Assembly: GCA_944393195.1 (NCBI GenBank) | Contig: CALXZG010000002.1 | Location: 33,646 to 97,645, forward strand | Source of the DNA: an uncultured Alphaproteobacteria bacterium | Lineage (GTDB): Bacteria; Pseudomonadota; Alphaproteobacteria; CAAHEQ01; UBA3637 | Direction: 5' to 3' | DNA: 64,000 nt | Shown: positions 1-64,000 of the stretch, one piece after another | How the letters are laid out: the number at the start of each line of letters is the position of its first letter | Position numbering within the stretch: position 1 is the first letter of the stretch | Notes under the pieces: generated by a model | Database searches by the model: none | The model's input: only the letters and a program-made list of their open reading frames with translations | Told to the model about the DNA's origin: nothing | Translations under genes and position numbers: made by a program

Positions 1-786
1 CTCTGTCGTGACACCGTTTTCCGTTTTTTTCTGCGAATACGTTCCGTCCGGATTTGTTGTCAATTCGAACGAATCTCCGTTTTCATCCTTCTTTGCGTAC
101 GTCTGAACACCGGTTGTGGGATCCTTTGATTGTTTTTCATAAGCAATCACCTCCCCGGATTTATCCGTCGTTTCTCTAAAAATAGAATCCCCGTTTATCC
201 GTTCAACCGTCTTTGTTCCGTCCGCCGTTACCGTTTCGCTGACAACCGCTTCTCGCGTCGTTCCGTCCGCATTCTGAATCGTCGTCACCGTTTTCTTTTC
301 CGTGTAGCCGTCCGCTTTTGTGAAAGAGGTTTCCGTCGTATTTCCGTTCTGAACAACCGTCCTTTTGGTACCGAAGGCATCCTCATACTGCGTTGTCTTT
401 TTTCCTGAGGCTTCCGTCGTCACTGTCTGCGTAACACCATTCTTGGTCGTTGTCACAACATTCGATCCGTCCGTTTTTGTTTCCGTTTTGGTCGTGCTTC
501 CGTCTTTGGCCTTCACCGTCACAACGGTTGACCCATCCGCATTTTTCGTCGTATTTGTCGTTGCGCCCGTCCGATAGTCCTTCGTTGACGTATATGTGCC
601 CAACGTTTCCGTCCGTGATAAAGTCGCCCCTTCCTTACTCCGAACAATTGTGATGTTTCCGTCAACAACCGTTACCGTCCCGTCCGGATTCGTTGTTTCA
701 ACCGGTACCGCCCATACAGGCTCAACCACACCGATAGCCGCAATTAAAGCAATACCGCAAACTGTTGTTAAAAGATGATTTTGCAT
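1..786 (-). CDS. secreted Thr/Asp/Gly-rich repeat protein, truncated by the window edge (first 262 codons present)
   Basis: Absent from the ORF track because it runs off the window. The reverse strand is open for all 262 codons from the ATG at 786, with a GGAAGGAG Shine-Dalgarno just upstream. The N-terminus MQNHLLTTVCGIALIAAIGVVEPVWA looks like a Sec signal peptide. The body consists of reiterated xDG(T/S)xx(V/T) motifs. The + strand ORFs at 130-778 are antisense shadows of this gene. Confidence 0.75.
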   Translation of the reverse strand, partial: MQNHLLTTVCGIALIAAIGVVEPVWAVPVETTNPDGTVTVVDGNITIVRSKEGATLSRTETLGTYTSTKDYRTGATTNTTKNADGSTVVTVKAKDGSTTKTETKTDGSNVVTTTKNGVTQTVTTEASGKKTTQYEDAFGTKRTVVQNGNTTETSFTKADGYTEKKTVTTIQNADGTTREAVVSETVTADGTKTVERINGDSIFRETTDKSGEVIAYEKQSKDPTTGVQTYAKKDENGDSFELTTNPDGTYSQKKTENGVTTE

Positions 787-804
787 GACCTATCTCCTTC
801 CCTT

Positions 805-2013
805 TTATCGTCCACTCTGTAAGCGATTGAATCGTGCTGCCTGCCCCGCCTTTATTCCGGAAGCCGTCACCCGCGCCGTTTTCGGCTCACCGCCCATTTC
901 CCAACTGCGCGCAATATCCGGTGCTTTGTTTAAAACACGCTGACTGTGCAATGCCTGAATTTCTTCCGTCTTCCCTTCTGTTGCGGCACTGACACGATTT
1001 CCTTCATCCGTCAAAGCAACGGCAACACCTCCATGCTGATCCGCAACCTGAATTGTCGGATACCGTTCATCCGGATACCCGATGACAACCTGTTCCGATG
1101 CCTCTCCGGCCGCCGCATCGCCCGCTTCAACCCGTAAATTAAAACGATAATCTCCCAAAGCGACATTAAACCGCGTTCCCGCCATCGGCCGTGACTCACC
1201 CGACAAATGAGACGGCATCGTTGTCATTAACAAAGAAGTACATCCTTTGTTGGCCTGACTCGGCAAAACGCCTAAACCGAACACAATCACATTGTCCGGA
1301 TTGGCCGTATCCTGAATGTAAATCACCGCATCCGCCGTTTTGTCATAATTAGCCCCATTACTGACCGCTTCCGATAATTCTTTGCGAATCATGGTGACAG
1401 GACTTAATTGTAACGGCTCCGGCTCAAAAAATTGATCCCCTCCTGTGTCTTCCAACAATTGAGAAGTTGTCAACCGCCCCTCACGATGATACTCGGCCGG
1501 TGTCTTATCCGGATGATCCCAAACCGGTTCTCCGGCCGGTCGGGATGAATCGTTAACGATCGGCGTATAGCTTCCCGTTTTCCGAAACGTTTCCTCTGCC
1601 TCCCGCGCCATCCGTTCGGCTAATTGGCTCTGGTATTCTTGTTGTGACATCTTTTGTGTTTTTTGAACCAAAGTCCTTTTCTCCGGCATCCGATGTTGCG
1701 TTTCTGTTTGTGACGATCTTGACGCATAATATCCGCCAATACCAATGGCTGCCAAAAGGATCAATAACCCCTTGTTAAACCGTTTATACGTCCATGCCAA
1801 CGGCTTTAAAACCAGATATTGAATCGGCTTCCATACCCCATACTTCAATACCTTTCCGACAATAGATCCCCTCTTGGCCCGAGGACGCTCTGCCACCCCT
1901 CCATCACGCTCTGATTCCCGTCCTTTTCCGATGGATTCCCCTCTTGGCTCAGAAGCGATTTCTGTATAATCTCTTTTATCCTCTACTGTGTAATCTCTTG
2001 TTTCACGTGCCAT
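805..2013 (-). CDS. hypothetical single-pass membrane protein
   Basis: 402-aa ORF with a GGAGG Shine-Dalgarno before the ATG at 2013. It has a charged N-terminus, one hydrophobic helix (LLILLAAIGIGGYYA) and a large C-terminal domain. I recognise no family motif. It lies in tandem with the 1-786 gene. Confidence 0.6.
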   Translation of the reverse strand: MARETRDYTVEDKRDYTEIASEPRGESIGKGRESERDGGVAERPRAKRGSIVGKVLKYGVWKPIQYLVLKPLAWTYKRFNKGLLILLAAIGIGGYYASRSSQTETQHRMPEKRTLVQKTQKMSQQEYQSQLAERMAREAEETFRKTGSYTPIVNDSSRPAGEPVWDHPDKTPAEYHREGRLTTSQLLEDTGGDQFFEPEPLQLSPVTMIRKELSEAVSNGANYDKTADAVIYIQDTANPDNVIVFGLGVLPSQANKGCTSLLMTTMPSHLSGESRPMAGTRFNVALGDYRFNLRVEAGDAAAGEASEQVVIGYPDERYPTIQVADQHGGVAVALTDEGNRVSAATEGKTEEIQALHSQRVLNKAPDIARSWEMGGEPKTARVTASGIKAGQAARFNRLQSGR

Positions 2014-2093
2014 GGCTGACCTCCATTTATATATGCCTTTTCTTTTATTATACTGTCGAACCGCTTTTTTGTAAATACTTTTTCACAAACTCA

Positions 2094-2122
2094 AAAAAAC
2101 GGCCGGCAAAACCGACCGTTTT
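2094..2122 (-). terminator. rho-independent terminator downstream of ndk
   Basis: On the minus strand the hairpin ACGGTCGG-TTTT-GCCGGCCGT is followed by a T7 run. Confidence 0.6.
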
Positions 2123-2137
2123 GGACTTGATATACCG

Positions 2138-2560
2138 TTAACCGGCAATTTCACATCCGCTGAACCAATACCCGATTTCCCGAGCCGCACTAGCCTCCGA
2201 ATCCGACCCATGCACACTGTTGCACGGCAAAGGCAACCCGAATTCCGCCCGCAAAGTCCCCGGCGCGGCCAAATCCCGATTTTTATCCCCCATTAACTCC
2301 CGATAATCGGCAATTGCGTTTTCTTTTTCCAAAACCTGAACCACCACCGGTCCGGCCGTCATCGATTCCACCAATCCGTCAAAGAAGGGCTTTCCTTCAT
2401 GCTCGGCATAAAACCCGCGTGCTTGATCCACACTCATTTTAATCCGCTTCTGCGCCACAATCCGAAACCCGGCCGCTTCAATTTTAGCGTTAATAGCCCC
2501 CGTAATGTTCCGTTCCGTTGCATCCGGCTTAATCATTGAAAAAGTACGTTGAATAGTCAT
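2138..2560 (-). CDS. ndk: nucleoside diphosphate kinase
   Basis: 140 aa. Near-canonical NDK sequence: [27 protein letters not shown] and the active-site region NSVHGSDS. Confidence 0.95.
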
Positions 2561-2693
2561 TTTTTCTCCTTCTGTTCATGTCATTTCGACAGATGATGTA
2601 CCATATACCATCTGACTTGTCAACCATTCTGATTTCTCTCGACTGGACTTCCTGTCAAAAATATGCTATATTGTTGCAACAAAGGAGAAAACC

Positions 2694-3086
2694 ATGACAC
2701 AATCCAAAGCACCGTCCCAACGCCAATTGCGCGTCGCCGAAGAAATTCGCCATGTTCTGGGACGTCAATTTTCCGAAGACAACCTGTTTATAGACGGGCT
2801 GAAACCGGCTTATGATATGATTACCGAAGTCACCGTTTCGCCTGACCTGTCCTACGCCACCGTTTTGATCCGCGCCATCGCACCGGTCAATACACTGGAA
2901 CAAGTCACCCTGCTCAACGCCCACAAAGGTGTTTTTCGGAAAGAAATCGGTCGTAAAGTCAAATTGCGCATCGTCCCCGATATTCTCTTTCGTCCGGATC
3001 TTCAGTTTGAAGAAACCAATCGGATGGACGATATCTTGAACGATCCGCGCGTCCGCGCCGACGTTGCCAAATACGCCGACGATTAA
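2694..3086 (+). CDS. rbfA: ribosome-binding factor A
   Basis: 130 aa. Contains the RVAEEIRHVLG-type RbfA N-terminus and sits immediately upstream of truB, the conserved order. Confidence 0.9.
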   Translation: MTQSKAPSQRQLRVAEEIRHVLGRQFSEDNLFIDGLKPAYDMITEVTVSPDLSYATVLIRAIAPVNTLEQVTLLNAHKGVFRKEIGRKVKLRIVPDILFRPDLQFEETNRMDDILNDPRVRADVAKYADD

Positions 3087-3088
3087 TC

Positions 3089-4009
3089 ATGCCGACACCC
3101 CGTCATCACATTAACGGCTGGCTGATTATTGATAAGCCCTATTCTCTCGGCTCAACCACCGTTGTCGCCCGACTGAAAAAAGCCCTTTCCCCGACTAAAA
3201 TAGGCCACGCCGGAACGTTGGATCCCTTGGCCTCGGGCATCTTACCCATTGCGTTGGGACAGGCTACCCGCCTCATCCCCTATGTCATGGACGGTCAAAA
3301 AACATACGAATTTCAAATCACTTGGGGTGCCGAAACCACGACGGACGATAGCGAAGGAACGATTACCCAAACAACCGCCGACCGACCGACTGAGGCTGAA
3401 ATTAAAGCCGCCCTGCCCGCCTTCATCGGTACCATCAATCAATTACCACCGGCTTATTCTGCCCTCAAAATCAACGGGCATCGCGCTTATGATTTAGCCC
3501 GTAGCGGTCGGGAAGTTTCCCTTGCACCCCGTCCCATCCGTATTGATACGCTGGAATTACTCCGCACCACAACCGATACCGCCGATTTTCGTGTCTCTTG
3601 CGGCAAAGGCACCTACGTTCGCGCTCTGGGACGGGATATCGGTCGCCGCCTCGGTTGCCTCGGCTATATTACCCACCTGCGCCGCACCGCTTGCGGTCCC
3701 TTTACGCTCGCCGACGCGGTTCAGCTGGATACGTTGACCACACCCCCGCTCCCCGATCCTATTCCCCTGCTACCGTTGGAAAAAGCCCTTAACCATATGC
3801 CAACCTTAACCGTTCCGCCCGCCGAAGCCCATCGCCTGAGCCAAGGCCAACGACTGGCCCTTAAACCATTGTCCGCCGGCCTTTCCCGCCCCGTTTCCGA
3901 AGATGAAGTAGCGTGCCTTCTGTGCGCCGGTCATGTGCTGGGCTTAGTCAAAATCGCCCATAATACCATCCACCCCTATCGCATTTTTGCGGATAACATT
4001 TCCTCTTGA
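3089..4009 (+). CDS. truB: tRNA pseudouridine-55 synthase
   Basis: 306 aa. Contains the catalytic GHAGTLDPLASGILPIALGQATR motif. Confidence 0.95.
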   Translation: MPTPRHHINGWLIIDKPYSLGSTTVVARLKKALSPTKIGHAGTLDPLASGILPIALGQATRLIPYVMDGQKTYEFQITWGAETTTDDSEGTITQTTADRPTEAEIKAALPAFIGTINQLPPAYSALKINGHRAYDLARSGREVSLAPRPIRIDTLELLRTTTDTADFRVSCGKGTYVRALGRDIGRRLGCLGYITHLRRTACGPFTLADAVQLDTLTTPPLPDPIPLLPLEKALNHMPTLTVPPAEAHRLSQGQRLALKPLSAGLSRPVSEDEVACLLCAGHVLGLVKIAHNTIHPYRIFADNISS

Positions 4010-4067
4010 TAGGGTAAAACTGTGTCGGATATTCCGTTTTTCGTCAACACAATAATTCCATTAACCT

Positions 4068-4328
4068 TTACCGTATATTCTGCTGATAAATCGAATTAAA
4101 TATCGTCTTATTTGCATTTGTTTCTGCCGCCACAGGCTTTCGATTATTCGCATTCCCCATAGCCCACGCCAACGCCGACCGATGAATACCGGATTTTTGG
4201 GGAGGCGTTAAACCGATTGTCTCTGCCAACCGCCGCTCCACACCATCCATTCCCGACCATTCCCAAACATACGGATAACCCCCGTTATTGGAATTTAAAT
4301 TATTATCAACAACAACATCAAAATACAC
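4068..4328 (-). CDS. hypothetical small protein (possibly a gene fragment)
   Basis: 86-aa ORF at the edge of an AT-rich segment. No recognisable motif and no clear RBS. Confidence 0.3.
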   Translation of the reverse strand: MYFDVVVDNNLNSNNGGYPYVWEWSGMDGVERRLAETIGLTPPQKSGIHRSALAWAMGNANNRKPVAAETNANKTIFNSIYQQNIR

Positions 4329-4344
4329 CTTCTCTGAATATTCT

Positions 4345-4377
4345 AAAACCCTCTCCCTGTTGGGAGGTTTCTTTGTG
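4345..4377. repeat. direct-repeat copy 1 (hairpin CCTCCC-loop-GGGAGG plus TTTCTTT); partner at 5861-5891
   Basis: aaaaccctctccctgttgggaggtttctttgtg compared with aaaaccctccctgtcgggaggtttctttatg. The two copies bracket the AT-rich hydrolase segment. Confidence 0.7.
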
Positions 4378-4411
4378 ACAATACTTAACTCACAGTTTCC
4401 GAGCTGAAAAC

Positions 4412-5428
4412 TTATTTCAAGTTATCTCTGAAAAACTGAGTTATTTTATCAAATGGAATAACATCTGTTTTATCGTATAAATCTGTATGGTTAGCATTGG
4501 GAATAATCATCAGTTCCTTGTTATTGCCAGCCAGTTTTTTATAAGCATCTTCGCTGAAATAACGACTGTGTGCATTTTCACCGTGAATCATAAGAACCGC
4601 ACTTTTTATTTCATCGCTATAAGCCAAGATAGGCATATTAATAAATGACAAAGAAGATGTCATATTCCAACCGGTATTTGAATTTTTAGAACGTTTATGA
4701 TATCCGCGCGGAGTTTTATAATAATCGTAATAATCTTTAACAAACTGCGGTTCTTCTCCTGTCAATTTATCAGGAAGCCCGACCTCTGCGGCATAAGTTC
4801 CGTTTCTAAAGTCTTTCGTACGTTGAGCATTGAGTTTTTCTTTTAGCCGATAACGATCCTCTTTACTCATCACATCAAAATATCCATTAGCATTCACTCT
4901 GCTCATATCATACATTGTTAACGTAACCGTAGCCTTAATTCTTGTATCCATCGCCGCTGCATTTAAAGCAAAACCACCAAACCCGCAAATTCCTATAATA
5001 CCTATTTTATTGGTATCAACATTATCTTGTATACTCAAAAAATCAACCGCGGCGCTCATATCTTCCGTATTAATATCCGGCGACGCTACCAAACGCGGAT
5101 TTCCACCGCTTTCTCCCGTATAAGATGGATCAAATGCCAGTGTAATAAAGCCTCTTTCCGCCATTGTCTGCGCATACAGGCCGGATGATTGCTCTTTAAC
5201 TGCTCCAAAAGGACCAGCAACAGCAATCGCTGGTAATTTTTCTGCCGTTTTATTTTTAGGAATATATAAATCCCCAACCAATTCAATACCATACCGATTT
5301 TTAAACTTTACTTTTCTGACCGTAACATTGTCACTTTTGGTAAAAGTTTTATCCCATACATTTGCAGAATAAAACCACCAGGTCAAAATTGCCGCTATAA
5401 TAGTCAATAAAGATAATCCAACCTTCAT
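4412..5428 (-). CDS. alpha/beta-hydrolase fold protein with N-terminal membrane anchor or signal
   Basis: Start moved to the ATG at 5428, which has a GGAGGA Shine-Dalgarno 5 nt upstream. The N-terminus is MKVGLSLLTIIAAILTWWF. A nucleophile-elbow-like stretch IGIIGICGFGG and the motifs AVLMIHG and NHTDLY are typical of the fold. The gene is markedly more AT-rich than its surroundings. Confidence 0.7.
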   Translation of the reverse strand: MKVGLSLLTIIAAILTWWFYSANVWDKTFTKSDNVTVRKVKFKNRYGIELVGDLYIPKNKTAEKLPAIAVAGPFGAVKEQSSGLYAQTMAERGFITLAFDPSYTGESGGNPRLVASPDINTEDMSAAVDFLSIQDNVDTNKIGIIGICGFGGFALNAAAMDTRIKATVTLTMYDMSRVNANGYFDVMSKEDRYRLKEKLNAQRTKDFRNGTYAAEVGLPDKLTGEEPQFVKDYYDYYKTPRGYHKRSKNSNTGWNMTSSLSFINMPILAYSDEIKSAVLMIHGENAHSRYFSEDAYKKLAGNNKELMIIPNANHTDLYDKTDVIPFDKITQFFRDNLK

Positions 5429-5740
5429 ATTTTCCTCCAAAAAATAACTAATAAATATCAAACAAAGAAATGATAATTTTTAGAGTATACTCTAAGTCAA
5501 GATAAATTTTTTTAATGTGAATGTTTTTTATTTATGAAAACAACATTATGATTTAATAATAAGCCAACAATCCCAATACATAACGAGATTAAAACAAACT
5601 TATTGAAAAATAAATTATTATCATCAAATAAGCTCGAAAAATTCTCCCCAAATGGCATTTTCAAAAAACAAACTTTCAAACTCGATCAACCACTTAATTT
5701 ATAAAATAAAAACAGCATTTTTTATACCTACCATTTGTGT

Positions 5741-5759
5741 TGGCGACCCTAACGGGATT
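5741..5759 (-). repeat. 19-nt perfect duplicate of the tRNA-Glu 3' end (att-like remnant)
   Basis: tggcgaccctaacgggatt occurs at 5741-5759 and again at 5891-5909, the real tRNA 3' end, in the same orientation. Confidence 0.7.
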
Positions 5760-5860
5760 CATTCGGCAAGCCTCACCCCTTACGGGGCCGCCTACGGCGT
5801 TACCTTCGTTTCACTTCGGTCGAACCCTACGGCTTCAAATTTTCTGCGAAATCGCATAAA

Positions 5861-5891
5861 AAAACCCTCCCTGTCGGGAGGTTTCTTTATG
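5861..5891 (-). terminator. hairpin terminator directly after tRNA-Glu; also direct-repeat copy 2
   Basis: On the minus strand CCTCCC-GACA-GGGAGG is followed by GTTTTTTT. The sequence is repeated at 4345-4377. Confidence 0.65.
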
Positions 5892-5965
5892 GCGACCCTA
5901 ACGGGATTTGAACCCGTGTACCGGCCTTGAGAGGGCCGTATCCTAACCGCTAGATGATAGGGTCT
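5891..5965 (-). tRNA. tRNA-Glu (anticodon CUC)
   Basis: 75-nt cloverleaf folded by hand. Acceptor stem GACCCTA/TAGGGTC, anticodon stem CGGCC/GGCCG, loop CTCTCAA, T-loop TTCAAAT, and an encoded CCA. Confidence 0.9.
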
Positions 5966-6016
5966 TAATGCGGGAAACAGTATACGCCGCTACCGATTAA
6001 AAATCAAGCATTTTCA

Positions 6017-6322
6017 TTAAGCGGTAAACATTTTCTGCAACAATTGCAAAATTTGCCGATGCGTTTCCCGGGGCAGTGTCCCGATTTTTTCAATCAAAGC
6101 CGCTTTCGGAACCGCGCGCACCATATCCAATGCGATTTGCCCCTGTTTTCCCTTTAACCGAACCCCGATACGACACGGAAAAGCCCGCTCAACCATCGTA
6201 ATCGGCGCAACAATTAAGTATGGCAAAGCTGCATTCATTTCATCGGGAGAAACCACCACACACGGTTTAGCCTTTCCCCGCGAATCACACATAAAAACAT
6301 CAAATCGCACTACCATTCCCAT
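6017..6322 (-). CDS. type II toxin, MazF/PemK-family endoribonuclease
   Basis: 101 aa. PemK-like pattern (KPCVVVSPDEMN ... IVAPIT ... IALDMVRAV). Overlaps the upstream antitoxin ORF by 13 nt. Confidence 0.8.
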   Translation of the reverse strand: MGMVVRFDVFMCDSRGKAKPCVVVSPDEMNAALPYLIVAPITMVERAFPCRIGVRLKGKQGQIALDMVRAVPKAALIEKIGTLPRETHRQILQLLQKMFTA

Positions 6323-6528
6323 TCTCCCCGTTCACGCACCGGATTTTCTTTTACATCCGCTTCAAAAGCTTGTTGCCAAGTCGCTCGCACCCCGTCCGCC
6401 GGAGCCAAAATGATCTGCCCGTCCGCGACACTGAGTTCCGCCTCAGTCCCCAATCCACACGCTTGAATCACACCTTTCGGTAAACGGACCCCCATTGAAT
6501 TTCCGATTTTAATTAATTTAATCCGCAT
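6310..6528 (-). CDS. type II antitoxin, AbrB/MazE/SpoVT-type
   Basis: 72 aa. The N-terminus MRIKLIKIGNSMGVRLPKGV is the looped-hinge-helix signature. The gene is coupled to the MazF-like ORF. Confidence 0.8.
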   Translation of the reverse strand: MRIKLIKIGNSMGVRLPKGVIQACGLGTEAELSVADGQIILAPADGVRATWQQAFEADVKENPVRERGEWEW

Positions 6529-6529
6529 C

Positions 6530-8050
6530 CTACTTTCCTTTCAAAACATCGGCTAAAACCATATACAACCGCCCTGCGTCCGATCCGATTACAATGCTGA
6601 GCAACAACTTGTTTCCATCATCCTGCCCAACCTGCTGCGTCATTTTTTCAAAAGCCGCCATATATCCCTGCGCCGCCGTCCGGAAAGCCCGATTGCTTTG
6701 ATACATTTCTTTCATTTTCTTGGCTGTACCACTCCCCAATTCCGTCCGAATATGCCGCATAAAGACTGCCTTATCTCCGCTATAATAGCGTTCCCACAAC
6801 GTTTCTTCGGCTTTCGGCGAAAATAAATGCGCCATATCCACGGATAATGTTTGCAACTGATCTAAAATAGCCGCCGCTTCGGCTAACATGTCCTTTTCAT
6901 CCTTTCCCCCGGCCAAAGGATGCGCCGCTATCTGACGCCCAACCGACTCCATTTGCTCCCCGACCGCACCTAAATCATCTTTTAAAGCCATCGCCGCTGT
7001 TCGGAAAGCCGCTGTCTGCCGCGTTAAAGCCCCGCCGGCTTGTTCAAACTGAGTCACCGCCTGTTCGGCCGTCCCCTGTAACCGACGCGCACTGTCCGCC
7101 ATACCGGATTCAACAACGGCAATCCGATTGGCAATTTTACCGACTTCCTGATCCAACAACTCACCTTGCGCCCGAAAAACAGACAACACCTTTTCTAAAT
7201 TACCGAACAACCGCGCATTCTGTTTGTGCGCATCGGTTTCATACATATCCACTGCCGCTTCAATTTTTTGCGCCGCCGTCGCTAAATCCTGAGTTGTCTG
7301 ACCCGCTTGAACCGTCGCCGCTCCAATTCGATTATTGACCGCATCGATCGCATTGATTAAAGATTGTAAATGATCCGCCCGACCGCTCAATGTTTGCGCC
7401 AAAGACTCTGTTTCTGCCACACTCTGCGTTGTTACGCGCTGTAAAATAACCGCCTGCTCCGAAAATAAATTCGCTGCCTGTTGGGTTTGCTCTGTTGCTC
7501 CCGCTGTTGCCTCAGATAAAGCCCGAATATGCTCCGCAATCTCCCGAACCGAAGACACCGTCTGGGTATCCACATGATTGATCACCGTCCCTAAATCCGC
7601 AATCCAATGCTTCAAATCATCCCGAACCGATTGCGTTTGCTCATTAACTTCATTGAAAACACTACGAAATTCCTGAATTTGCGCCCGCAACGCATCCGTC
7701 AGAGTTTTGGTATAAATAGCCCCCTCCTCCGTCGGATACACTAATTCATTTAAATACGCCCGCAACGTTTCCGCTTCATCCGCTAATTGCTCGGATCGGT
7801 CAAAATAGGCACAAACCAACCAAACAACCAACACCGGCAAACACAAGCCGCCTAGTCCACCGACAAGCTCGGCCGGTGATAAATCAGCTCTGGCCGCCCA
7901 CCATCCGGCCGTTCGTAAATAATTGATAACAAAAGCTAACCAAATAACACCAAAGACAATGGAAACAATCACACCTTTTTTGCGCCAAATAGCCGGCCGA
8001 ACCGGTGTATCCTCTTCAAATAACACTTGTTTTTGAATTTTCTTGGGCAT
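6530..8050 (-). CDS. hypothetical membrane-anchored coiled-coil protein
   Basis: 506 aa. Two N-terminal hydrophobic helices are followed by a long Q/A/T/E-rich helical region. No catalytic motif recognised. Confidence 0.6.
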   Translation of the reverse strand: MPKKIQKQVLFEEDTPVRPAIWRKKGVIVSIVFGVIWLAFVINYLRTAGWWAARADLSPAELVGGLGGLCLPVLVVWLVCAYFDRSEQLADEAETLRAYLNELVYPTEEGAIYTKTLTDALRAQIQEFRSVFNEVNEQTQSVRDDLKHWIADLGTVINHVDTQTVSSVREIAEHIRALSEATAGATEQTQQAANLFSEQAVILQRVTTQSVAETESLAQTLSGRADHLQSLINAIDAVNNRIGAATVQAGQTTQDLATAAQKIEAAVDMYETDAHKQNARLFGNLEKVLSVFRAQGELLDQEVGKIANRIAVVESGMADSARRLQGTAEQAVTQFEQAGGALTRQTAAFRTAAMALKDDLGAVGEQMESVGRQIAAHPLAGGKDEKDMLAEAAAILDQLQTLSVDMAHLFSPKAEETLWERYYSGDKAVFMRHIRTELGSGTAKKMKEMYQSNRAFRTAAQGYMAAFEKMTQQVGQDDGNKLLLSIVIGSDAGRLYMVLADVLKGK

Positions 8051-8119
8051 ACAAACCTCCTTCGGTATATATCAATTCATTTCTACTATACCGAATTTTC
8101 ATCCCGAAATCAAGAAAAA

Positions 8120-8197
8120 TAATTACATCGTAATTACTTTTTAATGTGGTAATTACAAAATAATTACTTTCCTATTTTGAAATTACATTGTAATTAC
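8120..8197 (+). promoter_or_regulatory. array of three TAATTAC-N4-TAATTAC direct-repeat boxes at 30-bp period; putative operator or iteron-like sites
   Basis: Boxes at 8120/8131, 8150/8161 and 8180/8191, the last starting AAATTAC. Every pair has exact 7+4+7 spacing. The array lies 70-150 bp upstream of the 6530-8050 gene on the opposite strand. Confidence 0.5.
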
Positions 8198-8236
8198 ATT
8201 ATTAGAAACAAGAACACAATACGTTGATACACATCC

Positions 8237-9265
8237 TTAACGCCGTAACCGGGCGGCTCTAGCCGTAATTTGGGTCACGGTACGGGCTAAAATCAATTCC
8301 GGCGGTAAACCGGTACTTTTTGTTTGCCGCTCTGTCCCCAAAAGCAATTCCAATACTTTAAAAATATACTCTTTTTTCCACATCATGACTTGTCGCCGCA
8401 TTGTTTCTTCTAACCGAAACTGGGCGGGTTTCAGGATTTTTTTAACAGCGGTATCCAATGTTCCCCCTTGCGCCATGATATCCGCCGCAATTAATAAGTT
8501 ATTGAAATGATTTGTTAAGATACGAACCAAACCAACCGGGTTTTCGCCGTTTGACAATAATAAAGCCGCCGCATGATCGGCCGTTTTTTGATTTCCTTCG
8601 GCAACCGCACAACAAAAAATATCGGCTGACGTATTCGCCGTATCGGTCACAACCGCCGCAACATCGGCCGCTGTCACCGTTTTTTGATCACCCAAATAAA
8701 CCATCAACTTTTCCAATTCCCGCCGCGTCGCCAATCGATTTTCATTCAACCGCTCCACCAACATCGGCATAGCTTTTGGATCAACCGAAAAACCGGCGGA
8801 TGATAATGTTTCCCGAATAAATACGGCCACATCTTTGGCTTCATCCGCATAACAGGCAACCGTTAATATATCCGGACACGTTTCACAAAACACCCGTAAA
8901 GCCGATGATTTTGTTAAATTATCCGCCGTGATGAGTAAAAAAGAATCCGTCTGCACATGTTCAACAAAAGACGTAACGGCTTCCTCCGCATGATTATCCG
9001 CATCCCGTAACCAAATCAGACGCCGCCCCCCCATCAACATCACACTGTTGCCTTCATCCAACAACAAACTCGGCGTTTCACGTAATTGCGCCGGCATGAC
9101 ACGACATACGGCAAAACTGTCCTGCATATCCGATACAATTAAGCCTGCTATTTTCGCGGCCGTTTCCTGTACCACACCAAAATCAGGTCCGAAAATCAAA
9201 GCCCCCTTAAACCGTCCCTGGATTTGCGGCTTTAATGCATCGATTTGATAGGCTTTTGCTTTCAC
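8237..9265 (-). CDS. holA: DNA polymerase III delta subunit
   Basis: 342 aa. Position directly downstream of lptE is the conserved lptE-holA order. The N-terminal region ALIFGPDFGVVQE is HolA-like. Confidence 0.75.
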   Translation of the reverse strand: MKAKAYQIDALKPQIQGRFKGALIFGPDFGVVQETAAKIAGLIVSDMQDSFAVCRVMPAQLRETPSLLLDEGNSVMLMGGRRLIWLRDADNHAEEAVTSFVEHVQTDSFLLITADNLTKSSALRVFCETCPDILTVACYADEAKDVAVFIRETLSSAGFSVDPKAMPMLVERLNENRLATRRELEKLMVYLGDQKTVTAADVAAVVTDTANTSADIFCCAVAEGNQKTADHAAALLLSNGENPVGLVRILTNHFNNLLIAADIMAQGGTLDTAVKKILKPAQFRLEETMRRQVMMWKKEYIFKVLELLLGTERQTKSTGLPPELILARTVTQITARAARLRR

Positions 9266-9759
9266 GAAACAGTTCCCCGCAGATAGGAAAATAAATGCAA
9301 AACAATATCATCCGCCAATATCTGGACCAAATTTTGATACATTTTCTCCTTGGCCATTGTCGTGGCATACGGCTCATTGATAATGTTATAAGATCCGCTG
9401 GCCGATACGCTGGAAGAAATAACCTGTTCCTGTGTTGTCAGGTTAACTAACTGATACGATGCCGTTAATGTCATTTTTTCCAAGCTGGCAAAGTTATCTC
9501 CCCGAATACTTTGATCATAAAATACCGGCTCGGCCAATTGAACGCGCAATTCCCAAGTTTTGGCCACATCCACCTGTCTCGGATTTAGTTTGTGCCGAAA
9601 AATCATATCCATCTGATAACCGGCCGCATTCGCAATCGGCGCAATCCGAATACGCTCCGATTCCTGAATGACATCCGTATTATCCTCTGCCCAATATAAC
9701 GGCCGGAAACCACATCCCACTATACCGATACAACACAATAAAACAATCACCCAACGCAT
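9262..9759 (-). CDS. lptE: LPS-assembly lipoprotein LptE
   Basis: Start moved to the ATG at 9759, because the longer ORF would overlap miaA. The lipobox LLCCIGIVGC is followed by the GFRPLY signature of LptE/RlpB. Confidence 0.75.
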   Translation of the reverse strand: MRWVIVLLCCIGIVGCGFRPLYWAEDNTDVIQESERIRIAPIANAAGYQMDMIFRHKLNPRQVDVAKTWELRVQLAEPVFYDQSIRGDNFASLEKMTLTASYQLVNLTTQEQVISSSVSASGSYNIINEPYATTMAKEKMYQNLVQILADDIVLHLFSYLRGTVS

Positions 9760-9849
9760 ACGCTTCTCCTTTTTGCTCTTTCTCAGTATACCGATTTTTA
9801 ACTTGAAAGACAAGGAAAAATCGGCTATTCTTTTTGAAAAAGGATAAAC

Positions 9850-10707
9850 ATGACCCGACAACGCATTATCGTTATTGCAGGCCCGACCGCCAGCGGTAAA
9901 TCCGGATTAGCCGTCCAAACGGCGGCGGCAATCGACGGAACCGTCGTGAATGCCGATGCAACCCAAGTCTACCGCGATTTAACCATTGTTTCCGCCCGTC
10001 CGACGCCGGCGGATATGATGGGCGTTCCCCATGTTTTATACGGTTATGTCGATGCCTATACCCAAAATACAGTTCAAGATTGGCTGCGCGATGTCATTCC
10101 CGTCCTGCAAAACACCCCCAATCCGGTTGTTGTCGGGGGAACAGGCTTGTATATCGGTGCCCTGGTAAACGGTATGCATGCCATTCCGGATATCGATCCC
10201 GCCATTCGTGCCCAAGTCCGCGCCCTGCCCTTGGATGATATCCGGCGTCAGGTTCCGGATTGCCGCTTTACCGACCCCCAACGCCTGCAACGCGCGTTGG
10301 AAGTTTACCTCGGCACCGGTAAACCGTTATCTTATTTTTACGAACAACCGAAAGTCAAACCGATTGATGCCGATTTTACGGTTGTTTTCCTGAACCCTGA
10401 CCGACAAACCCTGTATACCCGCTGTGATACCCGTTTTCGCCAAATGATAGAGCAGGGCGCTCTGGATGAAGTCCGCGCATTAATGACCTTACATCCGATC
10501 GGCGGTGTCTTAAAAGCCATCGGTGTTCCGGAAATAGCGGCTTATCTGCGGGGCAAAACAACGTATGACGAGATGATAACGGCCGCCACAACCGCAACCC
10601 GCCACTATGCCAAGCGGCAAATCACCTGGTTTCGCCACCAATTAACGGCCGATATTATCACAACCGCCGCGGACGCGGATACCCTTCACCGCTTGACAAA
10701 TACATAA
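9850..10707 (+). CDS. miaA: tRNA dimethylallyltransferase
   Basis: 285 aa. Contains the P-loop [10 protein letters not shown] and MiaA-type motifs (QVYRDL, HY..RQ.TWF). Confidence 0.9.
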
Positions 10708-10790
10708 AAAACGAGTATTTTATTATCAGCGACCATTCGGTCGTTCTTTTTCCACTTATTTTTTTGACATATACCTGCATAGGAGACACC

Positions 10791-12050
10791 ATGCAATTAA
10801 AAGACCTTAAAAAGAAAACACCGGCCGAATTGTTGATTTATGCCGAAGAATTAGCTGTTGAAAACGCGGCGTCTTTACGGACACAGGATTTAATGTACGC
10901 CGTGCTGAAAAAACTATCGGAATCGGAAACAACCCTGTACGGGGAGGGGGTCTTGGAAGTCATGCAGGACGGATTTGGTTTTCTGCGCTCACCCGAAGCC
11001 AATTATCTGGCCGGCCCGGACGATATTTACGTCGCACCTGCCCATATCAAAAAATGGGGATTACGCACCGGCGATACGGTTGAAGGGGAAATCAGCGCAC
11101 CGCAAAACGGTGAAAAATACTTTTCTTTGGCCCATATCAATACTGTCAATTTCGTAAAACCGGAAGAACTGCGCTATCGAATTAACTTTGACGATTTAAC
11201 GCCGCTGTACCCCGATACCGGCATCAAAATGGAACACGATACAACGCCGGATGATAAAGACATGACGGCGCGGATTATTGACTTAATTTGCCCCCAAGGA
11301 TTCGGCCAACGCTCTTTGATTGTGGCCCCGCCGCGAACGGGGAAAACCGTGATGTTGAAAAACATCGCACATGCCATTACGGCCAATTATCCGAACGCCC
11401 ACCTGATTATGCTCCTCATCGACGAACGCCCCGAAGAGGTGACCGACATGATTCGTTCCGTTAAAGGCGAAGTCATCAGTTCAACCTTTGACGAACCGGC
11501 CGCCCGCCATGTTCAAGTCGCCGAAATGGTCATTGAAAAAGCTAAACGTCTGGTCGAACATAAAAAAGACGTGATTATCTTATTGGATTCAATCACCCGT
11601 CTGGCGCGGGCATATAACACCGTTATCCCAAGCTCGGGCAAAGTCTTAACCGGCGGGGTGGATGCCAATGCTTTGCAAAAGCCGAAACGCTTTTTCGGGG
11701 CGGCTCGTAATATAGAGGAGGGTGGCTCTCTCACGATTTTCGGAACGGCATTAATTGATACGGGTTCACGCATGGATGAAGTTATCTTTGAAGAATTTAA
11801 AGGTACCGGTAACAGCGAAATCATCCTTGACCGCAAAGTGTCGGATAAACGTATTTTCCCGGCCATTGACATTACCAAATCCGGAACAAGAAAAGAAGAA
11901 TTATTGGTTGATCGGAACCGGCTCCCCAAAATGTGGGTGCTGCGTCGCGTTCTGATGCCGATGGGCGTGACGGATTCCATGGAATTTCTCATGGATAAAC
12001 TGCGCCATTCCAAAACAAATGACGACTTTTTTGACAGCATGAATCAATAA
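10791..12050 (+). CDS. rho: transcription termination factor Rho
   Basis: Start at the ATG at 10791 after AGGAGA. Contains the GFGFLR RNA-binding motif, Walker A PPRTGKT and a conserved Rho C-terminus. Confidence 0.95.
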
Positions 12051-12069
12051 TAGGGCAGGAGGGATGCCG

Positions 12070-12768
12070 TTACGGCGTTTCCTCTTCTTCCGATAAACGA
12101 TTGGCAATGGAATACGGCTTTTTATTACCGCCGATAATTAAATGATCGGCCAAATAAATCCCGTTGGGAGCCAATACACGCCGTAACTCTTTCGTCATAC
12201 GGATATCATCCGGGGAAGGCGTCATATTACCCGACGGATGATTATGCGCCAAAACAATCGTTGTTGCGTTTAAATGTAACGCCCGCTTTAAAATTTCCCG
12301 CGGATAAATTTGAACCTGATTGTTTGTTCCGATTGTTGATAATTCCTGCCGAATCAATTGCATATTCTTATCTAAATAAAAAACGATAAAACGTTCAACC
12401 GGCTCCTGCCCGATCGTCATACGGCAATAATCCACAACATTTTGCCATTGCGCCAATACCGGCCGACATTTTAATTCTTCATGAAGCAACGCCTTATTTG
12501 CTTCAACAATGATCTTAAACATCGCAATCGTGGATTCTTTAACTCCTTTAAATTGCTTCAATTCATCCGGACTGGCATGCAATACTCCCGCAAACGAAAA
12601 GAAATGCTTCAATAATTGTTTTGCCAGCGGTTTCACATCCCGGCGCGGAATACACCGCATCAAAATCAACTCTAAAAATTCATACTCCGGTAAAGGATTG
12701 CCTTCTGTCGATAAAAATCGCTCCTGCAATCGTTGCCGATGACCTGTGTAATCAGACGAACCGGCCAT
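12070..12768 (-). CDS. radC: RadC-family JAB-domain protein
   Basis: Start at 12768 with an AGGAG Shine-Dalgarno. Contains the HNHPSG JAMM motif and a helix-hairpin-helix N-domain. Confidence 0.85.
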   Translation of the reverse strand: MAGSSDYTGHRQRLQERFLSTEGNPLPEYEFLELILMRCIPRRDVKPLAKQLLKHFFSFAGVLHASPDELKQFKGVKESTIAMFKIIVEANKALLHEELKCRPVLAQWQNVVDYCRMTIGQEPVERFIVFYLDKNMQLIRQELSTIGTNNQVQIYPREILKRALHLNATTIVLAHNHPSGNMTPSPDDIRMTKELRRVLAPNGIYLADHLIIGGNKKPYSIANRLSEEEETP

Positions 12769-12776
12769 ATTCACTC

Positions 12777-13586
12777 CTATTCGGCCGGGTAGGGCGGATA
12801 CGTCCATCCCTTGGGAGATAACGTAAAAATTTCATACCCCGTCGGCGTTATCCCGATCATATGTTCAAATTGAGCCGATAACGACCGATCCTTGGTAATC
12901 ACCGTCCATCCGTCGGATAAAGTTAATGTTTCCGATCCACCGATATTCACCATCGGTTCTACCGTAAATACCAATCCGGGAACCAATTCTATTCCCGTCC
13001 CGGGAACACCGTAATTCAATACATTCGGCTGTCCGTGATACACACGGCCGATACCATGCCCGCAATAATCCGTTACCACGGAATACCGGTTTTTGGCCGC
13101 TGTTTGCTGCATCGCATGCCCAACATCCCCTAAAGTCCGCCCCGGGGCCGCCGCCTCAATCCCGGCCATCATCGTCGCATACGTCGTTTCCACTAACCGC
13201 TTGGCTTTCACGGACGGCTTACCAACATAATACATACGCGATGTATCACCGTACCAACCGTCTACAATCACCGTAATATCAATGTTAATAATATCACCGG
13301 CCTGTAATACTTTATGCTCGGACGGAATACCGTGACACACCACATGATTGGGGGAAATACAACTGGCTTTCGGAAAACCGTGATACCCGATATTGGCCGG
13401 AATTCCGCCATGTGAAGTCATAAATTCCGTTAATAAATCATCCAAAGCCCCTGTCGTCACACCCGGTTGAACAAACGCCGTAATGTAATCCAATGTTTCC
13501 GCCGTCAACCGACCGGCGCGCCGTAAACCGTCAAAATCGGATAGAGGATAAATCGTTAATTCATTTTTGTGTTTCATGCCCCGCAT
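12777..13586 (-). CDS. map: methionine aminopeptidase type I
   Basis: 269 aa. Contains the canonical metal-ligand blocks (DIINIDITV, HGIGR, FTVEP). An alternative start is possible at 13577. Confidence 0.93.
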   Translation of the reverse strand: MRGMKHKNELTIYPLSDFDGLRRAGRLTAETLDYITAFVQPGVTTGALDDLLTEFMTSHGGIPANIGYHGFPKASCISPNHVVCHGIPSEHKVLQAGDIINIDITVIVDGWYGDTSRMYYVGKPSVKAKRLVETTYATMMAGIEAAAPGRTLGDVGHAMQQTAAKNRYSVVTDYCGHGIGRVYHGQPNVLNYGVPGTGIELVPGLVFTVEPMVNIGGSETLTLSDGWTVITKDRSLSAQFEHMIGITPTGYEIFTLSPKGWTYPPYPAE

Positions 13587-13665
13587 TTTATCCGATTTCC
13601 TGAAAAAATACTAGCTTTTTTTTATCCGATGTTTTAGATTAAAAGAAAAACAAAGGACTCATTAC

Positions 13666-13758
13666 ATGATGACACGTTACGAACATATCTTGATTATGAT
13701 CGCCATCATCGGCTTTATTGTGTATTATTTGCTGAAAAATTCACCGCTGGTTAATTAA
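13666..13758 (+). CDS. possible 30-aa hydrophobic micro-protein
   Basis: ATG after AAAGGA. The peptide is MMTRYEHILIMIAIIGFIVYYLLKNSPLVN and is followed by a hairpin CCCCCG..CGGGGG. No other support. Confidence 0.3.
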   Translation: MMTRYEHILIMIAIIGFIVYYLLKNSPLVN

Positions 13759-13794
13759 CAAAATCCCCCGCCTGCCGACGGGGGATATCATTGA

Positions 13795-15195
13795 TTAGGC
13801 CTTCATAATGCGCCACACGGGTCCCTGCGGCGTATCTTTTATGTCAATCCCTTGCGCAATCAATTTTTGCTTTAAGGCATCCGCCGTCGCCCAATCTTTG
13901 GCTAATCGAGCCGCCTGCCGTTGATCAATCAAAGCCTGTTGTTCCGGTGTCAGCACCGCTTCTTCTTCGGCCGGCAATAACGCTAAAACCGTATCAAAAC
14001 GCCGCATGACATCCGCTATCCGCGTCGCATCGGCCACACTTAATGCCGCAAAGTTTTTATTGACTTCCGTCATTAAGGTGAAAATTGCCGCCAAAGCTTC
14101 CGGCATATTTAAATCATCATCCAAACCGGCCTCAAAACCGGCTTCCGCCCGCGTCAAAGCATCATCCGTTCCGGCCCAACCAGCACCATTCGCTTCCCGG
14201 CTCAATCGCGTCATAAAGTTGCCCAGCCGATCAATCACACTTTGATTGCCGGCCATATTACTTTCCTGAAAATCCAAAACAGCCCGATAATGCGCCTTTA
14301 AAAACTCATATCGGATGGCTTCCGGGGAATATCCTTTTTGTACCAAATCGTTAACCGTGTAAAAATTATTGGCGGATTTAGCCATCTTTTTCCCGTTCAC
14401 CATCAAATGCGCATTATGCATCCAATAATTCACAAACTTTTCCCCATAAGCGCATTCGGATTGTGCAATTTCATTCGTATGATGCGGAAAGATTAAATCC
14501 ACCCCACCGATATGTAAATCAAACGGTTGGCCTAAATATTTGCGCGCCATGGCGGAACATTCAATCGACCATCCCGGCCGCCCTTTTCCGAAAGGCGTTT
14601 CCCAATAATTGTCCCCGTCACGCTCTTCCCAAGCTTTCCAAAGCGCAAAATCCTGCGCATCTTCTTTATCATATTCATCCGACAATCGCCCGTCTGCGTT
14701 GGCTAACAAAGACTGTGCTTCAATCCCGGCCATACGCCCGTATTCGGAAAACCGACTGATTTTAAAGAAAACATCTCCGCGCGCCGTTTGATACGCATAC
14801 CCTTTGTCCAATAATAATTGAATCAATTCAATCATAGCCGCAATTTCTTCGGTAGCCCGCGGAACAATATCGGGTTTACGAATATGTAACGTTGCAAAAT
14901 CCTTAAAAAAAGCTTCCGCATAAAAATCCGTAAACTCCCGCAACGATTTACCGGCCGCCCGAGAATCGCGAATGGTTTTATCATCGACATCCGTTAAGTT
15001 CATACAATACGTTACCCGATATCCTTTATACCGGAAATACCGATTGACCAAATCATAAAATACATATGCCCGCATGTTGCCGATATGCGCATAATTGTAA
15101 ATCGTCGGTCCGCAACCGTAAAAACGAATCTCTCCATCTCGAATGGGTTTAAACTCTTCTTTACGATGCGTTGCCGTATTGTATATTTTTAACAT
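13795..15195 (-). CDS. cysS: cysteinyl-tRNA synthetase
   Basis: 466 aa. Contains the class I motifs HIGN and KMAKS. Confidence 0.95.
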   Translation of the reverse strand: MLKIYNTATHRKEEFKPIRDGEIRFYGCGPTIYNYAHIGNMRAYVFYDLVNRYFRYKGYRVTYCMNLTDVDDKTIRDSRAAGKSLREFTDFYAEAFFKDFATLHIRKPDIVPRATEEIAAMIELIQLLLDKGYAYQTARGDVFFKISRFSEYGRMAGIEAQSLLANADGRLSDEYDKEDAQDFALWKAWEERDGDNYWETPFGKGRPGWSIECSAMARKYLGQPFDLHIGGVDLIFPHHTNEIAQSECAYGEKFVNYWMHNAHLMVNGKKMAKSANNFYTVNDLVQKGYSPEAIRYEFLKAHYRAVLDFQESNMAGNQSVIDRLGNFMTRLSREANGAGWAGTDDALTRAEAGFEAGLDDDLNMPEALAAIFTLMTEVNKNFAALSVADATRIADVMRRFDTVLALLPAEEEAVLTPEQQALIDQRQAARLAKDWATADALKQKLIAQGIDIKDTPQGPVWRIMKA

Positions 15196-15273
15196 ATCCT
15201 TCTCCTTTACGGCTCACCATATCATATTCTTGCTTATATTGCAATGCTTTTTCCCCACACCGGCGTTTGTTTT

Positions 15274-15560
15274 TTATCCACATCAACCAGCCCATCTTAT
15301 ATAAAAAAATAAATATAGTATTGGTATGTCCCTGTGGATAAGTGGTATATCTTTTTTATTTTTTGCTTGACATACGATTTGATTTTGAACGAATCGGTAA
15401 TTTAATGTATTTTTTTGCGATAAACAGGTCTATTTTTCCGAATCGTCAGCCGATTTTTGCTGTGTGGATATCAGACTGGATAAAAAAGGATATCTTTTTC
15501 TGATTTTTTGTTAACGCCTATAATAAGGCGACTTATCCCCAATATGCATACTTATCCACA
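15274..15560. promoter_or_regulatory. DnaA-box cluster; candidate oriC or DnaA-regulated region
   Basis: Perfect TTATCCACA/TGTGGATAA boxes at 15274-15282, 15333-15341 and 15552-15560. One-mismatch boxes at 15463-15471 and 15533-15541. An AT-rich run lies at 15297-15322 and two GANTC sites at 15391 and 15440. The region sits between divergently transcribed cysS and dnaQ. Confidence 0.5.
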
Positions 15561-15620
15561 ATCGGCTTGCGTTGTGTGAAAAAATACTGTATACTCTTCT
15601 TTATTAAAAAAGGAGAAAGT

Positions 15621-16328
15621 ATGCGGGAAATCGTTTTGGATACCGAAACAACGGGGTTGGATCCCGCCGCCGGAGAACGGATTGTCGAAATCGGATGTGT
15701 TGAGTTGGATAACCATGTCCCGACCGGTCGAAAATATCAATGTTACCTGAATCCTGAAAAAGTCATGAGCGAAGAAGTCATTGCCGTTCACGGCTTGACA
15801 AACGATTTCTTGGCCGATAAACCCAAATTTGCCGATATTGCCGACGAATTTTTGGCCTTTGTGGGGGAGGATGCTAAACTGGTCATCCATAACGCTGCGT
15901 TTGATATGAAGTTTTTAAACGCCGAATTGACGGCTTGCGGCCGCCCGACACTCAGTTTTGATCGTGTTGTGGATACGTTATTGATTGCCCGCCAAAAATT
16001 TCCGGGATCTCGTGTCAATTTAAACGAATTATGTAAACGTTTTAATGTGGATGCATCGGCGCGAACGGTTCACGGCGCTTTGTTGGATAGTGAATTACTG
16101 GCTGATGTGTATTTGGAACTGATCGGCGGCCGCGAACCGGGATTAGTCTTAACAACACTAAAAAAAGAAGCCGCTACTCCAACCGTTGTACAACCGACCG
16201 TATCAACCGCCCCCAAAGAATTTCATGCACCGCGCGTTTTTGAAATTCCGGCGGAAGAATTATCACAACATATTGAATTTGTAAGAAAAATTAAAAATAA
16301 CATTTGGGGTATTCCCGAAAGGGAATAA
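15621..16328 (+). CDS. dnaQ: DNA polymerase III epsilon subunit (3'-5' exonuclease)
   Basis: Start at 15621 after AAGGAGA. Contains the ExoI motif VLDTETTGL plus the ExoII and ExoIII (HGALLDSELLADVY) motifs. Confidence 0.92.
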   Translation: MREIVLDTETTGLDPAAGERIVEIGCVELDNHVPTGRKYQCYLNPEKVMSEEVIAVHGLTNDFLADKPKFADIADEFLAFVGEDAKLVIHNAAFDMKFLNAELTACGRPTLSFDRVVDTLLIARQKFPGSRVNLNELCKRFNVDASARTVHGALLDSELLADVYLELIGGREPGLVLTTLKKEAATPTVVQPTVSTAPKEFHAPRVFEIPAEELSQHIEFVRKIKNNIWGIPERE

Positions 16329-16351
16329 CTTTTTTGGGATTGGGGGAACGG

Positions 16352-16804
16352 ATGAAAATCGTATTCGGAATGATGGTTGGTTTGATGATGTCGGCGACTA
16401 TGGCATCGGCACAAATGTTGGATAGTTTAAGTAATCTGGCTATCCAAGGAACATTGACACAGCAATCGACCCATCGCGTCGGGCAAGGCTTGTCTGCCTT
16501 AAAACAAAATCAAATTTTACAGGATTTAGCGCAAACCGTAACGCAAATTCGTATCAATCATATGAACGGTTATACCGGATTGAACGCCGCTTCCGTATCG
16601 GGGCAACCGTTTACAGATATTTCTTGGTCCGTTGGTCCCCATGGGACAAGTCAGTTTTATATTCAATTGGAAGAAATGAATATGCCGACTTGCCGTAAGC
16701 TTGTTTCCGGTATGACGGAAGCGCGGGAAATTCAGATTAATAACAAGGTTGGAACGGCGCGTAACTGTCAATCCGTAAATACACTTACCTTTATATTTGA
16801 CTAG
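16352..16804 (+). CDS. hypothetical secreted protein
   Basis: The N-terminus MKIVFGMMVGLMMSATMASA is a signal peptide. The C-terminal part has a two-Cys pattern (FYIQLEEMNMPTCRKLV ... CQSVNTLTFIFD) that resembles the head domain of the pilin-like family in this window. Confidence 0.55.
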   Translation: MKIVFGMMVGLMMSATMASAQMLDSLSNLAIQGTLTQQSTHRVGQGLSALKQNQILQDLAQTVTQIRINHMNGYTGLNAASVSGQPFTDISWSVGPHGTSQFYIQLEEMNMPTCRKLVSGMTEAREIQINNKVGTARNCQSVNTLTFIFD

Positions 16805-16906
16805 ATTGAGAATCCCCTGATACCTGTTTAGGGGCGTTAGGGGATTTCTTTTTTTTGAAATAATCGATAAAAAAATACTTGCAAATATATCTCGACACGG
16901 ATACAT

Positions 16907-16922
16907 TGTTTCACATGAAACA
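16907..16922. promoter_or_regulatory. parS-like site (one mismatch to TGTTTCACGTGAAACA)
   Basis: tgtttcacAtgaaaca, immediately upstream of rsmG-parA-parB. Confidence 0.7.
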
Positions 16923-16934
16923 CATAAAAAAAGG

Positions 16935-17546
16935 ATGAATATGTTTCACGTGGAACAATTAAATACGCTTTTGCAACAAGTACGGCCACAGTTAGTGGCT
17001 TATTTAGCGCTTTTGGAACGGTGGCAAAATGCCGTGAATTTGGTGTCAAAATCAACATTACCGGATGCTTGGCAACGGCATATCGTGGATTCGGCACAGT
17101 TGTTTCCATTATTACCGGCCGGAACGAAAACGCTCGTGGATATGGGAAGCGGGGCGGGTTTTCCGGGATTGGTGTTGGCTGTTTTGACGCAAGCCCAAAT
17201 GAACCCGCCACCGACTGTCACCTTGATTGAAAGTGATACTAAAAAATGTTTGTTTTTAAAGGAAGTTGCTCGGCAAATTCATGTTCCGGTTACGATTTTA
17301 AATCAACGCTTGGAAACGTGCGAACAGCGCCCGTCGGATGTGATTACGGCTCGGGCATTGGCGTCATTGGATCAATTGTTGGGGTGGGCTAAACCGTTTT
17401 TGACGCCGATATCAACCTGCCTGTTTCTGAAAGGGGAGGAAGTTGATACGGAAATAGCGTCGATTGAACATAAAGCGGTGATTGAAAAAATACACAGTTT
17501 AACGCATCCGCGCGGATGTATTTTAAAAATAACGGAGGTCAAATAA
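16935..17546 (+). CDS. rsmG: 16S rRNA m7G527 methyltransferase
   Basis: 203 aa. Contains the SAM motif DMGSGAGFPGLVLA. Gene order is gidB-parA-parB. Confidence 0.9.
   Translation: MNMFHVEQLNTLLQQVRPQLVAYLALLERWQNAVNLVSKSTLPDAWQRHIVDSAQLFPLLPAGTKTLVDMGSGAGFPGLVLAVLTQAQMNPPPTVTLIESDTKKCLFLKEVARQIHVPVTILNQRLETCEQRPSDVITARALASLDQLLGWAKPFLTPISTCLFLKGEEVDTEIASIEHKAVIEKIHSLTHPRGCILKITEVK
16942..16957. promoter_or_regulatory. parS-like site (one mismatch)
   Basis: tgtttcacgtgGaaca, inside the first codons of rsmG. Confidence 0.65.
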
Positions 17547-18313
17547 TGTGTCCATTGGTGTTTTCTGTTTCAAATCAAAAAGGCGGGGTCGGTAAAACCA
17601 CAACGACGGTAAATGTGGCAACGGCTTTGGCCGCATTGGAAAAGAAAGTATTGATTATCGATTTAGATCCGCAAGGCAACGCAACCGTCAGTTTGGGGCG
17701 TCAACGTGTCAGTGGCGGGCCGAATTCATATACGGTTCTGACGGGACGACATACGGTGGCTGACAGTATTCAACAAACGGATATTCCGTACTTGTCTCTG
17801 TTGCCGGCCGGTCCGGAATTGTTGGGATTGGATATGGAGTTGGCCGATGTGGAAAAACCGCAGTTCTTTTTGAAAAAAGCAATTGAATCCATTGATTTTG
17901 ATTATGTATTTATTGATTGTCCGCCGGCTGTCGGACTGTTAACCATGAATGCTTTGGTGGCTTCCAATCGTGTGATTATTCCGGTTCAATGTGAATATTT
18001 GGCCTTGGAAGGTGTGGCGGATCTGATGAAAACGATTGAGCGGGTTAAGCGCAATTTTAATCCGGATTTGATGATTCAAGGGATTGTGATGACGATGTTT
18101 GATGGGCGTTCCAACCTGTCTAAATCGGTTGTCAATGATGTGCGTTCTTTCTTTAAAGAATTGGTTTTTGAAACCGTTATTCCCCGAAATGTACGTATTC
18201 CCGAGGCTCCATCCCATGGTAAACCGGTTATGTTGTATGATTTCAGAAGCGTCGGTGCGCAAAACTATATTCGGTTGGCCGGTGAAATTTTAAAACGAGA
18301 AAAGGAGAAATAA
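17546..18313 (+). CDS. parA: chromosome partitioning ATPase ParA
   Basis: Start at 17546 after GGAGG. Contains the deviant Walker A KGGVGKTT. Confidence 0.93.
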   Translation: MCPLVFSVSNQKGGVGKTTTTVNVATALAALEKKVLIIDLDPQGNATVSLGRQRVSGGPNSYTVLTGRHTVADSIQQTDIPYLSLLPAGPELLGLDMELADVEKPQFFLKKAIESIDFDYVFIDCPPAVGLLTMNALVASNRVIIPVQCEYLALEGVADLMKTIERVKRNFNPDLMIQGIVMTMFDGRSNLSKSVVNDVRSFFKELVFETVIPRNVRIPEAPSHGKPVMLYDFRSVGAQNYIRLAGEILKREKEK

Positions 18314-18314
18314 T

Positions 18315-19223
18315 ATGGAAAAAAACTTGGGATTGGGAAAAGGCCTTAGTGCGTTGATGGGCGATGATAATCTGTATGCCCCACAGGCTTTACGAAAAGC
18401 AACGACTTCTGATATTATTTTAGTCAATGTGACGGATTTGGTGCCAAGTCCCTTTCAACCGCGTCGTGTTTTTACGGAAGCGGCTTTGAGCGATTTAGTT
18501 TCTTCCATTCGGGAAAAAGGGGTTTTACAGCCTTTATTGGTGCGTCGTAATCCCCGTCAACCGATGGGATATGAAATTATTGCCGGGGAACGGCGTTTCC
18601 GGGCTTCTAAAATGGCCGGCTTAAACCAAGTCCCTGTTATCGTTAAGGATTTTGATGATAAAGCCGCTTTGGAGGTCGCTTTAATTGAAAACTTGCAACG
18701 GGAAGATTTAAACCCGTTGGAAGAAGCCGAAGCCTATCATCGGTTGTTGCAAGAATTTCAATATACACAGGAAGAATTATCTCAGGTTGTCGGTAAAAGT
18801 CGCAGCCATGTGGCCAATATGATGCGTTTGCTTGATTTACCGAATGAAATCAAAGTGTTGGTTGAAAATAAAGAGCTGACAATCGGGCATGCACGGGCTT
18901 TGTTAAATGCCCAAAATCCACTGGAATTAGCTCAGGAAGTCATTCGAAAAGGGTTAAGTGTCCGCCAAACCGAAAAGTTGGCGACAACGGCCGGCGGTGT
19001 GAAAACGCATCGTAAAACCATGCAGCATATTCAAAAGAAAATGACGCAACAAAAAGATGAAGATATTTTGGCGTTGGAAAAAGAAATGTCGCATTTATTA
19101 AAAACACCGGTGACGATTAATTGGACGGGGCAGGGCGGTGAAGTGGTTGTTGCCTATGATACGTTGGATAAATTAGATATTATTTTACAACAACTGATGA
19201 AGATGGATCCGATAGGATATTAG
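18315..19223 (+). CDS. parB: chromosome partitioning protein ParB
   Basis: 302 aa. Contains the ParB box GERRFRA and an HTH region. Confidence 0.93.
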   Translation: MEKNLGLGKGLSALMGDDNLYAPQALRKATTSDIILVNVTDLVPSPFQPRRVFTEAALSDLVSSIREKGVLQPLLVRRNPRQPMGYEIIAGERRFRASKMAGLNQVPVIVKDFDDKAALEVALIENLQREDLNPLEEAEAYHRLLQEFQYTQEELSQVVGKSRSHVANMMRLLDLPNEIKVLVENKELTIGHARALLNAQNPLELAQEVIRKGLSVRQTEKLATTAGGVKTHRKTMQHIQKKMTQQKDEDILALEKEMSHLLKTPVTINWTGQGGEVVVAYDTLDKLDIILQQLMKMDPIGY

Positions 19224-19233
19224 GGGTTACCCG

Positions 19234-20574
19234 ATGGAAAATCAGGCAGAAATTGTTTTATCCGTCACCGAAATTTCGTTAGCTTTAAAAGGGTGTGTGG
19301 AACAGGTTTTTGGCCATGTGAAAGTCCGTGGGGAAATTTCCGGCCTGAAAAAAGCGGCTTCCGGCCATACCTATTTTTCTTTAAAAGATAACGATTCCGT
19401 TTTGTCGGCTGTGTGTTGGCGGGGACGAAACGAAGCAACTCGCGCCGCGTTACAAGAGGGTTTGGAAGTCGTTTGTACGGGGAAACTATCCACTTATCCG
19501 GGGCGTTCCAATTATCAAATGATTGTTGAAACGGTTGAGCCGGCGGGGGAGGGTGCCCTTTTAAAATTACTGAAAGAACGAAAAGAAAAGCTTGAAAAGG
19601 AAGGCCTTTTTGATCCGTCACGTAAGAAAAAAATCCCCTACTTACCGGATGTAATCGGTGTTGTGACAAGCCCGTCCGGCGCCGTTATTCGGGATATTAT
19701 GCACCGCTTGCGGGATCGTTTTCCGCGCCCGGTTTTGTTATGGCCTGTTTTGGTTCAAGGTGAGGGGGCTGCCGAACAAATTGCAAAAGCTATTCAAGGA
19801 TTTAATACTATTCCCCCGACTGGTTTGATGACACCGAACGGCCTTGTTCCCCGACCGGATGTTTTGATTGTGGCGCGTGGTGGCGGTAGTTTGGAAGACT
19901 TGTGGTGCTTTAACGAAGAAATCGTTGTTCGGGCGGCGGCGGCTTCCGATATTCCGCTGATTTCGGCTGTCGGTCATGAAACGGATACAACATTAATTGA
20001 TTATGTTGCGGATTTACGGGCGCCGACACCAACCGGTGCGGCCGAAAAAGCTGTTCCGGTGCGCAGTGAATTACAAATTCAATTACAAAATGCTCAAAAT
20101 CGGTTGATGGATGCGACATATCGTCTGTGTGAAGAACAAGCTGTTCGATTGGATGCTTTAAAACGATCTCTTCCGAATTTATCTGAAATAATTGAAGGAT
20201 TTATTCAAAAATTAGATGACAGATCCGAACGGTTGGATCAGGCTTTTGATGTTTGTATTCGCTTGATTCAAAATAAATTAGAAACAGCGTCTAAGTTATT
20301 GAAATCATATTCATATCACTCTGTTTTGGAACGTGGATTTACCCTTGTTTCAGGGCCGTCAGGTCAAATTATCGGGCAATCGCGCGTTGCAGGGGCGGAA
20401 AAATGGTTGCAAATTGCTTTTGCGGATGGTAAAATAACGGTTGTTCCCAGGGGGCGTGTGGAACAAAAAGATTGTTTAAGTTCAATGGGTTTTGATGGGA
20501 AAAACGTTGTTAAAAAGAAAAAAGAAATCCCAAATACACAACCGGATTTATTTTTCAATTCAGACAAGGAGTAA
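19234..20574 (+). CDS. xseA: exodeoxyribonuclease VII large subunit
   Basis: 446 aa. N-terminal OB fold (VRGEISG...SGHTYFSLKD) and the catalytic core ARGGGS..DLW.FN. Confidence 0.9.
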   Translation: MENQAEIVLSVTEISLALKGCVEQVFGHVKVRGEISGLKKAASGHTYFSLKDNDSVLSAVCWRGRNEATRAALQEGLEVVCTGKLSTYPGRSNYQMIVETVEPAGEGALLKLLKERKEKLEKEGLFDPSRKKKIPYLPDVIGVVTSPSGAVIRDIMHRLRDRFPRPVLLWPVLVQGEGAAEQIAKAIQGFNTIPPTGLMTPNGLVPRPDVLIVARGGGSLEDLWCFNEEIVVRAAAASDIPLISAVGHETDTTLIDYVADLRAPTPTGAAEKAVPVRSELQIQLQNAQNRLMDATYRLCEEQAVRLDALKRSLPNLSEIIEGFIQKLDDRSERLDQAFDVCIRLIQNKLETASKLLKSYSYHSVLERGFTLVSGPSGQIIGQSRVAGAEKWLQIAFADGKITVVPRGRVEQKDCLSSMGFDGKNVVKKKKEIPNTQPDLFFNSDKE

Positions 20575-20656
20575 TTACATTGAAATTACAAAATACATTA
20601 AATAATTACAAAGTAATTACATTTTTAACACAGAATTGTAATTACAAAGTTATTAC
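20572..20656 (+). promoter_or_regulatory. second array of three TAATTAC-N4-(T/A)A(A/T)TTAC boxes
   Basis: Pairs at 20572/20583, 20603/20614 and 20639/20650, with the same 7+4+7 architecture as 8120-8197. The array lies directly upstream of, or overlapping, the annotated start of the M23 peptidase gene. Confidence 0.5.
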
Positions 20657-21509
20657 AGCGCGATGTTTTATATATACATTGTGCTTACTTTTTTTATTGT
20701 TCATACATTTACCTGTGCGGGCCTTTGAATTATTGACACCGGTTCGGGAAGGACAGCTTGTCTATGGGCGGTTGGCACCAGATGAGCGGTTGTACGTGGA
20801 CGGTCAATTGTTGCACAATGGTGAACAATCGGACAGGTATCAGATTCCCGTGAATGAGGATGGTTTATTTGTTTTAGGTATTCCGCAAGATGCAGCACAG
20901 CATTTGACAGTTTTTTTGGAAAACAAACAAGGTATTGTCCCAAAACACATAGCGGTTGATCGGGTTCATTGGAAAGAAGATATTGTCAATGGGTTACCGG
21001 CAGGCAAAGTATCCCCGGATACGAAAGCACAAAAGCGTATCGTGGATGAAGCGTTGTTATTACAGAAAGCGCGTCAATCATCCGACGGGGCCTTTTTTCC
21101 GGAAACGTGGATTCTTCCTGTTGCACAATATACCAGAATATCAAGTCCTTTTGGATCTCGGCGGGTATTAAACGGGACTAAAAAAGCGGGACATAGCGGT
21201 ACGGATTTTGCAGCACCGACGGGAACGGCGGTGGTTGCTCCGGCCGACGGTCGGGTAAAGGTGGTTCATCCGGATATGTTTTATACCGGTAAGACAATTT
21301 TAATTGACCACGGACAAGGTGTTTTTTCCAGCTATTCTCATTTGAGTGAGATTAACGTTACTGAAAATCAAGTTGTTAAGCAGGGGGATGTTATTGGTGC
21401 CGTGGGGATGACGGGGCGATCGACCGGACCGCATTTACATTTTGCCGTGACGTGGTTTGGGGTGCGGGTTAATCCGGAATTTTTGTTTGAAGATGCATTG
21501 AAAAAGTAA
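20580..21509 (+). CDS. M23-family metallopeptidase (LytM/EnvC-like), secreted
   Basis: Contains HSGTDFAAP, SYSHLS and GPHLHF motifs. The true start is probably internal (for example TTG at 20679, giving the signal peptide CLLFLLFIHLPVRA), because the first about 30 codons are the AATTAC array. Confidence 0.85.
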   Translation: MKLQNTLNNYKVITFLTQNCNYKVITARCFIYTLCLLFLLFIHLPVRAFELLTPVREGQLVYGRLAPDERLYVDGQLLHNGEQSDRYQIPVNEDGLFVLGIPQDAAQHLTVFLENKQGIVPKHIAVDRVHWKEDIVNGLPAGKVSPDTKAQKRIVDEALLLQKARQSSDGAFFPETWILPVAQYTRISSPFGSRRVLNGTKKAGHSGTDFAAPTGTAVVAPADGRVKVVHPDMFYTGKTILIDHGQGVFSSYSHLSEINVTENQVVKQGDVIGAVGMTGRSTGPHLHFAVTWFGVRVNPEFLFEDALKK

Positions 21510-21528
21510 TCGTCAGACTTTTATATCA

Positions 21529-21551
21529 CCCGCCCGATCGGGCGGGTTTTA
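21529..21551 (+). terminator. rho-independent terminator of the M23 peptidase gene
   Basis: Palindrome CCCGCCCGATCGGGCGGG followed by TTTT. Confidence 0.65.
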
Positions 21552-21731
21552 TTGTTATTGATACGATCGTGAAAAAAACAGTATTTATTTTTGTTTTATT
21601 TTCAAATAGATATTTTTTTTGTGTCACAAGACAGAAAAAAGAATTCCCAGTATAAAACGTATATAAGTGTTACATATTAAAATGTAACAGTAATTTTGGA
21701 AAGATGTTGTTTTTCAATATGTTATTTAACG

Positions 21732-21899
21732 AGTGTAACAATTTAATGTTCCTTTTTTTGTTATACTTTTTGCACCTTACACGACTTTTAACTAAATGAA
21801 CAGGAACCCTTTATAATATAAATATTTTCTTCTTGCTTTACCTTTCTTTTTGTGATACATAATTTTATAACATTTTAAGGAACATTAAATTGTTACACT
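21732..21899. repeat. perfect 23-bp inverted repeats (21732-21754 and 21877-21899) flanking a 122-bp AT-rich segment; part of the gene-less copy of the pilin-family 5' module
   Basis: agtgtaacaatttaatgttcctt and aaggaacattaaattgttacact are exact reverse complements. The enclosed segment is homologous to 51436-51533, which is upstream of gene 51585. Confidence 0.85.
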
Positions 21900-22050
21900 T
21901 CATTTGACATCTGTTTGATTAATAATCTATATGTGAAGTGCCCCAAAATCGGAAAAAAGTAAAATAGGGACAGATTCGCGGATTAATGCCGTGATACCGT
22001 TTTTATTGTATGGCGATATGTAAAAAAATCCCCGCGCCGGCGGGGATAAT
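21900..22050 (-). promoter_or_regulatory. conserved 5' module of the pilin-like family (orphan copy, minus orientation)
   Basis: The reverse complement aligns with 58183-58312 and with the reverse complement of 42392-42505 (tttttacatatcgcc ... atcaaacagatgtcaaatgaa). It is preceded by the hairpin terminator of ORF 22085-22480. Confidence 0.7.
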
Positions 22051-22084
22051 GTAAAAGAGAAAAGATAACGGGGATGTAAAAGGG

Positions 22085-22480
22085 TTATTCGCTTTTTTCG
22101 CGTTGTATTTCCCGGTTTAATTTTTCCCGATAATAATGTCGATATAAAACATGCCCGGCGATCGCCTCCCGAACATTAGATACTGTTCCGACCAAAGCAG
22201 CCAGACCGAATAACCCGCTAACCGCAATCAACGCCGTTGCCGTATCCGAATCGATTTCTTTTTGGCGGTGTTTCGCGGCCGCATTGGTGGCAACCATGAC
22301 AGACGCCGCCAAAATCCCCGAAAACACAAAAGCCGCTACGCCGGGGACAAGAGAATATGTCCGATAAAACTTTGTCCAATAGGCGATTGATGTATCACTC
22401 TTCCGCGGAATACGGGGCAAAGTTTCTTGTTCTTTATCGTTTAATATCAAAGATGTAATCAGGTTTTTGGATGAACTCAT
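22085..22480 (-). CDS. hypothetical two-helix membrane protein
   Basis: 131-aa ORF with two hydrophobic segments. A terminator hairpin (TCCCCGCCGGCGCGGGGA plus a T-run) lies downstream. Confidence 0.5.
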   Translation of the reverse strand: MSSSKNLITSLILNDKEQETLPRIPRKSDTSIAYWTKFYRTYSLVPGVAAFVFSGILAASVMVATNAAAKHRQKEIDSDTATALIAVSGLFGLAALVGTVSNVREAIAGHVLYRHYYREKLNREIQREKSE

Positions 22481-22634
22481 ATCATATCCTTTGGTTGATT
22501 TGTGACATCAGTATATGCTTTTATTTTTCTTTTGTCAATAAATTTCGTAAAATGTGCATCGGGGTGCAGAAAAACCTTGCCAAGGGAGATGTTTTAGGAT
22601 AGAATGCATACAATTTAACAGGAAAGCAGGCAAG

Positions 22635-25600
22635 ATGACGGAACCCGAGTTTATTCATTTACGTGTCCATACGGAGCATTCTTTATTAGAAGGGGCTATT
22701 AAAACGGCCAAGTTAGTAGCTTGGGCGGCGGAACAACAAATGCCGGCGATCGGTATTGCCGACAGCGGGAATATTTTCGGGGCTATGTTGTTGGCCAAAG
22801 AGGCGTCGCATGCAGGGGTACAACCGATTTTGGGGTGTCAGTTGTTAATTCGGTCACCGAACCGGGAATCTCAGGCTTTTTCGGTTGAAAAACCAACGTA
22901 TGACAAAGTTGTCTTAATTGTGCAAAATGAACAGGGGTATCAAAATTTACTGCTCCATTTTTCGGAATATTATATGGGTGCGGACAAACAGGATACACCT
23001 CATTTAACTTTTGATGAATTGTTGACGAAAACGGAAGGGCTTCTTATCCTGACCGGTGGGATTGAAGGCATTCTGGGGCGACCGGTGTTAAGCGGTCATG
23101 CGGATTTTGCGGCGGAATTGTTGCAACGGTTACAGGCGGCTTATCCGGGACGGGTATATATGGAACTGCAACGGCATGGATTGGCGGCGGAAGCGCAGGC
23201 TGAGCCGGCTTTTTTAGAGATGGCGTATCGGTTGAATGTGCCTTTGGTCGCGACGAATGAGGCTTTTTTCAAGACGCCGGATATGTATGAGGCGCATGAT
23301 GCCATGTTATGCATTGCAGAAAAGACGTTTGTCACGGAACAAAACCGACGGCGGGTAACACCGGAACATTATTTAAAAACGGCGGCGGAGATGAAGGCTT
23401 TATTTGCCGATCTGCCGGAGGCTTTACAAAATACGGTTCAGATTGCAAAACGGTGTTATTTCATGGCGGTGAAGAAAAAGCCGGCGTTCCCGAACTATGA
23501 TTGTCACGGCAAGACGGAAGATGAAGTTTTGCGGGAAATGGCCGAACGGGGCTTTGAAATGCGGATGGCCGGTCGGTCGGAGGAGGATCGACACAAATAT
23601 CGGGAACGCATGGAGTATGAACTTGGCATTATCAAGCAGATGGGCTTCCCGGGGTACTTTTTAATCGTGGCGGATTTTATTCAATGGTCAAAGGCGCATG
23701 GGGTACCGGTGGGGCCCGGCCGTGGATCGGGGGCCGGATCGGTTGTCGCGTGGTGTTTAACGATTACGGATATTGATCCGTTGCGGTTTAATTTGTTGTT
23801 TGAACGGTTTTTAAATCCGGAACGGGTATCTATGCCGGACTTTGACGTTGATTTTTGTCAGGAAAACCGCCAAAAGACGATTGAATATGTTCAAAATCAT
23901 TACGGATTTGACCATGTGGCGCAAATTATTACGTTTGGTAAGTTGCAGGCCAAAGCGGTCATTCGGGATGTCGGGCGGGTCTTACAGATTCCGTATCCGG
24001 TTGTGGATCAGTTATCAAAGTTGGTACCGAACACGTTGGGAATCACCCTTAAAGAAGCATTAGAGCAAGAGCCGGAGTTTGAAAAGGAAGCGGCATCGGA
24101 CGAATCGATTAAAGTCCTATTGGAAATTGCGTTAAAGTTAGAGGGGCTCTATCGCAATTCATCGACACATGCGGCGGGCGTTGTGATCGGGAACAAGCCT
24201 TTGGATCAAATCGTACCGATTTACAAAGATCCGTCGTCGGACATGCCTGTCACGCAATACAACATGAAATTTGTTGAGGATGCGAGTCTGATCAAGTTTG
24301 ACTTTTTGGGATTAAAAACACTGACGACGATTGCAAAGACGGTTGAACTCATTCAAAAGCGGGGAATTACGGTCGATGCGGGCAATCTGCCTTTGGATGA
24401 TGAGGAAACTTTTGCGCTGTTAAAATCGGCAAATACGACGGGTGTGTTTCAATTGGAATCGACGGGGATGAAAAAGATTCTGCATGACATGCAGCCGGAT
24501 AAGATTGAAGATATTGTGGCGTTGGTTTCGTTGTATCGACCGGGGCCGATGGACAGTATTCCAAGCTATATTGCACGCAAGAAGGGGCTTGAAAAGCCGG
24601 ACTATATGCATCCGAGTTTGGAACCGATTTTAAAAGAAACTTACGGGATCATGATTTACCAAGAGCAGGTGATGCAGATTTCTCAGGTCATGGCGGGATA
24701 TACGCTGGGCGGTGCGGATTTGCTGCGGCGGGCGATGGGTAAAAAAATCAAGGAAGAAATGGTTCGGCAGCGGGGGATTTTTATCGACGGGGCCATTAAA
24801 AAGGGTATTGACAAGGCGACCGCCGAGCTTGTGTTTGATAAGATGGCGAAATTTGCCGAATACGGGTTTAACAAATCGCACGCGGCGGCGTATGCGTACG
24901 TGGCGTATCAAACGGCTTATTTAAAGGCACATTATCCGGTTGAATTTATGGCAGCAACGATGACGTTGGATAAAATCAATACGGACAAGCTGGCTTTTTT
25001 CCGGAATGATTTACAAAAAATGAAAATTGCGGTGTTACCGCCGGATGTCAATAAGTCCGAAGTCAACTTCACGGTTGAAAACGGTGCGGTACGGTATGCT
25101 TTGTCGGCGATTAAAAATGTCGGGGAAGCCGGGATGCAGGCAATTGTGGCGGAACGGAACAAAAACGGTCCGTTTAAATCGATTGAAGATTTTGCGCGTC
25201 GGGTGGATATATCGGCTTTGAATAAACGATACTTGGAAAACATGGCCAAAGCGGGGGCTTTTGAATGTTTGGATAAGAATCGGGCTAAAATTCATGACAA
25301 TGTGGAAAAAATCATGGCTTTTGCGGCACAGGCGACAGAGGCGCGGACAAGTGCGCAAATCGGGTTGTTCGGGGCGGATCCGGCTGTCACACGGTTAAAA
25401 TTGGATGAGGTGCCGGATTGGCCGCATGTCGAAAAGTTGGAACATGAAGCAACCGCTTTGGGATTTTATTTGTCGGCGCATCCGTTGGATACGTATGATG
25501 CGGTTTTTGACCGGTTGCGGGTTGTTTCTTCCGGTGATGTAGCGGGAATGGTTAAGACGGCCGGTGCGGTACGTGTTCAGATGGCGGGTATTGTATCGGG

Positions 25601-26054
25601 TGTGCGGGAACGTATCAGTCAAAAGGGAAACAAGTTTGCTTTTGTATCGGCAAGTGATAAAGCCGGCGGATTTGAAATGATGTGTTTTGCGGATACCTTG
25701 GCGGTTGTTCGGGATAAATTAAAATCGGGCCAACCGTTATTGTTGAGTGTGACGGCGGACAAACGACCGGACGATGATGAAAATATTCGGATGACGTTAC
25801 AAAGTGCCGAGTATTTATCGGATGTGATGGCAAAAACGGCGTCGACTTTATTGATTTCCGTCAATCAACCGGCGGCGGTAACGGCGGTGCAACAATTATT
25901 GGAGCGGGATCCGGCCGGAAAAAGTCGCGTTTTCATCTTGGTACGCGCCAAGGGGCATGAAGTGGAAATCTCTCTGCCAAAACGGTACAGTTTGAACAGC
26001 GAAACGATGAATGATTTGCAACGTCTGAGCGGTGTTGAATATCGGCAGGTTTAA
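22635..26054 (+). CDS. dnaE: DNA polymerase III alpha subunit
   Basis: Start at the ATG at 22635. Contains a PHP domain (FIHLRVHTEHSLLEGA), the palm motif PDFDVDF and an OB fold at the C-terminus. Confidence 0.97.
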   Translation: MTEPEFIHLRVHTEHSLLEGAIKTAKLVAWAAEQQMPAIGIADSGNIFGAMLLAKEASHAGVQPILGCQLLIRSPNRESQAFSVEKPTYDKVVLIVQNEQGYQNLLLHFSEYYMGADKQDTPHLTFDELLTKTEGLLILTGGIEGILGRPVLSGHADFAAELLQRLQAAYPGRVYMELQRHGLAAEAQAEPAFLEMAYRLNVPLVATNEAFFKTPDMYEAHDAMLCIAEKTFVTEQNRRRVTPEHYLKTAAEMKALFADLPEALQNTVQIAKRCYFMAVKKKPAFPNYDCHGKTEDEVLREMAERGFEMRMAGRSEEDRHKYRERMEYELGIIKQMGFPGYFLIVADFIQWSKAHGVPVGPGRGSGAGSVVAWCLTITDIDPLRFNLLFERFLNPERVSMPDFDVDFCQENRQKTIEYVQNHYGFDHVAQIITFGKLQAKAVIRDVGRVLQIPYPVVDQLSKLVPNTLGITLKEALEQEPEFEKEAASDESIKVLLEIALKLEGLYRNSSTHAAGVVIGNKPLDQIVPIYKDPSSDMPVTQYNMKFVEDASLIKFDFLGLKTLTTIAKTVELIQKRGITVDAGNLPLDDEETFALLKSANTTGVFQLESTGMKKILHDMQPDKIEDIVALVSLYRPGPMDSIPSYIARKKGLEKPDYMHPSLEPILKETYGIMIYQEQVMQISQVMAGYTLGGADLLRRAMGKKIKEEMVRQRGIFIDGAIKKGIDKATAELVFDKMAKFAEYGFNKSHAAAYAYVAYQTAYLKAHYPVEFMAATMTLDKINTDKLAFFRNDLQKMKIAVLPPDVNKSEVNFTVENGAVRYALSAIKNVGEAGMQAIVAERNKNGPFKSIEDFARRVDISALNKRYLENMAKAGAFECLDKNRAKIHDNVEKIMAFAAQATEARTSAQIGLFGADPAVTRLKLDEVPDWPHVEKLEHEATALGFYLSAHPLDTYDAVFDRLRVVSSGDVAGMVKTAGAVRVQMAGIVSGVRERISQKGNKFAFVSASDKAGGFEMMCFADTLAVVRDKLKSGQPLLLSVTADKRPDDDENIRMTLQSAEYLSDVMAKTASTLLISVNQPAAVTAVQQLLERDPAGKSRVFILVRAKGHEVEISLPKRYSLNSETMNDLQRLSGVEYRQV

Positions 26055-26094
26055 CCGGTGATGTTTTTTTTCGAAGAAGAGTGGCTGATTTCCG

Positions 26095-27483
26095 GTGGTT
26101 AAAAGGATGTTTTATTTTTTTTCTTGTCTTTTTCGGAAAATAGGATATACTAAAATTATGTCCACTATTTTTAAAAAGGTTTCACATATGATGCATAAAA
26201 CGGCTTGTCAAAATGGGATGGCGGCGGGTTCCCGTCATTTATTTAATCGAAAAGAGCGGTGCGGCAAGGTATTTTTTACCAATCGGGATGCTATGCCGGT
26301 GGCTTTTGTTCAAGTTTCCCTGCGTGATTTAAAGGGTGGGCCGGCATGTTTGCCGGTGCCAGCTTCCGTTGTTCGGTCGTATATGATGAAACTGGCGCAA
26401 AACGGGGCTTTGACGGAAGCGGGATTTTTACCGAGTGAGGTTGAAGCGGCGCGGTGTCGCGGAATTGTCCCGACCGGGTATCAGGTGGAACAAATTGTGC
26501 CGATGGGGTGTGGCGCTCGGCCGACATTGAATAATATTTGTTTAATGGAGTCGGGGTTACAGACGTATTTGACACGTCATTTATGGCGATTGTTACATCG
26601 GGATTTAGTGGCGGAAAAGGCCGCCTGTGAGAAAAAAGGCCGACCGTATGAGCAAATTTCCGTCGGATTATCGGGATTTCGGGCGGTGATGCGGGTCACG
26701 GATTGGACGCGGGTATTGGATAAGCCTTTGTTACGGCGGGCGCGGTTAGTGGAAGAGCGGTTAAAGGTACAACAATTAAAAGCAATGCCTTTGGCGGTTG
26801 TGGCAACGGCCGACGGGGTTTTGTTGGCGCATCCGGCTTTTATGTCCATGAATGCCCAAGACGGATATCTGAAAAATGCGACGGGAATGGTTCCGGCGGT
26901 TGTGAATGTTCGCTTGGCTTCGGCGCATGAGCGGCAAGCGATTAAAGCGGAATACGGACAGGTTCGGCGGGATATTATTCGGGCTTTCGCCGCGCGGGGA
27001 CAACTGCCGGAAATTCGGCCGAATAAACAACGGGTTATTGCCCAAACAGGGTGGTTGCCGGATCGGTATCCGTACACATGTCATCACATTGTACCGCGGG
27101 CTTTGGGCGGTAGCAATGAAGCGGGAAATGTGTGTTGGTTGCCGGCGGCGGAGCATGCGGATTTACATGTCATTGTCAACAAATATCAGCACGAATTAAA
27201 AACGCGGTATGCCGATTTGGCAACACGGGGGCTGGCTTATTTGGTGTTACCGATTCCGGCTTCATTCCAAGGGCCACAATTGCGGATCATATCGCCGGTG
27301 GATCAGCGGTTGGTTTCAATTGCGGAATTGGCAGATGCGGTTTTTGCCTGTCATCCGGCGGTTAATATCCGAAAGAAGAAAGGACACTTTGCGTCTCAGG
27401 CGGTTAAACGGCGGTTATTGGTGGCCAAATATCAACGTCGTGTTCGGCGGGGCGGTATGGATGTATCGCGTGTTCATATATAG
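26095..27483 (+). CDS. basic protein with two HNH-like units (one intact HNH motif)
   Basis: The start is uncertain (ATG at 26158 or 26188 is possible). The intact motif YPYTCHHIVPRALGGSNEAGNVCWLPAAEHADLH lies at about 27067-27168. An earlier unit (VPTGYQVEQIVPMGCG...) has lost the His residues. The protein is Arg-rich. Confidence 0.65.
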   Translation: MVKRMFYFFSCLFRKIGYTKIMSTIFKKVSHMMHKTACQNGMAAGSRHLFNRKERCGKVFFTNRDAMPVAFVQVSLRDLKGGPACLPVPASVVRSYMMKLAQNGALTEAGFLPSEVEAARCRGIVPTGYQVEQIVPMGCGARPTLNNICLMESGLQTYLTRHLWRLLHRDLVAEKAACEKKGRPYEQISVGLSGFRAVMRVTDWTRVLDKPLLRRARLVEERLKVQQLKAMPLAVVATADGVLLAHPAFMSMNAQDGYLKNATGMVPAVVNVRLASAHERQAIKAEYGQVRRDIIRAFAARGQLPEIRPNKQRVIAQTGWLPDRYPYTCHHIVPRALGGSNEAGNVCWLPAAEHADLHVIVNKYQHELKTRYADLATRGLAYLVLPIPASFQGPQLRIISPVDQRLVSIAELADAVFACHPAVNIRKKKGHFASQAVKRRLLVAKYQRRVRRGGMDVSRVHI

Positions 27484-27492
27484 GAGGGGCAC

Positions 27493-37605: not shown

Positions 37606-38276
37606 CCCTGCCGACAGTCCTTGTCGTGGACGATGATACCCGCCTACGCCGCCTGCTTAAAAAATATCTCTCCGAAAACGGCTTTTCCGTGACGGAAGCG
37701 CCGTCGGCGGACGAAGCACTTCCTATTTTAAACCTGCTTCGTATCGACATGATCATTATGGATATGATGATGCCGGGTACCGACGGTCGCGAAATGACAA
37801 AACAATTGCGAACCATGGGTAATACAACCCCCATTCTCATGCTGACGGCTATGGGCGACACCGATAACCGGATCGGCGGTCTGGAAGCCGGCGCCGACGA
37901 TTATCTCAGCAAACCATTCGAACCGCGTGAACTGTTGCTGCGCCTCCATAATATCCTGCGTCGCAGCAAACCATCCGCCGGCATGTTGCCGATTCATTTC
38001 GGTACCTGCCTCTTCGACGGAAAAACCGGTGTCTTAACAAAAGACGGAATCGTTGTCCCCCTGACCGGTGGCGAAACCAATCTGTTACGCCTGTTGATCG
38101 ACCACGCCGACACCCCCGTCTCTCGGGAAGAACTGATGCACCAAATGCAAACCGATAACGAACGCACCGTCGATGTCCAAATGACACGCCTGCGTAAGAA
38201 AGTAGAAGCCGATGCCGCGTATCCGACCTGCATTCAAACCGTCCGTGGTCAAGGCTATATGTTGGTGACCAAATGA
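37602..38276 (+). CDS. OmpR/PhoB-family response regulator (ChvI-like)
   Basis: 224 aa. Receiver domain (VLVVDDD ... DMMMPG) plus a winged-helix C-terminus (VDVQMTRLRKK ... IQTVRGQGY). Confidence 0.9.
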   Translation: MTLPTVLVVDDDTRLRRLLKKYLSENGFSVTEAPSADEALPILNLLRIDMIIMDMMMPGTDGREMTKQLRTMGNTTPILMLTAMGDTDNRIGGLEAGADDYLSKPFEPRELLLRLHNILRRSKPSAGMLPIHFGTCLFDGKTGVLTKDGIVVPLTGGETNLLRLLIDHADTPVSREELMHQMQTDNERTVDVQMTRLRKKVEADAAYPTCIQTVRGQGYMLVTK

Positions 38277-39667
38277 CCCGTCAAGCTCCCAAAACACATA
38301 TTGTCCGTTTTGATTGGCGCTCCGTCTGGGACTGGATACGCTACGGGGAACGAATGTTACGCAAACACATTTTTCCCAAAGGCCTCCTCTTTCGTTTTAT
38401 CCTGATTATTATCCTGCCTCTGATTTTATTACAGGCGCTTGTCCTTCTCTTTTTCTATGATCGCCATTGGGATACGATCAGCCGTCGCCTCGCTTCCGAT
38501 ATCGCCGGCGAAATCGGTGCCGTCGCCGATATGATTCAATCTGCCGATATCGTTTCCCCGACGGAACAAACCGCTTTTCTCCAAGCCATGAGCCACTCCC
38601 TCGGTATGACATTCGCTTTTGAACCAGGGGCGCACATTCCCGACCATATCCCTCCCACCCAAGACAAAACCGTCCGCACCCTTGTCCGCGCCTTGAACGA
38701 AATGACGTACCCCGTCCTGATACACGAATCCGACGGTAGTCAAAAAATTGTTCGTCTTCAATTAGACAGCGGCGTTCTGACCGCCGAAATTCAACGCAAA
38801 CGGTTTTTCAGCTCGACTGTCGATGTTTTCCTCATCTGGATGATCGGCTTTTCCATCCTGCTCTTCTGGATTGCGTTCCTGTTTATGAAAAATCAGGTTC
38901 GCTCCATTGTCCGCCTGTCCCAAGCCGCCGAATCATTCGGCCGCGGTCAAATTCGTGAAGACTTTAAACCCGAAGGGGCCACCGAAGTCAAACAAGCCGG
39001 CCTTTCCTTTTTGTCCATGAAAAACCGTATTCAAAAATATGTGACGGAACGTACCACCATGCTGTCCGGCGTTTCTCATGACCTGCGTACCCCGCTGACA
39101 CGAATGAAATTGCAACTTTCCATGATGCCGGATACCGAAACCACCCGCGATTTAACGGCCGATGTCACCGAAATGGAAAATATGTTGGAAGCCTACCTTT
39201 CCTTTGCCCGTGGCGAAGGAAAAGAACAACCGGATTGCATCAACCTCAATCGCTTAGTGGAAGACTTAATCGATAAACTCCGCAAATCCGGACAAATAAT
39301 CGATTTTCATGCCGAACAGGATATCACGTTAACCTGCCGCCCGAATAACGTTTCTCGCGCCCTGATGAATCTGTTGACGAACGCCGGGCGGTACGCTGAT
39401 CGGGCCAACGTCACACTCGGTCTCTATCGCGGTATGGCGCGCATTATCGTCGATGACGACGGTCCCGGGATTCCCGCTGATAAAAGAACCACCGTCTTCC
39501 GGGCCTTTACCCGATTGGAAACATCCCGTAATACCCATACGGGCGGGATCGGCCTCGGCTTAACCATCGCCCGCGACGTGGCACTGGCTCACGGCGGTGA
39601 TATTTATCTGGAAGACAGCCCCATGGGCGGCCTCCGCGCCATTATGCTCATCCCCATCGGCACATAA
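38273..39667 (+). CDS. sensor histidine kinase (EnvZ/ChvG-like)
   Basis: 464 aa. Two TM segments, HAMP domain, H-box SHDLRTPLTR, and N, G1 and G2 boxes. Confidence 0.9.
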   Translation: MTRQAPKTHIVRFDWRSVWDWIRYGERMLRKHIFPKGLLFRFILIIILPLILLQALVLLFFYDRHWDTISRRLASDIAGEIGAVADMIQSADIVSPTEQTAFLQAMSHSLGMTFAFEPGAHIPDHIPPTQDKTVRTLVRALNEMTYPVLIHESDGSQKIVRLQLDSGVLTAEIQRKRFFSSTVDVFLIWMIGFSILLFWIAFLFMKNQVRSIVRLSQAAESFGRGQIREDFKPEGATEVKQAGLSFLSMKNRIQKYVTERTTMLSGVSHDLRTPLTRMKLQLSMMPDTETTRDLTADVTEMENMLEAYLSFARGEGKEQPDCINLNRLVEDLIDKLRKSGQIIDFHAEQDITLTCRPNNVSRALMNLLTNAGRYADRANVTLGLYRGMARIIVDDDGPGIPADKRTTVFRAFTRLETSRNTHTGGIGLGLTIARDVALAHGGDIYLEDSPMGGLRAIMLIPIGT

Positions 39668-39689
39668 CACCTTCTCCCCGTATTATAAT

Positions 39690-39762
39690 CCTGTCATCCT
39701 TGCGAAAGCGAGGATCTCTTAACATTAAAAACGCGTCATTCTCGTATAGGCGGGAATTTTTT
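39690..39762. repeat. two palindromic GTCAT-type mini-repeats
   Basis: gtcatccttgcgaaagcgaggat and gtcattctcgtataggcgggaat. They belong to the same family as the repeats around the pilin-like loci. Confidence 0.7.
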
Positions 39763-39824
39763 GACGCCTCCCCTTCCCCTTGACACACCCCATATTGACC
39801 TTTATATATTCCGCAAGGGGGAAA

Positions 39825-40064
39825 ATGATGAAACAATCATCCGATCATCGATGGACACTCAAAGATAAACTGGATATGGCCGAAGCCATTTGCACCATCA
39901 TCGTCACAATCATGGCATTATGGGGAACTATTGCCGCCTATCGTAGCCACCTGTTCCATAAGGCCAGCCGCCTTATCGACCATTACCACGCCGAAATCGC
40001 CAAAGTCGAAACCGAATTGTCCGCCAAAGAAAAAACAATACCTGTTTTGCCCAAAACCTTGTGA
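39825..40064 (+). CDS. hypothetical small membrane protein
   Basis: 79 aa from ATG 39825 after AAGGGGGAA. One hydrophobic helix. Confidence 0.45.
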   Translation: MMKQSSDHRWTLKDKLDMAEAICTIIVTIMALWGTIAAYRSHLFHKASRLIDHYHAEIAKVETELSAKEKTIPVLPKTL

Positions 40065-40140
40065 CCGTCCCTGTTTTTTTTAGTTGATTTTTACGCCGTT
40101 TCTGGTACAATAGGGCATTATTTAACCGGAAAGGATACAC

Positions 40141-40701
40141 ATGGAATACGCACAAATTAAAGCTGATATGTTGGCTCATATGGCCAAAACGGAAGAAGCA
40201 TTGAAAAAAGATTTTGCCGGCCTCAGGACGGGTCGTGCGACAACTGCTTTGCTCGACGGTATTATGGTCGACGCTTACGGTTCACTCGTTCCTTTGAATC
40301 AGGTCGGGAACGCCTCCGTGCCGGAAGCCCGCATGCTGTCGGTTCAGGTTTGGGATAAGAATTTGTTGAAAACGGTTGAAAAAGCCATTCGCGATGCCGG
40401 TCTGGGTTTAAACCCGATGAATGACGGGCAAATGATTCGCATTCCCATTCCCCCATTGTCCGAGGAACGCCGTCTGGAACTCGTGAAGATCGCCGGTAAA
40501 TATACCGAAACGGCGCGTGTTTCCGCGCGCAACGTCCGCCGGGAAGCCTTGGACGAAGTTAAAAAGTTAAAACAAGCAAACGAAATTTCGGAAGACGATC
40601 AAAAACGATTCGAAACCGAAATTCAGGACGCAACGGATAAAACCATCGCCGTTCTGGACGATATGTTAAAGAATAAAGAAGCTGAAATTAAACAAGTATA
40701 A
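40141..40701 (+). CDS. frr: ribosome recycling factor
   Basis: 186 aa with a canonical RRF sequence. Confidence 0.95.
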   Translation: MEYAQIKADMLAHMAKTEEALKKDFAGLRTGRATTALLDGIMVDAYGSLVPLNQVGNASVPEARMLSVQVWDKNLLKTVEKAIRDAGLGLNPMNDGQMIRIPIPPLSEERRLELVKIAGKYTETARVSARNVRREALDEVKKLKQANEISEDDQKRFETEIQDATDKTIAVLDDMLKNKEAEIKQV

Positions 40702-41420
40702 TGACGACACAAGAACAAAATCTGCCCGTCCATATCGGTATTATTATGGACGGAAACGGTCGCTGGGCGACCAATCAAGGCCTGCCGCGCAGTGCCGGCC
40801 ATAAAAAAGGCGCTGAAAATATCGGTCCTATTTTGGAACACGCCCGCGCCCGCGGGATAAAGGTCGTTACTCTGTATGCCTTTTCATCGGATAATTGGAA
40901 ACGCCCGAAAGCCGAAGTTGACACCCTGATGGGGTTGTTCCGCCGGTATATGAATGAAGATATTAAACAGTTACAGGAAAAACACGTCCGTATTTCCTTT
41001 ATCGGTGATCGGGAACGCTTTGAACCCGATATGATTAAACGGATGAACGAAATCGAACGGGATACCGCCGCGTTTGACGATTTCCATGTATTGCTGGCGC
41101 TCAGCTACGGCGGCCGGGAAGACTTGATTGCCGCCATCAAAAAAATAGCCATTGATGTCTTGGATCGCAAATATCTGATTTCCAATATTGACGAACACAA
41201 AGTCCATAACGCCTTGTCCACCCATGCGGTTCCCTACCCCGATTTAGTGATTCGGACAAGCGGTGAACAACGGATTAGTAATTTCCTGTTGTGGGAAATC
41301 GCTTTTGCCGAACTGTACTTTACACCGATTTATTGGCCGGATTTCAACGAACACGATTTAGACGACGCGATAGAAGCTTACGGCCGCCGCCACCGGCGCT
41401 TCGGCAACGTTACTCCCTAA
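40701..41420 (+). CDS. uppS: undecaprenyl diphosphate synthase
   Basis: 239 aa. Contains the HIGIIMDGNGRWA motif. Confidence 0.95.
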   Translation: MTTQEQNLPVHIGIIMDGNGRWATNQGLPRSAGHKKGAENIGPILEHARARGIKVVTLYAFSSDNWKRPKAEVDTLMGLFRRYMNEDIKQLQEKHVRISFIGDRERFEPDMIKRMNEIERDTAAFDDFHVLLALSYGGREDLIAAIKKIAIDVLDRKYLISNIDEHKVHNALSTHAVPYPDLVIRTSGEQRISNFLLWEIAFAELYFTPIYWPDFNEHDLDDAIEAYGRRHRRFGNVTP

Positions 41421-41490
41421 AAAGTCGCCTTTTATAAATCTACGTCATCCCCGCACAAGCGGGGATTTTTTAATATTAAAAACCGAAAAC

Positions 41491-42357
41491 TCATCGACAG
41501 AGGGCAAATAGTAGTAGTCGACGTCCCAAACGGTTGAACCCGATCGCACCTGAACTACTACCCTGTATATAATACGAACTACATCCACTCAACTTCGTAC
41601 TTGTCCAATAAGGCTTACCTGTCGTGTGTGCCCATCCCGAACAGCTACCATAATAACTGTTTGCCTTAGCCGCCGCCAATTCTTCCGCCGTACACCCGTC
41701 CGTTAGCGGTGCTAAACTCTTCCCAAGTGCTTGACAGAAGTTCTCTGCTGCATGATAGGACATAGATCCTGTTGATGTTGTGCATGTTGTTCCGTTAATC
41801 TCTACTGTTGCAGTACTCATATTTGTGCACGTCCCAATCACCACATCACAACTATAAGTATTTTTACAATATTGATTATCCCCCGTACAATCATCATTTG
41901 TCATACATTTATTTGTTCCTAATGCGGATACACAGGTACCTATACCGGAACTATATTGACACTTCTCGTCTTTTCCACAACATTTGTCACCGCATGTAAC
42001 GCCATCCGGACAATAGACGCAATAACGAGGATCGTATCCCCCGATTTGAGCACCTGTACATCTCTCACATGTATCCTCTATATCTCCCGTATGCGTTTCG
42101 ACTGGATTTCCTTCTGTTGGACAAGCAATACAGGACGAAGACGCATATTTATTATAAAACTCACCTTCTTCACATTCCGGATAAAAATCTGTCACACATT
42201 CCCCTGTTGATAATCGATATTCATTCTCCCCACACTCTTGTTCTTCCGACTCACCATCTCCATCCCCTGAAATTTGGGAGCCGACCAACGCATTATGGAA
42301 AGCAAATAATATCTCGTTATCCTCTTGCTTTGTTTTCCCTTTTATGATACACAACAT
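41491..42357 (-). pseudogene. 5'-truncated member of the pilin-like/Cys-rich/lectin-like family (candidate silent cassette)
   Basis: The ORF begins inside the family 5' module. It joins the family alignment at EILFAFHNAL (EMLFAFANTL in the intact genes). It therefore lacks the RBS, the prepilin leader and the whole N-domain. The Cys-rich and YHAAENFC...ALCR parts are intact. Confidence 0.7.
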
Positions 42358-42596
42358 CTATAACAAAAAAATGTACATTAAATTGTTACACTTCATTTGA
42401 CATCTGTTTGATTAATAATCTATATGTGAACTTCCCCAAAATCAAAAAAAGTAAAATAGGGATAGATTCGCGGACTAATGCCGTGAATAATGTTTTTGTG
42501 TGGTGATATGTAAAAACGCCCTGTTATCACAAAAACTTTCCTGCCCGACAAAAAAGCGTCCCGAAACGGAACGCTTTCTTAACATATCGGCTACGT
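42358..42596 (-). promoter_or_regulatory. family 5' module including the recA terminator; inverted copy of 58005-58346
   Basis: The reverse complement aligns with the region downstream of rpsT apart from a roughly 110-nt repeat insertion there. It contains the palindromic site gtgtaacaatttaatgtacatttttttgttatag (42358-42391). Confidence 0.75.
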
Positions 42597-43631
42597 CTAT
42601 TCGCCATCCGCCGGTACGCCCTCATCATTATCCAACATTTGTTGTGATAAATCCTTGGCATCGTTGCGAATAATTGCCTCAACTTCATCGGCCATAGCCG
42701 GATGCGCCTTTAAATAAGCCCGCGCCGTTTCTCGCCCTTGCCCGATTCGCTCCCCACGGCAAGAAAACCAAGCACCGGCCTTTTCCACAACGCCTGCTTT
42801 AATCCCTAAATCCAACAATTCACCGGTTTTGGAAATTCCTTCACCGTACAGGATATCAAAGTCAACCGTTTTAAACGGCGGTGCAACCTTATTCTTAACA
42901 ATTTTAACCCGCGTCTGATTCCCGATCGTATTGTCCCGATCCTTAATAGCCCCGATCCGCCGAATATCCAATCGAACGGAAGCATAGAATTTTAACGCAT
43001 TACCGCCCGTCGTTGTTTCCGGACTACCGAACATAACCCCTAATTTCATCCGAATCTGATTGATGAAAATGACCAAGGTATTCGCACGCGCCACCGACGC
43101 CGTAATTTTACGCAAAGCCTGACTCATCAGCCGCGCCTGTAACCCCATGTGAGAATCCCCCATTTCGCCTTCCAATTCGGCTTTCGGAACCAACGCCGCC
43201 ACCGAATCCACAACCAAAACATCCAACGTTCCCGACCGTACTAACGTATCCGCGATTTCCAACGCCTGTTCCCCCGTATCCGGCTGAGAAATCAATAAAT
43301 CATCAATCTTAACCCCCAACTTTTTGGCATACGACGGATCCATGGCATGTTCAGCATCGATATAAGCACATACCCCGCCTTTTTTCTGAGCCTCTGCCAC
43401 CACATGCAAAGCCAACGTTGTTTTTCCCGAGCTTTCCGGCCCATAGATTTCCACAATCCGTCCGCGTGGCAGACCACCGATCCCCAAAGCCATATCCAAC
43501 CCCAAAGATCCCGTTGAAATAGCCGGAATTTCCATCGCGTTTTCCTGTTGCCCCAAGCGCATAATGGATCCCTTGCCAAACGCCCGTTCAATCTGTGCCA
43601 AAGCGGCTTCAAGTGCTTTTTCTTTTTCCAT
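42597..43631 (-). CDS. recA: recombinase RecA
   Basis: 344 aa. Contains Walker [10 protein letters not shown] and canonical RecA sequence throughout. Confidence 0.98.
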
Positions 43632-43636
43632 GTTTT

Positions 43637-43651
43637 GTTCCTCTTTTGTTC
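43637..43651. promoter_or_regulatory. GTTC-N7-GTTC motif (alphaproteobacterial LexA-box form) just upstream of recA
   Basis: gttcctcttttgttc, which reads GAAC-N7-GAAC on the recA strand. It lies 6-20 nt before the start codon and overlaps the RBS, which is an atypical position. Confidence 0.35.
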
Positions 43652-43778
43652 GTTTTTGGTAAGGTCACTATATCTTATTTTTTTACCCGACGCAACTTCT
43701 TTTTACATTAGACGATTCAAAAAATTAAAAAGCCCTTTTTCTGTAACGAAATAACCCCCGAAAAACAAAAGCGGACGC

Positions 43779-44372
43779 TTAACGCCCGCTTAAAAAATCA
43801 ACCAATTGACACATGGCTCGCGCTCGATGGGATATTCGGTTTTTAACCGCTTCATCCAAAGCGCCGAACGACGCGTCATACCCTGTCGGCACAAAAATCG
43901 GATCATAGCCGAATAAATGCGTTCCCGTCGCCGTTCGGGCAATGGTACCATCCACCCGACCGGTGAACACATGCTCCGCTCCATCTTCGGTCACCAAAGC
44001 CAAACAACACATAAAATATGCCGACCGATCCGGATTATCCCCGATTAACCGTTGCACAACATCAAACACGGCCGGATACCCGCCATGCTCCGACGCAAAC
44101 CGTGCCGACCGAATCCCCGGCGCATCCCCCATCGCCGCAATACATAATCCGGAATCATCCGCCAACGTGGGCATTCCCGTCTGTTGAAAGCCGGCCCGCG
44201 CCTTAATTAAGGCATTTTCCGCAAAAGTCGTCCCGTTTTCAGGTACATCAACCAACCCGGCCTCTCCCCCGCCGATAACCGTGATACCCAAAGGTGCCAA
44301 CATTGCCCGCACCTCGGCCAACTTATGCGCATTTTGTGTCGCCAACACCAACCGACTAAGCATGCGCCGCAT
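43779..44372 (-). CDS. rdgB: non-canonical purine NTP pyrophosphatase (RdgB/HAM1)
   Basis: 197 aa. Contains [13 protein letters not shown] and the rph-rdgB order. Confidence 0.9.
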
Positions 44373-45084
44373 CCACCAAAGCCGATTTTTGGATCTGAAT
44401 CAACGTTCCGATTCCCTTTTGCGCCAAAGCCAACAAAGCCGTCAATTCCGCCGGTGAAAAAGGCGCATGCTCGGCGGTTCCTTGAACTTCAATCAGATTG
44501 CCATGCCCGTTCATAACAAAATTAGCATCCGTTCCGGCGTTTGAATCCTCCACATAGTCCAAATCCAAAACCGGCACACCCTGTACCACACCACATGAAA
44601 CCGCCGCCACAAAATCCGTAATCGGTAAAGTGGCCCAAGCCTTTTTCGCCCCCACCTTTTGTAAAGCCAAATATAAAGCCACAAAACCACCTGTCACCGA
44701 CGCAGTCCGTGTTCCGCCGTCCGCTTGAATCACATCACAATCAATCTTGACCGTCATACCGTCCAAAGCCCGTAAATCGACACAAGCCCGCAACGCCCGC
44801 GCAATTAAGCGCTGAATTTCCTGCGTCCGCCCCTGCTGCCCTTTTTTAGCCTCCCGCTCCATGCGCGTTCCGGTTGATCGCGGCAACATACCATACTCTG
44901 CCGTCACCCACCCTTGCCCGGTACCCTTCACCCACAAAGGCACCTTTTCTTCTACCGAAGCCGTACACATGACATGCGTATCGCCCCATTTGATGAGGCA
45001 AGATCCCTCGGCATATTTATTGACATTTGGTATAATTTGAACAGAGCGCAATTCATTATCGGCACGTCCGGACGGTCTCGTCAT
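44356..45084 (-). CDS. rph: ribonuclease PH
   Basis: 242 aa. Contains [11 protein letters not shown] and other canonical RNase PH blocks. Confidence 0.95.
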
Positions 45085-45235
45085 TTTTTTCTCCTTTTAA
45101 AAAGCTGATAAGGATTGTCATTGTATGCCTTTTCCCCCGAAAAATCAAGCATTCACTGCCGAAATCCGTAAAAAGTCTTGATTTTTATTCCGAAAGTATT
45201 TACATATATGTATATATCAATATAAGGAAACAAAA

Positions 45236-45832
45236 ATGGCAAAACATCAACATGAATCAAAGCCGGCCGCCGAAACCACGGCCGACAAAGATAAACAAAC
45301 ATCCGCGCCGACCGAAACACCGGCGCAACCCGAACCGAATCCGGCCGAGGAAATCACACACTTAACCGAAGAAGTCGCGCGTTGGAAAGACACCGCGGCC
45401 CGGGCCATGGCCGAAATGGAAAATCTCCGGAAAAGAACCCGGATTGATATCGAAAAAGCGACGCGCTACGCCAACGCTTCTTTTGCCAAAGAATTATTGC
45501 CCGTCGCCGATTGCCTGGAACGTGCCGCCGATTGCGCTCGGCAAGAGTTAGCTCAGGAAAAAGCAACCGGCAAAACCGATTGCACAACCGTTGAAAACCT
45601 ACTGACCGGCGTCGATATGACCTATAAACAATTACAGGACGCCTTGAAAAAACAAGGCATCGAACGCATGGATTGCCTTGATCGGATTTTTGATCCCAAC
45701 TTGCATAAGGTGATTCAGGAAGTCGATACCCCCGATAAACCGGCCGGAACGATTGTCCAAATTCTGCAACCGGGATACACCATCGGCGGCGATCGCGTCC
45801 TGCGCGAAGCAATGGTTGTCGTCGCGAAATAA
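45236..45832 (+). CDS. grpE: nucleotide exchange factor GrpE
   Basis: 198 aa with a GrpE coiled-coil and beta domain. A terminator lies at 45851-45877. Confidence 0.93.
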   Translation: MAKHQHESKPAAETTADKDKQTSAPTETPAQPEPNPAEEITHLTEEVARWKDTAARAMAEMENLRKRTRIDIEKATRYANASFAKELLPVADCLERAADCARQELAQEKATGKTDCTTVENLLTGVDMTYKQLQDALKKQGIERMDCLDRIFDPNLHKVIQEVDTPDKPAGTIVQILQPGYTIGGDRVLREAMVVVAK

Positions 45833-45850
45833 CCGATATCTGATGCATCA

Positions 45851-45877
45851 AGGGGGCGTTTCCGCCCCCTTTTTTTT
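45851..45877 (+). terminator. grpE rho-independent terminator
   Basis: GGGGGCG-TTTC-CGCCCCC followed by T8. Confidence 0.8.
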
Positions 45878-46280
45878 CGTCACCCCTTATTATTAGTCCA
45901 TCATCCCCTATAATTCTACGTCATCCCCGACCCCATAAGTAATCCGTCACCCCCGACTTGATCGGGGGTCTCATGACCATCTTACCCCCTTTTAAATTCC
46001 AACATCCGCTTGCCGGCGGAGACTCCCGCTGCCTTGGCGCGCGGTGTTTCATTGCCTTACGCGAAAAAACAATTCACCGGATTGTTTTTTCTTGCGCGGT
46101 ATCCTTGCGTAAGCGAGGATCTCATGACACGCACTCCATCCCTTTATAAAAAACCCGCACGGCCACCCCCCGCGGGGAAAGGCGGGGCGGCCATAATGAC
46201 CTCTTTGCCCGTGTCGGGGCTCTTAAATGCCCCGACACAAATAATTAAATAGGTAAAGGAGATATTAAAAAATCAGAACC
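45878..46280 (-). repeat. 3' flank plus repeat array of the family, inverted copy of 59742-60255
   Basis: The reverse complement is colinear with the region after gene 58482-59741: ttttttaatatctcctttacctatttaattatttgtgtcggggc, then the roughly 130-nt unit gatcctcgcttacgcaagg...ggcaagcggatgttggaat, then catgagacccccgatcaagtcggggg and GATGACGG modules. Confidence 0.8.
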
Positions 46281-46550
46281 TTAGCGACACAGGGCGTTGA
46301 CGGCGCCGCCGCTCCAACCGACAGACCCGACCGCGCCTGACCAGGGATATACATAATACGAAGCACATCCACTCAATTTTGTTGCTGTCCAATAATGGTT
46401 AGAAAGACTACTATTCAACCATCCACTACAACTACCATAATAATTATTTGCCTTAACTGTTGCTAATTCTTCCGCCGTACACCCGTCTGTCACCGATACC
46501 AAACTCTTCCCGAGGGCTTGACAGAAATTAACTGCTGCATGATACGGCAT
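46281..46550 (-). pseudogene. isolated C-terminal (lectin-like) fragment of the family
   Basis: Encodes PYHAAVNFCQALGKSLVSVTDGCTAEELATVKANNYYGSCSGW...GAVGSVGWSGGAVNALCR. Family homology stops abruptly at about 46550. Confidence 0.8.
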
Positions 46551-47090
46551 ATAATTCGTTGGTTCCGGGGGAGAGGGGAGAAGGTAATGACGAATCCGAA
46601 GTTGAAGTGTGTGAAGAGGGTGAATATCGGTTATCGACAGGAGAGTGTGTGATAGATTCACATCCGGAATGTGGTGATGGAGAGTTTTATAATAAATGGA
46701 TATCTTCTTCCTGTATTGCGTGTCCAACGGAAGGAAATCCGGTCGAAATTAGTGTATCGGATGTGGAAGATAGTTGTGAAAAATGTGCGGGGGCGCAGTA
46801 TGGTGGGTATTATCCTAATTATTGCGTCTATTGTCCATCCGGTGTTGTGTGTGGTGATCAATGTTGTGGGGAAGGACAAATGTGTCAATATAGTTCCGGT
46901 ACCTATACCTGTGTATCGGAATTAGGTGACGGCGAATGTTGGACAAATGATGATTGTGCCGGAGCCAATCAATATTGTCAAAATGGTGGAAGTTGTGAAG
47001 TGACGATTGGGACGTGTGAAACGATCAGTAGTACAGCTGTGATAATTAACGGAAAAGAGTATACGGCTTCAACGGATTATGTATCTTACC
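46551..47090 (+). pseudogene. isolated middle (Cys-rich) fragment of the family on the opposite strand
   Basis: Encodes NSLVPGERGEGNDESEVEVCEEGEYRLSTGECV...EYTASTDYVSYQAA. It abuts the minus-strand C-terminal fragment head-to-head at 46550/46551. It ends at the YHAA-equivalent point, where it joins a repeat unit through the shared string ggcagcgg. Confidence 0.8.
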
Positions 47091-47232
47091 AGGCAGCGGG
47101 AGTCGCCGCCGGCAAGCGGATGTTGGAATTGGAATGGAGTAAGATGGTCATGAGACCCCCGATCAAGTCGGGGATGACGGATTACTTATGGGGTCGGGGA
47201 TGACGGACTAATGATAAGGGAATGGCGGAAAA
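47091..47232 (+). repeat. distal repeat block (ggcagcgggagtcgccgccggcaagcggatgttggaattgga...catgagacccccgatcaagtcggggatgacgg...)
   Basis: Same orientation as 60117-60230 and inverted relative to 45905-46025. Confidence 0.8.
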
Positions 47233-47310
47233 CAAAATGGGGATGGGGGAAGATGTGAGATAAAAAAATCCCCCGGGGAGGCCGGGGGATGGAGAAAATG
47301 ACAGAAAACG

Positions 47311-47766
47311 TTAGTCTTCTTTGTCGTTGTTTTGAATCAACGTGTAGATTGCGTCGGCATCTTTGGCATGGCGCAGGTCGGCGGCGACGGTTTCGTCCCG
47401 CAACAGGCGCGACAAGCGAGCCAATGCTTTCAAATGATCGGCGCCGGCTTCTTCCGGAACCAGCAACAAAAACACGAGGTCGACGGGTTTATCGTCAACG
47501 GATTCAAAATCGACGGGTGTTGTCCGCACAAATGCACAGAAAATTTTATTCAGCGCATTCAAACGGGTATGCGGTAATGCCACGCCATGGCCGATACCGG
47601 TTGTCCCGAGGCGTTCGCGTTCAATCAAGGCATCCAAGATGAGGCGTTCGTCCAGTCCCGTTTTTTGAGCGGCCAAGCCAGCCAGCGTTTCCAGCAATTG
47701 TTTTTTACTACCAACGGACGCATCGCAAATAACCGCGTCTTTGGGTAAAATATCGATAATTTTCAT
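47311..47766 (-). CDS. ptsN: PTS IIA-Ntr regulatory protein
   Basis: 151 aa. Contains the GIGHGVALPH active-site His motif. A terminator hairpin plus T7 lies at 47266-47292 on the minus strand. Confidence 0.9.
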   Translation of the reverse strand: MKIIDILPKDAVICDASVGSKKQLLETLAGLAAQKTGLDERLILDALIERERLGTTGIGHGVALPHTRLNALNKIFCAFVRTTPVDFESVDDKPVDLVFLLLVPEEAGADHLKALARLSRLLRDETVAADLRHAKDADAIYTLIQNNDKED

Positions 47767-47775
47767 GGGGCAAAC

Positions 47776-48324
47776 CTATTTATGTTTCGGATCAACCCAA
47801 CCGATATTGCCGTCCGCCCGACGATAGACCATATTCAAACCGCCGTGTGCCGTATTTTTAAACATTAAAGCCGGCAAACCCGCCAAGTCCATACGCATAA
47901 CAGCCGCGCTGACCGTACAGACGGGTAATTCGGTTTGCATTTCCGCAATGATAATCGGTGCGTCGCCGACTTCTTCTTTATCCGCTTCGGACGCAATAAC
48001 GGACATATCAACCATTTCGACCGGTTGCGCTTTGTGATCCGTCAGTTTGTTTTTATATTTCCGCAGTTGGCGGGCGATTTTGGCAACGGCATCGTCAAAG
48101 GAAGCGTATGCATCCGTTGAAGTACCCGTGGCCCGAACGATTGTCCCGGAAGCCGGATGAACCGTGATTTCCGTTTTAACGTCAGCGCCTTCTTTCGTTA
48201 CGCGAATATCGGCGTTAACGGCTTCTTCAAAGTATTTGGCGACAGCCGCATCCAATGCTTTTTCGGCATAATCGCGCAGGTTTTCGCCTAAATTAATTTG
48301 TTGTCCAGTAATAATAATTTGCAT
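47776..48324 (-). CDS. hpf: ribosome hibernation promoting factor (long form)
   Basis: 182 aa. The N-terminus MQIIITGQQINLGENLRDYAEKAL is a sigma54-modulation-protein fold. Sits in the hpf-ptsN order. Confidence 0.9.
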   Translation of the reverse strand: MQIIITGQQINLGENLRDYAEKALDAAVAKYFEEAVNADIRVTKEGADVKTEITVHPASGTIVRATGTSTDAYASFDDAVAKIARQLRKYKNKLTDHKAQPVEMVDMSVIASEADKEEVGDAPIIIAEMQTELPVCTVSAAVMRMDLAGLPALMFKNTAHGGLNMVYRRADGNIGWVDPKHK

Positions 48325-48399
48325 TGTTCAGTCTTTCTTGTTAAAATTCAAAATACAAACTTTACCATAGCTTTTTTTATTGCCGGTGTCAAGGAAAAC

Positions 48400-49473
48400 A
48401 TGAAAACTTTACAAAAACCGTTCGGAATTTACATTCATTGGCCTTATTGTTTATCCAAGTGTCCCTATTGCGATTTTGCCAGTTGTCCGGCCGCGGACTT
48501 TGACGAAGCGGCTTTGTGGCCGGGGTATGAGCGGGATATTCGGGCTTTACCGGAAGAACGGCCGATAACGAGTATTTTCTTTGGGGGTGGGACACCGTCC
48601 TTAATGTCGGCATCGTTTTGTCGGCGGATGTTGGATTTGATTCGGGCGCGGCATCCGGTGGCAGATGATTGCGAAATAACGATGGAGGCCAATCCCGACG
48701 CGATCGATATGGACAAGATGGTGGCTTTTCGGGAAGCGGGTGTGAATCGCCTGTCTATCGGTGTGCAATCGTTGCTCACGACAGACTTACGTTTTTTGGG
48801 GCGGCGACACGGACGAGATTCGGCTTTGGCACGGGTGGCGGAAGCGGTGCGTGCCTTTCCGGAGGTCAGTATGGATTTGATTTACGCACGGCCACATCAG
48901 ACGTTAGCGGCTTGGCAGATCGAATTGACGGAGGCTTTGGCGTTGGGGTTGCAACATTATTCGTTGTATCAGTTGACAATTGAAGAGGGGACGGCTTTTG
49001 CACGGCGGGGTGTTCAGCCGGCAGATGAGGAAATGGCGGCGGAATTATATCGGTTGACGGATCGGTTAATGGCGGCAGCGGGTATTCCGGCCTATGAGGT
49101 GTCGAACTATGCGGCGCCGGGGCATGAATGTCGGCACAACCTAACGTATTGGCGGGGAGAGGATTATGGTGCGGTCGGGCCGGCCGCGCACGGGCGAATC
49201 GGGTTGTGGGCCGTGCAACATCCGGCCTCGGTCGCAGAATGGTTGCGCGTTGGGGCAGAGCGGGTAAAATTAACGCCGGTCGAAAAGCAGGAGGAACAGT
49301 TAATCATGGGAATTCGGTTGCGGCAAGAGGGGTATCCGTCGGCCGGATTGTCCCGTGAGGCGGTAGCAGACGCAATCCGGCGGCGGTGGGTGGATGAGCG
49401 GGACGGTCGTTTATTCCCGACGTTAAGCGGTGTATTGATGTTAAATCAGTTGACACTTCTATTAATGCCTTAA
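48400..49473 (+). CDS. hemW: radical SAM heme chaperone HemW
   Basis: Start at the ATG at 48400. Contains the CPYCDF radical SAM cluster motif and GGGTPS. Confidence 0.88.
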   Translation: MKTLQKPFGIYIHWPYCLSKCPYCDFASCPAADFDEAALWPGYERDIRALPEERPITSIFFGGGTPSLMSASFCRRMLDLIRARHPVADDCEITMEANPDAIDMDKMVAFREAGVNRLSIGVQSLLTTDLRFLGRRHGRDSALARVAEAVRAFPEVSMDLIYARPHQTLAAWQIELTEALALGLQHYSLYQLTIEEGTAFARRGVQPADEEMAAELYRLTDRLMAAAGIPAYEVSNYAAPGHECRHNLTYWRGEDYGAVGPAAHGRIGLWAVQHPASVAEWLRVGAERVKLTPVEKQEEQLIMGIRLRQEGYPSAGLSREAVADAIRRRWVDERDGRLFPTLSGVLMLNQLTLLLMP

Positions 49474-49588
49474 CGGGTATCGGGGTAGTGGATTTTTTTA
49501 TGAAATAGGGGTTGACAGGCCTGTTATTTTGTGCTAATCTGAAAGTATAAGAAAAAAATATTGACAAAAATTGTTAGGAGACCTACGT

Positions 49589-49765
49589 ATGATGACATCA
49601 AAAGATTTTTCGTCGAGTGAAACGATGGTTTATGCGAGTGGCTCTGACAATCGCAACAATGAGACGCGGCGGTATCCGTCGCCGAAACGTTTGGCGGAAA
49701 CGGGTATTCGGTTCGTAAAGGAAGAGGCTAAGGTTTCGGCCCCGGTTCCGGAAACGTCTCGATAA
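49589..49765 (+). CDS. hypothetical small protein
   Basis: 58 aa from ATG 49589 with an AGGAGA Shine-Dalgarno. An upstream TTGACA-17-TAATCT promoter lies at about 49513. The protein has no motif. Confidence 0.45.
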   Translation: MMTSKDFSSSETMVYASGSDNRNNETRRYPSPKRLAETGIRFVKEEAKVSAPVPETSR

Positions 49766-49779
49766 TCCGAGAGACCGTT

Positions 49780-50958
49780 ATGATACGGCGGATTATTTTT
49801 ATTTCTTTCATGATAGGTATTTGTTGTGCCGGCTTTTTTATATACCGGTCGGTAACGGCACCGCGGGTATCGGTTGTTATGGCGACATACAATCGGGCTC
49901 ATTTATTACCGCGGGCGATCGAGTCGGTCTTGCGCCAGACTTTTTCGGATTTTGAATTCATTATTATTGATGACGGATCAACGGATGAAACGGCAGATGT
50001 TGTTCGGTACTTTCAAAATCGGGATCGGCGGATTGTCTTTTTACAAAACAAGAAAAACAAAGGATTGGTTGCTTCGTTAAATCGCGGATTGGCGGCGGCG
50101 CGGGGGCGGTATATTGCGCGAATTGACGATGATGATGAAATGTTGCGGGAGCGGTTGGCGCGACAGGTGGCTTATTTTGAAGAGCATCCGGAGGCGACAG
50201 TTTTGGCGACGGGGTATTACACGTACAAATATAAAACAAGGGCGGATGGGGTTAAAGTTCGATGGCGGCATCATTTGGGATGTCCGGCACCGACGGAGCA
50301 GGTATTTGTGAATATGATGCGGGCGACGGGGGGGGTGGCTCATCCGACGGTGATGATTGACGGCGCATACTTGGCGGCACGTGATATTATGTATGATCCG
50401 GATTTTAAAAGTGCGGAAGATTACAAGCTATGGTATGATATTTTATCAACGGGCGGGGAGATTCATTGTTTACAGGATCCTTTGATAGAGTATACGCGGG
50501 CGGGGGATAATCCTTCTTCTTTTTATCGGGAGCAAAACAGTAACACGCGGCGCATTCAGGTTTTATTTTTGTCGTTATTGGCGGATAATGCGGTTTTTTT
50601 GAACGAACAACACGAATGTGAAATTTTTCGGGAGTTGGTAAAGCAGAATAGTGTCAAAAGGGTTGTGGATCAAGAACGCTTGCTCAATAAAATAAAAGAG
50701 AACTGTCCGCCGGATGAGGTTGACTCTGTTTTGGTGGAGCATCCGGAATGGCGGGATTACGTTATTTTTACGGATGGGGGAAAGCGGTTGTATCGGTTTA
50801 AAAAGCCAAAACAGACGGCTCGGGTGGATTTATTGCCCGGTGGGCGATTGGTGGTTGCATGGGACGAATGGGCGCCGGAAACTTTTTTATGCGATTCGGC
50901 AATGACAAAATGTATATTGGAAGGTCAAAATGACGCAGGAACGACAAAAACAAATTGA
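49780..50958 (+). CDS. family 2 glycosyltransferase with extra C-terminal domain
   Basis: 392 aa. Contains VSVVMATYNRAHLL, IIIDDGSTD and a DDDD acidic motif. Confidence 0.85.
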   Translation: MIRRIIFISFMIGICCAGFFIYRSVTAPRVSVVMATYNRAHLLPRAIESVLRQTFSDFEFIIIDDGSTDETADVVRYFQNRDRRIVFLQNKKNKGLVASLNRGLAAARGRYIARIDDDDEMLRERLARQVAYFEEHPEATVLATGYYTYKYKTRADGVKVRWRHHLGCPAPTEQVFVNMMRATGGVAHPTVMIDGAYLAARDIMYDPDFKSAEDYKLWYDILSTGGEIHCLQDPLIEYTRAGDNPSSFYREQNSNTRRIQVLFLSLLADNAVFLNEQHECEIFRELVKQNSVKRVVDQERLLNKIKENCPPDEVDSVLVEHPEWRDYVIFTDGGKRLYRFKKPKQTARVDLLPGGRLVVAWDEWAPETFLCDSAMTKCILEGQNDAGTTKTN

Positions 50959-51121
50959 AAAAATCATTCTCTTTTTATCGATTATAGCCGGTATTGTGAT
51001 CGGGTGTGCCGGCGGGTTTGAGATGATGAGTCGCTATGTTCAAGCGAGGGAGGATGTTGTGGTATCGACGCGGCCGGCGGCTTCTGCTTTATATCAATGG
51101 GATATGGGACGCGAGCGTTGA
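50930..51121 (+). CDS. hypothetical small membrane protein
   Basis: 63 aa with one hydrophobic helix. Overlaps the GT2 gene's 3' end. Confidence 0.35.
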   Translation: MTQERQKQIEKIILFLSIIAGIVIGCAGGFEMMSRYVQAREDVVVSTRPAASALYQWDMGRER

Positions 51122-51193
51122 TAAAATAAATTTAACGGTCGGTGCAAAAAAGGCTTGCTTTTTTTTTGTATTCGGAGTATAAAGAAATGCGCG

Positions 51194-51269
<76 letters not shown>

Positions 51270-51380
51270 TTTTAACAGCCTCCATCGAGGCTGTTTTTTT
51301 ATGGAAAATCCGGTAAATTGAGACTATTTTTGAAAAAAATGCCTTTTCGGAGAAAGGGATGTTTTTGATATGGTTGATAA

Positions 51381-51584
51381 ATCAAACAGATGTCAAATGA
51401 AGTGTAACAATTTAATGTTCATTAAAATGTTATAAAATTATGTATCACAAAAGTGAAAACAAAGCAAGAAGAAAATATTTATATTATAAAGAGTTCCTGT
51501 TCATTTGGTTAAAAGTCATGTAAGGTGCAAAAAGTATAACAAAAAAGGGAACATTTTTTTGTTATAGTTGAAAAGGAGCGATAA
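51381..51584 (+). promoter_or_regulatory. 5' control region of pilin-like gene A
   Basis: Conserved block atcaaacagatgtcaaatgaagtgtaacaatttaatgt (possible ATGTCA-17-TAATGT promoter). Palindromic site 1 lies at 51402-51435 and palindromic site 2 at 51534-51567, the latter directly before the AAAGGAG RBS. Confidence 0.5.
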
Positions 51585-52994
51585 ATGACTGAAACAAAAA
51601 ACAAAAACGGGAAAAGTGGTGTGTATCAAAATAGTGATTTAGGGGCATCGTGTGTGTGTCATAAGACCCCCGATCAGGTCGGGGATGACGGTTTAACAGT
51701 AGGGAGTGCGTGTTCAAAGATCCCCGCTTTCGCAGGGATGACGGGTAGTAACCGCGGGGAGCGGGGACGGAGCATGGTTGAGATGTTGGGCGTTCTGGCG
51801 GTCATGGGCGTATTGTCGATCGGCGGTGTGGCCGGGTATCGGTATGCGATCGATAAAATGAATGCGAATGACATTATCAATGAAGTGAAAAAAAGAGCCG
51901 TGACGGCGAGTCAACAACGCATCTTGGGACACGATATTAATTTATCGGAATACGGGGATAATGGTCGGATTAAGGGAATTCATGCCGTTACAGCGACAAA
52001 CGATTATGCGGGGGATAAAGGGTTCTTTGCGTTGACGGTATCAAATATACCGCAACGGGTATGCGATGACATTCTGAAACAGGATTGGAATATGCCGGTG
52101 GAAACAGCGGTCGGAGGTGTTGTGGTTGATGATGATACAGCCTGCGCCGCCGGGGATAATGAAATGTTGTTTGCGTTTGCGAATACGTTGGACAGCTCTC
52201 TGGTTCCGGGAGAAGGGGGAGAAGATGACGGGGATGAAGAGGAAGTACAGGAATGCGCCGAGGGTGAATATCGGTTATCGACAGGGGAATGTGTGACGGA
52301 TTCACATCCGGAATGTGGTGATGGGGAGTTTTATAATGGACTCACGGATTCTTGTACAGCCTGTCCGACGGAAGGAAATCCTGTCCATATTTATTCGTCG
52401 GATATGGAAGATACGTGTGAAAAATGTACGGGGTCGCGGTATGGTGGACCTTATCCCAGCTATTGTGTCTATTGTCCGGATGGTGTTACCTGTGGTGATC
52501 AATGTTGTGGGGAAGACGAAATGTGTCAACGCGATACAAGTTCTTGGCCATATACATTTACCTGTGTCTCTACATTAGGGGAAGGAGAATGTTTGACGAA
52601 TGATGATTGTGTAGATAATCAATATTGTCGGAATAGTTATGGTTGTGAAGTGACGGTTGGGACATGTACGGATATTAGTAGTACGCCGGTAGAGATTAAC
52701 GGAACAGAATACACAGCGTCAACGGGTTCTATGCTGTATCATGCGGCGGAGAATTTCTGTGATGCGCTTGGGAAGCGTTTAGCACCGGTGACAGACGGAT
52801 GTACGGCGGAAGAATTGGCAGCGGTTAAAGCAAATGGTTCAGGTAGTTGTTCGGGATGGGCACAGACGACGGGTGAGCGTTATTGGACAGCAACCAAATT
52901 AAGCGGATGCGCTTCGTATTATGTATGGAGTAGTAGTTCAGGCGCGGTCGGGTCTGTCGGTTGGAACGGCGGCAACTACGCCCTGTGTCGCTAA
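51585..52994 (+). CDS. modular type-IV-pilin-like protein with Cys-rich repeats and lectin-like C-terminal module (copy A; leader expanded by a repeat insertion)
   Basis: 469 aa. The class III signal-like core G-RSMVEMLGVLAVMGVLSIGGVAGY lies at aa 61-85. It is followed by a conserved head domain, an acidic linker, a region with about 25 Cys, and a C-terminal YHAAENFC...W...ALCR. Confidence 0.8.
   Translation: MTETKNKNGKSGVYQNSDLGASCVCHKTPDQVGDDGLTVGSACSKIPAFAGMTGSNRGERGRSMVEMLGVLAVMGVLSIGGVAGYRYAIDKMNANDIINEVKKRAVTASQQRILGHDINLSEYGDNGRIKGIHAVTATNDYAGDKGFFALTVSNIPQRVCDDILKQDWNMPVETAVGGVVVDDDTACAAGDNEMLFAFANTLDSSLVPGEGGEDDGDEEEVQECAEGEYRLSTGECVTDSHPECGDGEFYNGLTDSCTACPTEGNPVHIYSSDMEDTCEKCTGSRYGGPYPSYCVYCPDGVTCGDQCCGEDEMCQRDTSSWPYTFTCVSTLGEGECLTNDDCVDNQYCRNSYGCEVTVGTCTDISSTPVEINGTEYTASTGSMLYHAAENFCDALGKRLAPVTDGCTAEELAAVKANGSGSCSGWAQTTGERYWTATKLSGCASYYVWSSSSGAVGSVGWNGGNYALCR
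51612..51770 (+). repeat. 159-nt in-frame insertion of palindromic mini-repeats inside the leader of gene A
   Basis: Absent from copy B (MTEIKMENG-LSMVE). It contains agacccccgatcaggtcggggatgacgg and agatccccgctttcgcagggatgacgg, both found in intergenic copies elsewhere in the window. Confidence 0.8.
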
Positions 52995-53170
52995 GGTTCC
53001 CGCTTTTTGTGTGATAGGGCAAGCGAAACGGGGTGAAGATAGCTCTTCACCCCGTTTCTTGCCCCCTTTTTATCCCATGGAGCCTCTTCTGTATTCCGTG
53101 GAACAACGTTAGTATATACACCAATATGGTGTGTTGTCAATATCAAAACAATTTTGTTTCATTTTTTTTG

Positions 53171-53300
53171 AGGGAGTGAGATGGTCATAAGATTCCCGCT
53201 TTCGCGGGAATGACGGACTAATAATAAGGGATGACGGGATTATAATGGGATGCATTAAAAGCCCCCCCCCGAAACAAGTCCGGGGGTGACGAGGTTATCA
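53171..53300. repeat. cluster of GATGACGG-type palindromic mini-repeats
   Basis: agattcccgctttcgcgggaatgacggactaataataagggatgacgggattataatggg ... ccccccccgaaacaagtccgggggtgacg. Confidence 0.75.
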
Positions 53301-53314
53301 TAAAGGATAACACA

Positions 53315-54268
53315 CTACTTATCCAGCAGGCGGGTCATATCCAAGAATTTATCGTGGCGGCAACGTACCAGTTCATCCGGTTTAAAGCTTAACCATTTAT
53401 CCAGATGACGGTCAAGCGCGTCGGCGACGGCCGTCATTGTTTCCGTCGGAAAGCGGTGAGCCCCGCCAATCGGTTCCGGAACAATTTCGTCAATAATCCC
53501 CAAGCGAAGCAAATCCTGTGCCGTTAAGTTTAAAATTTCGGCCGCTTTGGGGGCAAATTTGAAATCTTTCCATAAAATAGAGGCGCAACCTTCCGGTGAA
53601 ATCACGGAATAAACGGAATTTTCAAGCATAATCACGCTATTACCCGCAGCCAAAGCAATGGCTCCGCCGGAACCGCCTTCACCGATAATACAGGCGACAA
53701 GCGGAACGCGCAAATCCAAGCAGGCTTCCGTGGCGGTGGCAATGGCTTGACCCTGACCACGTTCTTCGCCTTCCAACCCCGGAAAAGCGCCAGCCGTATC
53801 CACCAACGTTATGACGGGAACACCGAATTGTTCGGCCAGTTTCATTAAGCGGATGGCTTTACGGTAGCCTTCCGGTTTAGCCATCCCGAAATTGTGTTCC
53901 AAACGGGATTCGGTGTCGTGGCCTTTTTCGTGACCGATAACCATAACGGTTCGGCCTTTCAGTTTTGCAAAACCGCCGATGATGGCTTTATCTTCGGCAA
54001 ACTGACGATCGCCGGACAAAACGCAAAAATCGGTAAAAACGGTGTTGATATAGTCCCGTGTATGGGGCCGATTTTCGTGGCGGGCAACATTGGCTTTCTG
54101 CCACGGGGTCAGGTTTTTATACGCTTGGGTTAATGCTTTTTCGCGTTTGGCGGACAAGCGTTCCAATTCGGCGGCGATATCAATGCCGCGGGTGGATTGA
54201 TTGAGTTTCAAGGCCTCAATCTTCGCATCAATTTCCATTAAATTTTGTTCAAAGTCTAAATATTGCAT
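53315..54268 (-). CDS. accA: acetyl-CoA carboxylase carboxyltransferase alpha subunit
   Basis: 317 aa with canonical AccA sequence (DTAGAFPG, GEGGSGGALA). Confidence 0.96.
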   Translation of the reverse strand: MQYLDFEQNLMEIDAKIEALKLNQSTRGIDIAAELERLSAKREKALTQAYKNLTPWQKANVARHENRPHTRDYINTVFTDFCVLSGDRQFAEDKAIIGGFAKLKGRTVMVIGHEKGHDTESRLEHNFGMAKPEGYRKAIRLMKLAEQFGVPVITLVDTAGAFPGLEGEERGQGQAIATATEACLDLRVPLVACIIGEGGSGGAIALAAGNSVIMLENSVYSVISPEGCASILWKDFKFAPKAAEILNLTAQDLLRLGIIDEIVPEPIGGAHRFPTETMTAVADALDRHLDKWLSFKPDELVRCRHDKFLDMTRLLDK

Positions 54269-54367
54269 TATGGATCCTTTTCAATTTGATTTTTTGAATT
54301 ATACAAGGTATAATCAAAAATGTCCAGCCTTTCCGGCTATTTGTCATAAAAAGGAAACACGAAAGTC

Positions 54368-54703
54368 ATGTCCGATATTGAAAAAGTCTTTATTTTAGCC
54401 GCTACATTGTGGGTAACGGCGGTTGGTTTTATTATTTTTTCTTGGTTGTTAGAAGTCCGGCGGCAACAGGCGTTAGTCTTTATCGCACGGCGGTTGGAAT
54501 CGATTGACAAGCGGTTGCGGCGTCTGACGGGAGAGGTTCGGCCGGAGCGAAAAGCATCTGTCGAACAGAGTGCCGATTCGGCAGAGGCTCAGACGGCGAT
54601 CCCCGTGGTTGATATTCCGAAGAATATGCCCTTATCGGCCTATGAATCGGTGACGTTGCCGGATAATGCGGCGGTTCATTTTGTTGATGAGCATGCGTCT
54701 TAA
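54368..54703 (+). CDS. hypothetical membrane protein
   Basis: 111 aa with one N-terminal hydrophobic helix. Confidence 0.45.
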   Translation: MSDIEKVFILAATLWVTAVGFIIFSWLLEVRRQQALVFIARRLESIDKRLRRLTGEVRPERKASVEQSADSAEAQTAIPVVDIPKNMPLSAYESVTLPDNAAVHFVDEHAS

Positions 54704-56507
54704 ATTTTGGTATTCGATGTTGTGTTGGCTATGCCTCGGGGTGGGGAGTGTGTCGGTATCGGCAACCCCCGCGACGGGAATTGCCATGCGGGGAGAGCCA
54801 AAGTATTCCGACGGATTTGAGGCTTTTGACTATGTTAATCCCGATGCACCGAAAGGCGGTGTGTTGCGGCAGGCGGCGTTATCGACGTTTGACACGTTTA
54901 ATCCTTTTACGGTGATAGGGATGGCGGCACCGGGTGTCGGGTTGTTGTACGATACCTTAATGAAGCCGAGTTTGGATGAGCCGTTTTCTTTATACGGGTT
55001 AATTGCCGAACGGATCGATGTGGCGGCAGACCGATCACGGGTCACTTTTTTCCTGAATCCGGCAGCGCGGTTTTCGGACGGAACCCCGATTACGGCGGCA
55101 GACGTTGTTTTTTCTTTTGAAAAACTACGGGATGAAGGGTTACCGATGTATCGGGCGTATTATCGGGATGTGGTTCGGGTGTCGGCACCGGATGATCGGA
55201 CGGTGGTCTTTGATTTACCGGCGGACGGCGGAAATCGGGAGCTGCCTTTGATTTTGGGAGAGTTACCTGTTGTCCCGCGTCATTTTTGGGAAAATCGGGA
55301 TTGGGGGGCGACAACGCTTGACAAGCCGATCGGCAGCGGACCGTATGTGGTTGAGTCGGTCGAAGCCGGACGATCCGTTGTATATCGGCGGAATCCGAAT
55401 TATTGGGCGGCGGATTTAAATGTCAATCGCGGGGCATATAATTTTGATGTGATTCGGTTTGATGTGTATCGGGACACAACGGTTGCGGTGGAGGCTTTTA
55501 AAGCCGGATTGATTGATATTCGGTTTGAAAATGAAGCCAAAAAATGGGCGGCGGCTTTGATGTCTGAACCGGTTCAAAAAGGAAAAATTGTGGCGCGGGC
55601 TTTTCCGCATCAAATGCCGGCGGGGATGCAAGGGTTTGTTTTTAACCTGCGGCGGCCTTTGTTTCGGGACAGGCGCGTTCGGGAGGCATTGGCCTATGCT
55701 TTTGATTTTGATTGGGTAAATCGGCATTTGTTTCATGGGGCGTACCGGCGGACGAACAGTTTTTTTGATAATTCTTTTTTAGCCGCCGAGGGGTTACCAT
55801 CAACACGGGAGTTGGCGTTGTTAGATCCGTGGCGGGATATGCTTCCGCCAGAGGTGTTTGGGGAAGCTTATCGAGCGCCACAGCCGGATTCGGGGGATAT
55901 ACGACCGGCTTTGGAAAAAGCATTGGCTTTGTTGGGGGAGGCCGGATGGCATGTTCAAGACGGTGTGTTACGCAATGCGGCGGGGGAGGCTTTTCGGTTT
56001 GAGATTTTAATTGATGCACCGAGTGCGGGCACATGGGAACGTGTTATTTTACCGTTTACCAATCGGTTAAAACGGTTGGGGATTGAAGCGGTTGTTCGGG
56101 CCGTGGATGTGATTCAATACAAAACGCGGTTGGATCAGTTTGATTTTGACATGATTGTGGCGGTTTGGGGGCAATCACTATCCCCGGGGAATGAACAACG
56201 GTATTTTTGGGCCTCGGCGGCGGCAGAAACAGCCGGTTCGATGAATTATGCGGGATTTCAACATCCGGCGGCGGACGCGTTGATCGAAGCCATTGTGCGG
56301 GCGCGGACGAATGAAGAGCTTGTAGCAGCAGTACGGGCGTTGGATCGGGTTTTGTTATCTTATCATATTGTGATTCCGCAATGGCATATGCCGGAGCATC
56401 GTTATTTATATCAGGCGCATATCGGGGTTCCGGCAACGGTTCCGATGAAAGGAGCGGATCCGATGTTGTGGTGGGATAAACGGATGGAAAAGGCAGTTCA
56501 AAAATAA
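54693..56507 (+). CDS. ABC transporter substrate-binding protein, family 5 (peptide/YejA-like)
   Basis: Signal peptide MRLKFWYSMLCWLCLGVGSVSVSA followed by a long SBP_bac_5-like body. The start could be 54687 or 54693. Confidence 0.8.
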   Translation: MRLKFWYSMLCWLCLGVGSVSVSATPATGIAMRGEPKYSDGFEAFDYVNPDAPKGGVLRQAALSTFDTFNPFTVIGMAAPGVGLLYDTLMKPSLDEPFSLYGLIAERIDVAADRSRVTFFLNPAARFSDGTPITAADVVFSFEKLRDEGLPMYRAYYRDVVRVSAPDDRTVVFDLPADGGNRELPLILGELPVVPRHFWENRDWGATTLDKPIGSGPYVVESVEAGRSVVYRRNPNYWAADLNVNRGAYNFDVIRFDVYRDTTVAVEAFKAGLIDIRFENEAKKWAAALMSEPVQKGKIVARAFPHQMPAGMQGFVFNLRRPLFRDRRVREALAYAFDFDWVNRHLFHGAYRRTNSFFDNSFLAAEGLPSTRELALLDPWRDMLPPEVFGEAYRAPQPDSGDIRPALEKALALLGEAGWHVQDGVLRNAAGEAFRFEILIDAPSAGTWERVILPFTNRLKRLGIEAVVRAVDVIQYKTRLDQFDFDMIVAVWGQSLSPGNEQRYFWASAAAETAGSMNYAGFQHPAADALIEAIVRARTNEELVAAVRALDRVLLSYHIVIPQWHMPEHRYLYQAHIGVPATVPMKGADPMLWWDKRMEKAVQK

Positions 56508-56578
56508 GGTGTATTTTATACTTGCTTTCTATCGGAAAAGCAGTTATAACAGAAAAAGCAGATGAAAAGGAAAAGCAG

Positions 56579-57271
56579 ATGATGCGCAAATGGATATGGA
56601 TAATCGGTTTAGGGTGCGGTATCGGTTTGGGAATGCCGGTGCGGGCACAACTGGCTTTTTGGAATTATGACGACATGGGGCGGGAATCGGCTATTCCGGC
56701 CGAATGTGACGGTGTGTTTGATGAAACGTTAGGGGGCGTTTTTATGCCTTCCGCCGATGAATTATACGAACGCGGGGAAGCTTTTTTATTGGCGGCCGAT
56801 CCGATTGAACGGAACAAAGCCGGTTATTGTTTGATTGCGGCGGCTTTACAGGGAAATGTTCCGGCTCAGTATCGGGTGGCACAATTATATAATAAGGGTA
56901 TAGTGTTGCCGCAGGATGAATTGAGCGCTTACCGGTGGGCTTTTACGGCATCGTTGAACGGTCATGAGGAAGCGGATCGGTTGGCTTTGTTGTTGGAGCG
57001 TTTTTTAACAACGGAAGATATTCGGACGGCGACGGAATCGGTGTCGTCTTTATTACCGGATATTGAAGCCCGGTATCGTCGAGAGTTGGAAGAACAGGCG
57101 GACAAGGTATCGGAAAAACAGGAAGAATTGGATAAAATCAATGCCGAAATCGATCGGATTTTAGGTATTGACACGTCAAAGATTGTGACACAGAAACCCG
57201 AAACACCGGTGGCGGTTGTTCCGGCCGGGAAAAAGGGCGCTGTTTTTTCGGAGGCCGATCGGCCCAAATAG
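56579..57271 (+). CDS. secreted Sel1-like repeat protein with C-terminal coiled coil
   Basis: Signal peptide MMRKWIWIIGLGCGIGLGMPVRA. Contains Sel1-type repeats (AALQGNVPAQYRVAQLYNKG). Confidence 0.6.
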   Translation: MMRKWIWIIGLGCGIGLGMPVRAQLAFWNYDDMGRESAIPAECDGVFDETLGGVFMPSADELYERGEAFLLAADPIERNKAGYCLIAAALQGNVPAQYRVAQLYNKGIVLPQDELSAYRWAFTASLNGHEEADRLALLLERFLTTEDIRTATESVSSLLPDIEARYRRELEEQADKVSEKQEELDKINAEIDRILGIDTSKIVTQKPETPVAVVPAGKKGAVFSEADRPK

Positions 57272-57280
57272 AGGCATAAC

Positions 57281-57634
57281 ATGCGGTATGCGGCAATCTT
57301 GTTTTTAGTTATCGGCTTGATTGGCGGGGTGGTTGCGGCTTTTTTACCCGGGACGGCGGATGTCCCTTTAATGGAGGGAATGGTTGTTTCGGATGACGGG
57401 GAAAGTTTTGATTTTGACACGCCGGCGGGACAAATTTTAACGGTAACGGCGGTAACGGCGGCTACACCGGATCGGGTGCGGGCATTCTATCAGAAAACAT
57501 TGCCGGCTTTGGGATGGACGCAACAACGGGACGGATTTTTTACCCGGGACGGGGACGAATTGACGTTAACAATTGACCGGCAAAATCAACAAACAACCGT
57601 TTCTTTTGAGATGATGTTGACGGGAACACGATAA
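57281..57634 (+). CDS. hypothetical exported protein
   Basis: 117 aa with an N-terminal hydrophobic helix. No motif recognised. Confidence 0.5.
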   Translation: MRYAAILFLVIGLIGGVVAAFLPGTADVPLMEGMVVSDDGESFDFDTPAGQILTVTAVTAATPDRVRAFYQKTLPALGWTQQRDGFFTRDGDELTLTIDRQNQQTTVSFEMMLTGTR

Positions 57635-57722
57635 GAATTTGAAAAAAATACTTGACTTTTAGTATTTTGAGGTGTATAAAAAAGACCTCTGTTTTTTTTA
57701 ATATCATTCATTGGGGAATAAA

Positions 57723-57989
57723 ATGGCCAATATCAAGTCTGCTAAAACGCGTATCAAACGCAACAAAAAACGTGAAAAAATCAATCTGGATCGCTTGAAC
57801 GCTGTCCGGACGGAAGAAAAGAAGGCGCGCAAAGCAATTGCCGCCGGTGATAAAGAAGCGGCTAAAACGGCCGTGAAATCTGCCGAAGCGGCGTTGGCTC
57901 GCGCCGCCGGTAAAGGGACTGTTCATAAAAAGACGGCTTCCCGTCATACATCTCGGTTGGTGCAAGCGTTGAAAAAGTTATTCAGCTAA
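57723..57989 (+). CDS. rpsT: 30S ribosomal protein S20
   Basis: Start at the ATG at 57723 (MANIKSAKTRIKRNKK). Confidence 0.95.
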   Translation: MANIKSAKTRIKRNKKREKINLDRLNAVRTEEKKARKAIAAGDKEAAKTAVKSAEAALARAAGKGTVHKKTASRHTSRLVQALKKLFS

Positions 57990-58010
57990 GCTTGACGATT
58001 TTTTTAGAAA

Positions 58011-58038
58011 AGCGTTCCGTTTCGGGACGCTTTTTTTT
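58011..58038 (+). terminator. rpsT terminator, sequence-identical to the recA terminator (42550-42577, minus strand)
   Basis: AGCGTTCCG-TTT-CGGGACGCT followed by T8. This is the first element of the duplicated family 5' module. Confidence 0.8.
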
Positions 58039-58481
58039 GTTGGGCAGGAAAGTTTTTGTGATAACAGGGCGTTGTTATTTTTCCGTCATCCCTGCGCAGG
58101 CGGGGATTTTTGGACGCACAACCACACCTTTAAAAGACCCCCGATCAGGTCGGGGGTGACAGGGTACTTGTGGATCGGGGATTTTTTTACATATCGCCAT
58201 ACAATAGAAACGGTATTCACGGCATTAGTCCGTGAATCTGTCCCTATTTTACTTTTTTCTGATTTTGGGTCACTCCCAATCTAAATGATTTATCAAACAG
58301 ATGTCAAATGAAGTGTAACAATTTAATGTACCTTAAAATGTTACAGTTTTTATAACATAATCAGGAATGCGATGCAAGTCCTTTTTTATTAAGAATTAAT
58401 CGGTTATCGATTTGTCATTTTTTGTCCAAACTGTAACACAAAAGGGTACATTTTTGTGTTACAGTTCGAAAGGAGTATTAA
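58039..58481 (+). promoter_or_regulatory. 5' control region of pilin-like gene B
   Basis: Conserved module 58183-58346, with a roughly 110-nt mini-repeat insertion at 58072-58182. Site 1 lies at 58313-58346. Site 2, ctgtaacacaaaagggtacatttttgtgttacag, lies at 58431-58464 (13-bp arms), followed by the AAAGGAG RBS. Confidence 0.5.
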
Positions 58482-59741
58482 ATGACTGAAATCAAAATGG
58501 AAAATGGTCTGAGTATGGTTGAGATGTTGGGTGTTCTGGCGGTGGCGGGTGTCCTGTCGATTGGCGGTGTGGCCGGATATCGGTATGCGATTGATAAAAT
58601 GAATGCGAATGACATTATCAACGAAGTGCGGAAACGGGCCGTGACGGCAAGTCAACAACGCATCTTGGGACACGATATTAATTTATCGGAATACGGGGAT
58701 AATGGCCGGATTAAAGGAATTCATGCCGTTACAGCGACAAACGATTATGCTGGGGATAAAGGGTTCTTTGCGTTAACGGTATCAGCAGTCCCGCAACGGG
58801 TATGTGATGACATCCTGAAACAGGATTGGGCAATGCCGGTAGAAACCGCCGTCGGTGGTGTTGTGGTCGATGATGATACCGCCTGCGCCGAAGGGGATAA
58901 TGAGATGTTGTTTGCGTTTGCGAATACGTTGGATAATTCGTTGGTCCCGGGAGAAGGGGGAGGAGAGAACGGAGATGAATCGGAAGTACAGGAATGCGCC
59001 GAGGGCGAATATTGGTCATCAAGTTTAGAAACATGTGTGACAGACCCGCATACGGAGTGCGCGGATGGGGAGTTTTATAATGGATATACAAACTCCTGTA
59101 CGGCTTGTCCAACAGATGGAAATGCCGTTCCAAATGATTCATTAGATATGGAAGATACGTGTGAAAAATGCGTAGGGTCGCGGTATGGTGGATCTCATCC
59201 CGGCTATTGTGTCTATTGTCCGGATGGCGTTACCTGTGGCGATCAATGTTGTGGCGAAGGACAAATGTGTCAACGTAGTGGTCCTTATCCGTATACATTT
59301 ACCTGTGTCTCTGCATTAGGGACAAATGAATGTATGACGAATGATGATTGTACGGGAGCAAATCAATATTGCCAGAATGATTCTGGTTGTAGTGCGACAA
59401 ATGGGACGTGTCAAACGATCAGTAGTACGACGGTGACGATTAACGAAAAAACATACACAGCATCGACAGATCGTATGTCGTATCATGCGGCAGAGAACTT
59501 CTGTGATGCGCTTGGGAAAAAATTAGCACCGGTGACAGACGGGTGTACATCGGAAGAATTGGCAGCGGTTAAAGCAAACAATTATTATGGCAGTTGCACA
59601 GGATGGGCACACACGACGGGTAGGTATTATTGGACAAGTACGAAGATAAGCGGGTGTCATTCGTATTATGTAAGCAATAGCAGTTCAGGCGCGGTCGGGT
59701 CTGTCCATCCGTTCGTCGGCTACCACGCCCTTTGTCGCTAA
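58482..59741 (+). CDS. modular type-IV-pilin-like protein with Cys-rich repeats and lectin-like C-terminal module (copy B, canonical)
   Basis: 419 aa. The N-terminus MTEIKMENG-LSMVEMLGVLAVAGVLSIGGVAGYRY has Gly at -1, Glu at +5 and a hydrophobic helix. The downstream architecture matches copy A. Confidence 0.85.
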   Translation: MTEIKMENGLSMVEMLGVLAVAGVLSIGGVAGYRYAIDKMNANDIINEVRKRAVTASQQRILGHDINLSEYGDNGRIKGIHAVTATNDYAGDKGFFALTVSAVPQRVCDDILKQDWAMPVETAVGGVVVDDDTACAEGDNEMLFAFANTLDNSLVPGEGGGENGDESEVQECAEGEYWSSSLETCVTDPHTECADGEFYNGYTNSCTACPTDGNAVPNDSLDMEDTCEKCVGSRYGGSHPGYCVYCPDGVTCGDQCCGEGQMCQRSGPYPYTFTCVSALGTNECMTNDDCTGANQYCQNDSGCSATNGTCQTISSTTVTINEKTYTASTDRMSYHAAENFCDALGKKLAPVTDGCTSEELAAVKANNYYGSCTGWAHTTGRYYWTSTKISGCHSYYVSNSSSGAVGSVHPFVGYHALCR

Positions 59742-60300
59742 GGTTCCCGCTTTTTTAATATCTCCTTTACCTATTTAATTATTTGTGTCGGGGCATTTAA
59801 GAGCCCCGACACGGGCAAAGAGGTCATTATGGCCGCCCCCGCTTTCCCCGCGGGGGTGGCCGTGCGCGTTTTTTATAAAGGGATGGAGTGCGTGTCATGA
59901 GATCCTCGGGTCAAGCCCAAGGATGACAGTTTTATAATAAGGGATTGTGTTAAAAGATTCCCGCTTGCGCGGGAATGACGAGATATTTATATGGGATGAC
60001 GTAGGAGGGGAGGAGTGAGGTGGTTGAAAGATCCTCGCTTACGCAAGGATACCGCGCAAGAAAAAACAATCCGGTGAATTGTTTTTTCGCGTAAGGCAAT
60101 GAAACACCTCGCGCCAAGGCAGCGGAAGTCGCCGTCGGCAAGCGGATGTTGGAATTGGAAAGGTGTGTGCGTCATGAGACCCCCGATCAAGTCGGGGATG
60201 ACGGATTACTTATGGGGTCGGGGATGACGGATTACTTATGGGGTCGGGGATGACGGGGTATTTATAGGGGGGGGTGACGGAGGCAGGGAACGAGGTGTGG
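59742..60300 (+). repeat. 3' flank and dense repeat array, including 2.3 tandem copies of a 26-nt unit at 60197-60256
   Basis: Contains the hairpin gtgtcggggc...gccccgacac, the roughly 130-nt unit at 60030-60160, catgagacccccgatcaagtcggggatgacgg, and tandem gatgacggattacttatggggtcggg units. Confidence 0.8.
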
Positions 60301-60306
60301 GGGAAA

Positions 60307-61242
60307 TCAGGTGAGAGGGGTACCCGGGGTGGTGAGGAATTTTTCCGCGCTGAGCGCTGCGATCGCGCCGGAACCGGCGGCGATGATGGCTTGGCGGTGG
60401 ATGACCTCTTGGCAATCTCCGGCCGCAAAAACGCCGGCGATAGAGGTGGCACCCGTATATTTTTGTGTCATGAGGTAACCGTTTTCATCCATCGCGAGTT
60501 GTCCGGTAAACAGTTGGGTGTTCGGGATGTGGCCGATTGCTTCAAAGACACCGTCGGCATCAAGGGTTGTTTCCAGTCCCGTTTGGGTGTGCCGGCAGCG
60601 GACACCGGTTAATTTTTCCGTACCGAGAAAAGCGGTCACTTCGGTTTCCCAAATGATGGTAATTTTCGGTTCTTGATGGACTTGCTGAATCAGATTATGT
60701 TCGCCGGTTAAACGGTTGCCGCGGGCGATAATGGTGACGGAGGCAGCGACTTTGGCCAAAAAAAGGGCTTCGTATGCGGCTGTATTGCCGTCGCCGATGA
60801 TAATGACTTTTTTGTTCCGATAGAAAAAGCCGTCGCAGGTGGCGCAGACGGAAATGCCTTTGCCGCGGAAGGTGTCTTCGCCGGGGGCGTGCAGCCAGCG
60901 CGGGCTGGCTCCGGTTGCGATAATCAAGGTATCGGCTGCCCAAACCGTGCCGGCGTTCGTTGTGATGTGGAAAGGACGTTTTGTCAGGTCGGCTTTTTCG
61001 GCGCGTTCCATGATGATGCGGGTGCCAACGGCTTGGGCCTGTTGTTGGAAAGTGGTCATCAGATCGGCGCCGGATATATTGGTATAACCGGGGTAGTTTT
61101 CGATTTCGTGTGTCAGCATCAGTTGGCCGCCGGGGGTTGATCCGGTCAACAGAGTGGTGGTTAAGCCGGCACGGGCAGCATAAATGCCGGCGGCGTAACC
61201 CGCCGGGCCGGCACCTAAAATTAAAACGTGTGTATCAGGCAT
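60307..61242 (-). CDS. trxB: thioredoxin reductase
   Basis: 311 aa. Contains the FAD motif GAGPAGYAAGIYAARA and the redox-active CATCDG. Confidence 0.95.
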   Translation of the reverse strand: MPDTHVLILGAGPAGYAAGIYAARAGLTTTLLTGSTPGGQLMLTHEIENYPGYTNISGADLMTTFQQQAQAVGTRIIMERAEKADLTKRPFHITTNAGTVWAADTLIIATGASPRWLHAPGEDTFRGKGISVCATCDGFFYRNKKVIIIGDGNTAAYEALFLAKVAASVTIIARGNRLTGEHNLIQQVHQEPKITIIWETEVTAFLGTEKLTGVRCRHTQTGLETTLDADGVFEAIGHIPNTQLFTGQLAMDENGYLMTQKYTGATSIAGVFAAGDCQEVIHRQAIIAAGSGAIAALSAEKFLTTPGTPLT

Positions 61243-61278
61243 GTGTTGTTTCCTTCTGATACGTTATATAGGGTGTGA

Positions 61279-61755
61279 TCAGATGTATTGCACGGATAAA
61301 ATTTCGTACGATTTTTCCCCTTTGGGAGTTTTAACCTCAACCAAATCACCGAGTTCTTTGCCGATCAGGGCTTTGGCCAGTGGGGAAAGCAGAGAAATCA
61401 GGCCTTTTTCCAAGTTGGCTTCATACTGACCGACGATTTGGTAGGTGGATTCTTGTTCGGTATCGGCATCAGAGAGGGTGACGGTGGCACCGAACAGGAT
61501 TTTATCGCCCGACAGGGTTTTGGTATCGATGACTTGGGCATGAGACAGCGCGCCTTCCAATTCCATAATGCGGCCTTCGATAAAGCTTTGTTGTTCACGG
61601 GCAGAGTGGTATTCCGCGTTTTCGGACAAGTCACCGTGGCCGCGGGCTTCTTCAATAGCGGCCACAATACGGGGGCGTTCTTCGAATTTCAATCGTTTCA
61701 ATTCCGTATTTAATTCTTCGTATCCTTTACGGGTCATGGGTACTTTTTCTTCCAT
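61279..61755 (-). CDS. greA: transcription elongation factor GreA
   Basis: Start moved to 61755 after AAGGAG. Contains [23 protein letters not shown]. Confidence 0.93.
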
Positions 61756-61961
61756 GGTATTCTCCTTTATTTTCAAATTAAAAAAGATACCGCGGGCCTG
61801 ACGGACAGGTCGCGATATATGTATGAATGATGTTAGTATAAGCCTTTTTCAAAAAAAATGCAACCCCTATCAAGACCGCAGAAAGGCTGGGGTTATTCAT
61901 TTTTGTTGCTTTTTGTTTTATTTGCCTGTATACTAACCCCCTATACGAAAGGAACCAATGT

Positions 61962-63518
61962 ATGAAAAAAATCAATCCTGTTTTAATTTCCGGAAAAGAA
62001 GTTATCCCTTTAATTGAAGGCGGTAAAGGTATTGCCGTATCCGATGGGCAATCGTCGGGCGCTTGGGCCGCGGCGGGGGCGGTCGGGACTATTTCCGGTG
62101 TCTTTGCGGACATTGTGGATGAGAAAGGAAACGTGGTTCCGAAGGTGTATACGCGCAAGTCGCGGAAAGAGCGGCATGATGAATTGATTGAAATGTCCAT
62201 TAAGGGTGGGATTTCTCAGGCCAAGATTGCGCATGAAATTGCCGGCGGTAACGGGCGGATTCACATGAATGTGCTATGGGAAATGGGGGGATCTCTGCCG
62301 ATTTTGGAAGGTGTGATGAATTCGTGCGAAAACTTGGTCGTCAGCTTAAAACAAAAGGCGCCCGAAAAGTATCAGGAACGGTTATCGGCCGTTGGGGAAC
62401 GGGTTCAGAAAACGTTGGGGGCTTTGCGGTTTCAGTATCAAAAACGGTTAGGGGAAGCCATTCCGGTGGTGGATGGTGTTTTGGGAGAAGTCAAAAACTT
62501 AATCCACGGGTTAACATGTGGGGCGGGAATGCCGTACAAGTTAGCGGAAATAGCCTCTAAATACGGGATTTTTTATTATCCGATTGTATCGTCGGCACGG
62601 GCTTTCCGGGCTTTGTGGTTGCGGAGTTATAAGAATTGTGCCGAATGGTTGGGCGGTGTTGTGTATGAGGATCCTTGGTTGGCGGGCGGACATAACGGGC
62701 TGTCAAACTCAGAGGATCCGGAAAAGCCGGAGCGGCCGTATGAACGGTTGGTGGCTTTGCGCTCTCAAATGAATGAATACGGATTACAGACGACGCCGAT
62801 TATTTTGGCGGGTGGTGTTTGGAATCTGAGCGAATTTGAGGACTACATTGATAATCCGGAAATCGGGCCGTTGGCTTTTCAATTGGGAACGCGGCCGTTG
62901 TTAACGCAGGAAAGTCCGGTGGCTAAGGCTTGGCAAGGATGTTTGCGGGGCTTAAAAAAAGGCGATGTGGTGTTGCAACAATTTTCGCCGACCGGTTTTT
63001 ATTCGTCGGCAGTGCGTAACAAATTTTTACAGGGATTATTTGACCGGAAAGATACGGAAATGCCGTATACGGAAAAGCCGGAGGGAATTTTTGTTAAACC
63101 GTTCAAAGTGTCGGAAGCGCATACGGTCTATTTAACGGAACATGATCGGCGGCGGGCGGACAAGTACTTAAAAGGCGGAAAACCGCATGCGGTACGGACA
63201 CCGGATTCTTCACTCATCTTTTTATCGGATGAGGAAGATGCGCAGATAAAAGCCGATCGGGCGGCGTGTGTCGGATGTTTGTCGGCGTGTGCTTTTTCGG
63301 GATGGTCGCAGGCAAACGGGCATTTGGATCGGTTACCGGATGCGCGGTCATTCTGTATTACCAAAACATTGACGGCCATTGCGCACGGGGAAAGCATTGA
63401 TAACAACCTGATGTTCGCGGGGCATTCGGCGTATCGGTTCGGAACGGATCCGATGTATAAAAACGGACATATTCCGACTGTGGCCGAATTAATTGACGCT
63501 TTGTTGGCAGGAAAATAA
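61962..63518 (+). CDS. nitronate monooxygenase (NPD/FMN-dependent oxidoreductase) family protein, long form
   Basis: 518 aa. TIM-barrel FMN-binding-like blocks are present (GGKGIAVSDG..., ILAGGVWN). An upstream promoter reads TTGCTT-17-TATACT. The family assignment is from memory only. Confidence 0.5.
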   Translation: MKKINPVLISGKEVIPLIEGGKGIAVSDGQSSGAWAAAGAVGTISGVFADIVDEKGNVVPKVYTRKSRKERHDELIEMSIKGGISQAKIAHEIAGGNGRIHMNVLWEMGGSLPILEGVMNSCENLVVSLKQKAPEKYQERLSAVGERVQKTLGALRFQYQKRLGEAIPVVDGVLGEVKNLIHGLTCGAGMPYKLAEIASKYGIFYYPIVSSARAFRALWLRSYKNCAEWLGGVVYEDPWLAGGHNGLSNSEDPEKPERPYERLVALRSQMNEYGLQTTPIILAGGVWNLSEFEDYIDNPEIGPLAFQLGTRPLLTQESPVAKAWQGCLRGLKKGDVVLQQFSPTGFYSSAVRNKFLQGLFDRKDTEMPYTEKPEGIFVKPFKVSEAHTVYLTEHDRRRADKYLKGGKPHAVRTPDSSLIFLSDEEDAQIKADRAACVGCLSACAFSGWSQANGHLDRLPDARSFCITKTLTAIAHGESIDNNLMFAGHSAYRFGTDPMYKNGHIPTVAELIDALLAGK

Positions 63519-63520
63519 AA

Positions 63521-63916
63521 ATGGATCGATCGATTGGGCGGGACTACCTCATTGTGAGTGTGATGGTTATCGCCAGCATTTTTATTGCTATGGAAGGAAA
63601 GAAAACGGTTGAAGCCGAGGAAGCCGCGCGGCGGGCTAAAACACAGGCGCAATATGCGCAAGGTGCCGGTCGGAAGCAGGCTTGGTTGGCGGCTTGGAAA
63701 GCGCGACGGGACGGATTGACGGGGCCACGGCGGGTTTTTGTTCCGTATCAGGAACCTTTGCCGGCTATTTTAGGGGGAAAACCGAATAACGCGGCGCAGA
63801 AAGTCGCGGATCCGTTTTCAGAGATGATGAAGCCATGGCGGGTGTTGCGCGGGGGCTATTTCGGGGAAGAAAAGGCGATATCGGCCGGGATATTTTCGGA
63901 GTTGGTTCGGGAGTAA
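63521..63916 (+). CDS. hypothetical membrane protein
   Basis: 131 aa with one hydrophobic helix near the N-terminus. Translationally adjacent to the upstream gene. Confidence 0.45.
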   Translation: MDRSIGRDYLIVSVMVIASIFIAMEGKKTVEAEEAARRAKTQAQYAQGAGRKQAWLAAWKARRDGLTGPRRVFVPYQEPLPAILGGKPNNAAQKVADPFSEMMKPWRVLRGGYFGEEKAISAGIFSELVRE

Positions 63917-64000
63917 CGAAACAGAAAAAGCAGCGGTTATTGCCGGTGAGAGGGACCGTCTTTGGGTGGGGGATGCATTAAAAGCTTGTATTTAAAAACA

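Follow-up and report, generated by a model that had tools for sequence, protein, structure and literature searches.

Two paralogs that differ in their leader

The window, by which we mean the whole stretch of 64,000 nucleotides analysed here from an uncultured gut alphaproteobacterium, holds two related genes on its forward strand. Copy A (51585–52994, +) is an ORF for a predicted pilin-like protein of 469 aa, whereas its paralog copy B (58482–59741, +), to which it is about 80% identical, has a short leader of 9 aa, MTEIKMENG/LSMVE, where the slash marks the predicted cleavage site. When modelled on copy B, copy A would comprise a 61-aa leader, a pilin-fold N-domain, a Cys-rich middle region and a C-type-lectin-like C-domain. 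When the 5′ ends of the two genes were aligned as DNA, the upstream sequence, the Shine-Dalgarno (SD) element and the context of the ATG proved identical, and copy A was seen to carry after codon 9 a single, gap-free extra block. Alignment, translation and frame analysis place this block at 51612–51767 (+), that is, 156 nt or 52 in-frame codons missing from copy B, and the leader of copy A extends from M1 to G61 (61 aa, versus 9 in copy B). A first-pass annotation of this DNA had given 159 nt and 53 aa for the insert and 62 aa for the leader, but direct counting gives the smaller values, since the Arg codon at 51768–51770 had been included in the insert. Its central observations, namely that the insert consists of interspersed palindromic repeats, both of them present, and that it lies in frame just 5′ of a prepilin-type cleavage motif, were confirmed.

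The SD element AAGGAG, read directly at 51573–51578 (+), is separated by 6 nt from the ATG at 51585, and the arrangement AAGGAG-N6-ATG-ACT-GAA is common to copy A, copy B and L082, another locus of the family. Further upstream, a conserved block common to family members (51368–51564, +), with TGTAACA...TGTTACA palindromes and a promoter-like appearance in its sequence, matches an inverted copy at 21736–21932 with 91% identity and has more copies at 58254–58351 and 42353–42450. Folding of the whole 241-nt 5′ region of copy A gave z = −0.94, so that nothing points to an RNA structure larger than the two local hairpins, and a terminator scan detected no terminator-like site within the leader, which gives no reason to suspect that the hairpins cause premature termination. 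An assembly artefact was also considered as the source of the insert and rejected, because the leader of copy A is carried by independent assemblies as well (P0121, P0125, P0011, P0013, P0024, P0025 and P0123).

Repeat units and their distribution

The insert contains two recognisable units. Unit 1, GTCATAAGACCCCCGATCAGGTCGGGGATGACGG (51658–51691, +), is translated as KTPDQVGDDG and forms the hairpin CCCCGA-TCAGG-TCGGGG at 51668–51684 (−15.2 kcal/mol as RNA), with a tail, GATGACGG, that corresponds to a CGTC tag on the opposite strand (CCGTCATC...). Unit 2, AAGATCCCCGCTTTCGCAGGGATGACGG (51717–51744, +), is translated as KIPAFAGMTG and forms the hairpin ATCCCCGC-TTTC-GCAGGGAT at 51720–51739 (−9.5 kcal/mol as RNA), followed by the tail GACGG. 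The pattern AGAYYCCCG-N7-CGGGRATGAC, allowing up to 2 mismatches, finds five matches in the window, where 0.00 were expected from 100 shuffles. At least 18 units or half-units are spread over 39.7–60.3 kb, and only the two in the leader fall within an intact gene.

The three intergenic copies reported in the first pass near 58136–58165, 53189–53215 and 60175–60205 were all recovered, together with others. Upstream of copy B lies a pair with both types of unit (58083–58160), one at 58083–58112 on the reverse strand (90% identity over 30 nt) and the other at 58134–58160 on the forward strand (96% over 27 nt). Downstream of copy A, units occupy 53174–53240 (+; 89% over 28 nt at 53189–53216), and downstream of copy B a larger cluster at 59885–60265 (+) includes a 42-nt match at 60163–60204 (93%, E 1e-11), another match at 59947–59980 and 26-nt tandem half-units at 60197–60265. 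An inverted copy of this cluster is found at 45919–46190 (−; 91% over 34 nt at 45944–45977), further units are found where a truncated fragment of a paralog ends (47133–47215, +; 94% over 34 nt at 47147–47180), and there is one more match at 39693–39717 (−). Screening of the window against Rfam returned three tRNAs only. The same units recur in other metagenome-assembled genomes (MAGs), with 26 of 26 nt identical at L010 as an example.

Both leader units fit the class of CGTC-tagged REPs, defined by CGTC at one end, a stem of 8–9 bp starting with AT, a loop of 4–5 nt and a 3-nt tail (PMC3733652). Read on the minus strand, unit 2 is C-CGTC-ATCCCTGC-GAAA-GCGGGGAT-CTT and unit 1 is C-CGTC-ATCCCCGA-CCTGA-TCGGGGGT-CTT, so that the CGTC end tag, 8-bp stems starting with AT (each with one mismatch) and loops of 4–5 nt are all present, although the 3-bp tail is CTT instead of the CCA consensus. 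Such REPs are predominant in Alphaproteobacteria and mostly extragenic, as are the dispersed copies described here, and occasional in-frame intragenic units or clusters have been reported to add tens of residues (43–82 aa) to proteins (Di Nocera et al. 2013, PMC3733652). Head-to-head dimers are the rule in that work, whereas the units of the insert, like the arrays at 60163–60265, are direct (head-to-tail), the pair at 58083–58160 being inverted. Two further differences are that the cluster of copy A lies within a class III signal peptide, in the leader ahead of the cleavage site, and that one gene family has been hit recurrently across species.

The analogy with Rickettsia palindromic elements (RPEs) drawn in the first pass proved apt, inasmuch as the CGTC-tagged class includes RPE-4 and RPE-6 (PMC3733652) and both cases concern in-frame palindromic repeats in alphaproteobacterial protein-coding genes with a tolerant host protein; the likeness is one of class and of in-frame insertion. 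The first-described RPEs are single elements of ~150 bp, kept in the mature protein and typically found in varied metabolic genes (Ogata et al. 2000; PMC10969869), whereas here two units of ~30–50 nt each, flanks included, lie in a part of the protein whose removal is predicted. A MITE was considered too and is not favoured, as the ends of the 156-nt block lack terminal inverted repeats. The blocks are clearly bracketed by direct repeats of cleavage-site DNA in L010 (GAATCGGGAC[A/G]TTC) and L020 (GAATCGGGACGT), and only weakly so in the window (GGGAAAAGT versus GGACGGAGC).

Processing motif and predicted pilin fold

The predicted prepilin-type motif of copy A, G61/R62-S-M-V-E66 (51765–51782, +), has Gly at −1 and Glu at +5 and is followed by the hydrophobic helix MLGVLAVMGVLSIGG. 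Among family N-termini, Gly at −1 and Arg at +1 each occur in 86 of 87, Glu at +5 is present in every motif match, and the string G/RSM[VI]EMLGVLA is nearly invariant. The first pass had proposed that the insertion turned the +1 residue into Arg, a polarity which must be reversed: Arg is the family norm and the Leu of copy B the lone exception. Nor does the insertion hit the processing signal, as had been suggested, given that G−1, R+1 and E+5 are all retained along with the hydrophobic helix, and only the leader ahead of the cleavage site is longer.

An AlphaFold2 model of copy B (mean pLDDT 79.6, residues 1–32 below 50) places a long helix at residues 13–61 ahead of a beta-sheet, in keeping with a pilin fold, which is defined by a long N-terminal helix packed on an antiparallel beta-sheet. 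The top PDB matches of this model in Foldseek were the type IVb pilins TcpA (8uhf) and an ETEC pilin (9iuf), with probability 1.0, E values of 2e-3 to 4e-3 and TM scores of ~0.45–0.48 on the target. The family of copies A and B is thus predicted from modelling to join a type IV pilin fold, nearest to type IVb, to a C-type-lectin-like domain. In Pfam, the sole family match on the N-terminus was N_methyl (PF07963), which scored 13.7–14.6 bits against a cut-off of 21.2 (E 0.02–0.05), and the full-length proteins gave no match. As for the machinery, at a related MAG locus (L063) three small genes with the family N-terminus immediately follow genes for T2SSE and T2SSF. A prepilin peptidase or pilus machinery was found neither in the window nor in ~10 kb beyond its low-coordinate end, and at the other end the search reached just past the window's genes, where the short contig examined breaks off; only housekeeping genes came to light.

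Like the type IVb pilins (TcpA, CofA/LngA, BfpA), these proteins combine a similar N-domain structure, Gly at −1 and Glu at +5 with a leader longer than the 5–7 aa of type IVa pilins. Type IVb leaders are long, ~25 aa in TcpA and ~30 aa in CofA and LngA, but those described here reach 61–87 aa, compared with ~13–30 aa in characterised members, and are made of repeat DNA; to our knowledge, such a length is well beyond any characterised prepilin. Arg at +1, which is unusual among characterised pilins, the large Cys-rich region and the lectin-like C-terminal module also set the family apart. Modular type IV pilins with adhesin or lectin modules, such as PilB and PilC of Streptococcus sanguinis (PMC8179133, PMC9934059), likewise carry a binding module C-terminal to a pilin N-domain, but they belong to another lineage, the module here has a C-type-lectin-like fold, and the proteins considered here make up a multigene family with hundreds of loci, at least 312, scattered among housekeeping genes.

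Long leaders recur across the family

The pilin-like proteins form a large multigene family in MAGs of gut Alphaproteobacteria. Leaders of at least 30 aa were found at ~23 of 75 loci (~30%), from many MAG species, and most of them contain segments also present outside leaders in the respective genomes. The insert is not the event of a single paralog, as the first pass had it, for numerous paralogs and orthologs carry either this block or a variant of it with different repeat units, and such leaders are found independently in other species of the clade. An ancestral long leader was rejected because short leaders dominate in all species and P0122, which is 89% identical to copy A, has a short one. 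The mature proteins of P0014 and P0125 are near-identical and the repeat units in their leaders are different. P0015, which starts with MLGV, was considered as a disruption by repeats and turned out to have a small deletion that leaves MENG/RSMVE. The 52-aa insert searched alone against the protein collection retrieved two truncated leader ORFs only and missed copy A itself, so this search is of no use as a census.

Reading frame and constraint

Preservation of the frame in copy A, as first reported, was borne out, with frame 0 alone open through the insert and stops in the other two. A shuffled 156-nt sequence of equal composition was open in ~5% of trials. Five close variants with differing repeat content (150–285 nt) are again open in frame 0 alone, either alternative frame being interrupted by several stops, and the tandem unit measures 27 nt (9 codons) inside a leader versus 26 nt in intergenic arrays. 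There are also broken cases: a 10-nt duplication puts a stop in the leader of L082/P0018, P0127 and P0126 are truncated leader ORFs, and L037 and L039 have the SD-ATG out of frame. On a conservative count of independent events the in-frame excess has only p ~0.04. Matches from protein databases, too, favour open frames. Between the two orthologs P0009 and P0121, 5 of the 52 insert residues have changed versus 5 of 417 elsewhere (Fisher p = 0.002), that is, amino acids of the insert changed ~8 times as often as those of the remaining protein. The first pass had proposed that the insertion could abolish, delay or re-route secretion of one paralog; the data better fit an insert that would be a tolerated, weakly constrained passenger, since the ORF mostly stays open and its residues change ~8-fold more often.

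A probably discarded leader as proposed landing site, and its alternatives

We consider it probable (roughly 60%) that the leader of copy A is a tolerated landing site for repeats, read from the ATG at 51585 and then cleaved off, where cleavage, start and near-neutrality are what we infer. According to this scheme, copy A would be a type IV pilin-like protein with a leader ahead of a class III (prepilin-type) signal, in which a cluster of two CGTC-tagged REP-type repeats, of the same interspersed type that fills the intergenic DNA around the paralogs, has become embedded in frame. Translation would most likely begin at the conserved SD-ATG and read through the repeats. Prepilin leaders remain on the cytoplasmic side and prepilin peptidase removes them, so the 52 additional residues would be lost along with the rest of the leader. 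The leader might then be one of the few coding sites where repeats can land, expand and turn over cheaply, which would explain their repeated build-up there across the whole family.

The choice of start codon bears most directly on this scheme. Were the repeats effectively 5′ untranslated, with the true start at 51738 or 51774, the long leader would be an artefact of annotation, which we regard as unlikely. The repeats do offer a start: the tail GGGATGAC sets an in-frame ATG 6–13 codons 5′ of the cleavage site, both in copy A and in many relatives with long leaders, namely L019, L038, L045, L055, L060, L061, L066, L043 and L062, and in copy A this codon, provided by unit 2 (51738–51740, +), would give a 10-aa leader, MTGSNRGERG. 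Besides, REPs annotated in N-terminal coding regions are often extragenic, the starts being misannotated (Di Nocera et al., PMC3733652), and mature ORFs remain intact in frame-broken variants. Yet these internal ATGs have no SD and lie in or beside hairpin stems, a start at 51774 removes the Gly at −1 and leaves no cleavable leader, and a single MAG contributes many of the GMT cases as paralogs, which makes their recurrence non-independent. The strong SD-ATG-MTE start, which paralogs with a short leader also have, lies upstream and in frame; of ~11 distal sites scored, with a strong SD-ATG at a distance of over 90 nt, seven are in frame and open (L010, L034, L038, L043, L045 and L075 in other species, and copy A). 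Moreover, L025, L031 and L052 have long leaders without any internal start, and the frame 0 of the five variants mentioned above speaks in the same direction.

If the leader is indeed translated, its repeats could still do more than ride along. An unstable array in which gain, loss or slippage of units shifts the frame would turn adhesin-like members on and off in a manner resembling phase variation, a reading that we find quite improbable. It would agree with the different leader repeats of the near-identical alleles P0014 and P0125, the short leader of P0122, the unit periods of both 26 and 27 nt, and the variable lectin-like C-domains with cassette-like fragments nearby, as well as with several leaders broken in frame by small rearrangements within the array, among them that of L082, whose mature ORF is intact and whose truncated ending recurs in P0127. 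The observed changes, however, are heterogeneous rearrangements and not mere slippage in the number of repeats, frame-broken copies could be no more than pseudogenes or errors made in assembling repeat-rich DNA, and most family members have a short leader without any array. Comparably doubtful is an extended version in which the discarded leader hosts a hypermutable array that varies which of the many lectin-tipped pilin-like adhesins a gut alphaproteobacterium displays: since the leader is lost anyway, unstable clusters of repeats could be accommodated in it, their rearrangement through gain or loss of units and through 26- versus 27-nt periods would toggle the reading frame, and insertions may be targeted to the cleavage-site DNA, whose direct duplication flanks them in several lineages. 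On the other hand, copy A and the other long-leader copies might be decaying or non-functional genes in which repeats pile up neutrally before loss. Truncated paralogs and an orphan promoter block do show decay within the family, and the long-leader copies L082, P0127 and P0031 are frame-broken or lack a cleavage site, but copy A retains a 469-aa ORF together with its SD, upstream block and undamaged motif, the ortholog P0121 shares 98% identity with it and differs outside the insert at only 5 of 417 residues, and long-leader forms with intact ORFs persist in several assemblies and species, all of which makes decay very unlikely in our view.

Implications

Intragenic palindromic repeats are already known, and the reason why the host protein tolerates them is rarely clear. 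If the landing-site reading holds, tolerance would be explained by the position of the repeats in a leader removed before the protein is put to use; class III signal-peptide leaders would then be a natural safe harbour for selfish repeats, and prepilin peptidase would be able to process leaders of 60–90 residues, several times any characterised length. For annotation, both the choice of start codon and the prediction of signal peptides need care in this pilin-like family. In addition, the analysis reveals a large family, so far unannotated, of proteins with pilin-fold and C-type-lectin-like domains in uncultured gut Alphaproteobacteria, and the polymorphism of its leaders, together with its cassette-like fragments, could be relevant to surface variation in the gut.

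Anatomy and identity of the insert

The two full-length paralogs of the window, copy A (51585-52994, 469 aa) and copy B (58482-59741, 419 aa), show ~80% identity and can be aligned in their upstream DNA, in the Shine-Dalgarno (SD) sequence AAGGAG placed 6 nt before the ATG and in the first codons, past which copy A carries one extra block until the alignment picks up at GG.C.GAG.ATGGTTGAG. By direct count, this block spans 156 nt or 52 codons (51612-51767) and the leader of copy A 61 aa from Met1 to Gly61, each one codon less than the 159 nt, 53 aa and 62 aa of the first-pass annotation. The block contains two palindromic units, unit 1 at 51658-51691 (GTCATAAGACCCCCGATCAGGTCGGGGATGACGG) and unit 2 at 51717-51744 (AAGATCCCCGCTTTCGCAGGGATGACGG). 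Close copies of them are indeed present at the three further sites that had been named, and more were found elsewhere in the window, where a degenerate pattern for unit 1 gave 5 matches versus none in shuffled sequence. All of these remaining units lie outside intact genes, clustered around the paralogs and paralog fragments at 39.7-60.3 kb. Since the left part of the block, GTGTGTATCAAAA, is similar to the flank typically found left of a unit, GTGTGTGTCATAA, the entire block may have arisen from a repeat cluster.

On the complementary strand, the units take the form C-CGTC-ATCCCTGC-GAAA-GCGGGGAT-CTT and C-CGTC-ATCCCCGA-CCTGA-TCGGGGGT-CTT, both with a CGTC tag, an 8-bp stem beginning with AT and a loop of 4-5 nt, features by which Di Nocera et al. 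2013 (PMC3733652) define CGTC-tagged REPs. These elements are predominant in Alphaproteobacteria, lack a dedicated transposase and are at times intragenic, with clusters coding for 43-82 aa, with the caveat that REPs in N-terminal coding regions are often extragenic in fact, through misannotated starts (PMC3733652). As the class takes in RPE-4 and RPE-6 of Rickettsia (PMC3733652), the analogy with Rickettsia palindromic elements (RPEs) originally drawn for the insert was sound, and the units are possibly true relatives of RPEs. Moreover, the repeat families are clade-wide, because units are common to different species-level MAGs: the 26-nt unit at window 53191-53216 is 100% identical to positions 2818-2843 of L010, a family locus in a related MAG.

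A large family of pilin-like proteins

Full-length proteins found no match in Pfam or NCBIfam, and the N-terminus alone matched only N_methyl, with a score below threshold. Homology searches revealed a very large family, with 312 tblastn-confirmed loci in species-representative genomes. The retrieved loci (80/80) belong to genomes of uncultured gut Alphaproteobacteria, mostly labelled MAGs, with host animals named in many record titles (water buffalo, yak, sheep, roe deer, rabbit) and one locus titled "uncultured Rickettsiales". The N-terminus E[ST]G|RSM[VI]EMLGVLA[VI], where the bar marks the predicted cut, is essentially invariant in members down to 40% identity. Among 87 motif sites in the DNA examined, G at -1 and R at +1 were each found in 86, and E at +5 in every motif match. 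In this regard, the idea that the insert had turned +1 into Arg reverses the polarity: Arg (CGN) is the norm, and copy B, with Leu (CTG for CGG, 58509-58511), is the sole exception, so that the cleavage site deviates in copy B and not in copy A.

For copy B, AlphaFold2 predicts (mean pLDDT 79.6; residues 1-32 below 50) a long helix at residues 13-61, followed by a beta-sheet, then by a beta region rich in Cys and an alpha/beta domain at the C-terminus. The top Foldseek matches of this model were the type IVb pilins TcpA (8uhf) and ETEC pilin (9iuf), with probability 1.0 and E ~2e-3; the C-domain matched C-type lectin-like domains, and a profile search of PDB sequences gave only weak C-type lectin matches. 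At L063 (43-4742), another related MAG locus, T2SSE (ATPase) and T2SSF (platform) are directly followed by three small genes with the N-terminus G|RSMIEM, in what looks like a type IV filament operon. Taken together, the invariant N-terminus, the pilin fold and the L063 context make a prepilin-type leader, with cleavage as a predicted step, the best reading. No peptidase or pilus machinery was seen in the window or the flanking DNA examined. The window is ordinary chromosome (dnaE, thrS, ffh, recA, rho, cysS, grpE), and four sizeable ORFs among these housekeeping genes matched no Pfam family at E <= 1e-5: 805-2013 (402 aa), 6530-8050 (506 aa), 26095-27483 (462 aa) and 27493-29265 (590 aa).

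Paralog fragments and upstream block

Partial paralogs are found at 41491-42357 (-), 46320-46559 (-) and 46535-47122 (+). One keeps the family upstream block (42353-42450) and lacks the pilin N-domain; two are head-to-head between repeat clusters in inverted orientation (45919-45991 and 47133-47205), and an ORF at 46559-47203 extends into a repeat unit. This layout resembles that of silent cassettes or recombination debris. An orphan upstream block at 21736-21994 (-), with 91% identity to 51368-51564, is not followed by any pilin-like gene. Paired TGTAACA...TGTTACA palindromes of the conserved upstream block, 7 copies in the window (51401-51440, 51533-51572, 58312-58351, 21732-21903, 42357-42396), look like candidate binding sites for a family-specific regulator. 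A tRNA-Thr (CGT; 51194-51269), with a terminator-like hairpin after it (51274-51295), lies ~100 nt upstream of the block of copy A.

Recurrence of long leaders

The insert is not confined to one paralog. The same 52 aa, with few substitutions, occur in the related proteins P0121 (from another sample, orthologous to copy A at 98% identity), P0025 (a further paralog on the same 116,756-nt contig), P0011, P0013, P0024, P0125 and P0123, and other mixtures of repeat units stand in P0014, P0016, P0017 and P0020 between shared borders, M-T-E-x-K-x-x-N-G/R/V-K-S/N on the left and ...ERG|RSMVE on the right. P0014 and P0125 differ in their leader repeat units although their mature parts are nearly identical, and a short leader is present in P0122, whose identity to copy A is 89% over 285 residues. 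P0031 (L086 1501-1740) keeps the left border and has the right border and the G|RSMV codons deleted (...SSNAHNE-MLGVLAV), so its predicted cleavage site is gone while the ORF is intact. In more distant species, leaders are 6 to 87 aa long when counted from an SD-bearing ATG, and ~23/75 loci have leaders of at least 30 aa. Most of the latter are interspersed repeats of several families, because their DNA segments recur at non-leader positions in the same genome set (e.g., L066, L029, L045, L060, L072, L065, L010); leaders of L025, L034 and L075 had no such match. By this comparison, the short leader is clearly the common and ancestral state, with long ones derived, and an ancestral long leader was ruled out.

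Translation and constraint

Read-through from the ATG at 51585 is most likely. The strong SD-ATG and first codons, located upstream of the repeats, are those of short-leader paralogs. No SD precedes the in-frame internal ATG at 51738, which comes from the repeat tail GGGATGAC and lies in and beside a hairpin stem. Five close variants of 150-285 nt are open in frame 0 alone, with several stops in each other frame. The tandem unit inside the P0017 leader measures 27 nt or 9 codons (GMTENIGSA, twice), and intergenic half-unit arrays have a 26-nt period (window 60197-60265; L084 ~230-285). A strong SD-ATG >90 nt upstream, in frame and open, is present at seven loci of other species. That translation starts internally, downstream of the SD-ATG and leaving the repeats unread, is unlikely, though the most plausible of the alternatives. 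Against read-through stand L037 and L039, with the SD-ATG in another frame, the truncated leader ORFs P0127 and P0126, and L082 (2743-3000), where a tandem duplication of 10 nt (GAGAGACGGA) in the repeat array introduces a stop ahead of the cleavage site. P0127 (48 aa) ends in DGEKRRHLF*, as does the broken leader of L082, whose 404-aa mature ORF is intact despite the stop. Such frame changes could also be read as a contingency switch operated by the leader repeat array, which we find improbable, or as decay of long-leader copies, which seems more improbable still. In conservative counts of independent events (7/11 and 6/9), the in-frame excess reaches only p ~0.04, and p ~1e-5 (17/21) when weaker, less secure SD sites are added. 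Matches from protein databases also carry a bias toward open frames.

Insert residues differ at 5/52 positions between copy A and its ortholog P0121, versus 5/417 elsewhere (Fisher p = 0.002), and leader repeat content turns over between near-identical alleles. The frame is thus mostly retained and the peptide sequence is not, a pattern to be expected of a passenger in a discarded segment rather than of a functional pro-peptide.

A proposed permissive site for palindromic repeats

In type IV filament systems, prepilins are inserted so that the leader faces the cytoplasm, and cleavage by the A24 peptidase follows Gly -1. Copy A retains both the motif (G-1 to E+5) and the helix unaltered, so that the extra 52 residues would be removed together with the leader. 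The leader would thus be a permissive site inside a coding region, and its position next to repeat-rich flanks, in a recombining multigene family, would explain the recurrent colonization. In L010 (2794-2811 and 2992-3009; GAATCGGGAC[A/G]TTC) and L020 (2920-2934 and 2998-3012; GAATCGGGACGT), direct repeats of cleavage-site DNA, 12-14 nt long, flank the repeat blocks, an arrangement that hints at insertion right at this sequence with target duplication; weaker ones occur in L043, L066 and the window (GGGAAAAGT versus GGACGGAGC). They could be target-site duplications or reflect microhomology-driven capture.

In-frame palindromic repeats are already known from RPEs (PMC10969869), as are intragenic GTAG and CGTC REPs (PMC3733652). 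Within the literature searched, nothing relevant was found on such repeats together with prepilin leaders or signal peptides. What is new is the placement of the repeats in the leader, ahead of the predicted cut of a class III signal peptide, their recurrence across species within one family and the resulting leader lengths of 61-87 aa. The family itself, which joins a pilin fold to a lectin-like module at hundreds of loci and is further marked by a conserved upstream block and cassette-like fragments, is possibly at least as interesting as the insert.

Follow-up and report, generated by a model that had tools for sequence, protein, structure and literature searches.

A modular type IVb-like pilin with a lectin-fold end module belongs to a large, recombining gene family of uncultured gut Alphaproteobacteria

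The pilin gene and further family copies in the window

The window, by which we mean the whole 64,000-nucleotide stretch of DNA analysed here, carries at 58482..59741 on its forward strand an open reading frame with an ATG start that encodes 419 amino acids, and upon re-reading, the frame and its start matched those given in the first-pass annotation exactly. The four-part layout proposed there, consisting of a pilin head, an acidic linker, a Cys-rich region and an end module, was likewise borne out. The features of the gene and its immediate surroundings are as follows.

58314..58345, no strand: upstream palindrome 1, TGTAACA-N18-TGTTACA (window match count, conserved between copies)
58432..58463, no strand: upstream palindrome 2, with 12-nt arms, ending 18 nt before the ATG
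58482..59741, + strand: modular type IVb-like pilin gene, 419 aa (ORF reading, relatives, AF2, Foldseek)
58482..58508, + strand: leader peptide M1-G9, with the predicted prepilin-peptidase cut after G9 (G-1/E+5 motif)
58509..58949, + strand: pilin module, residues 10-156, with a hydrophobic alpha1N carrying E14 (+5), alpha1C, a beta-sheet head and the C108-C135 pair (AF2, Foldseek, homology to the L068 pilin)
58950..58994, + strand: acidic Gly/Glu linker, residues 157-171, GEGGGENGDESEVQE (pLDDT, family alignment)
58995..59417, + strand: Cys-rich region, residues 172-312, with 19 invariant Cys in beta-hairpin modules, a predicted stalk (A4 alignment, AF2)
59418..59738, + strand: compact C-type-lectin-like (CTLD) end module, residues 313-419 (about 105 aa), with 5 Cys (AF2, Foldseek, profile)
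59667..59726, + strand: hypervariable block at the 3′ end of the CTLD (comparison with the syntenic allele)
59712..59726, + strand: NNC codon run TTC GTC GGC TAC CAC, the core of the hypervariable block (codon counts, 8 alleles)
59727..59741, + strand: invariant 3′ anchor GCC CTT TGT CGC, its codons reported as adenine-free, and the TAA stop (all close paralogs and other strains)
59828..59864, + strand: intrinsic terminator, a GC-rich hairpin followed by a T-run (sequence)

The terminator indicates that the pilin gene is a monocistronic unit. Palindrome 2 could, from its sequence, be either an operator or a 5′-UTR hairpin. The TGTAACA-N18-TGTTACA pattern of palindrome 1 matches 7 times in the window against 0.17 expected, and it lies upstream of both full copies of the gene, of a truncated copy and of an orphan site. 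We rejected the upstream palindromes as a family-wide feature, as they were found in 3 of 89 genes, from the close lineage only.

The earlier reading had overlooked further family material, and the window proved to contain two complete and two broken copies, together with a single orphan promoter region. In addition to the 419-aa gene, these are the following.

51585..52994, + strand: full-length paralog of 469 aa, designated P0009, with a 156-nt MITE-like in-frame leader insertion at about 51609-51764
51403-51434 and 51535-51566: palindrome pair upstream of the P0009 paralog, the same pair as that of the 419-aa gene
41491..42357, - strand: 5′-deleted paralog just downstream of recA, lacking the head, with the Cys-rich region and CTLD intact
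46281..47203: rearranged headless fragments, with a CTLD at 46281-46559 (- strand) and a linker and Cys-rich region at 46559-47134 (+ strand)
21734..21897, - strand: orphan family upstream region, with two palindromes and the conserved flank and no gene

The copy at 41491..42357 has kept the family upstream region with one palindrome (42359-42390), and its NNC run has decayed. The fragments at 46281..47203 are flanked by inverted repeats (45919-46034 and 47091-47205), and their head-to-head arrangement may reflect decay or a mis-assembly of the MAG.

Pilin head, Cys-rich region and lectin-fold end module

The protein starts with MTEIKMENG followed by LSMVEMLGVLAVAGVLSIGGVAGYRY, placing G9 at -1 and E14 at +5, ahead of about 20 hydrophobic residues. 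A short polar leader, Gly(-1), Glu at +5 and a hydrophobic stretch (MTEIKMENG followed by LSMVEMLGVLAVAGVLSIGGVAGY) make up a class III (prepilin) signal, as the first-pass annotation had proposed, and the G-1/E+5 motif is invariant in about 90 relatives. The block G-R/L-S-M-V-E-M-L-G-V-L-A is kept in about 89 family genes; the leaders that precede it in these relatives vary in length between 5 and over 50 aa and show no relationship to one another, and it is the leader alone that tolerates the 52-aa repeat-derived insertion (156 nt, in frame) of the P0009 paralog. The +1 residue, Leu in the 419-aa pilin and Arg in the family, is atypical among pilins. The N-methylation profiles scored below threshold, both for Pfam PF07963 (N_methyl; 12.4 bits against a cut-off of 21.2, E 0.12) and for TIGR02532 (10.8 bits against 16.3, E 0.36), and single-sequence searches of Pfam, NCBIfam and the PDB returned nothing beyond these sub-threshold matches. 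A pilin encoded behind a pilus operon in a related MAG (L068) is likewise sub-threshold for N-methylation (16.3 bits).

The AF2 model (pLDDT 78.8) predicts a long alpha1 helix at residues 22-61 and head strands at residues 83-147, with low confidence at residues 1-33. The best structural matches of the head in the PDB, as found by Foldseek, were TcpA (8uhf; E 4.8e-3, probability 1.0) and CofA (9iuf and 3s0t; probability about 1.0); the E-values reach just about 5e-3 to 1e-1, modest values that we attribute to the multi-domain query. Furthermore, over 146 aa the head shares 33% identity with the L068 operon pilin (E 5e-21). Judged by sequence and model together, the head is a genuine type IVb pilin homolog. 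The pilin alpha1 helix, on whose presence the first-pass call depended, was thereby found within a TcpA/CofA fold, sharpening the assignment to type IVb. The single Cys pair claimed for the head corresponds to C108 and C135, the head ending at about residue 156. The acidic linker is present as quoted at residues 157-171; the AF2 model has a pLDDT below 50 over residues 151-169, and the family alignment shows that the length of the linker differs between members. Across 56 aligned relatives, all Cys and motif residues are invariant or at least 90% conserved. The head has a dN/dS ratio of 0.09 and the other modules have ratios of 0.2-0.6, with every Cys retained, indicating that the gene is under selection.

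The Cys-rich region is modelled with a pLDDT of 84, and its 19 Cys are invariant in the A4 alignment. The first-pass annotation was right to call this part Cys-rich, but its count of about 24 Cys is reached only when the 5 Cys of the end module are added to the 19 at residues 172-312. The resemblance to ephrin-receptor, TNFR or furin-like repeats that it suggested could not be substantiated: a profile of the region found zero matches among PDB sequences, the Pfam search of the protein gave none for it, and Foldseek with the domain model returned nothing significant, with weak matches to Meckelin (best E 0.19), TNFR1 (0.5), EGFR and GITR. A TNFR, furin-like or EGF assignment was consequently dropped. 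One relative, P0107, has a Pfam Dickkopf_N match in the part to which the last Cys-rich sub-module aligns; teneurin-type EGF or Dickkopf_N units that can be recognised are confined to other family members.

The end module, whose C-terminal motif string reads as quoted earlier, is modelled with a pLDDT of about 90. Foldseek matched it in the PDB to CLEC9A, Mincle, NKR-P1B and the LYVE-1 link module (probability 0.9-1.0) and in BFVD to pox- and herpesvirus CTLDs, while all 22 matches of the end-module profile among PDB sequences were CTLDs (best E 0.036). The alpha/beta fold, the conserved Cys framework and the opening motif W..A..fC...g..L are those of a CTLD, and the lectin-like fold on which the first-pass call also depended is supported by these matches. 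Among the structural matches, the C-terminal domain of the Bdellovibrio fibre-tip protein Bd2740 (8oks; E 5e-3, TM 0.52 normalised to the target, 15% sequence identity) ranked second, behind TcpA, and came first for the end module. These mosaic adhesive fibres resemble the family in being fibre proteins with exchangeable tip domains, but they are trimeric coiled coils and not pilins. Pfam Lectin_C did not match the end module, per-member Pfam scans of the CTLD alignment gave noise, and no EPN, QPD or WND Ca2+/sugar motif of a Ca2+-dependent C-type lectin was found on reading residues 313-419. Model and sequence thus support a compact C-type-lectin-like fold of about 105 aa that resembles link modules, in which "lectin" is a label for the fold and not for a demonstrated activity, given the compact form and the missing motifs.

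Assembly machinery and the wider family

In agreement with the first-pass annotation, no pilus, T2SS or prepilin-peptidase gene was found in the window, either by reading ORFs of at least 150-180 aa or by motif scans for T2SS-E ATPases and A24 peptidases; its other ORFs are housekeeping genes (truB, rho, dnaE, thrS, ffh, recA, rph, grpE, accA, rpsT, trxB, greA and others). Strict and relaxed A24 motif scans were also negative in the set of fetched loci to which they were applied. In four loci from relatives (L068, L075, L081 and L082), pilin genes are associated with type IVb operons. In L068, a TcpQ/secretin/PAP_PilO/T2SSE/T2SSF operon is followed directly downstream by three pilins that have an N-terminus like that of the 419-aa pilin and weak Bundlin matches; in L075, a 901-aa family member lies 5 kb from ATPase and platform genes; and in L081 and L082, the same type of operon is followed by PilS/Bundlin (Pfam) pilins starting ..GRSMVEMLGVLAIIGVLSIGGIAGY, an N-terminus that they have in common with the 419-aa pilin, with TrbC-like conjugative pilin genes adjoining the operon. 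The pilus ATPase, which carries the JGI label bfpD, shows 63-70% conservation over thousands of entries from gut Alphaproteobacteria. From these relatives we infer that the source genome itself would encode a type IVb assembly operon, and since the window holds no machinery and the fetched loci no A24 peptidase, processing and assembly in the source organism are likewise predictions.

The window without machinery and the sub-threshold N-methylation scores would also suit a protein that never enters a pilus, such as a periplasmic or surface protein held in the inner membrane by an uncleaved signal anchor, or a pseudopilin of a T2SS, that has merely retained a pilin-like N-terminus; one relative is automatically labelled as the pseudopilin PulG, and some proteins related to the tip adhesins of Bacteroides are periplasmic (bioRxiv 2024.11.15.621889). 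However, homology to the pilins that directly follow type IVb operons extends over the entire head and not merely its helix, the leader is free to drift whereas G-1 and E+5 stay invariant, and the hallmarks of the operons are TcpQ, PilO, Bundlin and PilS rather than GspC-M genes. We consequently regard a non-pilus role as very improbable.

The product is instead probably a modular pilin of the type IVb class and, most likely, a minor or tip subunit acting as an adhesin. Once the protein is exported, its 9-residue leader would be cut off between G9 and L10 by a prepilin peptidase, and docking into a pilus would rely on the hydrophobic alpha1 helix with its E+5. The builder would be a Tcp/Bfp/R64-like machine encoded elsewhere in the genome, with TcpQ, a secretin, PilO, an ATPase, a platform protein and a small second ATPase; such a machine is seen in related MAGs and is presumed for the source genome. 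The flexible linker and a disulfide-locked Cys-rich stalk may hold the CTLD module off the filament for binding to a putative ligand, which might be a glycan or a protein on host mucus, on host cells or on other microbes. The gene is one of a repertoire of stand-alone, individually promoted paralogs that share the head and differ in their C-terminal modules.

An exhaustive search with the head as query (clusters at 50% identity, E<=1e-10) defined 783 clusters, and all fetched genome loci with the family come from MAGs of uncultured gut or rumen Alphaproteobacteria. Each genome has many stand-alone paralogs scattered among housekeeping genes. The fetched loci contain 108 head-bearing ORFs, namely 20 plain pilins and 88 modular ones; the tail beyond the head has a median length of 267 aa and 9% Cys, and a CTLD was found in 30 of the 108. 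A podovirus-like prophage adjoins the paralog at the rpmJ locus. The protein is not a lone oddity but a member of a large, fast-recombining gene family. The first-pass view of modular pilins as rare does not hold within this clade, although its statement that the combination was not recognised stands: the family carries no name apart from the one automatic "PulG" label, and we found no publication on it, so a family that is common in its clade was not found to be already characterised with another function.

Modular pilins and type IVb tip pilins provide known precedents (PMC8179133, PMC6048534). CofB, TcpB and LngB of ETEC and Vibrio cholerae similarly combine a type IVb module with E5, a flexible linker, beta-rich domains and a terminal binding domain, are served by the type of machinery seen in relatives of the 419-aa pilin (TcpQ, secretin, ATPase, platform), and have been assigned a probable location at the pilus tip and a role in adhesion or secretion (PMC6048534, PMC5207764). 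In contrast to these proteins, the 419-aa pilin gene stands alone outside a pilus operon and has many paralogs per genome; its product shares no detectable sequence similarity with CofB or TcpB, whose additional parts are a beta-repeat and an H-type lectin instead of Cys-rich hairpins and a CTLD. PilB (vWA) and PilC (ConA-like lectin) of Streptococcus sanguinis follow the same principle of a small pilin with a grafted ligand-binding module (PMC8179133, PMC9934059), but they are type IVa-like and from a monoderm, whereas the present pilin is type IVb-like and from a diderm. The InterPro census of modular pilins does not describe the paralog expansion and hypervariability of this family, which is invisible to such a census because its N-terminus and modules fall below the Pfam signatures used there.

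A further relative in design is PilV, the thin-pilus adhesin of R64/IncI1, a minor pilin of a type IVb system with PilO, PilS and TcpQ-type parts, in which a constant N-terminal part is joined to alternative C-terminal parts that set binding specificity. In R64, the shufflon exchanges these parts by Rci-mediated inversion inside one locus, and PilV selects the recipients of conjugation. The present family, by contrast, varies through many separate genes and homologous recombination, and neither a recombinase nor sfx-like repeats were found in the window. The likeness nevertheless raises the question of whether the variable modules recognise other bacteria rather than an animal host, by a PilV-like choice of recipients or by recognition of partners or prey in a lineage of reduced genomes. 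The R64/Tcp-type machinery with its PAP_PilO, TcpQ and PilS Pfam families, the TrbC-like genes beside the operon in L081 and L082, and the presence of the Bdellovibrio prey-recognition fibre tip among the best single-domain matches of the end module all point in this direction, as does the related gut alphaproteobacterial order Rs-D84, with genomes below 1 Mb, for which a partner-dependent lifestyle has been proposed (PMC12306168). On the other hand, the window has no conjugation genes, the paralogs lie among housekeeping genes and not on a plasmid or an integrative conjugative element, and CTLD folds bind ligands of many kinds, so that recognition of bacteria appears rather unlikely.

Recombination, the terminal NNC run and their meaning

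Alleles of the pilin genes at syntenic loci are 78-93% identical, whereas their flanks are 99-100% identical. The genes are mosaics in which the nearest neighbour among paralogs at other loci changes about every 90 nt, showing that the repertoire diversifies by recombination between paralogs. Mosaicism of this kind is reminiscent of pilE/pilS in Neisseria, where a pilin gene is likewise assembled by recombination with paralogous copies, some of them headless. If antigenic variation of the pilE/pilS or shufflon type operated here, the headless copies at 41.5-42.4 and 46.3-47.2 kb could be silent cassettes or invertible segments, and indeed their frames are intact, one of them lies right behind recA, and the 46-47 kb fragments lie between inverted repeats. 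However, headless copies make up only 4 of the 112 family ORFs in the fetched loci, 3 of these 4 being in the window; the donors are mainly full, independently expressed genes, each with its own promoter region and terminator, and the variable part comprises the grafted modules and not, as in Neisseria, the globular head of the pilin. Moreover, the sole relevant inverted repeats flank a broken copy, the 46-kb modules diverge head-to-head, so that no simple inversion could restore them, the 42-kb copy has lost the NNC pattern from its 3′ end, and no site-specific recombinase ORF was noticed in the window. Having inspected the repeats, the junctions and the frequency of headless copies, we rejected a shufflon or silent cassettes as the general mechanism and consider this type of antigenic variation improbable.

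Recombination is accompanied by a second pattern of change at the 3′ end of the gene. Compared with the syntenic allele L087, the block at 59667..59726 has about 25 differences in 60 nt and a 3-nt indel, against 1 difference in the adjoining 237 nt of the CTLD. Among 8 close alleles and paralogs, 48 of the 49 codons in the terminal run, which comprises the last 5-9 codons, are NNC; the pairwise differences at codon positions 1, 2 and 3 are 0.69, 0.71 and 0.00 in the run and 0.18, 0.16 and 0.29 in the adjacent block. Within the run, NNY codons end in C rather than T at a ratio of 37:6, against 340:762 across the gene bodies (Fisher p = 3e-13). As a pattern, this shows that the first two bases of the last 5-9 lectin-fold codons are randomised. 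Adenine occupies the second position in 45% of the run codons but is absent from the 36 constant bases on either side of the run in paralog c51, and across other MAGs the NNC signature is bimodal, with 8-11 of 12 codons in 11 genes and 0-4 in the others. To our knowledge, such a pattern of terminal-codon variation occurs only in retroelement-driven targeted mutation.

It is a real possibility, falling somewhat short of an even chance, that a diversity-generating retroelement (DGR), or a DGR-like templated mutator specific for adenine, acts in trans on the many dispersed pilin paralogs, with the end module serving as its variable region. An AAC-rich template repeat would be reverse-transcribed with adenine errors and copied into the last CTLD codons, giving rise to new specificities. 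This proposal concerns the origin of the variation and is compatible with a pilin adhesin. The codon statistics of the run, the bimodal distribution of the signature, the adenine-free flanks in c51 and the abrupt divergence from L087 after near-identity over 237 nt all argue for it, and the run, lying at the C-terminal end of a CTLD, the scaffold that DGRs usually diversify, varies in the AAY-to-NNY manner that characterises DGR-variable proteins. The frequency of adenine at the second position also resembles that of Bacteroides DGR variable regions, in which A is commonest at variable positions and, in codons derived from AAC, often accounts for more than 50% of the second positions (bioRxiv 2024.11.15.621889). 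A precedent is offered by the tip adhesins of type V pili in gut Bacteroides, which likewise belong to gut bacteria, end in a CTLD and show NNC-type C-terminal hypervariation (bioRxiv 2024.11.15.621889), but these pili are of another class (lipoprotein strand-exchange subunits) and another phylum. In Bacteroides, moreover, a reverse transcriptase, Avd and a template repeat adjoin the target, whereas none was found for the present family, in which the length of the run varies.

The evidence against a DGR begins with these components. Across the window and fetched loci totalling about 2.2 Mb, which amount to only a few percent of the genomes in question, a motif regex applied to all ORFs found no reverse transcriptase, and blastn together with an AAY-run scan found no template repeat. 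Pattern scans of IMG/VR and JGI metagenomes for a DGR were negative, and no reverse transcriptase was present in 80 viral loci reached via the prophage beside the rpmJ-locus paralog. The run of 5-9 codons varies in length even inside one genome, which a single template repeat would not produce. Furthermore, conserved adenines (AGC AGT TCA codons) stand between the variable codons of the 60-nt block, and the orthologs P0009 and P0121, from different samples, carry identical runs, indicating that no ongoing activity is visible at that gene.

The gene is a new instance of the modular or minor pilin adhesin principle, combined with an unexplained hypermutation signature. We tentatively propose that uncultured gut Alphaproteobacteria may keep a genome-wide repertoire of type IVb pilus adhesins whose lectin-fold tips are rewritten, in addition to gene conversion between paralogs, by a DGR or a DGR-like, adenine-specific mutator acting in trans. 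If this is true, type IV pilins would for the first time be seen to undergo hypermutation guided by a retroelement; should there be neither a reverse transcriptase nor a template, a new mechanism would be needed that randomises codon positions 1-2 with position 3 frozen. The NNC run is thus a testable lead, either to DGRs that reach type IV pili and serve many remote targets or to a new mechanism of targeted diversification. The conserved head and the adenine-free anchors beside the run are handles for tracking the adhesins at the level of reads in metagenomes, and isolated CTLD modules are small, disulfide-stabilised putative binders that can be screened for ligands. Binding modules displayed on pili are a main route by which bacteria choose their attachment targets, and the family extends the modular-pilin principle, on the unusual scale described above, to a lineage without cultured members. 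Its genes are islands of rapid change in otherwise near-identical genomes, and in this way they mark the gut interface at which selection acts, be it by the host, by phages or by microbial partners.

The 58-kb protein and its pilin head

The open reading frame at 58482..59741 (+), hereafter the 58-kb gene, starts with ATG and encodes 419 aa, and its sequence in our listing of window ORFs is identical to that in the first-pass annotation. The N-terminus reads MTEIKMENG followed by LSMVEMLGVLAVAGVLSIGGVAGYRY, a class III signal as had been proposed, with Gly at -1, Glu at +5 and about 20 hydrophobic residues thereafter, and both the acidic linker (157-171) and the described C-terminal motifs were found. 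The head holds Cys 108 and 135, the middle region 19 Cys between 172 and 310, and the end module Cys 341, 355, 372, 392 and 418. The middle part is thus Cys-rich as claimed, but the count of about 24 assigned to it belongs to the two C-terminal parts together. Overall, the observation was confirmed and its interpretation supported, except for the guess at a Cys-rich family. Against Pfam and NCBIfam the protein showed the N-methylation motif alone, below threshold (E 0.12 and 0.36), and a PDB sequence search returned no similar sequence.

The head is a type IVb pilin, as indicated by four concordant lines: the N-terminal block, the fold, the operon pilins of the related locus L068, and the bfpD-type operons. 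Among about 89 family genes compared, the block G-R-S-M-V-E-M-L-G-V-L-A is essentially invariant, and the leaders ahead of it range from 5 to >50 residues of unrelated sequence. The leader of the paralog at 51585..52994 contains an in-frame 156-nt repeat element, an insertion that a cleaved leader would tolerate. In the AlphaFold2 model (56-sequence alignment, pLDDT 78.8), residues 22-61 form a helix and residues 83-147 a beta-sheet, and the model's best PDB matches in Foldseek are type IVb pilins, namely TcpA (8uhf, E 4.8e-3, prob 1.0) and CofA (9iuf, 3s0t). At L068, short family members (144-195 aa), two of which match Bundlin weakly, directly follow genes matching Pfam TcpQ, Secretin, PAP_PilO, T2SSE and T2SSF. 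The 58-kb head is 33% identical to one of these operon pilins over 146 aa (E 5e-21), and together with the predicted fold this bears out the earlier pilin call.

The L068 operon ATPase has thousands of relatives at 63-70% identity, named bfpD by JGI and coming in part from 'Proteobacteria bacterium CAG:495'. The same operon on a 298-kb contig has two pilin genes (Pfam PilS, Bundlin) and a small second ATPase gene behind it; one of these pilins begins ..QSGRSMVEMLGVLAIIGVLSIGGIAGY and is 56% identical to the 58-kb protein over 43 residues. At another related locus, L075, a 901-aa modular member is encoded 5 kb away from an ATPase and platform pair. Two TrbC-like (conjugative pilin) genes (1600-2800) stand ahead of the type IVb operon in L081 and L082, which represent the abundant CAG-495-like genomes, and a second, small T2SSE ATPase (332 aa; 14312-15310) after it is a candidate retraction motor. 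No A24 peptidase was found anywhere in the fetched DNA, window included. For the source genome of the window we infer a pilus machine and a prepilin peptidase, and the processing, localisation and ligand of the 58-kb protein are likewise presumed.

End module, stalk and family

Residues 313-419 are predicted with high confidence (pLDDT ~90) to form a compact C-type-lectin-like domain (CTLD). Its Foldseek matches include the Bdellovibrio fibre-tip domain Bd2740, NKR-P1B, CLEC9A, Mincle, BDCA-2 and the LYVE-1 link module, among others, and in BFVD it matched pox- and herpesvirus CTLDs. As an independent test beside these structural matches, a 22-sequence profile of the end module was searched against PDB sequences; all 22 entries retrieved at E<=10 were CTLDs (best E 0.036), including langerin, PLA2R, CLEC4F and DEC-205. 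The lectin-like fold suggested from Cys and Trp spacing is accordingly upheld by both approaches. The end module contains none of the EPN/QPD/WND Ca2+/sugar motifs, so sugar binding is not implied.

The Cys-rich middle region, modelled alone, is a string of beta-hairpins (pLDDT 84). It has no PDB sequence relative, and Foldseek gave nothing significant (best Meckelin, E 0.19, then TNFR1, EGFR and GITR). The TNFR/furin-like likeness noted earlier therefore holds as a description but not as a family assignment.

A search of a 5.8-billion-protein collection yielded 320 relatives, nearly all unnamed and from ENA gut assemblies, with one JGI entry auto-labelled 'PulG'. Conservation covers about 160 N-terminal residues; the variable remainder consists of EGF/teneurin-like units, 45-aa six-Cys repeats, Thr/Glu-rich spacers, or, as in the 58-kb protein, a Cys-rich part plus end module. 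Scanning one genome per species gave >333 family loci; those listed all belong to MAGs of uncultured Alphaproteobacteria from the guts of humans, ruminants, rabbits and others, and among the matches listed single MAGs carry 10-15 or more. The head alone, in an exhaustive HMMER search, retrieved 3,965 representatives out of 1.84 billion at E<=1e-3; 783 of them reached E<=1e-10 and 44 reached E<=1e-30. The fetched loci contain 108 head-bearing ORFs, 20 of them plain pilins and 88 modular, with the lectin-like module terminal in 30 of the 108; modular tails have a median of 267 aa and 9% Cys, the longest reaching 945 aa with 80 Cys. Upstream of the 901-aa member, L075 also encodes (402-1832) a 476-aa Cys-rich ORF without pilin head, with C..C/CP repeat units followed by a beta-helix-like Gly/Asn/Thr-rich part and no match in Pfam.

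Genomic setting, paralogs and mosaicism

The rest of the window is housekeeping (truB, rho, dnaE, thrS, trmD, ffh, galE, sodB, frr, uppS, recA, rph, grpE, ptsN, hpf, accA, rpsT, trxB, greA) with three tRNAs, and ORF reading and motif scans agreed with the annotation in finding no pilus, T2SS or peptidase gene there. Between dnaE and thrS, two adjoining large ORFs (462 and 590 aa; 26095-29265) carry repeated HNH-like motifs, YPYTCHH[IL]VP..GG.N...N. The GC skew of the window (2-kb bins) changes sign near 16, 32 and 46 kb, tracking co-oriented gene blocks, and reaches +/-0.3, which is large for a 48% GC genome.

Family copies and associated elements in the window
51585..52994: second full copy (c51), ~80% identical to the 58-kb gene
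51609-51764: MITE-like element in the c51 leader, 156 nt, in frame, adding 52 residues
41491..42357 (region to 42600), minus: headless copy directly downstream of recA, head lost, upstream region kept
46281..47203: fragment pair, CTLD on minus, linker and Cys-rich part on plus, diverging between inverted repeats
21734-21897 (to ~22030), minus: orphan family promoter region with both palindromes and conserved ATCAAACAGATGTCAAATGAAG flank, no gene after
58314-58345 and 58432-58463: TGTAACA-N18-TGTTACA palindromes of the 58-kb gene, paired, ~118 nt apart
51403-51434 and 51535-51566: the same palindromes of the paralog, paired, ~118 nt apart
42359-42390: the same palindrome in the upstream region of the headless copy

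The 58-kb gene is a monocistronic unit, with a strong terminator downstream (59828-59864) and a conserved upstream region containing the two palindromes. Seven such palindromes occur in the window against 0.17 expected, and the paired arrangement is confined to the close lineage of the window genes (3/89 family genes). Their possible roles are an operator recognised by a dimeric regulator, or 5'-UTR hairpins, and they may coordinate paralog expression or render it mutually exclusive. Paralogs of related strains are likewise solitary amid housekeeping genes, often 330-490 nt past a ribosomal-protein gene: rpsT (window and L087), rpmJ (L083, L088) or rpmB (L086). L083 and L088 (1-6000 in each) contain, some 4 kb upstream of their rpmJ-locus paralog, a prophage or prophage remnant of podovirus-like type (T7-type portal, scaffold, capsid, Bbp19) with an S24 repressor; IMG/VR commonly has related elements, about 18 kb in size (205 matches), and no reverse transcriptase was found in them.

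Two hairpin units make up the MITE-like element: GACCCCCGATCAGGTCGGGGATGACGG and AGATCCCCGCTTTCGCAGGGATGACGG. All copies are flanked by related units (58090-58200, 59949-60265, 45912-45991, 47133-47215, 53184-53236), which in translation give recurrent 'IPAQAGI/PAFAGMT' peptides. The headless copy retains about 200 nt of family upstream region, including a terminator-like hairpin that the rpsT-downstream copy also has; the deletion is clean, beginning immediately behind palindrome 1 and extending to the '..DNEILFAF' codons. The fragments at 46-47 kb diverge at about 46545-46560, with microhomology, between 115-nt inverted repeats (45919-46034 and 47091-47205), and the CTLD fragment and the 58-kb copy share 96-98% identity in their 3' flanks; the 45919-47205 arrangement reflects either a genuine rearrangement or mis-assembly of the MAG. 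The orphan promoter region is bordered by an M23 peptidase gene and dnaE and has the appearance of a scar left by a lost paralog.

Among the window copies dN/dS is 0.09 in the head, 0.2-0.3 in the Cys-rich part and 0.3-0.6 in the CTLD, and every Cys is retained. L087, a syntenic allele of the 58-kb gene from a different sample, has flanks 99-100% identical, a head and stalk 81-93% identical, and a CTLD with 1 difference in 237 nt; at 59667-59726 there are about 25 differences and a 3-nt indel, and identity returns at GCC CTT TGT CGC TAA. Alleles at the rpmJ locus are 78-89% identical over the whole gene, between flanks 99-100% identical. Sliding nearest-neighbour comparison along the 58-kb gene gave best matches, in order, of 98% to L086, 98% to c51, 96% to L088, 96% to L086 and 100% to L087. 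Judged from these alignments, the gene is a patchwork that demonstrates recombination between paralogs, since its best matches are paralogs at other loci or in other strains.

The terminal NNC run and known systems

The last CTLD codons ahead of the 3' anchor form a run made up almost entirely of NNC codons.

NNC runs (terminal CTLD codons)
59712-59726: 58-kb gene
52965-52979: c51
46296-46313, minus: CTLD fragment
gene 3' ends of L083 and L085-L088: related loci

In eight close alleles and paralogs, 48/49 codons between the conserved GGT TGG and the anchor GCC CTN TGT CGC are NNC, in runs of 5-9 codons; the pattern is lost at the 3' end of the headless copy. Pairwise differences at positions 1/2/3 are 0.69/0.71/0.00 in the five anchor-nearest codons and 0.18/0.16/0.29 in the adjacent conserved block, and C-ending versus other NNY codons number 37:6 in the run against 340:762 elsewhere in the genes (p = 3e-13). 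Since NNC and NNT always encode the same amino acid, mutation plus selection does not produce a third position that stays frozen next to saturated positions 1 and 2. In other MAGs a subset of members shows the bias (8-11/12 codons) and the remainder does not (0-4/12). The pattern is real.

The leading hypothesis, to which we give somewhat less than an even chance, is a diversity-generating retroelement (DGR) or DGR-like process, in which adenine-specific copying of AAC codons would yield a frozen third base and variable first two. The run is located at the C-terminus of a CTLD, and CTLDs are the usual scaffold of DGRs. However, neither a reverse-transcriptase motif nor a template repeat was found in the window or fetched loci, and IMG/VR and JGI pattern scans gave no matches. 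Run length also differs within one genome, adenines are conserved (AGC AGT TCA) inside the 60-nt variable block, and the run is identical in two orthologs that come from different samples. In Bacteroides, DGRs act on CTLD tip adhesins of type V pili, and the AAC-derived codons often have >50% A at the second position (bioRxiv 2024.11.15.621889), compared with 45% in the pilin run.

In function and architecture the nearest known proteins are the type IVb tip or minor pilins CofB and TcpB, the R64 PilV adhesin and the 'modular pilins' of Streptococcus sanguinis (PMC8179133, PMC6048534, PMC5207764). Unlike these, the present protein combines a Cys-rich stalk with a compact CTLD, its gene lies outside a pilus operon, and its family has a very large paralog repertoire, mosaic recombination and the NNC run. 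The family would have gone uncounted in the InterPro-based census of modular pilins because no part of it passes a signature threshold. The modular-pilin principle is itself already established; what is noteworthy here is the scale of the family, its dynamics and its hypermutation-like signature.
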